This document shows, piece by piece, positions 1-64,000 of a stretch of 64,000 nucleotides of DNA. The notes beneath the pieces are model-generated. The model was not told where the DNA came from, made no database searches, and worked only from the letters and a program-made list of their open reading frames with translations. Origin of the DNA: Cetorhinus maximus (Eukaryota). Position numbers and translations under genes: made by a program. Each line of letters begins with the position of its first letter. The first letter of the stretch is position 1. The stretch is taken from assembly GCF_964194155.1 (NCBI RefSeq), contig NC_135899.1, forward strand, positions 80,290,001 through 80,354,000, written 5' to 3'.

Positions 1-773
1 CCTTACACCATATGGACACGGTAACAGTAAATTCATATTTGGGGAAAGATTCAATATTTGCAACCCTGATAAACTGCGCAAGATTTTTACATTTTGTTGA
101 AGACAACAACGACTTTCTGCTGTCTGGGTGCATGATATTATTCAATATAATTATTTCATACAAGGAGTGTAATTGGATTCTATTTTATCAGAAATTGCAT
201 AGGGTAGAAAGATCAAATGACTCCTGAGCAACAGAGTGGAATGGTTGAACAACACAATTCACCGTCAGTGAGAAGCATTGGAGCCCTCTGTGCGATACAA
301 CTTTTAAGAAGCCACAGGGCAAAGACTGAATGGTTCACAATTGTATCTGTTTTCTTGATGAGCAAATCTGAAGACTCTGCCGATTGCTGCTTCTCACTAC
401 AAGATATTTTCAATATCTACTATGCATCATAACTTTATCATGGTATTTCAATACCTCAAAAAACTCATTAAAAGCACCAAGATAGACTGTGTTAATAGGC
501 AAGTAGACAAAAGGACAAGATTAAAGTCAATAAAAAAGACTGTTAAGAAGCATATGCAGGGTAAAACAGATTACCAATTCACTATGAGCCCACTATGCAC
601 TCCTGCCTTGGCAATTTCACCCCACAGTAAACTTTCATTAGCAACAAAATAAACATAACTCGAGACAAGATTATACCCGTTATTTGCAAGATAATTATGC
701 ACGACAAAGGCTATCTAGCACAGTTTATCTCATCCATCCAGAATGACATTCAAACATACGTATTAGGATCAGG

Positions 774-876
774 CTCTGAAGAAGAGTCATACGGACTCGA
801 AACTTTAATTCTGTTTCTCTCTTCACAAATGTTGCCAGATTTGTTGAGTTTTTCCAGCATTTTCTGTTTTTATATT
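774..876 (+). mobile_element. Short Penelope-like element 3' terminal fragment (pLTR) with a hammerhead motif
   Basis: CTGAAGAAGAGTCATACGGACTCGAAAC followed by ...GTTGCCAGATTTGTTGAGTTTTTCCAGC, homologous to the termini at 55030-55130 and 58330-58425. Degenerate flanking duplication gtattaggatcagg / gtattgggagcagg. Confidence 0.7.
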
Positions 877-1056
877 GTATTGGGAGCAGGAGAAGGTCAT
901 TTGGCCCCTCAAGCCTGCTCCACCATTTGATAACATTGCCTAAAGTCCACCAGGCGCTACAACTGAAAAGTACTTAATTGCCTGTAAAGCAATTTGGGAC
1001 ATTGTGAAAGATGCTGTATAAATGTAGGTTTTCTCTTTTTTTCATTACACCAGCAT

Positions 1057-1926
1057 TGTCAAGAAGATATAATAATTCTAATAATGTTATTGGAATTTAT
1101 TGTAAAATAGAGTAATAGTGGGATGTGTCTATGTGCATGTATGAGATTTAATTGAATTAGAGGCAGCTAGTCTGGATGCTTTGATCTAAGAGAGGGTAGG
1201 TTTGAAATATTAATTAGATAAACATGGGGAAGATTAGAAACATAGGTGTCAAGGGCACATCTGCATTTCAAAATAAACCAGACTAGATTGTTTTCAAAGG
1301 AGGGGTGAAGTGCGTCACCTAGCCAGGTGAAGTTTATTTTCCCAAAGATTACTGGTAAAACCTAGTGTTATGGTTTTATTACCAGGGAGATAAAGTCCAA
1401 AGACATCCTGAAACAATGGGTATTTGCATTCAAAGAGGAAGATATGTATAAAGAAGGAGCAAGGGCTGTGCGTAAGAGAGGGCATTTTTAAGATCTTACA
1501 AGTGTGTGAAAAGCCTTCAGCATCTGTGCCTCAAGCTGCAAGTCTTCAAAGGGCTGAAGTTAAGAAAACTCACTTGGAAATTGATGCTCAGGGTATCATG
1601 TTTCTTTGTCTGGGTCTTTTAAAATCTATGTGCCTTACTGTTGCCTTAACGAAAGTGCAATTGGGAGTTAGATTGATTAGGGGGGTTAGAAGTTATCAGT
1701 AGTAATTTGTAGATTAATGTATTTATGTATTTAAAATTATTTCTCTTATTAATAAATGTTTAATCTAGTTTTATAAAAACCTACAAAACTTGGTGGTCTT
1801 ATTACAACTGAATTCAAGGCGCGCATCTTGAAATTTATACAAATTGAAAATTAATTGTGACAGTTGTTTCAAGTTTCCCTCTGGTATTTGAACAGCTCGG
1901 CATTTACCATCTGCTGTGTCATAACA
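1057..1926 (+). mobile_element. Solo LTR related to the Gmr1/Gypsy LTRs at 21681 and 28007
   Basis: Starts TGTCAAGAAGATATAATAAT and ends TGTGTCATAACA (TG...CA). 5-bp TSD AGCAT at 1052-1056 and 1927-1931. Colinear with the LTR at 21681-22532. Confidence 0.92.
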
Positions 1927-3019
1927 AGCATGCAGGAGGCAGAGTGACAGGAGCAATGGTGAAATTGGAGGCCCAATGCTAGTCTTTAAGGGTAATTAAT
2001 CACAGAGCAATCAACTGATGCTGGGAAAGTGGCCACAAAGAAATCACTACATTTACAAAACAATTCAACTCTGTAGCTAATACAACCTTACCATGCTGAC
2101 TTCATGGTGTGAACCCACTGTTGTACACTTGTATTGTACACTGTGAATTTACAGCCTATTCACAGGTTCCATATGATGTTGCATTACCTTTGCACTAAAT
2201 AAATTTGTAAATAGTATTATTTTTAAATTGAGGTAAGAGAGGAATTGGCAAGTTAAGTAGAAAATTGTAATTAATAAATAAGAAACTCCAACAGCAAAAA
2301 TAGTGTGTGACAGCAAAACCTCGAGATAAATCATTTCTAGAAGCACTTAAGTCATAGAATTGGGTTTCTATAAAGACCCCTTACGTTAAAAGCCCTTTAT
2401 GCTGTTTCTCTGGGATTTCAATGGATTTTTTTTTACTGAAGTTGCAATGGAAGATTGGGAGACCCCCAGAGAAATTTTGGTCCCACAGTGTGACCACCTT
2501 CTGCTAGATTTTAAATAGAATGGTGCAGGGTGAGATGAACCTTGGATAGAGTAGAGATTTGTAAAACCTTTAAGCAATCTCTTAGTGACAAATCAGGATT
2601 TCATTCCCAGACTTTGCAAGAGTAATAAAACGGGTGATAGTGAGTCAACACCCTGTTTTACATCACTCCCAGTTTTCAGTTTATTACATTTATTTTTATG
2701 AAGCTCAAGATTCTCATGCCTCTGGTACATCAACACAGCATTTCATCAGAACTGTATCTACTAATAAAAAATTAGACTGCAATTATATGCTGGTTTAAAT
2801 TCAAAAGAGAATATTGAAAATGTATTGTATTTGATTTCATAGTACGAAATCATAAAAGTGACCGCCCCATCCTCAAATTCCCATCCAACATCCTCTCCAA
2901 CCACTCACCCACCCAACCCCTGACCTCCCCCAATCCTCCGGTGTTTGGCATCGTCTGTACCCCACTTTCCCAGGCTCTGATACCACTATTTTCATTTAAT
3001 GGGAAAAGCTTATAATAGG

Positions 3020-3480
3020 ATGTCTAATTTAGGCTGTCCGCTTGACAGCCTCCTGGGAGAAATGAGGTACCTCCCACAACAGGTCTTAATGAGTATATTG
3101 ATATGATGTGTCCCACAGTCTGGGACTCAGAGCTATTTTTGCACTTTGCTTGTTCCCTCATCTTTCACCTGTGGAGCAGATGACTGAATTATCCATACCC
3201 TGTGCAGATTCAGTTGAGCACTGTCCAGTGTCTACAAGGGAGGTCCAAGTCAGGCCCTCTGCTGTTGGTTCAGCAATGAGCTATTGGTACATGTGACCCA
3301 TGATTCCATCCTCTGGAGACTGGGTTGATACCAGCTGCATGAATATTGACAGCTGTTTCCCAGAATGGCCAGTGCAATTTTAAATCCTTAAATGGCGGGC
3401 AACAACACATGGTTTCCTGTATGTGTGTCAGTTTATTGAGGGCTTGTCACTAAAGCCCATGGCCTAACTATCTTGAGCTG
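3020..3480 (-). mobile_element. Degenerate LINE 3' fragment (probably Ingi/Vingi-like), related to 32575-33500
   Basis: Shares blocks with 32660-32980 (ctgtccagtgtct..gggagg, cccagaat.ggc). Minus strand reads QTVGHII, resembling a C-terminal zinc-knuckle region. Boundaries approximate. Confidence 0.45.
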
Positions 3481-4255
3481 CTTCAATGATCTTTGCTCCA
3501 ATGTAGAGGATTGGGCTGATCAGTGACAAGTAACGTTCATATCAGGCAATCCCCATCTCCGACAAGAGAGCCTAACCACCCCACCTTAGCATTCAATGGT
3601 ATTACCATTGCCAAATCCTGAATGAACAAAACCCTGAGGATCACCATTGGCCAGAAGTTTAATTGGCCCAGCACATAATTGCCATGGCTACTTCAGCAGT
3701 TCAGGGGTTGGGTATTTTGCAACGTGAGACTTGCCTCCTGCCCTCTCTCCATCCCCCAAAAGTTCCTTCACCGCCATCAAGGTACAAGTCAAGAGTGTGA
3801 TGGAATACTCTCCACTTGCCTGGTTAGGCACAGCTGTAACAATGCTCAAGAAGCTCAGCAGCACACAAGATAAATCATTGCACTAGCTTAACATCCATTC
3901 CAACTATCACCAATGCACTGTGGCTGCAGTGTGCATTGTTGAAAGGTGCACTGTTGCCGCAGGCTTTCTTGGCAGCATTTCCTAAACCCCAACCCTCCAA
4001 TACCCAGAATGAAAATGGCAGGAGCTGTATGGGATCACCATCACACACCACCCCAACTTGGAGATATAGAAGCTGTTCCTTCATCCTCATTGGGTCAAAA
4101 TCATGGAAGTCTTTACCTAACAGCATTATGGGAATATCCATCACACAGATTGCAGTAGTTCAAGAAGGTGGCTCACCACCACCTTCTCAAGTGAAATTAG
4201 GGATGGGCAATAAATGTCAGCCTTCCCAGCAACACTCATCCCAAGAATGAATTTT
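3480..4255 (+). mobile_element. Degenerate CR1/L2-group LINE 3' region
   Basis: Remnants like YKxQVxSVMEYSPLAW, and a tail GGGCAATAAATG...CATCCCA.GAATGAA shared with 11890-12225, 38970-39250 and 39760-39900. Confidence 0.6.
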
Positions 4256-4879
4256 TAGATTTTAACATTCCAGGCAACAAGAAAAACTTTTTAAAGAAAT
4301 AGTTCCTGTGGAAAATGGGCATCATTCAAACCATACGCAGGATAGACAAGTGGGGAGTGTGGGGTAATTGCAACGCATTAGAGGATATGACGGAATTGTT
4401 TATTTCCGAGGATGCACTTATCGTGGCTGTGACACAGTTAATTAAGACTCGAGAGAAATCAATTTCTGCACTGTCATCACACTCATTGCCTTTAATGAGC
4501 ATAACATCATCTCACAGCAGCAGAGGCTGTACGACACAGAAATGCATAGGGACAATGCTGGAGGAACCCTCTGTATTTAGCAGAACTAAGGTCCAAGCAC
4601 AACCCATTCTGCTTCCATTGATCTGTGGGTGATAGCTCCAGCTTTGGATCTCTCTCATCCCCATGTAATTAAATTGTTCATCTCAATCCTTGGACTGAAT
4701 GCGTGTTTATTTCCATGCCTCCAAGAAAGTCAGTACTTGAAAACTGCAGGATCTATCCTATTTTAATCTTACTGTAGGAGCTGTTCAATGTGTCCCTGCC
4801 CAAATTCCACCCCACCTGTGTCAGATCTATACATTCCAAAAGACTGTTTCAGGCTCTCAATGAATACCTCTGAACAGGA

Positions 4880-5160
4880 GGAAGATCAGAGGTGCAGTCT
4901 TTTGGAGGAGAGATTAAACTGGTCCCTCAGGTAGACAATGAAGAGTTCTCCTGATGTCCTCGCCAACCTTCATGCTTCAACTAACATCTAAAACAGATGA
5001 TCTCATTGCTGTGTGTGGGAACTTGCTGTCGGCAAATTGGCTGCCATATTTCCCTACGTTACAACAGCGACTACATTTTAAAAGTATTAACCGTAAAGCA
5101 ATTTGCAATGCCAAGAGGTTGTGAAAGGTGCTTTATCAATGCAAGTTTTCTTCCTTTTCC
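4880..5160 (+). mobile_element. Deu-domain SINE fragment (SacSINE1-like)
   Basis: Homologous to the core and tail of the SINEs at 45370-45757 and 55350-56700. Confidence 0.55.
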
Positions 5161-5556
5161 ATTCCCACCTTCTTCATCAGTACTGACACCAGGATTTTAC
5201 TGAGATGCAACAGCAGTGCAAGAAATTCCTACTTGAACTGCCTTCAGGACTACAGAGTGTACGTCAGCAGCTGTGGATTCAATCAGACAACCTCAATGTC
5301 CTATTAGCTACCTTAGCAAATAATTCAGACCTATCCATTCCCCTCAGAACCAAACTCTAATGCAGTACATTCTGATCCAGGTCCCAGTTCCACAGTCCTC
5401 TTCAGGGCTTTTAAGCAAAATCCCTCGAGTGAAATCTCAAAACAGTAAAATATTCATACCTTTAACCAAACCAGCTGAGAAAACCTGACCAACTGAAGGT
5501 GTTAATTACCAGAAATTAAACTAAAGCTCCCAACATCTGCATCAGTGCAAATGCCA

Positions 5557-5988
5557 ATGGATAGACAGAGGGTATGCCACTCACAGTAATCTGTCAATGG
5601 ATAGACTGAGGGTTAGCATTCACAGTTGTCTGTCAATGGTTAGACTGAGGGTACACCACTCATAGTAATGGATAGGCCAAGGGTACACCACTCTCAGTAA
5701 TCTGTCAATGGATAGATTGAGGGTACACCACTCACAGCTGTCTGTCAATGGGTAGACTGAGGGTATACCACTCACAGTAATCTGTCAGTGGATAGACCAA
5801 GGGTACACTACTCACAGCAGTCTGTCAACGGATAGATTGAGGGTACATCACTCACAGCAATCTGTCAATGGATAGACTAAGGGTACACCACTCACAGCAA
5901 TTTGTCAATGGATAGATTGAGGGTGCACCACTCACAGCCATTTGTCAATGGATAGATTGAGGGTACACCACTCTCAGTAATCTGTCAA
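5557..5988. repeat. 40-bp minisatellite, about 11 copies
   Basis: Unit ATGGATAGA(C/T)TGAGGGTACACCACTCACAG(T/C)AATCTGTCA repeated head-to-tail with point changes and one shortened unit. Confidence 0.95.
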
Positions 5989-7379
5989 CCAGTAGCCTGT
6001 GGGGACAATACCCACCCAGCACTATGCTTTCTGCATGTGACCCTGTTCAAAACCCTTTCACTCGTACATTCTTTACTATGACTGCCAGGATACAGGTTTG
6101 TTCATTAACTGGGTACAACTGAAGTTCATTGGAAATCTTATAAATAATACTTATTTGATGTATAAAATCAGCAAAATCTTCAGACCCTGCCATCACTGAA
6201 TGTTTTCATTCCTAAACTGAAAATAATATATACTTAGGGCGGCTTCAAACACTCCAAATATGTGGTGTGGATTTGCTGCAGTCCTCCCCCACAGCCAACT
6301 CTGTCTCTCGCAAAACACACAATTTTAAGACTGTCTTTAGCTCTAAGCTACTAATTATACTAAAGCTCAGCATTAGACACATTACAAAAATACAACCAGC
6401 TTCTCCACACACAATATTTAGAATCCCAAAAAATGAATGTTCTTGATTAAATGCATCCAAGATCAAAGTTGAGGCAGAAAAACTTTTGAAAGCACTTGAG
6501 GGATTAAGTCAGTGAGAAAGTGGTGTGTGGGACTGTGACCTACAGAGAGCGCCTGGTGTAAGATTTAGCCCTGAGGGCTGAGACATGAGAACTGGAGCAG
6601 AGATGGAATGACACACATGCAGATCTCTCCGTCAGTGTCAGAGTGCCAGTGACTTTGCCTGTGCTCTCTCTCCTATAATCCACATCTCACTGAAAAGCAA
6701 ATGGAAGTTGTTGATGTGGAGCTTGTCCCTGTCAGATTGAGGGCTGTGTGATATCAGCCTCAGATTAGAGAAAACATGAAATGTATCACATCAGTAAAAG
6801 AAAATATAGACCGGCTCAGAAAAATCATCTCAAGCTCAAACATGAATCTTTCTTCACTTGTTTGGTCCTGTGTATTTCTTCTGCGTTTCCTGGTATTTAG
6901 ATGGAAATCAGCTCCTGGTTGGTTCTTGTGGGGGAGAAAAATCTTTCCCCCGTGCCATCAGTGCAATAAATGGAAAAACAGTCACACAATTCCTCCAGTT
7001 ACTGTAAGGGAGGGTAAGTGCCACACCTATCTACGCTACTGATAAGGAGCAGGTGCAGTCAGTTATGATATACTAGACAAAGCCTGCAGAATATAGCAAA
7101 CAGAAACCAGCTTGAATTATTCTGTAAAATACCAGAGAGTTCCACCATCAAAAGCTCTTATCCTTCTGCAAACGCAGTGGTGCTTTGTACCTGAACGAAC
7201 CTGTCAAACTCTGGCCCGACAGATCCAGGAAATAACCAGGAGTTACTCCCACCACAACAAAGAGCATTGCTACACTCCAGAAACATAAAATAACAAAAGC
7301 TGTGTGAGTCAGCAGCACAATCTTGATAACTAACAGTAACAATCAGTATATACTCATCAGATGTGGGGTGCCTTTGGCA

Positions 7380-8080
7380 TTGCTGTATGTGGCACAAATC
7401 TGGTTCACTTACCACTCCTCAAACACTCAAGCTATCTTCCAATTTATCTGGAGATTGAAAATGGACCACGTTTGCAGGGACATCGTGTATAAACTTCTAA
7501 AGGGAAAAATGTACTCAACTTCACCTTCATCCTGATGGCCACTTTTGAGTGGATGCATCAAGCTGTCTGTAGGCTCTTGGAATGCAACCACCAAATGTTA
7601 CTATCTGCTGATATTCTGTCTGTCCCTGGTATTGTGAGGATGGGTCTGGATACGTTGCTGCGGAATGCTCCGTTCAGTTGGATTGTGCGGTACCACCTGT
7701 CCATCATGGAAAAGTTTGCACAGTAAAACATCTTTGATCGTAAGTCCACCCGCCAGTAGTAGGTACATAACATCCTCGAGGATGGACAACAAAATGGTGG
7801 ACCCTGTCAGATGGCTCCCTGAGCAACCGCCAATCACTTGACAGAATGCCTCATCACCAGAACCTTATAACAAGCACCAAGACACAGCTTGGCAGGTGGT
7901 GAGAAGGAACCTCCCTGGCAGATCCTTCACACACACCGAGAGTCTCTGAGCCACCATATACAGCCCTTGAGGCGGCTGCATATGGAAGAGACCGGGGTCC
8001 ACCTCCTTCTGGAACGTGCCTTTGCAAAGAAGGTTTAGTTTTTGTCGAAGTTCATCCCAAGCAGTTCTGAAATGGAGGTT
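7380..8080 (+). mobile_element. L1/Tx1-like LINE fragment (ORF2 C-terminal region, degenerate)
   Basis: Remnant AIFQFIWRLKMDHVCRDIVYK; clear homology to 53320-53470. Confidence 0.6.
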
Positions 8081-8149
8081 ATACGTACCAGAGGATGTTT
8101 AACATTGTCAATATAACGTATAATTGTAGACGTAGTGAGGAATCTCAAA

Positions 8150-8942
8150 GTGCCACATCTTCTTCTTAGGCAGTCCCTCAGGACTGAGGATGACTTTCTT
8201 CAAATTTGGGGTTGTGGGTCCTAACATGACTAAAAAGTTCAACGCTGGAGCCACACATCCTGCCACAGGTGGGGCAGGTAATCTTTGAGGAGGTGGGTGG
8301 TAGGATGCGTGGATTCTGGCATGATCCTTCCACTGTTTGCACCTAGTCTCCACCTGGGCTTGTCAGGGATGCTCGAAATGGTTGGCACATTCGCGGATAC
8401 TTCTTCTCCAGTTTGGACGGTCTCAAGCAAGAGATTCCCACATATCAGCGGGGATGTTGCATTTTTCAGGGAAGCTTTAAGGACGTCCCTGAAATGCTTC
8501 CTCTGCCCTCCTGGTAACTGCTTGCCGTGACGAAGCTCAGAGTAGAGAGCTTGTTTTGGGAGTCTTGTGTCAGACATGCAGATAATGTAACCAATTAGCC
8601 ATAACCAGTGCCTCGACACTGGGATGTTGGCCTGAGAGAGGACACTGCTATTGGAGTGCCTATCCTGCCATTGAATTTACAGGATTTTGTGGAGGCATCG
8701 CTGGTGCTATTTCTCCAGGAAGTTAAGGTATCTGCTATACATTGCCCATGTCTCTGGTGCATACAAGGGGGGAGTAGCACTGCAGCCCTATAGACCATGA
8801 GCTTGGTGCCAGGTATCAGGTCTTTGTCATCAAACACTTTTTTCCTCAGTCGGCCGAAGGCTGCACTGGCACACTGGAGGCAATATTGAGTTTCTGTCTT
8901 TGTTGAGAGGATGTTCCCAAGATATGAGAAATGATCCACGTT
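8150..8942 (-). mobile_element. RTE-clade LINE fragment (RT C-terminus, frameshifted)
   Basis: DHFSYLGNILS...ASAAFGRLRKKVF...TKLMVYRAAVL and RLPKQALYSELRHGKQLPGGQRKHFRDVLKASLK are typical RTE/BovB ORF motifs. Confidence 0.85.
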
Positions 8943-10349
8943 GTACTGAACTATATTTCACTGTGAAATGTCAAATTTGAGCTGTTGTGTAATCATAAAA
9001 TTTGCAAGAGTATGTTAAAGTACATTGTTTGAGAAAAAAAGTCTAAGGAGCAATGCCTGGTCCTGAACAGCTTAATCAAAACAAGACAGAACAAGACGCG
9101 ACCAACTCAAACATACCAGCTCCTCCCTAACCCATTCCCCACTCATTAATCCTGTTCATTGAGGGTGAAGACTGAAATAGTCACTGAAACCCAGTGGCCA
9201 TGCACACAGAAACACACCACACACTCAAGGAAGGCAGGTTCAGGAGACAGACGCACCCAAAGCGGTTTCGCCAGTGCCAATGCTGATCGCATCAGCTGTC
9301 TTCAGTGCTGTTCAGTCATTCCTCCAATACAACCTCAGGCCCCTTTAGGCTACAAAGATATTACCACCCAATACTCCACCACAAATGTGCTTTAATCTGA
9401 AGTTTAGTACATTTTGGAGTCAGAGAAGCATTTTGCTAACTTGCACCAGGTGCTGCTCATTCTTTCCTTAATCAAACAAGTCACACTCTGGGTCCCAGTC
9501 ATGGTCTTGGGGCTACCACAATAACTCCCAACATTCCTGCTCTGCTAACCCCCACAGCAGAACTAGCTACATCTCAGACCCAACATTCCTTTGGGAATGG
9601 CCAGAGTGTTAGGTGGGGGCGGCAGCATCAACATATGAGATAGACAACAGATGTGTATATGTTGGAATCCTGCACAAACGGTAATCCACTGTACAAAATG
9701 GGACACAGCACAGAGTATAACACATAGTATGCAAGAGTGTAATCCTTGGCTTTGACAGGCCCGTGTTTGATTTCATACATGCTCTTGCAATTAGTACTAT
9801 CATGTTGCTGGCACACAGAAACTAACTTATCATTTGGTTGTTCAAATTCACGAACAGCAGGTTACAATATGCCCTTGCATTAATTCACAAGAGTCACCTT
9901 CAACTGACTGTCAGGGGTGGTCTGCTGGAACGTAACACTGTGTTCAGAAAGAACATACAAACATTACTAATGATGTGAGTGTTGTTTAGTGTGGCAGAGG
10001 ACAGAATTACGTCAGTAGGAGGTTGACGTACAAATACATGAGATAACATAGGTTTCTCTCTTATGTTCCTATTCACTGGTTGGCAGATGATCTCCATTTG
10101 TACTAAAATATCAGTTGAGAGAGGCAGATGGATGTGGGAGTATGAGCCACTCCAAGCATACAGCCAAACAATTCAGTCATTCATTGCAAATCCCACTCCA
10201 GTATCCTGGGTCTGGGCATGCTTTAACAGTTTGAGACCCAATTAAAAACATCCCTATCCAAAATCCAGATGACAGGATAGACACAGCAGCAACTGGCAGA
10301 AAGGGGGCAAAGGGGAGAGGGGTCAAAGGGAGAGGGGTCATAGGGAGAA

Positions 10350-11025
10350 CTATGACAAGCCTTTGTCAAGAACAAAATTAATCCTTATTTGGAGAAGCAT
10401 GGGTAAAGAGACAGCCAGCATGGGTTTGTTAAAATCAAATCATGTCTGGCTAACCTAATTGAGTTTTTTGAGGAAATAACAGAGAGGGTTAATGAAGGCA
10501 GTACAGTACATGTAAATAATTGCCAAAAGGACTACAGAAAAAATGTAAATTTATTTTCACACAGATGTTTACGATCTGAAACGCACTACTCGAGTGGCAG
10601 AACTGCATTACATAACTATTAAAAGGCAAGTGGGCATAAGGAAGAGGAATGGCTTGAAAATAATGCAACAACATAAGAAACAGGAGCAGGGGTAGACCAT
10701 ATGGCCCAATGAGCCTGCTCTGCCATTCAATACAGTACGAACAAGGCTGAGTTTGGGCTTCAACTCCACTTTCCCACCTGCTCCTCATATCCCTTGACTC
10801 TCCCAGAAACCAAAAATCTGTCTATCCCAGCCTTTAATATAGTTAACAATGGAACATCCACAACCGTCTGGGATAGAGAATTCCAAAGATTCACAACCTT
10901 TGGAGTGAAGTAATTTCTCCTCATCCCAGCCTTAAGTGATTGGCCCCTTACCCTGAGACTGTGCTCCCGGGAGCTGGCAAAGACATGATGGGCCGAATGG
11001 TCTCTTCCTGTGATGTAAGATTCCG
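10350..11025. mobile_element. CR1 LINE fragments (RT piece on +, 3' tail on -)
   Basis: QHGFVKIKSCLANLIEFFEEIT (CR1 RT) at ~10415-10485; CR1 3' tail in reverse at ~10670-10965. Confidence 0.7.
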
Positions 11026-11164
11026 TGCACCGAGTGAGACACAGAACAGGACAGGACCGGACAGGATAGGATAGGATTATCCCTACTCCTACATCTCACC
11101 CCACTCATCTTCACCAGCATCCCCCCACCCAACCCAACCCAACCCCCTCACCCCAGTCACTCAC

Positions 11165-11411
11165 CCAGTTTCAGGACAGAGGCCAGCAGGATCCACAACG
11201 CCACAACGAACGGGGGCCTGACATGAGAGAAGTCGATGGTCACCACCGGGAAGGCCTTAATGCTCTTGTTGCGGACTTGCCCATTTCCCTGGGTGGTAGT
11301 CTCGTTCCCCTGCTCCTGCGCTACCTGGGCCGAGACGACGGCACCTGAGTACAGGGTCAGCAGCATCAGGGAGCCGAGCAGTAGGCTCGGAAGGCAGCAG
11401 CGGGGATACAT
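11165..11411 (-). CDS. SLC9A1: Na+/H+ exchanger NHE1-like, coding exon 1 (signal/TM segment, extracellular loop, next TM). The rest of the gene lies left of the window.
   Basis: ATG at 11411. [32 protein letters not shown] aligns with NHE1 [32 protein letters not shown]. Phase-1 donor G|GTGAGT after 11165. N-glycosylation sequons NET and NKS. SYTL1 is a near neighbour, as in mammals. Orthologue versus paralogue not resolved. Confidence 0.85.
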
Positions 11412-11700
11412 CAGGACCGGAGCGGGGAATCACCACAAGCAACACTAGAAACCCGACCGCCACCTGACAGCAGAGCCGACAACTGCACCAAGCGGCACTT
11501 TAGACCCGCCGCTCCGCCTCGGGAGGACGGCCCACATCCCACCACCTTGCTACAGCGCCACCTGCAGCACGGGAGGAACCCCCCCACCCCTCCAACCAAA
11601 AAAAAAAATCCAACTACAGCGCCACTTACAGACCTGGAGGACCAATCAAATCCCCGCCCGCCGCAGCGTCACCTGCAGCATGAGAGGACCGAACTGTATT
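11412..11700 (-). promoter_or_regulatory. GC/CpG-rich 5' UTR and putative promoter of the SLC9A1-like gene
   Basis: Locally CpG-rich. GC box CCCCGCCC at ~11652, CCAAT at ~11642, repeated CAGCGCCACCTGCAG-like motifs. Confidence 0.55.
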
Positions 11701-12505
11701 CACTTCTGGGCACTGTACCTGGAGCTCAGCATGGATATATTGGCAGGGTTTGAAGTGGGTGCAGTACAGATTCACCAGAAAGATATTGAAAAGTAAAAGG
11801 TTAAATTATGAGGTCATCTTGCATACAGTAGGCTTGTATTCCCTTGTATAGAAGATTAAGGGGTAATCTAATTGAAGTGTTAAGGTGATTAAGAACTCAC
11901 CAAGGCTCCTCAGACAGCAACTTCCAAACCTACGGCCACTATCACCTAGAAGTACAAGGGCAGCAGAGGCATGGGAACACCACCATCTGGAAGTTCCCCT
12001 CCATGCCACACACCATCCTGACTTGGAAATATATTGCTGTTCTTTCACTGTTGCTGGGATAAAATCCAGGAACTCCTTCCCAAATAGCACTGTGGATGCA
12101 CCTACACCACAGCACAGCAGTTCAAGAAAGCAGCTCACCACCACCTTCTCAAGGGCAATTCGGAATGGGCAATAAATGCTGGCCTAGCCAGCGATGCCGA
12201 CATCCCATGAATGCATAAAAAAATGGAGTTAGGGTAGATAGAAATAAACTATGACCTCTGGCAGGGAGGAATTTTACGTAAAGGGTGGAGTAAATCTGAA
12301 ACTCTCTTCCCAAAGAGCTGTTGAGGGAAATTGAAAATTTCAAAATTCAGGTTGATAGATTTTTTTGTAGGCAAGGATAATTAAGGGTTGCGGAACCAAG
12401 ATGGGTAGATGGAGTTGAGATGCAAATCATCCATAATCTAATTGAATGGCAAAACTGGCTTGAGGTGGTGAATGGCTTTTTCCTGTTCTTATGTTCATAT
12501 GTTTC
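11690..12505 (+). mobile_element. CR1 LINE 3' end with an embedded LINE-tail fragment (~11890-12225)
   Basis: Degenerate CR1 C-terminal coding region and tail ...GAATGGCTTTTTCCTGTTCTTATGTTC. Confidence 0.65.
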
Positions 12506-12637
12506 TGAGATAAATTAGAGGCTAATTATTGTTATTGAGGAATTATTGGATCAAAGAAAGAACCAGAAAGGAAAACCTGCAAAGAGAGAACCAGGAGAAT
12601 CAAAAGAGCGGGAAATTAGGAAGAGAAAACTCCCCCT

Positions 12638-13460
12638 CGTTACGATCCCCATGTGGGAACGATAAACCAAAATAACCAAATTTACTGATTGAGCCCAAAA
12701 TGAAAAAAGTACCAACAGTATTCTATTTTTTGTAGCTTTTACTTTAACATGAATCAGAACCAACACAAATATCACATAAATTAACTGGCAAGTGATACTT
12801 TGAATAAAAACAAAAATTTCACTTTAAATAGCCAATACAACAAAAGTACACAACCACAAGCATTCACATCAATGTGCATTACGTAGCTACATAGTTCCGC
12901 AATATGCTGTTCTTTATTTATGCAGGGTAAGTCCTATCCGACAACAGTTGTCACCTTAGAGTTTCACGGGTATGATTATCATCAGCAAGGCACACTTCTA
13001 TGAACACTCTCTCCCTCATGTCATGGCAGTCCTGATGGTTTCTTCCCAGAGAAGGTAGCTTCCCAGAGTTTCTTTTCAACCAACCAACCAATAACACCCC
13101 TATTCACAGTTTTGCCACTTTTGGGAAAAGACCCAGCTCTTTAGGTCTCTGAGATATTCACATAGATTTGCAAGCTATAGACTTTTTTTGGCAGCTTGCT
13201 CATTGTCTCCAAGACCTTCTTTATCCTTTCCTGCCAACCAGAAAAACTGACCTCTTCCTGACAGCGATTTGCTTCAATTCCTCATAAGAATTTGGTGTTT
13301 TCCTCTTTCCGTCTTTGTCTGCTTTCTCTTTATGTCTGCATCTGGGCTTTCACTCACCAGCTCCTCTGCTTGTTTCTCTCCTTTGTGTCTGGTCACATAA
13401 CTGCTGTCTTGACTTCTATCCTGTTGATATAGTTACCAGGTCAAAGGTCACTTTGTCGCA
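12638..13460. mobile_element. LTR-like repeat, copy 1 (paralogous to 16811-17650)
   Basis: Begins (C)GTTACGATCCCC and is colinear over ~800 bp with the copy beginning TGTAACAATCTC at 16811. The distal end could not be defined. Confidence 0.6.
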
Positions 13461-14504
13461 TTTCTTATTCACTCCTGCCTCCAACCGGAACGCTGTCAGA
13501 AACGGTTGTGCATGCACATTCAGCCCGCACTGAAACACATGCACAACTGATCCTGATGCCTTTCCGGTCAATGGTAATAGCATCAGTGTTATGCAAACCC
13601 AGTTCCTGCTCATTTGATAATTAATTGGGCTCTTTATCCCAGAGCCTTTGTGTCAAGCCCAGCATTGTGCAATGATTGTTTTATTTCATACTTATAACTT
13701 TTTAACAATTCAGAACATTGAACAACTTTGGTGAATAAAGGTCCTTGTTGCTGGTACAAGAATTATAAAAATAGTTGACAGGGGATTCCCTGAGAGCCCA
13801 GCTACCAAAGAATACATTCATTTGTAGAAAATAGCAAATGTTAATACATAATGCAAGACGCAGTAAGCCCAAACACTTGTTGCTTCTCAAAGCATCGTTT
13901 TGATAGAATCTGCAAAAAGTCCTATTAAAAAAGTAATATCCTAGTGTATTTCTGATGAGGATTTGAATAATAATGAGTGGCAAAGAACTGAACATTTTGG
14001 GAAACACATCATTTGTTTTAATTTACTCCCGAATAACAGGTTTCAGTTTGCATCCCAAAACTTAACTTAGGCTGTTTATTTAGTTGCAAATGATAAAATG
14101 AGTTATAAGGCACTAACTGCACTTAAGAGCATCAATCACAAACTGGGTCTGACATTACCTCTGTGTATGTACAAAAAGTTATTCCCCTAGTGTTGCGTCA
14201 CAAGTAAACACAGCCTTACACAGTGGGACGCACTAAAGCTTGGGCAAATGCTGCAAAGGTGCAATGGGGAAAGGTCACTGCCTAAGACCTTTCAGCCTTA
14301 ATGCAGCGAGGGGCTGGGAATTGTATAGACCCTTTGGGCTGTATGACTGTATGCAGTGAATACTACATGTATCACAATTGTATTAAAGGACCTCAGGGTG
14401 CAACATGATCCATGTAGATAACTTGAATACCATTGCACTGCCTGTCTGTAAAGACCATGTTGAAATGTCTTTCAAGCTCATTGATTGTATTGAAGCACCT
14501 CATG

Positions 14505-15560
14505 ATAAGAACATAAGAAATAGGAACAGGAGTAGGCCATTCGGCCCCTCGAGCCTGCTCTGCCATTCAATAAGACCATGGCTGATCTTCTTGTGTATCA
14601 ATTTCCACATTCCCATCTAATCCCAATAACCTTTGATTCCCTTGCCTAACAAGAATCTATCTACCTCTGCCTTAAAAATATTCAATGTGAGTATACTCAC
14701 TGGGAAATCAAATATTGTTACTGACAATCAAAATTAGGTATATTTACAACCTTTCTCCCCCAACAACATCTTGTATTTATACAGCACCTTAAAGGTGGTA
14801 AAATGTCCCAAGCTCTTTCAGGGAAATGTTATCGAACAAAATTAGACATCGAGCTACATAAGGAGCTATTAGGGTAGATGACTGAAAGCTTGGACAATGA
14901 GGTAAGTTTTAAGGATGGTCTTAAAGGAGGAAAGAGTGTTAAAGAGGCGCAGAGGTTTATGCAGAGAATTCCAGAATTTGGGGCCTGGGCAGCTGAAGGC
15001 ACAGCCACAAGGAAGGGGTGATTAAAATTGGGGATGCTCAAGAAGCCATAATTGAAGGAGCCAATCTCAGAAGACTGAGGGCTGGAGGATATTACAGGGA
15101 TGGGATGGGGAGGGGGCAAGGACTTGGGGGGTGGATTTGAAAACAAGGAAGGGAATTTTGAAACTGAACCGTTCCTTAACTAGGAACCAAAGTATTTCAG
15201 TGAACACAGTAATGGTGGGTGAATGGGACCTGGTGCAAGTTAAGACTTGGACAGCACTGTTTTGGATGACCAGGTCTGCAGAAATGGGAAACAGGCCAGG
15301 GTTATGTTGGAATAATCAAGTTAAGATGCAGCAAAGGCTTGGATAATGGTTTCAGCAACAGTTCAGTAGAGTCAGGGGTGGAGTTGGGCGATGTTATGGA
15401 GGTGGAGATAGGAAATCTTGGTGACTGTGCAGATACGTAGTTGAAAGCTCATCTCAAGTTCAAATATGATACTGATGTTGGTTTAGTTTGAGACAGTTTC
15501 CATGGAGAGGGATGGGGTTGGTGGTTAGGGAACAGAGCTTGAGACGGGGACCGAAGACAG
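14505..15560 (-). mobile_element. CR1 tail (~14505-14690) and L2-like LINE fragment (~14760-15560)
   Basis: AAGAACATAAGAAATAGGAACAGGAGTAGGCC tail; CAACAAC...TTGTATTTATACAGCACCTT tail also seen at 39535 and 48020. Confidence 0.6.
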
Positions 15561-16810
15561 CGGCCAAAAATTAGACTTTAGCATCTAAATAGAACAGATG
15601 GTGTTTATTGTACATATGCTTCAGAGAAACATCAGTTGGTGCTGAGCCCTTAATCTGCCATTTAACCTTGAGTGTTTTATGTTCTTAAAGTAACACAACC
15701 ACAGGCTGTATTGCATTTTATTTAAATTGTTAGAATGTGTGCACAGCACACTGCAGCACTGTATGATGGGATGTGGTTTAACACCTACAGTTTTCACAGT
15801 TTTAGCTAAAGGTTTCAGTCACATCCCCAAACATCAATAAAACACCAAATGCCAGGCATTTCCCTGCAGGAGGCTGGGGAGGTCAGAGAGGGGAAATCGT
15901 CACATATTCCTCTGCATGCCTCATAGTTGCTCATGATATACCAGCGTTGGTCAGAACCTAGAAACAAATCATTGCTCACCCATAGTTTGTCTGTCTACCT
16001 CTCTCCTCCTTAAAATCTACCTCATTCACTTGCCCAATATCCCTGTAAGTAGCTCAGTGTCATATTTTGTTTGATAATCAGTCCTATGAAGCATCTTGGA
16101 ATGTTTCACTATGTTAAAGGCGCTATATAAATGCAAGTTGTTGTTAAGGATACAATAAGAATAACAAATTACTTGCAGGCACTCACTATTCATGGTTTAT
16201 ATGTGAATAATATATATCTTGGGAACAAGGTCTTAAAAGGCAAATACTATACCCTAGCAAGGAATTCATATAATTTATCTAGTTACGGTAACATTTTGGG
16301 AAGGATCAGATAGCTTCACGTTAATAAAGGAGCTTTCTATCTTTCATTTTCTTCCATCTTGCAGGCTGCAGTGACTAACACCTGGGAACAGTTCCACATG
16401 AAACAACAACCCTTTGATACCCCAGCCAAGTGGCCATTCTTCACAAGGGTATATGGGCAACAAATAGATTTGTCAACTGTTACTGGGGATGATGTTACAG
16501 CTAAGCCCTCGCTCAGCATAAGCACATGCAAAGATTTTTCAGCGGAGATCACTGAAAAGCCACCAAAAGGGGGATGCCCGTTTGATATTTCCCTTCTGCC
16601 TTCAGATGCTGTCACCAGTTGTCCAAGATTAGTTAATTCATTGCAGACCATGGATTGAACCTGGCTCTCGTTAAAGCCATAACACTACAAATTCTGCTCA
16701 GCAGTCACTCAATTACCAAGGCTACCACTTTAGACTGGCTATCGCATATAATGTAAAGCGTATATAGCTTTTGCACAATCCCACCCAGTATAGGCGGTAG
16801 GATGATATAT

Positions 16811-17650
16811 TGTAACAATCTCTGTGGGGAAACTGTAAACCAAATTCACTGAATGACCCCCAAATGAAGAAATTATCAACGCGATTTCACTTTTTGTAGC
16901 TTTTACTTTAACACAAATCAGAACCAATGTAAATTTCATGTGAATTAACAAGTAAATGATACTTCAAATAAAAAGGTAAATTTCACTTTAAATAGTTGAC
17001 ACAACAAAGACATGTTTTACACAACAACAAGCATTTGAATCACTCCCCGCACCAATGTGACACTACCTAGCTACACAGTTCCACAATATGCTGTTCTTTA
17101 TTCATGCAAGGTTGGTTAGGATTCAAATCCAACAGCTTTCACCTTTGAATTCCACAAATATGATTATCATCAGAATGGCACACTTCTACGAACCCTCTCT
17201 CCTGCGGGTCATGACAGTCCTGATGGTGTAACTTTCCAGGGATTCTTTTTAACTGACTAACCAATAACACCCTGGTTCATGCTTTGGCCTATGGGAAAAC
17301 ACCCAGCTCTTTAACATCTCAGAGCTATTTACACAGCTTTCCAGATTTTAGATCTTTTTAGCCAGCTCACACAGTACCTTCAACGGCTCATGTCTCCTTT
17401 TCTACCAAACAGAGAAACTGACCTCTTCCTGAGTGATTTGCTTCTTCTCCACACAAGAATTCTGTGTCCCTCTTTCTGATTCTTTCCCTTTTCTCTTTGT
17501 GTCTACATCTCTGCACTTATCGCTTTCATCCCCCAGAACCTCTGCTTGTACCTCACCGTTTTTCTGTAGCTCTTCTTTGTGTCTACCAGTCACATGGATT
17601 CTTTCTTAACTTCTGGTCCTGCTTCCAGGTCAAGTGTTGCCAGGTCACAT
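16811..17650. mobile_element. LTR-like repeat, copy 2
   Basis: Starts TGTAACA; colinear with 12638-13460. Confidence 0.6.
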
Positions 17651-18317
17651 AGACCAGTATATTTTATTTTCCAAGCAAATTATAATTGATCCCTTTACGA
17701 TTGATGCAAACTCAAAGTCCTTTCTAAACATTCTTAAAAAACAATTACAGATTCCACAGACTTTGATCTTTGTGGAAAACTTGAATATGATTGCACTTTT
17801 AGTGATGGCCATTTTGAAATGTTTTGTAATGTTCTTTCAGATATTTTATGAATAAAGTATATTTTTCCAAAAAAAAAACCTTTCTTATTATCCAAGAAAA
17901 TTGCAATTAATCCCCTTATAATTGATGCAAATTCTTAAAAGTCCTTTTCAAGCATTCTTAAAAACAACTACAGATTCCACAGAAATTTTGAAGAAATTAC
18001 AAATTTTCCTTACTGTATTGCTTCTGGGTCAAAGGTTGCCATACTCGGGTGGAATTTTTGGCTCTGGAGACTAAGTGAGGTGGCGGGCAGGAAAGTCAGC
18101 GCGGTTCCCTTCAGCTGGCATGGCAGGTTGCCACAACAGATTGTCCGCTTTTCACCTAATTATGCATGCATGAATGAGCAGCACGTTGTATCTTGTGGCT
18201 GGGATACGTCCGCCTGCCGTTACCTCGTCGGGTCATATTTCCGGGTGTCATATTTAAACAGCATCTGCATATACATTCACTCTCTGCAGCCCAGGACTTG
18301 TCGTGGAAAGCACCAAA

Positions 18318-19920
18318 ATGGCCCCCAGAAGAGACAAACCATGTGCACCCAAGTTCAGGGACAAGTCACTGGCGGCACCCCTCCAGGCAGTCGAGGTCAG
18401 GTGGGAGATCCCCGTGATGGGATCCAGAGGTCCACAAACCTCCCCACCAAAGCTTGGGAGGAGGTCACCAGGATGGTCAGAAGAGGACCACCACCCAGTG
18501 CCGAAAAAGGATGAATGATCTCATCTACTCCGCCAGGGTAAGTCAATCTTTTCTTCAATCTCAACTCACACTCTCAGAAGGCCATGCAGGGTTACAGTCT
18601 ACAGGAATCTCACACACAGCCAGCACAAGGGACATCATCACTGACTCACACATATATTTACATCTTCATCTCTGTAAGCCTTTACAGAGGTCCACTCAAC
18701 ACACACAGCAGGCCGGCATGCTGATCATCTGCTTTGACACCCACCTTGCTCACAGTCTGTCCATCTGTCTTTATGCAGGACAAGATCATCCACAACAACA
18801 GGGAGGGATCCCAGACAGGACAGCAGATACCGGAGCTCAGGTCAATCATTCCCTTTGAGGAGCGGCAGCAGAGCTGGCCGGTGAGGACCGGAACCATTCC
18901 TGCACCGAAGGTGAGATCGGCATCTCCCAACAAGCCAGTGAAGCCCCATCCACTAGTCTTTGCCCACCAGCCAAAACCTTGAGTGTAAGTAAAGGAGGAG
19001 GCACACTGCCAGCCAGCCCATCAGCCCCCAGATCACCTCGGATGAGGATCCTGAGGACCCACTAGATGTAGAGCCGTCACTTTGTTCACCTGCACCCTCC
19101 ACCAGGGTAGATACACAAACCTCAGTGGGACCGAGTTTCGGAGCAGGCTGGGGGTGGGGTACCATCTGGTGAGCACAGCATTGATTCGGGTCCACAGCAG
19201 GCAGAGGCAGCGACAGCCAAGGTCACTGACACTTGGAGGACTGCTGGGGGCCAGGATCCTGCTGAGGCTGAATCTGATGACGAACCTCTGGAATCAGCCC
19301 TCAGAGAGATGTTAGAGCTCCAAAGTCAGGCAAGGGTACAGCAGTCAGGCTTCTCAGAGGCCGTCAGCAGATCAGAATGGAGGATATAGGAGTCCATCCA
19401 TGTTCTGTAGGATGTCATGGCACCAACATGCCAGCTCATCAAGGTCACCATTGGAAGGGTGGCAACCGCCCTGGAGATTTTGACCCAGCAGTTTGTACTA
19501 GATATGCGCTCAGACCTGCACACCATTGCTTTAGCCCTGAGTTGGATCCCTTCAGTGGCTATGTGAGAGGAAGACGGGACACCTCAATCTCCCTCCAGGA
19601 GCCCCTTCTCCTCAAGGAGTCAGGGAGGGGCCCACAGGCACACATAGTGGGGAGGACCGTTAGCAGGACACCCCGGGGCGATCCACCGAGATGTCTCCAA
19701 GACTGTCCAGCTGATCTCAATCCCCTCTGCCTGTGACCCCAGGAACTCCAGCTGCTCAGGCTGAGGAGGGTGCACCTGTCCCACAGCAGGAGACCCAGTG
19801 CAGGCTGGGGCCCTCCAGAGGTTGCCCGCCAAGGTCATTACAGACAACAAGGCACAGCAGCCAGTTAGGCTGCCTCTACCTCTGCTGTGGATGTCGTGGA
19901 TGCACCTAGACATGGCGATA
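18318..19920 (+). pseudogene. Harbinger Myb/SANT (trihelix, NAIF1-like) DNA-binding protein gene, frameshifted and spliced
   Basis: MAPRRDKPCAPKFRDKSL...TKAWEEVTRMV...RTTTQCRKRMNDLIYSAR. Donor G|GTAAGT after 18537; acceptor TTATGCAG before 18779, followed by DKIIHNNREGSQTG. 3' end approximate. Confidence 0.75.
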
Positions 19921-22670
19921 AGGTAACAAAAATTTAAAAATATTAAGGGCACAACAGTGGCACAGGTGTTCACTCACTGTATAGACTTTGCACATCTGTA
20001 AAAATATTTAGCTTATCTGAAAGTCTCATCTGGTGAATGGCTCTTCTGTCTGATGCAATGCTCTGAGATCATACAAATGTAACAGATGCCCCTCCCCAAC
20101 TCTTCACTTATCTCCCATCATATCCCTCAGGTCTATGGTGTTTCACACAATCTCATTATTGTGTTGCATTTCTGTCCACAGCAGCGACATGAGCAAAGCG
20201 TGTTGCTCTTTCAACATGGTGGTTGGGCAATGCATATCCTAGACTTGCGACAGAGGATCATATCATGTGGCCTCATGCGTATAGATTTAGCGGTTTGGTT
20301 TATTCTCCTGATGCTGCTGCACTGAAAACTAGTCTATGTGGATCTGATAGGTTTTAATGGTGACCCACATTAACTCGGTGCATCTTTCAATTGCCTCTAT
20401 GTAATATCTGTCAGACTTGAGTGTAGGTGACATTTCACATAATAGTTTTGGATCTTAGGCGCTCATGGTAGCCTGTAGTATGATGTCGTGACTGTGTGTA
20501 TAGCTAGACATCACCCCTACAGTCATTCCCAATCTCCACCTGCTTGATGCAGAGCTATGGACCAAGTGAGCACTTGGTGACTCCTGAAATGTCTGATGGG
20601 CGGCCACAACTATGAGAGATCGGAGGTGTGTATCTAGACTCCTGATGCCGGACTATTAAATGAGATGATGCTGCTTTGGACTTGGAGGTCTGGCTCGGGT
20701 AGCTTGACATAATCCCTGAGCTAGCTCTCTGATGCGCAATCAACATGGTTATCTGATTGTGACAGTGCCATCAGGTTTTCTTGTGAAAATCTGAATATCT
20801 GAAACTGCTGGAATGAAAACGTGGAGCTCCAATACAACTGATGTGTACACTTTATTATCAATCAAGTTACTAAGTAATGCCTAAATGCAATGTCAACATT
20901 TACTGGGCCACCTCACACCCAGATACCAAGGCTATGCAGTACGTGAACTTGGGAAGCTCCAGACAAAGGTTGGGTTATGAGTGCTTGTAAATGATCAGGT
21001 GATGTTGCTGCTGAAGCTCTCTCTGTACACATAAAGATGGCCTGACTCGCAGACTCGCATCCATGACTGAGAGTGACCAGATCACAGAGTCCTAAAGAAC
21101 AATCTCATGCTGGGGACTCAGTATGAGGATGAGGCCAGAACATTATTCTCGCATGTGGGATGGCATGTGGAGAGATGCCATAGTCCCAATTCACATCAGT
21201 CCTCAGACGTACACGCAAGAACCAGTGATTGAAGATTGTCCTCCTTGAGGCACCTTGCAACACTCCAGGTATACTGCCATGAGAACACTGAGGTTTGCAG
21301 CCTCTTGAAGGCAGTCATAGGCAGTGAAATTTTGGCACAATGCGTGAAAAGACTGCATCATGTATACTTTCTTCACAGTGCACGCTGGTGGAGTTCTTAT
21401 CCCATATCATGGCCACATGCCTCACAGGCTGCCTAGCATTCCAAGGATGAGCCCATAATCATACAAGGTTGTAACTACTTATTCCGAGATTGATGTCCTT
21501 CATTGAGATGCTGAGGTAGCAAAGAAAGTGTTAATGTTGAGCCTGCATGGAGGGCACAGTGAAAGAGGCTTGTATGAGCTAGCTGTCTTCATTGTCCTGG
21601 AACCTTGTGGCTATATAGGACACGTCTGCTGTGTCTGTCTGTGCTTTGGGGCCTCAACATCCTCAGCTTCATCGAGCTCATGTCAAGAAGATATAATAAT
21701 GTCTATAATGTTATTGGAAATTATTTTAAAATAGAGTTCTAGTGGTGTCTGTGTCTATGTGCGTGTGTGTCTTAATTGGATTAAAGCCAGCTGGTCTAGA
21801 GGCTTTGATGTATAGGAGAGAAGTCGGTTTGAAATGTTAATTAAATAAACTTAGGAAAATTACAAGGTGAAGTGTAAAGGGGGCAAGTGGCATTTTTAAA
21901 CAAACCATTCAAAAGAGTGGGTGAAATATTACACCTAGCCAGAAGAAGTCAAATAATATGTTTACTTTTTCCAAAGCTTACAAATAAAATTGATGTTATG
22001 AAAGGGTTTTATTGTTAGAAGAGATAAAATTTAAAAAAACCCTAGTGATACAGTGAGAATTTGCATTCGAAGAGGAAAAAAGTGTATAAAGGAAGAGAAG
22101 GCTGTTGGTAAGAGAAGAGGGATTCTAAGATCTAAAGATTCCAACCTGTAAGTCTCAAGCCACTGTCTGCAAGGACCCAAAGCTGAAAGAAACTCATTTT
22201 GAATTCGACTGTCCAGAGTGTGCTTTGCCTGGGGTCTGTTTAAATCTACGTGTTTTACTGTTGCCTTAATGGAGGTGTAACTGAAAGTCAGATTAATTAG
22301 GGGGTATTTTAGAAGTTATTTTTTGTAGTAATTTGTAGACATATGTATGTGCTTACAATCTTTTAATTGATAAATGTTTAATTTAGTTTTATAAAAACCT
22401 CTTTGAGACTCGGTGGTCTTATTATAACTGAATTCAAAGCCTGCACCCCGAAACTGACAAATTGCAAAAAATTGGTAATGGCAGTTGTTCTGAGTTTCCC
22501 CCTCAACATTTACCATCAGCTGTGTCATAATAGTTGGGGGCTCTTTGCAGGGTATATTTGAAGTTCCTTGATTTTTTTTGGAATTGCTGAGCCTTAAGCT
22601 TACGAGTAGAAGAAGCACTTTGAATTCAGGAGTAGGCGTGAGGTATTTTTGAAGTGGTGAGACAGCAAAA

Positions 22671-23830
22671 ATGGCTGTATCCATGGCTAAATCTTTTTAG
22701 GAAGTAGAATATATAACTCTGATTGGGTTACAGAAAGTATCCAAGAATAAATTAACAGAGTTGGCGGATAAGTTGCGATTGGGGTTACCTGCGGGGGCTA
22801 GGAAAGCAGATAGAATTGAAGGTTTAGCACAGCATTTAAAGCTGGGAGTGACATCTGACACTAGTGAGTCACAGCTGGAGGTAGTGAGACTTCAGTTAGA
22901 AATGAAGGAGCTTGAACTTGAACAAGCAAAGGAAATGAAAAAAAAAAACTTGAACTAGGGGCAGCAGAAAAAGAAAGGGAAAAAGAGGGATTATTTCAAA
23001 AAGAAATGGAAATGCGAAACTTGATTTCCAGAGGGAAAAGTTAGCAATGGAAGACAGAATTAAGGAAAGAGACAGAGAATATCAGCTTTTAAAAAAGGGA
23101 CCTCAGATTCTGAGGAAAGTTCTGATGATGAAAAAGCCTTTAACCTAAAACCCAGTGGGGAGAGGATTAAATTGTACAAGCTCTTCCAAAGTTTGAGGGA
23201 AAAGATGTTGAAGCATTCTTTATTTCATTTGAGATGATATCTAAACAGATGAAATGGTCACAGGAAAACGGGACATTGTTGTTACAATCCAGGTTGGTGG
23301 GTAGAACACATAAGATATATGCTTCGCTATCAGAAGAAATGTCGGTGAATTACGATATGGTTATAAAGGCTATTTTTAGTGCATATAAGTTGGTTCCTGA
23401 GGCATACAGGCAGAAATTTAGGAATATGGTAAAACATCCTGGGCAAACTTATACTGAGTTTGAAAGAGTAAAACAAAGTAATTTTGACCGGTGGTCACGG
23501 GCATTAAAAATAGAGACAACAAATGCAGCTCTTAGGGAAGTAATTCTTTCGGAAGAATTTAAAGATTCAATTCCTTCAGTAGTGAGAACACACGTGGAGG
23601 AACAGAGGGTTCAAAGAGTAAGACGAGCAGCAGAGATAGCTGATGATGATGAGTTAGTTCATAGAGCTAAGCCTTTTTTTGTCACCCTTTCAAATCGGAA
23701 AAGGATAGAAAGTGGGAAGTCTTTTCTCAGAATAGAAAGGAAGGTGCTGATGGTAGAAGTGACATTTGAAAATTGAGGTGTTTTCATTGTAATAAAGTTG
23801 GACACACAAAGTCAGTGTGCATGAAATTGC
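22671..23830 (+). pseudogene. gag with SCAN-like capsid domain and CCHC knuckle (frameshifted)
   Basis: AYKLVPEAYRQKFRN...EEFKDSIPSVVRTHVEEQ...AAEIADD; CFHCNKVGHTKSVC. Confidence 0.85.
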
Positions 23831-24039
23831 AGGGAAAATCTGTTGGAGTTATATGGGTGCAGAAAAGTTCTGGAAGTGAAAGTACTCTGGGTCCTGAGGT
23901 TCAGGCAAAGGGAAAAACCAGTGGTTTGTGTACAGATAAAACAGAAAGAATCAGTGATAGGTAAAGAAGTGGGAATGTGTTCACAATTTACCCAAGAGAA
24001 TTTGGAGGAGCAGGTTGCAGAAATGTTTAAGATTTTGTA

Positions 24040-27000
24040 TGTGAAGGGAAAGTCATTCCATGTGTACTGGGTGGAGTAGGTAAGGATGTTAAAAATTTAA
24101 GAGACAAGAGATAGTCAATCCTTAATGTTGTGGGATAGTGATATTTGTTGTTCAAAGGGGGTGTTGCAGGAGAAGGTAATAATAGGTGGGGTTCATGGAG
24201 ATGCTAAATCTATTCCATTGTGGATGGTAAATTTAAAGAGTAAGTGGAAAACTGATGAAGTGACTGTTGGGGTGGTGTAAAAGTTGCCCATTGCAGGGGT
24301 TCAGTTTATTCTGGGTAATGATAATAGCTGGATCACAAATGTGGGTGATGCCTATGGTAGTTAAGAACCTTGTAGAGGAGTCTTCAACAGAAGTGTTAGA
24401 GAGAGAGCGTCCTGGATTGTTTACAGATTGCGTGATAATAAACTCACAGGCTGTTTCAACATATGTTGCAACAAGAAAAACAGGAAGGACAAGCCATTCA
24501 AAGACAGGAAGAAGGTCTTGAAATCCAATTAGCTGGTACTGTGTTTGATAATATTGTTCAGAAAGACATAGCAGAGGAAAAGGCAATAGAGGTGTTTAGC
24601 TCAAGGCAGTTAATTGAGTTGCAACAAAATGATTTACAATTAAAACAGTTATATCAGACATCTTACTCAGAAACAGAGGCAAAATGTATCCCAGAATGCT
24701 GTTTAATGAAAAAGTGGAGGTCGGATCATGTCTCAGCAAATGAAAGCTGGAGGGAGATACATCAGATTGTTATCCCAGTTGGGTATAGAAATGAGATTCT
24801 GAAGATTGCTCATGAAATTCCAATGGCAGGACATTTAGGAATTAAGAAAACACAACATTTTTATTGGTTTTGTATAGGGGTGTAACCAAACTCTGTAGAA
24901 CATGTCACACATGTCAGGTGATAGTGAAACCACAAGCAATGATTAAGCCAGCACCTTTAATCCCAGTTCCAGCATTTGAAGAGCCTTTTTATTAAGGTCA
25001 TGATTGATTATGTAGGACCCTCCCTAAGCCTAAAAGTGGAAATCAGTATTTACTGACAATAATGGATGTGTCTACCAGATTTCCTAAAGCAGTACGTTTG
25101 AGAAACATTGCAACAAAGAAGATTGTGGAAGAGTTAACTGATTTTTTTACAAAATATGGTTTACCTAAGGAAATACAATCAGATCAATGTTCAAATTTTA
25201 TCCCACAGCTGTTTAAGGAAGTAATGAACAGTTTGGGGATAAAACAATTTAAGTCAACAGCTTATCATCCTGAGTCACAAGGGGCTTTGGAAAGATGGCA
25301 TCAAACCCTAAAAACTATGATGAGAGCATACTGTCAAGATTATCCACAGGATTGGGATGGAGGAATTCCATGCTTGTTATTTGCTATTAGAGATGCTCCT
25401 AATGCATCGACTGGTTTTGGCCATTTCAAACTAGTCTATGGACATGAGGTAAGGGGACCACTGAAATTGATTTATGAGAAATTGATGGGTCAAAATTCAG
25501 AAGCTATGCTCCTGGATTGCATATCAAACTTCAGAGAGAAACTAGGCAGAGCATATCAGTTGGCTAGGGAACATTTAAAGATATCACAGCAATTGATGAA
25601 AGTGAAAGCAGACAGGAAGGCTACAGCTCGGAATTTTATTGCTGGAGAGAAAGTGCTAGTTCTGTTACCAGCACTGGGTGACTCATTAAAGGCAAGGTTT
25701 AGTGGGCCTTTCAGGATTGAAAAGAAATTTAGTGAAGTAAATCATTTAATAAATACTCCAGATAGAAGAAAGGAGCAGAGTGTGCGTCATGTAAATTTAC
25801 TTTAAAAGTACTTTGACAGGGAAGAGAACCAAAAGGAGATGTTAGTAGTAGTAGATAATGAGAAAGAAGTAGAAATGCAGGATTCTGAAATTGATTTTCC
25901 TCTAATCAAATTGGATAATGAGGGGTTACTCGAAAATTTAAATGTAATATTGAGTTACCTTCCAGCCAAGCGTCAAAGTGATTTGGAAAAGCTATTGCAG
26001 TCACACAAAGATATTTGTGGAAATAAGCTGGGGATGACAGATTTAGCTATACATGATGTATCTGTAAAAGTTGCATCTTCAGTAAGGCAACATCCTTATA
26101 GATTAAATCTAGCAAAGTTATCACAAGTACAGAAAAAAATTGACTTCATGCTTCAAAAGGATATCATTGAGTCTAGTTGCAGTACCTGGAGTTCACCTAT
26201 TGTGCTGGTACCAAAACTGAATGGAACACAAAGATTGTGTGTGGACTATTGAAAGATGAATGCGGTGACAAAAGTGGATTCCTACCCTATACCGCGAGTT
26301 CAAGAAATGTATTGAGAAAGTGGGATAATCAAAATTTATCACAAAGATTGACTTGCTAAAAGGATATTGGCAAGTACCATTATCAGCTTCTGTGAAGCCA
26401 AATGGACTGTATCAGTTTAAAGTCATGTCATTTGGTATGAAGAATATACCTGCGACATTTCAAAGACTGACGAACAACGTAATTGCAGATCTAAGCAATT
26501 GTGCTGTTTATATTGAAGACTTGATAGTTTTCAGTCCCATGTGGGAGGAGCATTTACAACATCTGGAAGAATTATTTACTCGATTCCAGAAAACTAATTT
26601 GGTGATGAACTTGGCTAAAAGTGAATTTGCAAAAGCACAAGTTACGTATCTAGGCCATACCATTGGACATGGTAAGGTGGCTCCGAGAGATGTAAAAGTC
26701 AAGGCTATTGTGAATTTCCTAGTGCCTACAACAAAACGAGAAGTTTTGAGATTTTGGGGCATGAGTGGGTTTTATTGGAAATTTGTACCAAATTTTAGCA
26801 GTGTGGATGCTCCACTGACTGACTGAACTATTAAATAAGAATAAGAAGGTTCAATGGGTGCAGGGGTGTCAGAAGGCATTTGACAGTTTGAAAACTGTAT
26901 TAACTATGACACCAGTCTTGGCAGTACCCAATTACGCCAAGCAATTTAAGTTGGCCATTGATGCAAGTCATATAGGCATTGGGGCTGTACTGATACAAGA

Positions 27001-27275
27001 AGATGACACTGGAATTGATAAACCAATAGGGTATTTTTCATGGAATCTGAATGCACAAGAAGAAGATATTCAACGATTGAAAAGGAGACGTTGGGTTTGG
27101 TGTTAGCATTGCAGCATTTTGAAAGCTATGTGGCAAACAATTTGTCACAAACAATTGTTTATACTGACCACGATCCTTTAAAGTTTCTGGACAAATTTTG
27201 AGACAGAAGTTCAAGGCGTTTCAGGTGGAGTCTATTACTGTAACCATTTAATCTACAGATTATACATGTTGCTGG
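24040..27275 (+). pseudogene. pol: protease, integrase, reverse transcriptase, RNase H (multiple stops and frameshifts)
   Basis: Integrase HEIPMAGHLG..CRTCHTCQ, IQSDQCSNF, YHPESQGALERWHQTLK (~24810-25320). RT WSSPIVLVPK, KGYWQVP, MSFGMKN, YIED (~26180-26520). RNase H FKLAIDAS, YTDHDPL (~26945-27180). Confidence 0.9.
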
Positions 27276-27860
27276 TATGCATGTCTGGGGGTGTTGGGGG
27301 GTCTGGATGTCGAGGGGCTGGGGTAGGTTTGAAATGTTTATTGGGGGGGGGTCTGGAGGTCTGAGGGGGGTCCGGTGGAGGGAGTGGGGGGTCCGGAGAG
27401 GGGGTGATCTAGAATGGGGGGCTGGAGGGGTCTGGAAGATGGGGCATCTGGAGAGGGGGGTGGGGTGTTCCAGAGGTTGGGGGGGTCGTGGGGGCAGGGG
27501 CTTCACGGTTGGGGGTTGGGATCCGATGTTGGGGGGGTGAGGTTGGATTGGGGATGAGGTGGGGTTGTTGGAGGTTGAGATGGATGGGAGGAGCCCCATG
27601 GGGTTGGTATGGGTCTTTAGTTACCCAGAAGTTAGAAGAGGTTTTCATTCTTCTAAAGTTTTCTGGGTAACTATTGGTATAACCCCTGCGGAACCATCCG
27701 AAGTTTGCAATTTAAATCACAATTTCGAATGGTTCACAGCATAGTGCAATTGTCCAGAGAAAGTTAACACTTCTGGGCAATTGCTGTGCAAACACTTTCC
27801 TGGGAACTTGCCAGAGGGATTCCCTAGCGCATATTTAGTCCGACGCTGGGGAGTGCAGAT
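27276..27860. repeat. G-rich and palindrome-rich insertion at the end of the Gypsy RNase H
   Basis: Abrupt switch after IIHVAG to G-tract-rich sequence, then three hairpins at 27620-27671, 27691-27735 and 27739-27789. Confidence 0.65.
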
Positions 27861-28342
27861 GTTATGGACCGTTATGTTAGTGCATGCATCTGGTAATGTA
27901 ATAGACTGAGTATATAGATAAGTGTAGAAGATAGTTTAAGATGGGTTAATAAAAATGAAGCCGTCTTTTAGAATTATGACAGTTCATTTATTGTTAAGGA
28001 GTGGGATGTTAAGAAGATATAATAATGTCTATAATGTTATTGGAAATTATTTAAAAATAGAGTTCTAGTGCTGCCAGTGACTATGTGTGTGTATGTTTTG
28101 TGTGTCTTAATTGGATTAAAGCCAGTTGGTCCAGAGGCTTTTATGTATAGAAGAGAAGTAGGTTTGAAATGTTAATTAGGTAAACATAGGGAAGTTACAA
28201 GGTTAGGTGTAAAGTGCATTTTTAAATAAACTATTCAAAAGAATGGGTGAAATATTATACCTAGCCAGAAGAAGCCAAACAATGTGTTTACTTTTTCCAA
28301 AGCTTACTAGTAAAATTGGTATTATGAAGTTAGAAGAGCCTA

Positions 28343-28914
28343 GGGCAGCATTGTCCCCCCATTGGGGGGATTGTGCGGGAGTGGGTGTGGGTGGGCGGGT
28401 TCCCGATCGGCGCCCCTGATTGAGGGCGCGCTGCCATTTTACGTGGGTGGGCCAATTAAAGCCCTGTGCTCCCTGTGCGGGCGGGGAGATCAGGGAGATC
28501 AGTTGACGTTATAAAATTTTTTTAAAGGTTAGAAAAAATTTTCCTAACATGTCCCTTCATGTGACACTGTCACATGAGCTGGGATATGTCCATTAATTTT
28601 GTTTACAAATATTCCGAAAATTTTAAATCCCTCATGATCCTCATCCTGTCCGTAGATGAGATTTCATACTTTTTCGGAAGGCCACCCAGGTTCTTCGTCT
28701 GCCCGCCAGCCTTAAGATGGGCAGGTCCATTAATCATTTCAATTACATTTTTAATAGCCTTAATAGGCCGTTGACAGGTCGGCTGTGCGCCCTCCGAACT
28801 GAAAACCTAAATGATGCGGGGAGACATCAGGACACACGCCTGACATCACCCTGCATCATTTTACACATCGGCGAGCGGGCCCTGTCCCCACTCGCCGACC
28901 AGAAAAAGCTGCCC
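28343..28914. mobile_element. Harbinger-type MITE inserted in the 3' LTR
   Basis: Ends GGGCAGCATT / AAAGCTGCCC; TSD CTA (28340-28342, 28915-28917). Absent from the 5' LTR. Same family as 47099-47819. Confidence 0.9.
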
Positions 28915-29434
28915 CTAGTGATACAATGAGAATTTCCATTCAAAGAGGAGAATATGTATAAAGGAAGAGAAGGCTGTTGGTAAAAGCAGAGGGATTCTAA
29001 GATCTAAAGCCTCCAACCTGTAAGCCTCAAGCCACTGTCTGCAAGGATCTAAAGCTGAAAGAAACTCATTTTGAATTCGACTGTCCAGAGTGTGCTTTGC
29101 TAGGGGTCTGTTTAAATCTGCTTTTATCTCATTAAATCTATGTGTTTTACTGTTGCCTTAATGGAGGTGTAACAGAGTCAGGTTAATTAGGGGATTTCTT
29201 AGAGGTTATTATAGTAGTAATTTGTAGACATATGTATGTGCTTACAATCTTTTAATTAATAAATGTTTAATTTAGTTTCATAAAAACCTCTTGAGACTCG
29301 GTGGTCTTATTATAACTGAATTCAAAGCCTGCATCTCGAAACATATAAATTGCAAAAATTGGTGATGACAGTTGTTCCAAGTTTCCCTCTGGGATTTGAA
29401 CAACTCAGCATTTACCATTGGTTGTGTCATAATA

Positions 29435-30560
29435 GCTCATCACTCTTGATGTCCTCCTCATCGAAGGAGACGTACAGCTTCTCCATCTATCTATCTAGCA
29501 ATCACCCCACTTTGGAGCGCCAGGTCGTTTAGAGCACAAAAACGATGAAACTGCGGGATGCCCTCTGGTGACAGTACCAGAGGCCACCACCTGACTGGTT
29601 CAAACATCAGAAATGCATCTTCAGCATGCCAATGGTCTGCTCAATCAGGGACCGTGTCACAGAATGAGCCACATTGTACCTCTCCTCTGAAGCACTTTGT
29701 TGCCACCGAACGGGCATCATTTGGGGGCAGCCTTTGTCACCGATAAGCCAACCTTGAATGTGCTGAGGGGCCTTGAAGATCTGTGGCACCTGTGAGTGAC
29801 TCAAGATGTAAAAGTCATGCCAGTTCCCAGGGTATCTCGCACAGACCTCCATAAGCTGCTTTTGGTGGTCACAGATCATCTGCATGTTTTAAGAGTGGAA
29901 GCCTTTTCCTTGATGAATTGCTGCCAAGGAGCTCTTAATGTCACATGTGCCACATATGTGCAGTTGATGGCACCCTGCACCCGTGGGAAGCTGGAGATTG
30001 CTGCAAATCCCACTGCGCTGGCAGCCTGGCTGGTTTCATCCAGGGAGAACTGGACATAATTGTGTGCCTTACTGAATAGAGTGTCAGTGACTTCTCGGAT
30101 GTATTTATGAGTGTGAGGATTGTGAGAGGTCCCTAGTGAAGGTCTAGAGTGAGCCACTTGCAAAATAGTTGAGTGCGGCAGTCACCTTTAGAGCCACTGG
30201 CAATGGATGGCTTCCCAGGCCTTGTGGCATCAGATCCTGTTGAAGAATGTGGCAGATGTAAGCCACCAAATCCCTTGACAAGTGAAGGCAATGTCTTTCG
30301 CTCATCTGCAAGTACGACGGATGTCTTCAGTGCACCCTGAGTCACATCAAACACCTCCGTGGAATTGGTCTCTCCACCTCAGCTTCTGGATCTTGATGGG
30401 GCCCTGCCAGCCTACGTTCCTCAGGGTGAGGCTCTTCCCTTTGCCCTGCCTGATGGTGTTGGGCCCTTCTTCTCCTCAGTTGCATGAAAGCCATGGAAAA
30501 GGAAGTGTTGCCTGCTGCCTCCATTGTGTACTCTCCTTTTTCTCTGTTGAAAATTGAAGA
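29435..30560 (-). pseudogene. Harbinger DDE transposase (HARBI1-like), degenerate; its acidic tail continues left of 21680
   Basis: FAAISSFPRVQGAINCT, VCARYPGNWHDFYIL, GWLIGDKGCP, EERYNVAHSVTRSLIEQTIGMLK. Confidence 0.9.
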
Positions 30561-32574
30561 GAGACATGACTGAACGTAACCCTGCAATGATCACTTTCCA
30601 TCGCCAAGCTAGGAGTCACTGTGAAGCCCTTGGGCTGCCCTCATTCCAGGTATTCCATCCCCAGATCCTCCCTTGCAGCTGTAGCACAGCCTTAAGGATC
30701 ACTGGTAGCTGACTACTTCCCCCCTCCCCGCTCAATGCACCAGGCATGTCAGTGCATTCACAAAGGGAGTTGGATTTGGATGAGTACAGCCCCAGTCGGG
30801 GCACTGTCAGTTTGCCTCCTTTGGAATAGGCTAGAGCCCAACCTTGCACTAAGGTTGTGATCGTTGAGGTGTGTAAAGCCTGAACCTCTCAGCTGCAATG
30901 TGTAGAGATCTTTTGAGCTTTTCGCATATGCACTTTAGCTATTGCCCCTTTACACTTGGATCCTTCTAAGCCTTTGCGCATTCCTATGAGAGGGACAAAT
31001 GGTCATTCAAACCCAAACAACATTTGGCCCCAAGCCATAATGGATTCTCTCAACAATGTGCACCATGAGTTAAGGTGCCCAAATCCTTCAATTGGCAATT
31101 AAGTCTTCCTAACATGTCTCAGCTGAGTCTTGCTATCCATGCCCTGAAGCAGAAATTATCAGGGTGCCCTTTCAACTGGTCTAAAATGTAGTAGTTGACT
31201 CCTCCCACAAGCCCTCAGACCCCTCCCCGGCGATTTTTTTCCGAGATTATTTTTGAACTGTGCACACCATTGGCTGTCGAAATGGTGCTGCTCTGCTTCT
31301 AATATGAGATCAACTTCCAAACCCCCTAACACACCCACAGTGATCATCTAAGTCCCTCCTATCATTCTGGAAGAGCATCATGTGCAAGGTTCCCTCCCTC
31401 TGATCACTCTCCTGCTTCCTCTTCTAACACTGGAGCCCATTGTAATTCTTGTAGATATCCCTCTCCTCCCCCCGAACCGTTTTCTGTAGCAATCCCGATG
31501 CCCCATGTCAACCTCACCTCTCCCCATCTTGAGGCCCTAGTGACCTAACGAGGCCCACCCCAACACGAGACCATCGAGTGCCCCACTCTTAGTTACCTGT
31601 TCCCCATTTACAGGCTGCAGATGCCGTCCCTGACTGTGAGTGTGCCATCTGCCACCCAGTATCAAGCCACCAGCCCCAGGACCCAAATGGGTGAGGGACC
31701 GACCATGTCCTGCACGCATGACTGACACAGCATGAACGTGCCCACCCCCTCTCTGGACTGGGACCAGGACATGCATGCCAGGCACTGCCCTAGGACTGCC
31801 TTTGCTTTCTGGCCGAATACAAGTTGCGTACTGCCCCAGGACTGCCTCAAACTTATGCCCCCTCTCCCTTTCACCCCACCCCCAAACAGTCCACCCCTTC
31901 CCTTCAGTGCTCCAGACAACCCCATGCCCAGTCATGTGTCTCTGTCCACTCCTTCCCTCTCGGGCTCCAGGCAACTGCTCTCTCCCCAGCCACAGTCAAA
32001 CGTGTGCCTTCCAGCCCCTTCCCTTCCCACTGGTCTTGCCTGAGCAGCCTTGGCAAGGAGCAACCATGAGTGCAGGGCAGTGAGAAGTAGGTGATCGCTG
32101 TGCACAGAAACTTTGAAGTCGTGAGTGAAGTTCAGTTTGCCAGGTGCGTGGCCATTTGATTTGGAGTGGGGCATGATTCTGGTGAGCTGGGTTTTTAATG
32201 AGCATTCATGAGATGCAAAGTCATGCAAATCTGGTTCCTGACATGTCCAGGCCAAGCAACCCAACCCGTCATGAAAATCAAGAATGGAAAATTGCAACCT
32301 GTTTTTATGCCAGTGGGAAACTGACTTTTTGGCCGCATCCTGAATTTTTGGGTCTCATCTGCATGATGCCCGCTGCTGGCAAGACTGGAAAATCCCACCC
32401 ATAAAATAGTCACTAATAAATTTCAACAGGGAATTCAGGAGAAACTTTGTCACCCAAAAAGTGGTTAGAATGTGGAATTTTCTACTACATGTATGAATGA
32501 GGTGAATGGCATAGATACATTTAAGGGGAAGCTAAATAAACATATGAAGGAGATAGGAATAGAAATATATGCCA

Positions 32575-33500
32575 CCACTATCTTTGTATTATAGGACAAG
32601 CTTATAATGATATGTCTCATTTGGTCATCCATTCGATGGTCTCCTCAAATGCCGAGTGGAGGAGTGAAGTGCCTCCTGCAACATATCTTAGTTGGTAGGT
32701 TAACATGATGTGTTCCATGGCCTGGGACACATGGCCCTAATCACACTTTGTGTCGTCCCTCATTTTCCACCTAGGTGGCTGCATCCATCCACACCCTGAG
32801 CAGATTTGGTTGAGCACTGTCCAGTGTCTTCAGGGAGGTTGAAGCCAGATATCTCTACTCCTGGGTCAGTGATGAGTTGTTGGTTCACTATGCTTCATGC
32901 TTCCCACGACTCTGTTCATCTGAATGGTGAGTTGACACCAGCTGTATTAGTTGTAGTTTCCCAGAATAGGCTGGGCTATTTTAAGTGCTTCCTTGGTGGG
33001 TTTTTGGAATCTTTGCAAAGTTGACAATGCTCATAATGCTCTCACAGAGCATGATGTCATTGTAGAAAATTGCAGCTGTGGGTATATGAGACAGCACAAG
33101 GAAAAACTCAGCTGATGTGGACTTAAGCATCCCTCACACTGTTGTCATGATGGTGTTTGGCTGCACATCCACAATCTTGGTGTAGCAGCTGCAGGACCAT
33201 GAGGCAGAGCTGTATTCTGCAGAATACACTATTGCCGTGCAAAGTGTCCGGCTGTGCTCCCTCATGATATTCCCATGGGGTTCCAGACCTTGTTCATCCT
33301 GGTTTTTAATTATTGGCCAATGTTGATGAGTCGAGGCTGGTAAGTGAAAGTTCTGTACTGGGTAACACCCAGGCATTTGAGAGAGGGTCATGGGTAAGTC
33401 ACCTTCTGCAGAAGGAAATTAGATTTTTCGTGGTGGCCTTATTGCTCAGAAGCAATGGCAACATAACTGTCTTCTGTGGATTGGGTGGAGGTCAGGTCTA
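32575..33500 (-). mobile_element. Degenerate Ingi/Vingi-like LINE fragment inserted in a CR1 tail
   Basis: AIVYSAEYSSASWSCSCYTKIVDVQPNTIM resembles the post-RT motif L.YS.AEY..PVW.....DV.LN..MR. CR1 tail sequence on both sides (32401-32570 and 33540-33650). Confidence 0.5.
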
Positions 33501-35912
33501 GGTTGCTTGTGAGTGTTCTCCTCGCTTCCTCTAGCAATATGCTGATAGGCTTGGATGAGCTGGGGTGAGAGGAAGTTTATGTGGAGCATAAACAATGGTA
33601 GACCTGTTGGGCTGAATGGCCCATGCTCTAAATTCTACATAAATTCCTATGTGCCCATTTATAATAGCAACTGCCTATGTAAACTTGCCACATTGAAACA
33701 TCTTCTCCTACCAGAGGAAATGCTGCAATGCTCTCTCACCCAATGTCAGCTGAGGATTAAACTTGGTCTTGACTCCTTGGTTGCAAGGTGACAAGAAACT
33801 GAGTAGTAAATAAAACTGTTTGACATGGATCAGAGACCTGGTCGCACTTGGAGAAGGTGCGTGAGTGATGGGGTTGGATACTTACCCTGGGAAGAGGCTG
33901 GAATCGATGAGGAGGAGCATGTTAGTTTAATTCAGCATTTCAGTTAATAAATCTTCAGCTCTGATCAGTGAGCAGCAAATGAAATGAAAAGTGCATAGAG
34001 TTCAGTAGAGGCAAGAATGAATTGTGCAACTCTTAACTGTGGATGGTCGCTATACCTTCACTGATGCATCCTGATAACTGAGAGTAAAGGTGACTAACTG
34101 AAGTTTAGGATTGATTGGGATGTTCAGCCAAAAGTCCACAGGATAGATGGACCTAACCAGAAAGATAACGATCAATTCTCAGTTATTAATTCATTTGAAA
34201 TGGGTTAAAACTGTTGAACAGGATGAATGTTGTGGAAGGTGATGCAGGATGTACGGGTAAGGAGACATGGTTAGAGAAATAGGAATATAAAGAACAATTT
34301 CTTAGAGCATCCACAAATATCTTCAACCAGATCACTAATATTTCATTTTCATTTATTTGTCATTCAAAAATGCTTGTGGAAAATACCAAACCAGAAAGTT
34401 AAAGGGGTTAAACTAATACTAAATTATTAATTCCACAGAGATAAATATTACAACATTTAATATGAAGGCAGAGTTATCACAACAGCAAACAGGCTGGGGA
34501 CAAGGTGGGGAAGTGCGGGGGTGGGGGTCTCCAGATCTCTCTGGGCTCAAAATGGAGTCCCTCTGGGGTCTTCAGGCACCAGGTAGGGAGACAGGTGTTA
34601 TACTGAGAGCTTGGAGGCTCTGTAACCTTACCGGAGATGTGTCTGAAATGAGATCCACAACATCTTATGAAATCACTAAAAAAGTCACTTGGAGGGGGGT
34701 TTGTGGTCATAAAAAATCTACGAAGATCTCAACCAATGACAACAAAATGCAGGAATCTGTTCTGCAGCCACATGACAGGAGGATGTATAATACAACAATA
34801 ACTTACATTTAGATTTAACCTTTAACATAGCAAAACATCCCAAGGTGCTTCACAAGAGTGTAAATCAGACATAAATTAATATTGAGCCAAAGGAAGAGAT
34901 ATTAGAATAAAAGCTTGGTCAAAGAGTTGGCTTTTAATGAGTGATTTAAAGGAGGAAAGGTGAAGAGGTTTATTGATGGAACTTCAGAGCATAGGGCCTG
35001 GACAGCTGAAGACAGGGCTGCCAATGGCGAGGCATGGAAATTCAAGGATGCTGAAATGGGAGAATCGGAGGAACATAGGGAACTTGGAGGGTTGCTGAGC
35101 CGGAGAAGGTATCTATTATAAATAAGATGTTAAAAGTGACAGGAATCCAACAGAAGCTTTGATGGTACATTTGATCAACGGACATCAATTTTAATGGGAT
35201 AATTTCCAAGAACTCCTCAGTATCAACCAACATCACACATCAAGCCTGTTTGAAACTTTGAGCTTCACTATCCTATCTGGACAGGTTTAGGAAATAAAAG
35301 AATTTTATAGAATGGATGATAATTTCTATGTTAAAAAGATTATCATTTTTTAAAAACCTTTCAACGTAAGGATCTCTGACTGCAGGACAGGTCACTGCCA
35401 ATTTACCAATCAGAACTAAAGAAATAATTCCCAGTAAAAGTTTCCTTAGAGGATTTGAGGATAAGGAGACGGTGAGAAAGAGAACGATTCTGCATGATTG
35501 GAAAAGCTTTCACATAGCAACTGCTGATGGACACATGCCTATTACAGAGCTGATGGAAGCAAGATTGTCAGAGCCTGCATGGTCCTATTCCCTAGCCTAG
35601 GCCCTGTCTAATCCAGGCCCTGTCACAGAGACCTTACTAATAGAGAGGTATCAATATGTTACTAGATGGTACAGTCCAAATTGCTACCTTTTCAGCTTAA
35701 ACCCTGAAACTCATGTGTTTTTTGCTAACCCCAATAGTGCCAAACTGCTAAGCTCAAAACTCAAATTATCTCCCTGATACAGCCCCCATAGTCTCCCAGA
35801 TGAATTTGGTTCCCTATTTTGGGGGCCTGTGACCCACCCAGAATATCCTTGGAGGACAGGCTAGGTCACACCGACTATTGATTATTTTTTGGAGTAGCAC
35901 TTTGTGCTGTGA

Positions 35913-36052
35913 TTATTCCATAGAATCCATGTCGGGTCTGAGTGGTAATATGGAATCCACCCACTGCCCAGGTCCCGAAAGCATTCTTTGCCATGCAGAA
36001 ATCTCTTCCTCATTTGAATCCATCCAGTTGACAGGTTGGCCATAGCTGAGAC
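35913..36052 (-). CDS. SYTL1: SYTL1 last coding exon (C2B C-terminus and stop)
   Basis: tattctag|GT, then LSYGQPVNWMDSNEEEISAWQRMLSGPGQWVDSILPLRPDMDSME*. Phase matches the preceding exon. Confidence 0.93.
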
Positions 36053-38292
36053 CTAGAATAGGGGCAAAGATTATGTGTGAGCAGTGGGACTCAGCACTTG
36101 TCTTCATTAAGATTAACTACATGGAGCAAAACTATTATTAAATATTACACAAAATCTGGAACTGCTCCCCTCTTATTAGCACCAGATCTACAACAAAAAA
36201 AATTTGCAGTTATAAAACACAGTTAACATAGAAAATGCACAAGTACATTGATATTGTAACTATTTATTTTAGAATTGTGTCAAAACATCTGACATTTAAT
36301 GAATGGCTTTGAAATGTACAGGTATTCACCGTATATGTCAGGATCTTTAATGTGCCTCTGAACCCCAAGAGCTTGATGGCTAGTTCTGGTGTTAACAGCA
36401 GGAATTTTCCTGTGAGGTGCAATTCCCAGGACAGGAAAACCACTCGCCCAGTCTTACAAGCTCTGACTTCACCATCATGTCTGGACTTACACTGGCTTAA
36501 GTTTTTGGCATTGAAATGGCCTCTGATTGAAACTGCAACCTTTGATGATGATGCTTGGCCCTTTCTGCTGCGGCATTTAAAAAGCCAGGTATCATCATTG
36601 CATTGATCAATTTATTGTTGTTGAAATGCTGGTGAGATCTATTGTACGGCACATAGCCCTTCCATTCCCACTTTGCAGCACTGCCATCTCTATAATGGAC
36701 AAACAGTGGGCTCCAAGCAGAACTGGTCAGCACCAGTGGAAGGAGGTGGTTAAGGAAGTGATTGCAAACATAACTACTCCCTCTTGTCACTCTGCCAGAA
36801 AATGGCCTTCAGTCAGACAGAGTGAGAAGAGTCAGTCACATCTACACTGTGCGCCGCTTCACACAGTGCTAAATTGCTTACCATCAAGGACATGAGTTCA
36901 TGCCACAGAAGCACCTCATGGAATGTAACTGTTTCTTGCATTTCTATGGAATTGAAGTACAGATCAACACGATCTAACTGAATGATGGGACAGACTTGAG
37001 GGGCTAAATAGTCTTCTCCTATTCTATCTTCCTGTTTCAATCTTCCTATGTAAATGTCACCACACCTATTGTGGTTGCATGTTGACACCTGGGCCGGATT
37101 TTCAAAATGAAGTCAGGAACCCACACCTGGATATATTCCAGGTCCTGGCGCTGTGCATGAACTGCATCGTACTTGCTATGCTATTTTTGAATTCAAATGC
37201 TCTAATTGGGCAGGAGGCAAGCTTAGTGACCAATTAGTGGCATCAAACACTTCCAGAAGGCAAGAGCTCTCTGCCATGTTGGCGGTTGCCGCTGCCTTGC
37301 TGAAGGGAACAGGTAGCTTCTTAGAGGCCCAGCAGTATCAACAGGGATGGAAGTGGCCATTATAAGGGATTTCCTAAGGGACCTATGTGGTCAGAAATGC
37401 ATTTAAAATTTTTATTTTGGCAAGCCAGTCTGGTGCACATTAGTGCCCAGCTGTTGGGTTCATCGTGGGGACATTGAAAAGTTGCTTTTATCTTATGCAG
37501 GACTGAATTTTGATGGGCCGAGTAGCACTGGTTCAAGCACGATACCTGTATCTAGCCTGCACTGCCTATTTCCTCAAGCGAAACATCACCTGACTCTAGA
37601 CTTGGCTATTTTTGGCCGGCCTCTCATCTTCCACTCTCGGTAAAGATGGGGTAATCAAAAACCCAGCTGCCGAGATCCTAAGTTACACCAAGTCTCGTTC
37701 ATCCATCACCCCTGAGTTTGCTGGTCTACATTGGTTCCCGATTAATCAATGTTTTTACATCATTCCACGGTCTCTCCCCTCTCTATCTCTATGATGTCCT
37801 CCATCCCTTCACAATCCTCTAGATATCTGCGCTCCTCAAATTCTGACCTCCCAAGCATCCCCATTTTTAATTGTTTTACTGTTAGTGCCTTTAGCTGCCA
37901 GGGTTTCTGGAATTCCCTTCCTAAGCCTCTTTGCCTCTTCCTCTCTTTTAAAAAAACTCCTTAAAACCTACCTCTTTGTTGAATCTTTAAGTCATCTATG
38001 GGCTGTTGGGTTACTTACTGCCCTGTTAATTTGACACTACAGCTGCCACCATCTTGGTTGGAATACTTGCCTATTTCAACTGTGAGGCCACTCTTAATGT
38101 GCAAGTCAGAGTCTTATGATCTATGTAGGCTCCCAACTACAATTTTGAGGTACAAATGGACAGAGAGCAAGCAACTAACGCTTACACATTTGTAGTTCAG
38201 CATCTGAGACAGTGGTCCTTAGAGACAGTCCCCAAATACACCAAAGACAGTTTTAACTTTTCTTATGTTGAGCCAAGAGGAATGACTGTTAC

Positions 38293-38498
38293 CTGTTCCA
38301 AGACTGAGACGCAATCCTCCCAGGAACTGGTTGGAAAAGGTATCATGATCCCAGACAGTGATCTGTGCACAGGTCTCACTCATATCTTCTGTCTGAAAGC
38401 CATCATATACCATTGTGTGGTTATAGACAGGGTTCAAATCTTTCTTTATCACTCTGGTCTTTTGTCGGCTGGACTTAGTGACATCTGGGAGAATATAA
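38293..38498 (-). CDS. SYTL1: SYTL1 exon (C2B core)
   Basis: 206 bp; YILPDVTKSSRQKTRVIKKDLNPVYNHTMVYDGF...VWDHDTFSNQFLGGLRLSLGT; AG/GT boundaries in phase. Confidence 0.95.
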
Positions 38499-39279
38499 CT
38501 GACAACAACAATATAATGGTACAGGAGTTAGTCACACAACATCCAAAAAAGGCTATCAGTAGCACTCGCACAGTCATATTGTGTGTTGGCATGCTGCATA
38601 TTGCATACTGGTCCAGTCACACTGCATGTTGCCGCACCAGCCCAGTCGTACTGCATATTGGGATACCAGCCCAGAAGCAGTGCTTGTTGGGGCACCGCAT
38701 ATTGGCACAAAACTGCTTCATACAAGTATCTGTACTTCGGGGACATGCAGCATAATATTTGTCAGGATTCAGAATAAGCCCATGGACATTCTCAAAAGGC
38801 CATGGGACAGTCAGGGGAGCTGGAATGTTGGGGGACAGGCTGTCACAGCTTATCAATTGCTCAGGTCAGGGATCCAGTGGAAAGCGTAGCCTGAGTCCCT
38901 CCAGTGCCCCAGGAATTCAGCCCAGGTGGGAACAGGTGCACCAAAAAGCTAATTACTTTCTTCCATTTTCCCTGCTCCTTTATCAAGACAATCATCAGTT
39001 CCACAATTCCATCATTCCACAATAGCATTACCATCACTGAAACCCCCACTATCAACATCCTTGCGGGGGGGGTTACCATTGACTAGAAATTGAACTGGAT
39101 CAGCCATATAAATATCGTGGCTACAACAGCAGGTCAGGGAATTTTGGGAATCTTGAGGCTAGTGTGATGGAATACTCTCCATTTGCCTGGATGGGTGCAG
39201 CTCCAACAACACTCAGGAAGTTCAACACCACATCCCATGAAAGAGTAAAATAAACCCATGAAATGAAAGACTGCATTAC

Positions 39280-39379
39280 CATTTGACAAAGGAGTTGATG
39301 CCCTTGGATCGAATTGGGATGAGATTCCGTGCTTCCTTCAGCCAGATGTGCAGCTCTGCGGTGGGAGGCAGCCCCTGAT
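39280..39379 (-). CDS. SYTL1: SYTL1 exon (C2B N-terminal part)
   Basis: 100 bp; QGLPPTAELHIWLKEARNLIPIRSKGINSFVK; ctttag| and |gtaatg. Confidence 0.93.
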
Positions 39380-39534
39380 CTAAAGCAGGATATTGTAGCA
39401 TCAGGTACAACCTTACCTCAACCCAGATCAGCTCACCCCACCCCACCCTTCCAAATTCTGACTGACAGTTTCAACCCTTCCTGATCCCACTTCATGCAAG
39501 GAATAGTAATACAGCCCAAGGATTACAACAAACA

Positions 39535-41690
39535 ACAACTACTTGCATTTGTGTAGTGGCTTTGACATAGTAAAATGTCTCAAGGCACTTCTCAGGAGCA
39601 TAAATCAAACAATATTTGACACCAAGCCATATGAGGAGATATTAGGACAAAAGGCCAAAATCTTGGCCAATGAAGTAGGTTTTTTAAAGGACCATCTTAA
39701 AGGTGGGGAGGGAAGTAGAGAGGCTTGGGGGGAGAATTCTAGAGCTTAGGACCTTCGTCCCTACTAGCACTGTGGGTGTACCTACACCACATGGACTGCA
39801 GCAATTCAAGAAGGCAGCTCACTGCCACCTCCTCAAAGGCAATTAGGGATGGGCAATAAATGCTGGTCTTGTCAGCGATGCCCATATCCCATGAGTAAAA
39901 AACCTAGAAGGCAGAAGACATGTCTATTGGTGGGACAAAGGGATGCACAAGAGGCCAGATCTAGAGGAATGCAGAGTTCTCAGAGTATTTTAGGGTTGGA
40001 GGAGGTCAAATTGATAGGGGTGGGTGAGGCCATGGAGAGATATGAACACGAGGATAAGGATCTTAAAATCAAAGCATTGCTGGACTGAGAGCCAATGTAA
40101 GTCAGAGAATACAGAAGTGGTGGGTGAATGGGACTTAGTGAAAGGAAACTAGCCATGTACATGAAAGAAAAGGGAACAGAAGAATATGCAGAAATGTTGA
40201 GATAAGGCAAATGAGAGGAGACGTGTTCTGTACAAACACCAGCAAAGACTAGTTGGGCAAAAGGCCTATTTCTCTGGTGCATATTCTATGTAATAAAGGT
40301 ATTAAAGCATATGGGGCAAAGGTGGGGAGAGTGACTTAGTTCACAGATCAGGCATGATCTCAGTGAATAGTGGAACAGGTTCATGGGGCTAAATCAGCTC
40401 CTCCTGTTCCTATGTTTTATGTTCCTATCCTGTGTAACAGGATTTGGTGCAAGTTAGGATACAGGTACCAGAGCTTTGGATTCATTGAAGTTTATGGAGG
40501 CTGGAAGATAGGAGGCCACCCAACAGAGGATTGAAATAGTCGAGTTTGAAGGTGATAAAGGCATGGGTGAGGATTTCAGCAGTCGAGCTGAGGGGGGGAT
40601 GGAGACGGATGATGTTACAAAGGTGGAAGAAGGCAGTCTTGGTGATGGAGTGGATATGGTGTTGGAAGATCAACCTAAGTAAACAGAAAAAGCAAGAAAC
40701 AGGTCTGAAAAATCTCATATCAACAAGTCACACTATATATATATATATATAGCTCAGGGAGTGTGTCCCATAATGAGGTTTGGTTAATGTATGAAAATAG
40801 GAATAAAAGGGTCAAACTGCAAATGGTTAGGATCTGGAATGCACTGCCTGAGAATGTGGTGGAGGGAAATTCAATTGTGGCTTTCAAAAGGAAATTGGAT
40901 AAGAATCTGAAGACAGAAAAATTGGAGGACTACAGGAAAAGGCAGAAGAGTGGGACTAGCTGAATTGTTCTTGCAGAAAGATGACAGGACATGACAGGCC
41001 GAATAGCCTCCTTCTGTGCTGTAACCATTCTATGGTTGGCAATTTGTAACTAGTAGTTAGGAGCTACAAAAATCTTGGGCCTCAACTATTTACAATCTAT
41101 GGCACCCAGCATGAGGAAGCAGTGAGGTGATGGTGTGGCAGGTGAATCAGAGGCTGTCCACCAGCGAAATGGCACGTTTCCCAGCAATACATGATTAATG
41201 AGGCGGGATTGGGACGATATGGCGCAAAAAGTGCCATTGTGGCATCTGGCTAAATTGACATTTTTACCACCCGCTAACGCACTTGGTGCAAATCTGGGAT
41301 GATTCCAACCATTGCCTAAACAGGAGCCAATGTAGATCAAGGGTGGTGGGTGAATGGAAGGTGGTGTGAATTAGGACACAGGCAATGTTTGGGTGACCTC
41401 CTGTATATGGAGGGTAGAACATGGGAGGCTAGCCAGGAGAGTGTTGGAATAGTCAAGTCTAGAGGTCACAAAGGCATGGATGGGGGGGTTTCAGTAGCTG
41501 AAGAGCTGAGGCAGGAGCTAACTTAGTTAGTGATGCAGTGAATATGTAGTCAGAAGCTCATCTTGGGATTAAATATGACACCAAAGTTGCAAACAGTTTG
41601 GTTAAGCCTCAGACAGTTGCCAGGGAGAAGGATAGAGTCGGTGTCTTGGGAAAGAAATTTGTGGTAGGGGCCAAAGTCTCTGGTCTTCCC
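39535..41690. mobile_element. Mosaic of L2-like (minus) and CR1 tail (plus) fragments
   Basis: Minus-strand [21 protein letters not shown]...[17 protein letters not shown] (L2 RT C-terminus, 40482-40718); CR1 tails at ~40150-40420 and ~40820-41035. Confidence 0.65.
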
Positions 41691-41699
41691 AGCTTTGAT

Positions 41700-42500
41700 A
41701 TAATCTATTTTGATAAGAAGAATAGAAAAGCAGAATTTTTTTATCTTAAAATAGACTGGTAAAAATGTTTGTATGCAAAGGGGTTTGAGTTTTCAGAATC
41801 ACAGAAAATTAATATGCAGGTACAGCAAGGAATTAGTAAAGCAAATGGTATGTTAGCCATTATTGCAAAGTATAAGAGTAAGCAAGTCTCTTGTTCCATT
41901 TATGCAGAGCTTTGATAGAACAGACCTAGAGAACTATGTACCTTTTTGGTCTCCTTACCTAAGGAAAGATATACTTGCCTCAGAAAGGATGCAATGAAGA
42001 TTCACTAGATTAACTCCAGAAATCAGAGGGTTATCCTACAAGGATAGGTTGAGTAGAATGGGCCTATATTCTCTGAAGTTTAGAGGAATGAGAGGTAATC
42101 TTACTGAAATGTATAAAATTCTTAGAGGGTTTGACAGCCTAGATGTTGAAAGGCTGTTTCTCCTGACTGTAGAGTCCAGAACTAGGGTGGTGGGAGGGGA
42201 GGATTCATAGTTTCAAGATATGAGGGTGGTTATTTAGGACTAAGATGAAGAGAAATTTCTTCACTCAGTGGGTTGCGAATCTCTAGAATTTTCCCAGAGG
42301 GTTGTGGATGTTTAGTCATTGAGTATATTCAAGACTGAGATTGATATATTTTTGGATACTGAGAGAATCAGAGACTATGTGGATCCAGGGGTGCGGGGGA
42401 AGAGGGGAACTGAGGCAGAAGATCAGCCATGTTTTTATTGAACGGCAGAGAAGGCCCAAGGGGCCCAATGCTCTACTCCTGCTCCTATTTCTTATCTTAT
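41700..42500 (+). mobile_element. CR1 LINE 3' portion
   Basis: Degenerate KANGML, FWSPYLRKDI, YSLxFRxMRG motifs and CR1 tail CTACTCCTGCTCCTATTTCTTAT. Confidence 0.8.
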
Positions 42501-42543
42501 GATTGTAACTGGAAAGCGTTGCTGATGATGTGACTGAACGTAC

Positions 42544-42622
42544 CGTAGGTTCCCGCTGGGATGAATTTCAGTGACAAGGACAGCTGACCTTTGCTTCGGA
42601 TCATGTTTGGTGGAGCAGCAAT
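42544..42622 (-). CDS. SYTL1: SYTL1 exon (C2A-C2B linker)
   Basis: 79 bp; IAAPPNMIRSKGQLSLSLKFIPAGTY, comparable to human SRGLLALSLKYVPAG; tgtgcag| and |gtacgt. Confidence 0.9.
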
Positions 42623-43274
42623 CTGCACAAGAGTAGATTCACATACTTTATTTCCACATTCATTGCTGTTTACACTTCATGTACAGTATGGGAAAAGGCA
42701 TTGTGGTTCAGCCTCAGACAAACTCTACAATGGCAGATTTCAGCAAGTGTGCTGGTAGGTAGATTTGAATCTTGAGAGAAGGTCAGTGCTGGAGATGGTG
42801 ATAGGAAGTAGGAACCCAATAGGCTCACTCCGTAGGTTAGTGGCAATGAGCTAAGCCGAGCTGCATTCTGTTTGATTACCTAGCAGGTTATTGTACACTT
42901 TCACTCTGCAGAAGAGTAATAGGAAATTTGACAAAGCAAAAATGGATGGATTTCCATCAAAATCTGTGGAAAAGAAAGTTCAGCACAATTCCGACCCATT
43001 TACTGAATGCTTTTGTTCATTCGCAGGCTGTTGTCAGTAAACAATTTATTTATATGGATCCTGGGGGGAATAGATTGTAAAACCACAGAATGGCATATAG
43101 ATTCTGACAAAAATTATTGACCTGAAAAGTTAATGGGCCTGATTTAACTCACACAAAACCCATTCACTTACACAAAGTTCAAATTGGGCCTACGTACCTT
43201 TGTTTCACTCTCCGCAGATGCTGCCTGACCTGCTGAGCCTTACCAGCAGAAGGAGTAGGATATTTAAATACCAA

Positions 43275-44387
43275 GTGCTGAATTTTGCCAGCCCGCAGGT
43301 GGCTGGAAAAAAGGGCCAATAAATAGTGGGGAGCCACGCCAGAAAGGCTTCCCAATGTTGTCCCGCCACAGGGGAAATTTCCCAGCAGAGAGCAGGAGCT
43401 TGGCTATGAGGTGCATCAGCTGAAAGCAGGGTAATTAAGGGCCCAATTGCGGTCCCTTTTACAGGGCTACCAGCAATTTACTGATGGTGGAGTGGCCCCC
43501 CCTGCCATGTCAGGAGGCCAATAGCTTCATGGAGGCAGCCCTTCAGCAGCCCAGGAAGCCATCAGAGCCAGAGGATCCATGGCCCAAAGAGGAGGGCTTG
43601 GGCTTGAAAAGCAGCTTCCGCGGCCAAAATGATTCCCCCCAATGGGGCTTCCCCTCTGTCCCGTGGGGCCGACTGCCCTTGGCCATCCTAAGGTTTAATT
43701 CTCGAATACCTGTCAGTGGGAGTTTCCATTTTGAGGCATCCCTCATTGAGTGCAGCATCAGGAGCCCACCCATTGTCTTTATATTTTTTAATTGTAACAA
43801 TCATGTTGCATGGCACATTTAATCAAAGAGACCAAAGCCCATTTCATCATCAGACTCTTCAGATTTCTCCTGTTTCTTCTCTACCTTTATCTTTTCAGCG
43901 GCAATAGGGGCAGCAGTGGAAACAGCTGCTGCAGCAGCTGGGACACTACCACCAGCAACAACATTGCAGATCAGACTATTGATGTCAATATTAGCCAGTG
44001 CCTTGGCAAACAGACTGGGCCAGATAGGCTCAATAGTTACACTAGCTGTCTTGATCAGGGCATTGAGTTTGTCTTCAGTCACGGTGACCCCGTCATTGTG
44101 CAGGATGAGTACGCTATAGATACAGGCGAGTTCCAAGGTGGAGGCCATGGCACTGCAGTTCTGTGGGTCCTATGGTGCTAGTCGTCAGGAGAATCTCAGT
44201 CTTAGCTTCGATCAGAAGAACCAAGCACATAATTGAACAATAATTGAACAGTGGGCCCACAAGTGGCCAGTTCAGAGGCCTCATGCAGTAAAAATCACTG
44301 AGCGCATCTCAAGCCTGATGCCAGCAAATGCGGGTTTAGGGCCTGCTTTTCACTCCAACACCAGGTTCCTGAAGCAAAATTCAGCCA
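43275..44387. mobile_element. Harbinger-type MITE containing an RPLP1 retrocopy
   Basis: Perfect 12-bp inverted core GCTGAATTTTGC (43277-43288) / GCAAAATTCAGC (44374-44385); 3-bp TSD CAA at 43272-43274 and 44388-44390. Confidence 0.75.
43819..44148 (-). pseudogene. RPLP1: Processed retrocopy of 60S acidic ribosomal protein P1 (109-aa frame open but diverged)
   Basis: MASTLELACIYSVLILHNDGVTVTEDKLNALIK...EESDDEMGFGLFD; intronless. 5' UTR to ~44228 with GAAGCTAAG and CGACTAGCACC; ATTAAA in the short 3' UTR. Confidence 0.92.
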
Positions 44388-44429
44388 CAAGAGTCTGAAC
44401 ATGGAGTGATGAGTGGGGCATTTAAATAC

Positions 44430-45230
44430 TGAGAGTGTGGATACGGAAAGGGAATGGTGTATTTAAATAGAGAGAATCGGGAGCAAGGTACTTTGGAAGG
44501 GAGAATGAGGAGTGGCAATGTAGGCCAAGCCATAATTTTAAAGGGGTATAGAATAGACAGAACTGAGGGTTTATGTACATAAATCTTTGAAGTGCCAGGG
44601 CAAATTGATAAGGCAGTTAAAAAAAGGGACCTTTGACTTACGAATAGAGATAATGAACACAAAATCAAGGAAGTTTATCTAATTTATAAATCATTGGTTC
44701 GGTCTTGGTTGGTATATAGTGTCTAATTCTGGGCACCAAACTTTAGAAAGGCATGTCAAGGCCTTGGAGACAGTGCAGAGGAGACTTACTAGGATGGCAC
44801 TGGGGATGAGGAACTTCAGTTATATCGATAAATGGCATAAGTCCAGATTGTTCTTCTTGTGCAGAGAAGGTTATGGGGAGATTTAATAGAGATGTTCAAA
44901 AATATGAGGAATGTTGTTAAATAGGGAGAAATTGTTTCCAGTGGCAGGAGGGTTGGTAACCAGAGGATGCAGAATTAAGGTAATTGGAAAAAGAACCAGA
45001 AGAGAGGTGAGGAGAATATTTTTGTGCAGCGAGTTGTTACGATCTTAAATGTACTGTATGAAGGGACAGTGGAAGCAGATTCAATAGCTACTTTCAAATA
45101 CTTGAAGTGGAAAAACTTGATGGGCTATCAGGAAAGAGGAGGGGAGTGGGCCTAATTGGACAGCTCTTTCAAAGAGCTGATATGAGCATGATGGGATGAG
45201 TGGCCTCCTTCTGTGCTGTAAGATTCTATT
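44430..45230 (+). mobile_element. CR1 LINE 3' portion
   Basis: Degenerate VQFWAP and ALExVQRRxTRM motifs; CR1 tail. Confidence 0.75.
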
Positions 45231-45369
45231 AATGAAAAATGAGCCCTGGACTCTGATTGGGTGTGAGATATATAAATGCCGATACCCCTCCCCTGCAATT
45301 TCACGGCATATACCATGTTTACCATGTGATGGATCAGCAGAAAATTTGATGGTGACAAAGTGCAGATAG

Positions 45370-45757
45370 AAAGAAAGACTCAAAGCACTTTAGAGCCAAT
45401 GAAGTACTTTTGACGTCTAGTCACCATTGCAGTGCAGGAAACACAGTAGCCAATTTGCAGACTGCAAGCTCCTACAAACAGCAACGTGATAATGACTGGA
45501 TAATTCATTTGTGATGTTGATAGAGGGATAAATATTGGCCAGGACACCAGAGGTAACTTTCCTGCTCTTCTTCAAATGAGTGTCATGGAGTCTTTTACAT
45601 TCATCTGAGATGGTTCAATGTCTCATCCTCCAACAGTTCAACACTCCCTCAGTACTACACTGGAGCACAAAATTCTAGACTGATGCTCAAGTCCTGGAGT
45701 AGGACTTGAACCCATAACCTTTTGACTCAGACGCAGGAGCGCTACCAACTGAACCAT
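45370..45757 (-). mobile_element. tRNA-derived Deu-domain SINE (SacSINE1-like)
   Basis: Minus strand A box TGGTTCAGTTGG and B box GGTTCAAGTCC, then the core GAAGAAGAGCAGG...GTCCTGGCCAATATTTATCCCTC. Confidence 0.8.
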
Positions 45758-46550
45758 GTTCCTGTTTACATGAGAAACACAATTCTGATTAGGCTGGAAT
45801 AGAGTTTAAACTGAAGATGATTCCAACAATGCTCGTGACTGTAAAAAGCAACTTGTATTTGCAATATGGATATACATCCAGATTATCTGACCCTATTCTC
45901 TCAGTGAATTTTTGTATTTTTGTGAACTTATAGCAAGAGAGAGACTGAGCAGCATCAAGTACGTTGGAATGGGATATTATAGCATCATTGCCTCCCTCAC
46001 TCCCCATTCTCCATTCTAATTAATGTGGTGTATTTAGAATGAAAGTGCAGGAAATTGGGCGTGAGTGATCATCAAGATTGACTGCTTGGATGGTGAAAGG
46101 TTGTTCCATCACCAATCTCACAGTTTCAGGAAAATCTGGGCCATTTATATTTAACTGAGCCACTAGCTGTCTTTGTACTACAAACACAACTGGTGAACAG
46201 GACAAATCACTAAATGAGCATAAATCAAGTATCATACTATGTTTCCATGTTCCCAATTAATTACATCCACTTTATGTGCTTCAACCAATTGGAAAGTTTT
46301 CTCTAACATGTGTAATACTCAGATGTCAAGCACATCACCAAGGAATATGAACATTAACTGTTGTACAATGTGCAGGCTCAGCATCAGTCACTCATGACAG
46401 TGCACATCCTGCCTGCTCTGTTGGAAGTCGCAGCTTTTTTTGCAATGAATAGCTGTTTCTCAGTCCTTAGATTGTAAATATAACTGTGTACACAGGTAAT
46501 GGGACAGTATCCTGCAAGTACATGTGCGCAGGACAGTCACAACATCTTAC

Positions 46551-46712
46551 CCGTGGCTGTAGGAGGTAGGATGTAGGTTTGATATTGCTCCAATCCCATG
46601 AGTTAAGTGGGATCTCCACCTCTCCCAGCAAGAGGTTGTGCCCAAAGTGATCACTGTGCCACACAGAGATGCTTAGAGTCCGACTCTGCAGCTCATCTTT
46701 CCCCAGTTTGTA
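46551..46712 (-). CDS. SYTL1: SYTL1 exon (C2A C-terminal half)
   Basis: 162 bp; YKLGKDELQSRTLSISVWHSDHFGHNLLLGEVEIPLNSWDWSNIKPTSYLLQPR; aag| and |gtaag. Confidence 0.95.
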
Positions 46713-46879
46713 CTTTAGTAAAAAAGAGAGGGTGAATGAAGATATTGTTCCAATAACAGGCACACATAGCGAACAGGTGCAACATATTTAGAATGGATTG
46801 ACGAACATCTTAGCCAGAGCTGTGGAGAACTACATGCCTCTGTGCATATGGTTACAGGAGTGTACTCGTGTCCCTGGAT

Positions 46880-48010
46880 GTAACAGGGTTTGTGTTTATG
46901 CATTGGTGTCAAGATATATACGGTGTGTATATGTCAAAGTATATAAGGTATGTGTATACATGTAATGGTGTGTATGTTCAGGTGTGTGTGTGTCAGGGTA
47001 AATATGGCATATGTAGATGTGTGTGTCAATGTATATGTATGCGTGTGTGTGTCAGGGAATATATGTTGTATTAGGGTATAAATGGTATATATATGTGTGG
47101 GCAGAATTTTCCCCCGTCGGGGGGGGAAGTTCAGGAGTGGGCTCGTGGAGGCATGCCTCCGCTCAGTGCCCCCGATTGGGGGCACGCTGCCATTTTACAT
47201 GAGCGGGCCAATTAAGGCCCACCCAGCGTGACGTCCACCAGGAAGCGCTATGTGCTCCCGGTGTGGACGGGGGTGGGTGGGGGGGTGGTGGTGATTCCCT
47301 GAGTTGAGAGTGCGCTCTTTCGTGCAGGTGCGCAAAAGAGCGCACTCATCTCCCTGAGGCTAAGTGCTGCCTCAGGGAGATCGGCTCCAAATGTAAAAAT
47401 GCTAAAAATAGAAAAATAAAACTTCCCTGACATGTCTCCACTCATGTGACACTGTCACATGAGTTGGGACATGTCCATCACTTTTAGTTAAACTTTTATT
47501 AAATTTTTAAAAACCCTCATGAAACCTCATCCCGCCTGTGGACGAGGTTTCATGCTTTCTCTGAAGCCTGCCAGGGCTCCCGGCCTGCCCACCAACCTTA
47601 AGGTTGGACGGGCAGGTCCGTTAATGATGTTAATGAGTTTGTCAATGGCCTCAATAGGCCATTGACAGGTCGGCGGGTGCACAGCTGACTCAGCTGAGCC
47701 CCCGCCGACCTGAAAATTGAAATGACGTGGGGTGAGGTTGGGAGTTCTGCCCGACGTCATCCCGTGTCATTTTACATGTCGGCAAGCGGGCCCTGCCCCC
47801 CGACCGGGAAATCCTGCCCTGTGTGTGTGCGTGCTCATCAGGTATATATGATATATGTATGCCTGTGTCTCACAATATATGTTGGAGTATATATGTCTGT
47901 GTCAGCATGTAGATGATGTCAGGATGTCTCAGTGTAAAATGATATAAATGAAGGTATGAGTCGATGTATACATGATATCTATGTCAGGGTGCATCAGTAT
48001 ATATTTGATG
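46880..48010. repeat. TG/TA-rich low-complexity tract, split by a MITE
   Basis: Degenerate (TG)n/(TATG)n sequence on both sides of 47099-47819. Confidence 0.7.
47099..47819. mobile_element. Harbinger-type MITE (same family as 28343-28914)
   Basis: Ends GGGCAGAATTTT / GAAATCCTGCCC; TSD TGT (47096-47098, 47820-47822). Confidence 0.9.
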
Positions 48011-48646
48011 TAAATGCCAACAACAACAACCTGCATTTTTACAGTGCCCTTAACATAGAAAATGACACAGGGCGTTTCACAGGAGAATTATCAAACAGGA
48101 GAGAATTGGAATAGTCAAATCTGTAGGTAACAAAGGCAAGGATGTTGGATATTGCTGAAAAGAGAGACATGTTGCCAAAGCTTTTCATCTTGCATTAATT
48201 AGTACAAACTCAAGAATACCAAATTTCAAATAATCATGATTTATACTACAGGAGAAAGGGAAATTGGTTGGCAAGTCGACTCTGATTGGCCAAGGTGTTG
48301 CCATGGGGAAAGCAACGGGGAAAAATAGGCTACCCATGCTTCTGAGTAATTCAAAATAGGTGCAAGGCTTGAATATATTCCTTTTGAATGCAGAGAACGG
48401 GTCCCTGCATATGAATGTAAGTCGCTTCTAGCAAGCATAAATGAGCCACATTAAGAGCTCAACTGATTATCTTAAATTGGTTGTTAGTGTAGCTATTAGT
48501 GTACTCAGGATTGCTCAGCTGCCCAATCACGGAATCACATCTATCAGTAGACATTTTGTTTTGCGTTTTGCAAGAACAGGCTAGTTGAGTACAGTCAGCA
48601 CTCTGTCCATTACAAACAGCGAAGGATTCTGTGTCTGAAAGTGACG

Positions 48647-49021
48647 ATGGTTGATGAGAAGAAACCAGCTCCCAAGAAGGGAGGCAAGAAAGCCTTAAAG
48701 AAACCGGTAGCAAAGGGCGGTAAGAAGCGGCGAAAGTCGAGGAAGGAGAGTTATGCCATCTACGTCTACAAAGTGATGAAACAGGTTCATCCCGACACTG
48801 GCATCTCCTCCAAGGCCATGAGCATCATGAACTCGTTCGTGAGCGATATTTTCGAGCGCATCGCGGGTGAGGCTTCCCGCCTGGCCCATTACAACAAGCG
48901 CAGCACCATCAGCTCCCGGGAGATCCAGACCGCCGTGCGCCTGCTGCTGCCCGGGGAACTAGCCAAGCACGCCGTGTCAGAAGGGACAAAGGCGGTGACC
49001 AAGTACACCAGTTCCAAGTAA
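48647..49021 (+). CDS. H2B: Histone H2B, intact 124-aa ORF; retrocopy nested antisense in a SYTL1 intron
   Basis: [15 protein letters not shown]...[26 protein letters not shown]...[16 protein letters not shown]. Insert 48627-49053 is flanked by ACAAACAGCGAAGGA at 48612-48626 and 49054-49068. Expression unknown. Confidence 0.95.
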
Positions 49022-49255
49022 AACCCCAGATCTGACTGAAAAACACATTCAAAACAAACAGCGAAGGAACATGTTGTTTGATTCGAGCTGCCAGTCGTTG
49101 AGACATACAGCCCAACTATCTGGCATTGCACCTACACTGAAATTCATACATGCCGTTGCTCAATTGTGTGGTAGGCAGAACGTCTTTTTGGACTGACGGC
49201 AGCATCCTATTAGTGGAAAATACAACTCGCATCGCCACTGCAGAGTAGCAGCATG

Positions 49256-51020
49256 AATGTAGGAAATAGGAGAAGGCCATTTTGCCCCTCAAGCCTGCTC
49301 CTCTGTTCAACTTGATCATGGCTGATCTTCTACCACAATTTCATTTTCCCGTACCATCTCTATATCCCTTGATGTCTTTAATATCTAGGAATCTATCAAT
49401 CCCTGTCTTAAACCTACTCATTGACTGACCCTCCAAAGCCCTCTGGGGTAGAGAATTCCAAAGATTCACCACTCTCTGAATGACGAAGTTCCTCCTCACC
49501 TCAGTCCTAAATGGCCTACTCCTTATTCTGAGACAATGTCCCCGGTTCTAGGCCCCCAGCCCGGGCAAACATCCTTCCTGCATCTACCCTGTCAAGCCCT
49601 GTAAGAATTTTATATGTCATTGACACCACTTCTCATTCTTCTAAACTCGAGGGAATACAGGCCCAGTATCCTCAGTCTCTCCTCATAGGACAATCTTGCC
49701 ATCGGAGGAACTAGTCTGGCAAATATTCATTGCACTCCCTCCATGGCAAGTACATCCTTCCATAGGTAAGGAGACCAGGTGCGGTCTCACAAAGGTTCTA
49801 TACAAATGCATCAAGACATATGTATTCAAATCCTCTTGCCACAAATGCCAACATACCATTTGCCTTCCTAATTGCTTGCTGCATCTGCATGTTAGCTTTC
49901 AGTGACTCATGAACAAGGGCACCCAGGTCTCTTTGGACATCAACACTTCCATATCGCTCACCATTTAAGAAATATTCTGCGCTTCTGTTTTTCCTACCAA
50001 AGTGGATAACTTCATATTTTTCCACATTATATTCCATCTGCCATGTTTTTGCCCACTCACTTAGCATGTCTAAATCCCTTTGAAGCCTGTTTGCATCCTT
50101 CTCACAACTCACATCCCCACCCAGTTTTGTGTCATCAGCAAACTTGGTAATATTACACTTGGTCCCCACATCTAAATCATTGATATAGATTGTAAATAGC
50201 TGGGGCCCAAACACTGATCCTTGCAGTAGTCACAGCCTGCCGATCTGAGAAAGACCTATTTATTCCATCTCTATATGAGAGGAGCAAGAGAAAGTTGCGG
50301 GTCTAAATGACTCAATTATTTTGGGGGGTGGCTGCAGAGGAAGTCGGAAAAGTGGGACCTTATTGAAAGCCTTCTGAAAATCCAAATACACCAGATTCAT
50401 TAGTTCCCCTTATCTATTATGCTAGTTACACCCACAAAAAACTTCAAAAGGTTTGTTAAACATGACTTCCCTTTCATAAATACATGTTGACTCTGACCAA
50501 TCCTATCATTATTTTCTAAGTGTCCAGTTATACACCCTTCATAATAGATTCTAGCGTTTTCCCTACAACTGATGTCAGACTAACAGGTCTATCGTTCCCC
50601 ATTTTTTCTCTCCCTCCTTTCTTAAACAGTGGGGTTACATTTGCTACCTTCCAATCTACAGGAACCGTTCCAGAATCTATAGAATTTTGGAAGATGACCA
50701 CCAATTCATCCACTATCTCTACAGCCGCCTCTTTGGACACTCTGGGATGTAGATCATCAGGTCCAGGGGATTTACCAATTTTTAGTCCCATTAATTTCTC
50801 CAGTACTCCTTCTCTACTAATAACTAATTTAATTCAGTTCCTCATTCTTGCTAGTCCCTTGGTTCTCTAATTCTTCTGGGGGGTGTTTAGTAACTTCCTC
50901 CGTGAAGACAGACACAAAGTATTTGTTTGGTTTCTCTGCCATTTCCTTATTCCCTATAATAAAGTCTCCTTTCTCTGGCCGAAATGAGCCCACATTTGTC
51001 TTTCCTAATTTTTTCCTTTT
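49256..51020 (-). mobile_element. CR1 LINE (RT and 3' tail), internally deleted
   Basis: GPQLFTIYINDLD...KFADDTKLGG...LQRDLD; KSPGPDDLHPRV...DWKVANVTPLFKKG...RPVSLTSVVGK. Confidence 0.92.
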
Positions 51021-51537
51021 TCAGTTTGCTTCTCTGCAAACAAAAGGAATATGTTCACGCCTTGAGCCTTTTTGAATTACCATATGGGGAGCCCATAGTT
51101 CTCTGTTGCTTTCTTCATGGCAATGCCTCAGCTTATCAGAGTTGACTTGTCACTCAATCAGCACCCTTTCAGTCCTGTGGTATAAACTGTTGTGATCATG
51201 TGAAATTTGGTACTATTGTGTTTGTCCTAATAAGTGCAAGATGAAAAGCTTCTGCAACATGTCTCTCTTTTCAGCAATATTCAAGTTCTGTAATAACAAG
51301 GGCAAGGATAAGGTTTCAGCAGTAGTTGAGTTGAGGCAGGGGTGGTCAGGTGATGTTATGGAGGTGGATGTAGGCAGTCTTGGTGATGGAGCAGATATAT
51401 GCCAGCTTGCATCAGTATATGTATGATGTATATATTGGGGGGTGTGTCAGTTATATATCACATAAATGCCAGCTAGGGCATACATGTACATTTCACTGAC
51501 AGGTAGATGAAAATAAAGATACAATAACTGATCTTAC

Positions 51538-51640
51538 CTTTAACCATTCATTAAATGTAGGATTCAGGGTTTTCTTCTTCACTGAGGTTTTACGTTTGCT
51601 TTGGGATGATTTGTCTGGGAGAAGATAACTCTTCACATAA
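51538..51640 (-). CDS. SYTL1: SYTL1 exon (C2A polybasic region)
   Basis: 103 bp; [34 protein letters not shown]; aacag| and |gtaag. Confidence 0.95.
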
Positions 51641-51894
51641 CTGTTAAACGGTAAAGTTAGTAAAATCACTAAGTATGCCTGACACTGTTTGACATGCACA
51701 TTCGGAGACACCAAGACACATGCACACAGCCACAAGGATTCACATAGTAATCTCGGAACCGAATCACAATTCCACCTGTCTGGCCATGTGCTGGTGTGGA
51801 TGCCGCCATCTCATCACTAACAGCTGGGCTTCCATTTACCGCAAATCATTAAATTTGTGTCAAAACCATATTTCACTAAAGACTCTGTACTTAC

Positions 51895-52061
51895 GGATCA
51901 GAACGATTTTTCTTGGCTGCAGCTAGATCATCACATTGCACCACATGAATTTTGAACTCAAGATTGTTTTCATCAAAATGGAGTGAGAAAGTGATACTGC
52001 CTCTCACATCAACACATCCAACATCAGCATTGCTGTACAAGCTCATCATACTGCCACTGAG
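51895..52061 (-). CDS. SYTL1: SYTL1 exon (start of C2A)
   Basis: 167 bp; LSGSMMSLYSNADVGCVDVRGSITFSLHFDENNLEFKIHVVQCDDLAAAKKNRSD(P), matching human SYTL1 LSGSQMSL...VRGSVHFAL...LAAARRRRSDP. Not in the ORF track. Confidence 0.93.
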
Positions 52062-52669
52062 CTACAGGACAAAACACAGAGTATCAGTCAGTGATGCTTC
52101 TGTTACATTGCTTGCCCAGGTTCCTGGGTCAGAGAGATAGGTGCAATCTAATGGACCTTATGAGCCCTACTGTGTGAATAGAATCATAGAAATCTTACAC
52201 CAGAGAAGGAGGCCATTTGGCCATCATATTTGTGTTGGCCAATATGGAGCTATCCAACCTAAACAACTTTCCAGCTTTTGGTCCGTAGCCTGGTATACTA
52301 CGGCACTTCAGGTAAAGGTCATCTTTACTGCAAACCTGGGAGTTACAAGTTTTCTACTGATTTAACATAGTTACTATATCCCACCTCAGACAAGATTAGA
52401 TTCAGGCACCAGCAAGGTGTAAAACCTGATGTCAAAGATAGAGATTCAATGTGAAGTTGACACTGCACTTCCGCACTCCCCACCCCTACAGTAGGGTGCC
52501 ACATAGCTTGACAAGGTGACTGTAGTCTAAGTGGAAAACTCCTCCTTATCTGAAGTGCAACATTGAGATTGGCATTAAGTCAGTTGTCTTCTTTGAATCT
52601 GAAGGATCTATTGGAGGGCATGTTTCCTTACAGCAAATTGCATATATACAAGACAGGAGAAAGGGCAGC

Positions 52670-53470
52670 TGCCTAATCAGCTTGGATCAGAAATGGCTTT
52701 TGACAGAATATCACACACATACCTGATGGATGTGCTTTCTAAAATGGTGTTTGTGGAGGGAATCTGAAATTGGATCCACCTACTCTACACAAACATCAGT
52801 AGCGCGGCTTTAATCAAAGGGTGGAAATTGGAAAGCCTTCCGATCAGGCAAGGCTGTCATCTCTCTTCTGCCTTGTTTGTGTGTTGTACCAATCCTTTAC
52901 TGAGTTCATCAGGAAGGATGCAGATGTAAAAGGGGCAATGATCCTAGACAGCGGAGGCATTCACTTCAAGGCCTTCCTGTACATGGAAGGCATTACTGTC
53001 TTCTGCTTGGATCCACTTTTAGTCCACAGATCAAGCAGCATTTTTGACCAGTCAAACTGTCCTGGGGAGCTAGAGTAAATCGCAACAAAAGCAAGACCGC
53101 CTTCTTGGGAATTAGGCGTACTGATCCTTTGTCCCCTTCACCGTCAGATCAGGTTGCCTGAAGGTGCTGGGAATATGGGGCCAGGGCATGCACCAAGAAC
53201 TATAGCTAAAGTCAATCAGAATCTGGGAATGTGGGAGCGATGTTTCCTCTTGATTGTAGGTTAGAACTCGGTCATCAGGTGTGAGGTGCTTCAAGTATTG
53301 TTGTGCAAGTTGCAATACTGTCTCGTGCTCTGGCTGTGTGGTGACAGTTATCTAAACCATCTCCTACTTTGTCTGGAGATCGAAAATGGACCTCACCCTC
53401 AGGGACATAATGTACAAATCTTCAGATAAAGGGGGAAGAAATGTAGCCAAATGTCACCCTCATTCTGATT
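52670..53470 (+). mobile_element. L1/Tx1-like RT fragment; probable 3' tail resumes at ~55140-55340
   Basis: SLDQKxAFDRISHTYL, QGCxLSxxLF and LYMEGI (LYMDDV-like) remnants. Confidence 0.7.
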
Positions 53471-55133
53471 CTGGAAATCCAAAACAAAAATAAAAATAAA
53501 AATACCTGGAAAAACTCAGCAGGTCTGAAAGCATCTGCGGAGAGGAATATTACTCCGGCCCCCTCCCACAACTCTTTCTCCGGTACATCAATGACTGCAT
53601 CGGTGCTGCTTCATGCCCTCGTCTGGACCTGGAAAAATTTATTAATTTTGCTTCCAATTTCCACCCCTCCATCATTTTCACATGGTCCATCTCTGACACT
53701 TCCCTTCCCTTCCTTGACCTCTCTGTCTCAATTTCTGGTGATAGACTGTCCACAAATATTCATTTCAAGCCTACCGACTCCCACAGCTACCTTGACTACA
53801 GCTCCTCACACCCCACTTCCTGTAAGGACTCCATCCCATTCTCTCAGTTCCTTTGCCTCCGTCGCATCTGTTCTGATGATGCCATTTTCAAAAACAGTTC
53901 CTCTGACATGTCTTCCTTCTTCCTTAACCGAGGTTTTCCACCCACGGTGGTTGACAGGCCCTTCAACCATGTCCGGCTCATCTCCTGCGCATCCGCCCTC
54001 AAACCTTCCTCTCCCTCCCAGAATCATGATAGGGTCCCCCTTGTCCTCACTTATCACCCCACCAGCCTCCGCATTCAAAGGATCATCCTCCGCCATTTCC
54101 GCCAACTCCAGCATGATGCCACCACCAAACACATCTTCCCTTCACCCCCCCTGGCGGCATTCCGCAGGGATCGTTCCCTCCAGGACACCCTGGTCCACTC
54201 CTCCATCACCCCCTACACCTCAACCCCCTCTCACAGCACCTTCCCATGCAACCACAGAAAGTGCAACACCTGCCCCTTTACTTCCCCTCTCCTCACCGTC
54301 CAAGGGCCCAAACGCTCCTTTCAATTGAAGCAGCATTTCACTTGCACTTCCCTCAATTTAGTCTACTACATTGGCTGCTCCCAATATGGTTTCCTCTACA
54401 TTGGAGAGACCAAATGCAGACTGGGTGACCGCTTTGCAGAACACCTTCGGTCTGTCCGCAAGCATGACCCAGACCTCCCTGTCGCTTGCCATTTCAACAC
54501 TCCACCCTGCTCTCATGCCCACATGTCCGTCCTTGGCCTGCTGCAATGTTCCAGTGAAGCTCAACGCAAACTGGAGGAACAGCACCTCATCTTCCGATTA
54601 GGCACTTTACAACCTTCCGGACTGAATATTGAGTTCAACAACTTTAGATCATGAACTCTCTCCTCCATCCCCACCCCCTTTCCAATCCCCTTCTTTTGCC
54701 AATAATTTATATAGATTTTTCTTTTCCCACCTATTTCCATTATTTTTAAATGTATTTCCATCCATTGTTTTATCTCTACCTTTTAGCCTATTTCGATCCC
54801 TTCCCCCCCACCCCACCCCCACTAGGGCTTTCTGTACCTTGCTCGTCCTGCTTTCTACCCTTAATGTCATCATTAGCACATTTCTTAGCTAATATCACCA
54901 CCGTCAACACCTCTTTGTCCTTTTGTCTATGACGTCTTTTGGCAATCTCCACCTATCACTGGCCCTCTATCCAGCTCTACCTGTCCCACACCCCTTAAAC
55001 CAGCTTCACCTCTTTTCTATTTTTCCTTAGTTTTGTTGAAGAGTCATACGGACTCGAAACGTTAACTGTATTCCTCTCCGCAGATGCTGCCAGACCTGCT
55101 GAGTTTTTCCAGGTATTTTTATTTTTGTTTTTT
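53471..55133 (+). mobile_element. Young, 5'-truncated Penelope-like element with inverted terminal repeat (RT C-terminus and GIY-YIG)
   Basis: One frame is open from LFLRYINDCIG (~53572) to the stop at 54654, including LVYYIGC...LYIGETKCRLGDRFAEHL. 53481-53549 is the reverse complement of ~55069-55131. Confidence 0.92.
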
Positions 55134-55349
55134 GTTTAAGATCCCTCAGGCTGTATGTGTTAGAAAATTTAAATGCAACGTAAATGTAGATGTAGCCTGC
55201 ATTGTAAATGGAGTGAGGCAGCCCATGCACTGTGTTTAAACAAATTGATCTGTATCGCAAGATGTGAACTGCCATATTTGAATTGTACTGTAATGCACCT
55301 TTACACATTCTATAAGTAAAAAATACTTTTGGAAAAAAGAGTCAATTTG

Positions 55350-56700
55350 AAGCAGTTATTTTCACTCACACCTTGGAGTCAGGGGAATGTGAGTTTAAAT
55401 CCCAGTTCAGGACTTAAACTCATAGTTTGGGGTGAAAGTTGCATTGTCAGAGGTGTTAGATGAGCTGTTAAACCAATGCGCCACCTATCTGTTCAGGTGA
55501 ATGTAATTATTCAAAATAAGAATAGGGAGTTCTCTTGGTATCCTGAATAACATTCATCCCTCAACAAACACTATCAAAACAGATTATCTGATTATGCATT
55601 TAATTTGCTGTCCTGCAATCTTATTGTGCAAATTTTGGTTGCCACAAATGCCCACATAACAATAGCAACTAAACTTCAAATGTAATATCACCCCCTACTC
55701 CTCAACCCCCACCTATGGCACCTCCCCATGCCCACGCAGAAGATGCAACACCTGCCCCTTCACTTCCTCTCTCCTCACCGTCCAAGGGCCCAAACACTCC
55801 TTTCAAGTGAAGCAGCATTTCACTTGCATTTCCCCTAACTTAGTCTACTGCATTCGTTGCTCCCAATGCGGTCTCCTCTACATTGGAGAGACCAAACGCA
55901 AACTGGGCGACCACTTTGCAGAACACCTGCGGTCTGTCCGCAAGAAAGACCCAAACCTCCCTGTCGCTTGCCATTTTAACACTCCACCCTGCTCTCTTGC
56001 CCACATGTCTGTCCTTGGCTTGCTGCATTGTTCCAGTGAAGCCCAACGCAAACTGGAGGAACAGCACCTCATCTTCCGACTAGGCACCTTACAGCCTTCC
56101 GGGCTGAATATTGAATTCAACAACTTTAGATCTTAAACTCCCTCCCCCCATCCCCACCCCGTTTCTTCCCCCTCCCTTTTGTTTTTTTTCGATAATTTAT
56201 ATAGATTTTTCTTTCCCCACCTGTTTCCATTATTTTTAAATCTACAACTAATACCTTGTCAGTCTTTCCACCCCACCCCCACTAGAGCTGTACCTTGAGT
56301 GTCCTGCCATCCATTCTTAATTAGCACATTTTCTTAGATAATATCACCACCTTCAACACCTCTTTGATCCTTTTGTCTGTGACATATTTTTATTATCTGC
56401 TCCTATCACTGCTTGCTTGTCCCTACAACCACCCCACCCTCAACTTCTCTCCCCACCCCTTGCCCCCCACCTTAAACCAGCTTATATTTCACCCTTCTCC
56501 TAACTATACTCAGTTCTGTTGAAGGGTCATGAGGACTTGAAACGTCGACTCTTTTCTTCTCCGCCGATGCTGCCAGACCTGCTGAGTTTTTCCAGGTAAT
56601 TCTGTTTTTGTTTCAAATGTAATTCGTTGGCTACTATGTCTATTGGCTGCTCTTGAGATTGTTAAAACCCCTTTGTAAGTGTAAGTTCTTTCTTCTTTGC
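55350..56700 (+). mobile_element. Deu-domain SINE interrupted by a Penelope element
   Basis: Degenerate B box GAGTTTAAATCC and Deu core; the tail resumes after 56623. Confidence 0.65.
55687..56611 (+). mobile_element. Penelope-like element fragment (GIY-YIG and pLTR)
   Basis: LVYCIRCSQCGLLYIGETKRKLGDHFAEHL; TSD TTCAAATGTAAT at 55675-55686 and 56612-56623. Confidence 0.92.
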
Positions 56701-57282
56701 CTCAGATCGAGTATTAGAAATATTATCCCAATAATGCTGACAACATTGGTGTGAAATGGTAACTAAGGGTGTGGTAAAGTAGCTGATAAAATGTGAATCC
56801 CAGACAGATTAGTCTTCCAGTTCTATGGCAGCACCAACAGACAATGTGAATACTGTCCATTCACACTGCACCTCAAAGAAAGAATCAATATCCAATGGGA
56901 CAGAGATTGAGGGTTTTACAAAGGCCTGCTTGGCTCACATAGAGTTAGGAAGAGAGGAGTGTCTATGATTAAGATAGGTAAAGGCACCATTTCTGGCAGC
57001 ACCTGGTTTCATAGATAAAACAATCTCTTCTTGTTCCAAGCTTTCTCATGCTGTCCTTGAGTATATACAGCAGCATGATCCTTGTATTAATGTGTTCTGC
57101 GTACCAACTGCAACTGTTTGTGAACCTTCGAAAATTAGAGTCGAGAACTGTCAGGATAGTCAGCTTTTCTCTGTTAACAGAAAACAGGATGTGGGCAGAA
57201 TAATCAGCACAATAAGAGTGACTAATTGTAGAGCGACCTCCTGACACATCGCCAATTCTCTGCCCAAATGTTACTTTGTAAG

Positions 57283-58426
57283 ATAAAAGCAAAATACTGC
57301 GGATGCTGGAAATCTGAAACAAAAACAAAAATTGCTGGAAAAACTCAGCAGGTCTGACAGCATCTGTGGAGAGAAGGATAGAGTTAACATTTCGAGTCCA
57401 GACGACTCTTCTTCAGAACTAAAGAGGAGTAGAAATGTGGTGAAATATATACTGTTTAAAGCGGGGGTGGGGCAGATGAAGCTGAATAGAAGGCCGGTGA
57501 TAGGTGGAGGAAAAGGAGAGATTGCAAAAGATGTCATAAACAAAAGGTCAAAGGGGTGTTGATGATGGTGACACTGGCTAAAGTAGGTGCTAATGGTGAC
57601 ATTAAGAGTAGAAAGCAGGATGAGCAAGTGACAGATGGTCCTAGTGGGGGTGGGGTGGGGGGAGGGGATGATGTGGGAGAAAAGATCAAAATTGGCTAAA
57701 AGGTGGGGATAAAACAATGAATGGAAATAAATTTTTAAAATAATAATAGAAATAGGTGGGGGAAAAATGTATATATAAAAATTAATATTAAAAACTAAAT
57801 ATTTGAAAAAAGGGAATCAAAAAGGGGTGAGGATGGAGGACAGAGGTTCATGATCTGAAGTTGTTGAACTCAATATTAAGTCCAGTTTGCGTTGAGCTTC
57901 ACTGGAACATTGCAGCAGGCCAAAGACAGACATGTGGGCATGAGAGCAGGGTGGGGCGTGAAATGGCAAACAACAGGAAGGTCTGGGTCACGCTTGCGGA
58001 CAGACCGAAGGTGTTCTGCAATGCGGTCACCCAGTCTGAGTTTGGTCTCTCCAATGTAGAGGAGACTGCATTGGGAGCAGTGAACGCAGTAGACTAAATT
58101 GAGGGAAGTGCAAGCGAAGCGCTGCTTCGATTGAAAGGAGTGTTTGGGTCCTTGGACGGTGAGAAGAGGGGAAGTAAAGGGGCAGGCTTTGCACCTTCTG
58201 CGATTGCATGGGTAGGTGCTGTGGGAGGGGTTTGAAGTGTAGGGTGTGATGGAGGAGTGGACCAGGGTGTCCCGGAGGGAATGGTCCCAACGGAATGCCA
58301 CATTTCACCACATTTATACTTCTCTTTACTTCTGAAGAAGAGTAATCTGGACTCGAAACGTTAACTCTGTCCTTCTCTCCACAGATGCTGTCAGGTCTGC
58401 TGAGTTTTTCTAGCAAATTTTGTTTT
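57283..58426 (-). mobile_element. Penelope-like element fragment with inverted pLTR
   Basis: LVYCVHCSQCSLLYIGETKLRLGDRIAEHL on minus; inverted terminal copy at ~58302-58426; TSD TGTTACTTTGT(A/G)AG at 57269-57282 and 58427-58440. Confidence 0.9.
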
Positions 58427-58737
58427 TGTTACTTTGTGAGGCTGGGAGTCACCCTTGCTAAATATTTAACTGCAACAAAACACAGCACTGCCTCACAGAG
58501 AAAGGTTCTCATGTAGCAGAAACATCTGCACATTCATTCTTCCAATATCTTTGGTGATTTAGGATGTCTTAAATGTGGCAGCTAAATCAATAGAAAATCC
58601 CAGTACAAACAGCAGTCGAGATCTAGTACATCCCAGTATACACAACAGGGATTGGAACCTGTCACATCCAAGAGGAAGGGGAAACAAACACACATCCCCA
58701 GCAAGGGATTCAGAACTCAGCACATTCCAGTACTCAC

Positions 58738-58848
58738 AGCAGCAGATTGGAAACTGGACAGCGAGCTGTTAACATCCACATCTTTTGTTGGCACACTGCA
58801 CTCATCACTGTGCTGGGACCAAGTGTCACCATCAATCCCGTCATCACT
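58738..58848 (-). CDS. SYTL1: SYTL1 exon (Ser-rich linker before C2A)
   Basis: 111 bp, phase 0/0; cttgtcacctgcag| SDDGIDGDTWSQHSDECSVPTKDVDVNSSLSSFQSAA |gtgagt. Joins in frame to LSGSMMS, as human SSVSSLNSST-LSGSQMS does. Confidence 0.75.
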
Positions 58849-59107
58849 CTGCAGGTGACAAGAAAATAACTTATGAGAACATGAAGTTGATCAGCAACAA
58901 ATCCAATCTATACCAACGCCTCAATTCAACAACCTATTACCATCAGAACCAGTCTCCATTATAACAGCGCTGAGCCCCAACCTTGTGGGCACTGTGGAGC
59001 CCAACCGAACATCACTAGTAACATTGCCACTGGCCACTGTCATTGAATCCTGGTCAACATCACTGGAATTTGGATGTGGATTTCCAGCATTACTATACTC
59101 TATCCAG

Positions 59108-59622
59108 GCCCTCCCTCTTCCCCTCTCTTCCCCTAAGTTCCTCATTCCCTCTCTGCCATCCCTACACTCTTTCCTTCCTTCTCTTCCAATCCTCCCTCTA
59201 TTCACTCCTTCTTCCTTTAGCTCTCTTTCTCCCCTTCTTTTTCTTCCTTCCTCTCTCACTACTCTCTAACAACTCAATCTCCCCTTCCTTCAATCCCTCT
59301 TCCTCCCCCTCCACCACACTTTCTCCCTCCCCTTCCCCATTCTCTCTCTCTCACCGACTCTCTCCCTCTCTCTCCCTCCTCAACTCTCTCCCTCCCCCAC
59401 TCTCTCCCTCTCCCACCCTACTCTTTCTTTCTCTCCTTCTCCCTCCCCAATACCTCCCTCTCTCTTGCCACTGCCTCTCCCACTTCCCCAAACACATGTT
59501 CTCTTGCTTCTCTCACTCTACACTCCCTTGCGCCACCACAGATGCACTCTCTCACTACTGCCCCCACTCTCTCTTGCTTCAGCCCTCGCTCTCCCTCTTC
59601 CCTCCCCACATTCTTTCTCCAA
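59108..59622. repeat. Polypyrimidine (CT-rich) low-complexity tract
   Basis: About 500 bp of predominantly C/T on the + strand. Confidence 0.85.
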
Positions 59623-59629
59623 CCCTGTG

Positions 59630-62600
59630 GATCATAGGAACAGCAGTAAACCATTTAGCCCTTCAAGCCTGTTCCATCAATGAGAGCACAACTGTCCTGA
59701 ATCCATTTAATTTAGTTAATAGAAAAAAATCAATTTCAGATTTAAATTTTAAAATTGATCTAGCTTTAATTACTGTTTGTGGAAAAGAGTTCCAACTTCC
59801 TCTACCCTTTATGTATAGAAATGCTTCCTAATTTCACTCCTGAAAGGTCTAGCTCAATTTTTTTTAGTCTATCCTTTAGAGTCCCCAGCCAACAGAAATT
59901 ATTTTCTCTATTTACCCTATCTGTTCCCTTTAATATCTTAAAAACCTTGATCAATCACCCCTTAACCTTCTAAATTCCAGGGATTGTATAATCGCTTCTC
60001 ATAATTTTCCCCATGGAGTTGAAGCATCATTTTGGTAAATCTGTGCTGCACTCCATCTAAGGCCAAAGCACATTTCCTAAGGAGTCATGCCCAGAATGGC
60101 TCTCAGTACTCCAGGTGTAGTCGAGATGTGGCTTTGTACAGCGCTAGCATAGCTTCTACCCCCTTGTTTTCTCATGGTATAAATATAAAGATCAACATTG
60201 CGTTTGCGATTTTGATTATGTCCTGTAGACATATAGACATTTTCATTGTCTATATACCTGGACACCACCCTCCCCGCCCCAGACACACCTGCCAACCCCT
60301 GCCCCCAACTCTGCCCCCGCAACCCCCACAACACCCCCAATCCCGGGCCTCCCACCCCCCAAGGTTCCTTGAAACTCCACTATTTAAAATTTATCATTTA
60401 AAAAGTACTCAGTTCTATTCTTTTTTTGGTCCAAAGCGGATGACCTTGCGTTTGCTGTCATTGAAACTCTTTTACCACAATTTTGGCAATCGGTCAATAA
60501 TTTGCCTTCAATTCCACAAGCTTCAACTTTAGCTAACAATCTCTAATGAAGGAATTATCAAATGCCTTTCAAAAGTTCATATAAATAATCTGTACAGGCA
60601 TCCCACTGTCCACTACTTTAGTGACTGCTTCAAAAAATTTAATTAAGTTAATCAGTCATGACTTACCATTTACAAATCCATGCTGACTCTGTGATCAGTT
60701 GAAAATTTTCAAGGTCACTCTATCCTTACTTATAGAATCAAATAATTTCCTGACAACACATGAGACTAACTGCACCACAATTCACTCATTTCCTTCCGTT
60801 ACCTTTTTTAAATAGTGGATAGACATGCATAGTTTTCTAATCTAAAGGAATGGTCCCCATATTGAGATTATAGTTAGGGAATCTGCAAAGTTCTCACTTA
60901 CTTCTTTTAAGACCCTTGGGTGAAACCATCTGGTTCTGTGGATTTATCACTCTTTAGTGCCATTATTTTCTTTATTACTGTTATTCTGCTTAAGTTAATT
61001 TTGTTAAGTCCTTGATCCAATATTATTTTCCTTGGAATGTTTGCAAGCTAATCTGTTCTTCTTCTATAATTACTGATGCAAAGCAATTAATCAACAAGTG
61101 CACCATTTCCTTACTTTGAATGACAATATCTCCATTATCTGTTTTCAAGGACTCAACTTTGCTCTTGGCCACTCTCTTTGTCCTAATATAACTTTTTAAA
61201 AATTGTTTTAGATATTCCTTGCAAGTTTATTTTTACACTCCCTTTTTATAGCTCTGTTTTGTCACCTTTTGCTGTTCTTTGTACCTTTCCTATTTGCTAT
61301 GGTTTGTGGGTTTTTTTTTGCATTTTTTATTTTATGTTATCTCTTATCTCTTTACAGTCCAAAGCTGTATATTTTGGTAAGTCAAGCCTTGCCCATTAGC
61401 GGTATCAAGTGGTTCTGTGTCACATTAAGATCTTTTTTGAACACCTTCCATTGATCTTGTTTTTTAACCCATTAATAGATTTGCCCAATTTACTGTGGAC
61501 ATTCTCTGTCTCATTGCACTGAAGCCAGCCTTACCTAAATCTAGAACCTCAACAGCTGTTTCATATCTCTCCCTTTCAAAACCACTTTAAACTCAATCAT
61601 ATTATGATTGCTATCAGATAAATGTTCATGTATCATTAGGATGTTAACTAAATCTGGCTCATTACTCATCACTAAATCTAATATGGCCTGTTGGTTCTAG
61701 GACCTAATATTGCAGGAAACTAGCCTGAACTCACTCAATAAATTCAATACCTTCCTGACACGTGCTAGCCTGCTTATCCATATAAAAGTTAAAATCCTCC
61801 ATTAAAACCATTCTGCCTTTGCTACACGCATGTCTAATCACAGTCATTATACATTCTACCACTTCACAGCTGCTACCAGGGGGCCTATGCACAACCTACA
61901 CTGCAGTCTTAAATCTTTTCTATTTCTTAATTCTATCGATAAAGTCTCCATTGTCTGCTCACCTCTCGTCATATCTTCTCTTATCATTGAAATGATTTAA
62001 TCCTGAATCACTAAGGCTATTTCTCGCCCTCTACTACATTCTCTATCTTTCCTGTTGACCTTGTAACCTGGTATATTTAGTTTCCAATCCTGACCATCTT
62101 GCAGTGATGGCTCAATAATGTTATACCATCTAACTTTAATTTGTGCCTGTAATTTATTCAATTATCCTTGTACTCATGTGTGTTTGTATAAAGAATGCCT
62201 ACTTGAACCACAAACTCTACCTGTCTTTATGCTCTAATGTTCTACTCGCACATTTCTTATTTCTCGCTACTGATGAACAACTTTCAGTTTTCCCTTTACT
62301 TGTAGTGCCCAAAGGACAAAAGCAAATCTGGCAGTCGGGAACTTAACATATGGGACTCTTGATTCTGCATAGAAAGAATGCTATCTGATGCCATAATTAT
62401 TGACTCCCCTGCAACTACCACATTATACTTCCCTTCCTCCCTACTTTGGACAGCCTTCTATTCCAAAGTACCATGTCAACATTTTAGCTGTCCTTCCAAC
62501 AGTCTTTACCCTTATCATTACAGGTAGCAAGTACATTGTGCCTGTTGGATAGGAACAGTTTCTGTGGATCTTCATTCTCAATCTCACTCAGGTTCCCCTT

Positions 62601-62780
62601 ACTCTGTACAGTATCAGTCACACCAACACTGTTCCAATCCTGTACCTTGCTACAAAATGTGTCCATGGACTGGAGAAACTGTCCAGTTACTTCTTCCCCT
62701 CCCTTAAGTGTCAACTCCTACTCCAATTCAATGACTATGAGCTGAAGCGATTCAAAACGCAGATATCTACAATAGATGTA
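59630..62780 (-). mobile_element. Old, long, highly degenerate CR1-type LINE
   Basis: CR1 tail at ~59630-59700. Remnants of QHGFV (~60670), KSxGPDG (~60930) and endonuclease-like sequence (~61600-62100). Many stops. Confidence 0.65.
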
Positions 62781-62864
62781 TTTGCACAGAACAGTCTCAC
62801 TGTCCATGCACTCCCATGTTTTCGATTCGACAAATAACCTGTTCCGCTGTATTCTAGTTTTTTT

Positions 62865-63155
62865 ATCTCACTCTCACCCTCACATTCTCTCTCTTCCTCC
62901 CCACCTTACTCCTTCTCCCTTACTGTGCCTGCTCTGGTTTTTCACGGCCCCCTCACTCCCCGTCACTCCCTCAACCCTCTCTGACCTTCTCTCCTTGCTC
63001 CATCTCCCTCTCCCCACCCTGCACTCTTTCTCTGTCCCTATCCACCCCGCCTTTACTCGCAACCCCTCTCCTGCCTCTCCCTTCTCCCTGCCTGACCTCC
63101 TCCTCCATCCCTGCGTCACACTTCACTCCATGCGTCACCTCTTCTCTCCTTCTCC
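62865..63155. repeat. CT-rich low-complexity tract
   Basis: Pyrimidine-rich simple sequence. Confidence 0.75.
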
Positions 63156-63278
63156 TGCTGTGGAAATGCTGTTGCTGAGTTGCTTACTCTCCAACCCAAC
63201 AAATTCATGCAATGAGTAGACGGTAAATAGTTCAGCTTATGTGACGTGTGCAAGCGTTGCAAGTTTTGTGTTCATTAC

Positions 63279-63358
63279 CTGCACTGTAATAGTAGAGACC
63301 GATATGTTGCTCTCCTCAGTCCTCAATGCCTCATCGGCCTTGGTACATGGAGCATAAA
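63279..63358 (-). CDS. Candidate upstream SYTL1 linker exon
   Basis: tccgtag| (x)YAPCTKADEALRTEESNISVSTITVQ |gtaatg. Open frame with a phase-0 end compatible with the exon at 58848; no recognisable homology. Confidence 0.35.
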
Positions 63359-64000
63359 CTACGGATTACAAATCAATCAACATGATCATAAAGCATAAAT
63401 CGAACTGATCACACAAAGGATATCTGCCTTTCTATTGTTTTAAGGGCTTGGAGAATCAGGCAAGGATCAGTTGTGTGTACAAAGACCCTTAGTTTGCCTT
63501 CCCTGCACAGGCAAGTTGAACCCTGACTGACACCTGAATCTGTCATCCTGCCAACTGTAGGGATTTGCATTGTGGGTCAGGAGTTGATCAGAGGACAGTC
63601 ATGAAATCAGAGAAAATCTCAACGTTGGCCCTGCATCTGCAGCGCCTCTCACTGCACCACACCCATGGCCTGGAATCCCACCAATACCCTCAACACAAGT
63701 TCAGGGACCAACACCTGTGCCCCCCACCCCACCCCACAGCCTACCCCCACCCCCTTCACAGGGCCTGGGACTTTCCCCATTTCCCCAAAGGGCTTGGGGC
63801 TCCCCCTTGCACCTGACCACAGGGCTTGGGACTCCCCCTTGCACAGGCTGCTTGTGTGTAGGAAGTAATGAAGAGAAGCAAAAATGTTTACTTTATCAGA
63901 AAAGCAAAACCACACACCAACCTTTCAGTTCCAACCTCAAAGCTGACCTTCAACCCTCTACTCCCACCCACAACCCTCACCTCCACCCACAATCCACATC

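Follow-up and report, generated by a model that had tools for sequence, protein, structure and literature searches.

A probable full-length, tailless retrocopy of a clustered histone H2B gene in a shark genome, and the dispersed family to which it belongs

How did a complete histone H2B coding sequence, with neither stem-loop nor poly(A), come to lie between two copies of a perfect 15-bp repeat inside a Penelope-like relic of the shark Cetorhinus maximus? The insert spans 427 nt (48627-49053) of the window, the 64-kb stretch of DNA analysed here, and consists of a 20-nt leader, a 124-aa H2B ORF and a 32-nt trailer. The ORF (48647-49021) matches the Pfam family Histone with an E value of 2.6e-22. 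The flanking 15-mer, ACAAACAGCGAAGGA, is present in exactly two copies in the whole window (48612-48626 and 49054-49068), with no extension possible; the computed probability of such a repeat at both junctions by chance is ~4e-7. A stem-loop regular expression finds no match anywhere in the 64-kb window, and no poly(A) is found on the insert. The window search and the Pfam match bear out what the initial annotation had described: a complete H2B ORF with a 15-bp target-site duplication (TSD), lacking stem-loop and poly(A). Its remark that many CpGs are intact also holds, with 23 of the 26 CpGs of the cluster-majority ORF retained. The features of the locus are as follows.

48612..48626, plus strand: left TSD, 15 bp; its last A doubles as the inferred +1 of the H2B mRNA
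48627..48646, plus strand: H2B 5' leader from the inferred transcription start, promoter not copied
48647..49021, plus strand: intact type-1 H2B ORF, 124 aa, I40V
49022..49056, plus strand: 3' UTR, no stem-loop, no poly(A); includes the ACA microhomology 49054-49056
49054..49068, plus strand: right TSD, 15 bp
48145..48626, minus strand: Penelope-like relic, 3' part (end of endonuclease-type ORF and terminal region)
49069..49257, minus strand: Penelope-like relic, 5' part (...LAARIKQHVP)
46551..46712, minus strand: C2-domain exon of the host gene (synaptotagmin-like)

The best PDB match of the C2 exon at 46551..46712 is synaptotagmin-like protein 4 (E 4.9e-08), and a second C2 exon of the host gene lies near 51550-51640. 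With C2 exons on both sides, the H2B copy sits in an intron, antisense to a synaptotagmin-like gene. Among the members listed for the 90% cluster of the protein, every named one with an organism given comes from a shark or ray, in keeping with an elasmobranch genome.

The insert matches a large histone cluster on contig C32 at 96-97% identity. The cluster matches that we fetched all continue on both sides: upstream they have CCAAT, octamer-like and TATA motifs, and downstream a stem-loop, GGCTCTTTTAAGAGCC, 39 nt after the stop codon and 7 nt past the breakpoint of the window copy (4 nt if ACA is counted as copied). Cluster genes 3' of the breakpoint read ...CATTCAAA ACA CAAC GGCTCTTTTAAGAGCC. 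This alignment confirms a non-polyadenylated stem-loop histone gene as the parent. The stem-loop of the parents speaks against a polyadenylated H2B parent, and the lack of any copied promoter or downstream element against a DNA-level duplication with parental flanks, two origins that the initial annotation had itself set against its reading. Contigs from four of 24 sequencing runs, aligned to 49016-49500, consisted largely of repeats, and among the pieces listed none spans the junction.

Both junctions are ambiguous. On the left, the final A of the TSD is also the base with which the parent leader (ATTCTG) opens; on the right, the first 3 nt of the TSD, ACA, are also the parent's continuation, a 3-nt microhomology. 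We place +1 at the A of ATTCTG because many independent copies start there: among 28 copies found by their 3' UTR, described below, 16 start at most 4 nt from the 5' start of the window copy. The last 15-20 nt ahead of the hairpin are predicted to be unpaired in two parent 3' ends. The window ORF differs at nine positions from the majority of 31 type-1 cluster genes, eight synonymous and one non-synonymous (I40V), and four of the nine differences are also present in cluster genes.

The host relic (~48145-49257, minus strand) reaches no more than 86% identity with its closest siblings, against the 96-97% between the insert and its parents; as judged by these identities, the H2B copy is young relative to its Penelope host. 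Removal of the insert had been thought to rejoin the GIY-YIG frame. Instead, IKQHVP and FAVCNGQ fall in different frames in the empty-site reconstruction, and the host frame has another stop (FKIIS*): the Penelope element was already dead. Sibling copies mostly have one additional base within the duplicated stretch, and one of them (L075) reads IKQHAPLVIHNRQG in a single frame. Since the 1-nt loss is present in both TSD copies, it is older than the H2B insertion. The suggestion that H2B was amplified as Penelope cargo also fails, as none of the 29 best sibling loci among 6759 candidates has H2B at this junction. For the H2B copy, Penelope is no more than the landing site. The terminal region of the relic contains what we take to be a hammerhead-like core. 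A LINE fragment with an RT match, presumably CR1-like, adjoins the relic (~49260-51020, minus strand), and a second Penelope-like element, better kept, lies at 53447-55120 (plus strand); it has an open frame of 384 aa and matches GIY-YIG weakly (E 0.024).

The H2B copy, at first treated as a lone event, turns out to be a member of a large dispersed family. A 3' UTR probe gave 88 matches and 28 dispersed copies, with one cluster-type gene (L057) excluded. A start-codon probe gave 92 exact matches, 39 on C1-C25 and 45 on C32, and 8 of its 104 matches with one mismatch were taken in. From this set 40 loci were fetched and four excluded (L132 as promoter-bearing; L119, L121 and L122 as duplicates of other copies), which leaves 36 further independent copies. 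Together the probes yield 64 independent dispersed H2B copies, a set of young copies only, as detected by exact probes, with matches on contigs after C32 represented in part. Copy ends were set with two aligners and BLAST; the loose alignment over-extended, and the strict one under-extended L094, L098 and L127 and mis-anchored L097.

The stem-loop is absent from all 64 copies. Sixty-two end between the stop codon and the stem-loop, the other two inside the ORF, and the 3' ends peak ~9-12 nt and 4 nt before the hairpin. This clustering is no artefact of the 3' UTR probe, as the start-codon set shows the same picture. Of the 28 copies recovered with the 3' UTR probe, 25 retain the ATG. Exact junction repeats of at least 8 bp flank 13 of 57 copies, compared with 4 of 400 shuffled flank pairs, and 11 of 57 after removal of two repeats native to the target; the 15 bp of the window copy is the longest of these repeats. 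Among 11 TSD copies picked by hand, seven have a TSD that shares 3-6 nt with the templated end.

Exceptions exist. The 5' end of L129 lies 52 nt ahead of the inferred +1, and L098 is followed by a run of ~9 A. L308, found with a probe reaching into the hairpin, has both stem-loop and downstream element; its 5' junction is common to cluster loci, so that it looks like a DNA-level or transduced copy.

Several observations concern the surroundings and structure of the copies. Four of them (L050, L101, L103, L130), with differing UTR variants and junctions, occupy one site of one repeat, which has no match in 266 kb of background. Three others (L049, L116, L127) and the H4 copy L240 lie in a CCAACCTTAAGGTTGG palindrome. 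It is possible that the shared repeat site and the palindrome are insertion hotspots. At the 5' junction of L049, a piece of the H2B 3' end is present in inverted orientation. L032 contains two H2B copies head to tail; the second belongs to an older, divergent type (MVDEMKAQVSKK) and likewise ends ahead of the stem-loop. Of 25 copies that start near +1, 15 have a C immediately 5' of the insert. At codon 21, 21 of 60 dispersed copies, mostly older, share a base that is absent from 31 of 31 sampled cluster genes; this base likely records the state of the cluster before homogenisation. On C32 itself, 15 of 20 sampled type-1-start loci (L133-L152) have no stem-loop in the fetched stretch; these loci, mostly with one common downstream sequence, are an amplified interrupted H2B. 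A regular tandem array of H3 and H1 genes (L329) lies at G000:C39, ~0.97-1.35 Mb, separate from the C32 cluster.

As far as their sequences tell, the dispersed copies decay like methylated pseudogenes: non-CpG pN/pS is 0.62 in 60 of them, versus 0.16 among cluster genes, and CpG loss is scattered. That the ratio stays below 1 probably comes from synonymous differences inherited from unsampled parents. Thirty young copies map to many type-1 haplotypes, with 17 nearest-parent sets, and this diversity argues against a single master copy. A SINE-like family derived from one or a few masters was considered and rejected, as the 17 nearest-parent sets do not point to a shared source.

The family is strongly biased in its content. 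For a census by histone class we used CpG-free exact probes in the coding core and counted matches on C1-C31 as dispersed. They number 86 of 286 for H2B, 1 of 136 for H3, 0 of 112 for H2A and 6 of 191 for H4, an H2B excess over each of the other three (Fisher p <1e-14). A CpG artefact of CpG-bearing H3 and H2A probes is dismissed, as the CpG-free probes give the same result. Five of the six dispersed H4 copies end before the stem-loop; the sixth and the sole H3 copy carry stem-loop and downstream sequence. Because five H4 copies stop early too, the mechanism is general, with an output that is mostly H2B.

The bias extends to the subtype. By exact matches, type-1 H2B has 39 dispersed copies versus 45 on C32, and type-2 H2B (MVEEKKKPVAKK) 1 dispersed versus 46 clustered (4 versus 71 with one mismatch), a difference in dispersal with p ~1e-8. 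Type-2 genes share the A/C-rich layout of the UTR and gave few copies, so the 3' UTR alone fails to explain the bias. The CATTCA motif, where many copies end, is kept in 6 of 18 readable type-2 genes, and the proximal promoters of the two types look alike; a cis-element may therefore contribute. Only retroposition events in the germline are inherited, which makes subtype-specific germline abundance the simplest cause. Retrocopies have been used in this way to infer the germline expression of an H2B type (PMC8857922). On balance, we lean towards the type-1 excess reflecting much higher germline mRNA levels of type 1.

Which enzyme could have made the copies? TSD lengths peak at 13-15 bp for L1, 10-12 bp for RTE and 3-5 bp for L2/CR1 (PMC4245944). 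The genome contains a young polyadenylated LINE with APE, RT and zf-RVT domains, a U2 snRNA head and many intact copies of its 1141-aa ORF2; the copies are 97-99% identical to one another. The TSDs of this Tx1-type LINE measure 9-17 bp in 9 of 12 copies, in mixed-sequence targets without TT/AAAA, and the element is found at histone start codons in the C32 cluster. Its poly(A) end lies directly against histone genes, no more than a few codons from their start, at no fewer than six distinct junctions; the loci concerned, all on C32, belong to H2B (L058, L299, L325), H3 (L159, L172, L162) and H4 (L059, L233, L243). Two LINE copies (L365, L386) have a downstream sequence that we take to be U2-like, as in target-preferring Tx1-clade LINEs. 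The candidate resembles Keno and other members of that group in its APE-type endonuclease and U2 snRNA head; it differs from the Keno-type LINEs as described in that most copies are off-target, with 9-17-bp TSDs and several at histone start codons (PMC4494074, PMC4640811).

We regard this young U2-headed Tx1-type LINE as a somewhat favoured candidate for the maker of the window copy, through a link that is circumstantial. No H2B-Tx1 chimera with a shared TSD was found among the copies examined. A TSD of at least 8 bp is present in only 9 of 27 young H2B copies, versus 9 of 12 Tx1 copies, so that many H2B copies look L2/CR1-like or like products of break repair. The target of the window copy reads TT/ACAAACA, a partial fit to the mammalian L1 consensus TT/WAAAAWW; this consensus is not general in the shark copies, whose TSD is preceded by TT in only 2 of 12 cases. 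A search for L1 ORF1 (PF02994) gave no match, with controls equally silent.

A young tailless SINE, whose 24-mer has 7,955 exact matches, abuts the 5' end of histone copies L026, L042 and L239. The only informative chimera is L026, where one 13-bp TSD surrounds SINE and H2B; in L239, three SINE units lie in an H4 leader with a 14-bp TSD. Among the SINE TSDs scored, 12 of 16 reach at least 8 bp. They overlap the Tx1 range, and the SINE partner may thus be Tx1. A partner LINE was looked for in the genome and not found, and the SINE head has no tRNA or Rfam match. An RTE-type T-stretch is not evident ahead of the SINE or H2B TSDs in these small samples (cf. PMC6007223). Polyadenylated mRNA is retroposed too in this genome, namely as RPLP1 copies. 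One such processed copy lies in the window (43780-44200, minus strand) and ends after ATTAAA with no clear tail; the RPLP1 parent is intron-bearing and lies on C4, and short A tails were seen by eye in 6 of 18 copies with its 3' UTR.

We conclude that the window copy very probably reproduces a clustered replication-dependent H2B gene in full length and without its promoter, and that it was likely made by a LINE reverse transcriptase that primed in the unpaired A/C-rich 3' UTR. In this mechanism, a LINE endonuclease would nick the old Penelope relic, and the nicked strand would pair with the ACA that ends four bases short of the hairpin. Histone mRNAs have a protein that binds this hairpin, and together the two would bar the enzyme from the true 3' end. 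Copying would proceed to the 5' end of the mRNA, and a second nick 15 bp off would yield the TSD. The core of the mechanism first proposed, internal priming ahead of the stem-loop with possible target microhomology, is thus upheld, the microhomology being the 3-nt ACA match.

Other routes to the same arrangement differ in the template, the enzyme or the level of copying. The templates could have been 3'-trimmed decay intermediates of H2B mRNA, devoid of the stem-loop and copied from their free ends. Histone mRNA degradation runs 3' to 5', and the ends of the copies do spread from the stop codon to the hairpin base, never inside the hairpin. However, they cluster at two motifs, ~9-12 nt and 4 nt before the hairpin, and the 3-6-nt target overlap in 7 of 11 TSD copies also counts against free ends; Noll et al. 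(PMC5322556) report no truncated-RNA intermediates for tailless copies of 5S and U2. Such templates are therefore unlikely. The RNA origin may be as proposed, with a different LINE at work, either CR1/L2 or the partner of the tailless SINE, or with more than one enzyme active over time. Two thirds of the young copies are without a long TSD, L011 and L093 have flank-derived extra bases at the 5' junction, as described for ZfL2-2 (PMC4245944), and the single 13-bp TSD of L026 encloses SINE and H2B. Set against these, the 15 bp of the window copy falls outside the 3-5-bp L2/CR1 peak (PMC4245944) and the SINE partner may be Tx1 itself, given the overlap in TSD range, so that we consider a different enzyme possible, if doubtful. 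As for DNA-level duplication of a cluster gene (an orphon), such copies exist in this genome (L213, L237, L308); at the window locus, both ends match RNA landmarks, as in dozens of other copies, and promoter, stem-loop and downstream element are missing, and we give this origin next to no weight.

Penelope could have mobilised H2B, as cargo or in trans, if the H2B 3' UTR mimicked its internal start site. In the anole, the Poseidon element cuts at ATT and begins reverse transcription at an internal site, in an AC-rich stem-loop (PMC11167929); the host family terminates in ...AATATTCAA, with an ATTCAA motif, resembling the H2B ...ACATTCAA where many copies end. Against this stand the antisense orientation of H2B to the element, the gap in identity (at most 86% between host and siblings, 97% between H2B and parents) and the siblings empty of H2B, which refute cargo for the loci examined. 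The type-2 genes that share the motif (6 of 18) left hardly any copies, which also weakens mimicry as a cause of the H2B bias, and we judge mobilisation by Penelope to be quite improbable. A functional orphan retrogene that escapes S-phase control, as initially envisaged for a transcribed copy, has a still slimmer chance. It would fit the intact ORF, with 8 synonymous and 1 non-synonymous differences from the cluster majority. Yet four of these nine are shared with cluster genes, and youth alone accounts for the open frame of 29 of 60 dispersed copies; the window copy has too few changes from the cluster for a selection test. There is no TATA or octamer within ~200 nt upstream of the window copy, where a single CCAAT occurs at 48523, and 49022-49700 contains no poly(A) signal. 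Lacking both a stem-loop and a poly(A) site, an mRNA would have no defined 3' end. With the antisense position in an intron and a family that decays pseudogene-like, escape from S-phase control is left unsupported, and most likely the window copy is a pseudogene that is silent and decays neutrally.

Among known systems, the window copy has the structure of a tailless retropseudogene: it is RNA-derived, truncated at its 3' end without oligo(A) and flanked by a TSD, with ACA complementarity to the target and a truncation site predicted to be unpaired. The tailless retropseudogenes of Noll et al. 2015 (PMC5322556) likewise combine a TSD, no oligo(A), a single-stranded 3' end and a short complementarity between target and RNA, which involves the last 2-18 nt of the copied RNA. 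The 51 human histone tailless copies given there are all 5'-truncated, none of them full-length, whereas most shark copies keep leader and ATG. Among the species screened there, tailless copies were found only in therians and green anole, and the portion of that study available to us describes no histone-class or subtype bias (PMC5322556). Four features are new relative to known tailless retropseudogenes: the lineage, copies of full length, 3' ends that consistently fall short of the stem-loop, and the bias to one subtype. Our literature search, which covered few subscription papers, found no paper on a tailless shark H2B family.

The mammalian germline retroduplicates H2B.K and H2B.N are similar in that retrocopies point to germline expression of an H2B type; their parents are described with introns and poly(A) signals, whereas the shark parents are clustered stem-loop genes (PMC8857922). 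LTR-mediated retrocopies, as described in PMC5131818, share the position inside a retroelement and the junction microsimilarity. Unlike them, the window copy has its TSD around the insert alone, the Penelope element is older, dead and antisense, and the flanks vary between copies.

The locus itself is almost certainly a passenger. Its family shows tail-independent retroposition of whole histone mRNAs in a cartilaginous fish, and the 29 of 60 examined copies with open frames would pass as histone genes in counts. That one subtype is so strongly favoured over the genes beside it in the cluster gives a testable hint, either of an H2B programme specific to the germline or of an RNA signal that a LINE recognises. 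Tentatively, and as a possibility that we would not yet favour, sharks may have a germline-enriched stem-loop H2B subtype, far in excess of the neighbouring H2A, H3 and H4, whose mRNA was captured by a U2-headed Tx1 LINE homing to histone starts; the tailless copies would then be a fossil record of that expression and of the concerted evolution of the cluster. If true, this reading would extend relaxed, tail-independent retroposition to cartilaginous fishes.
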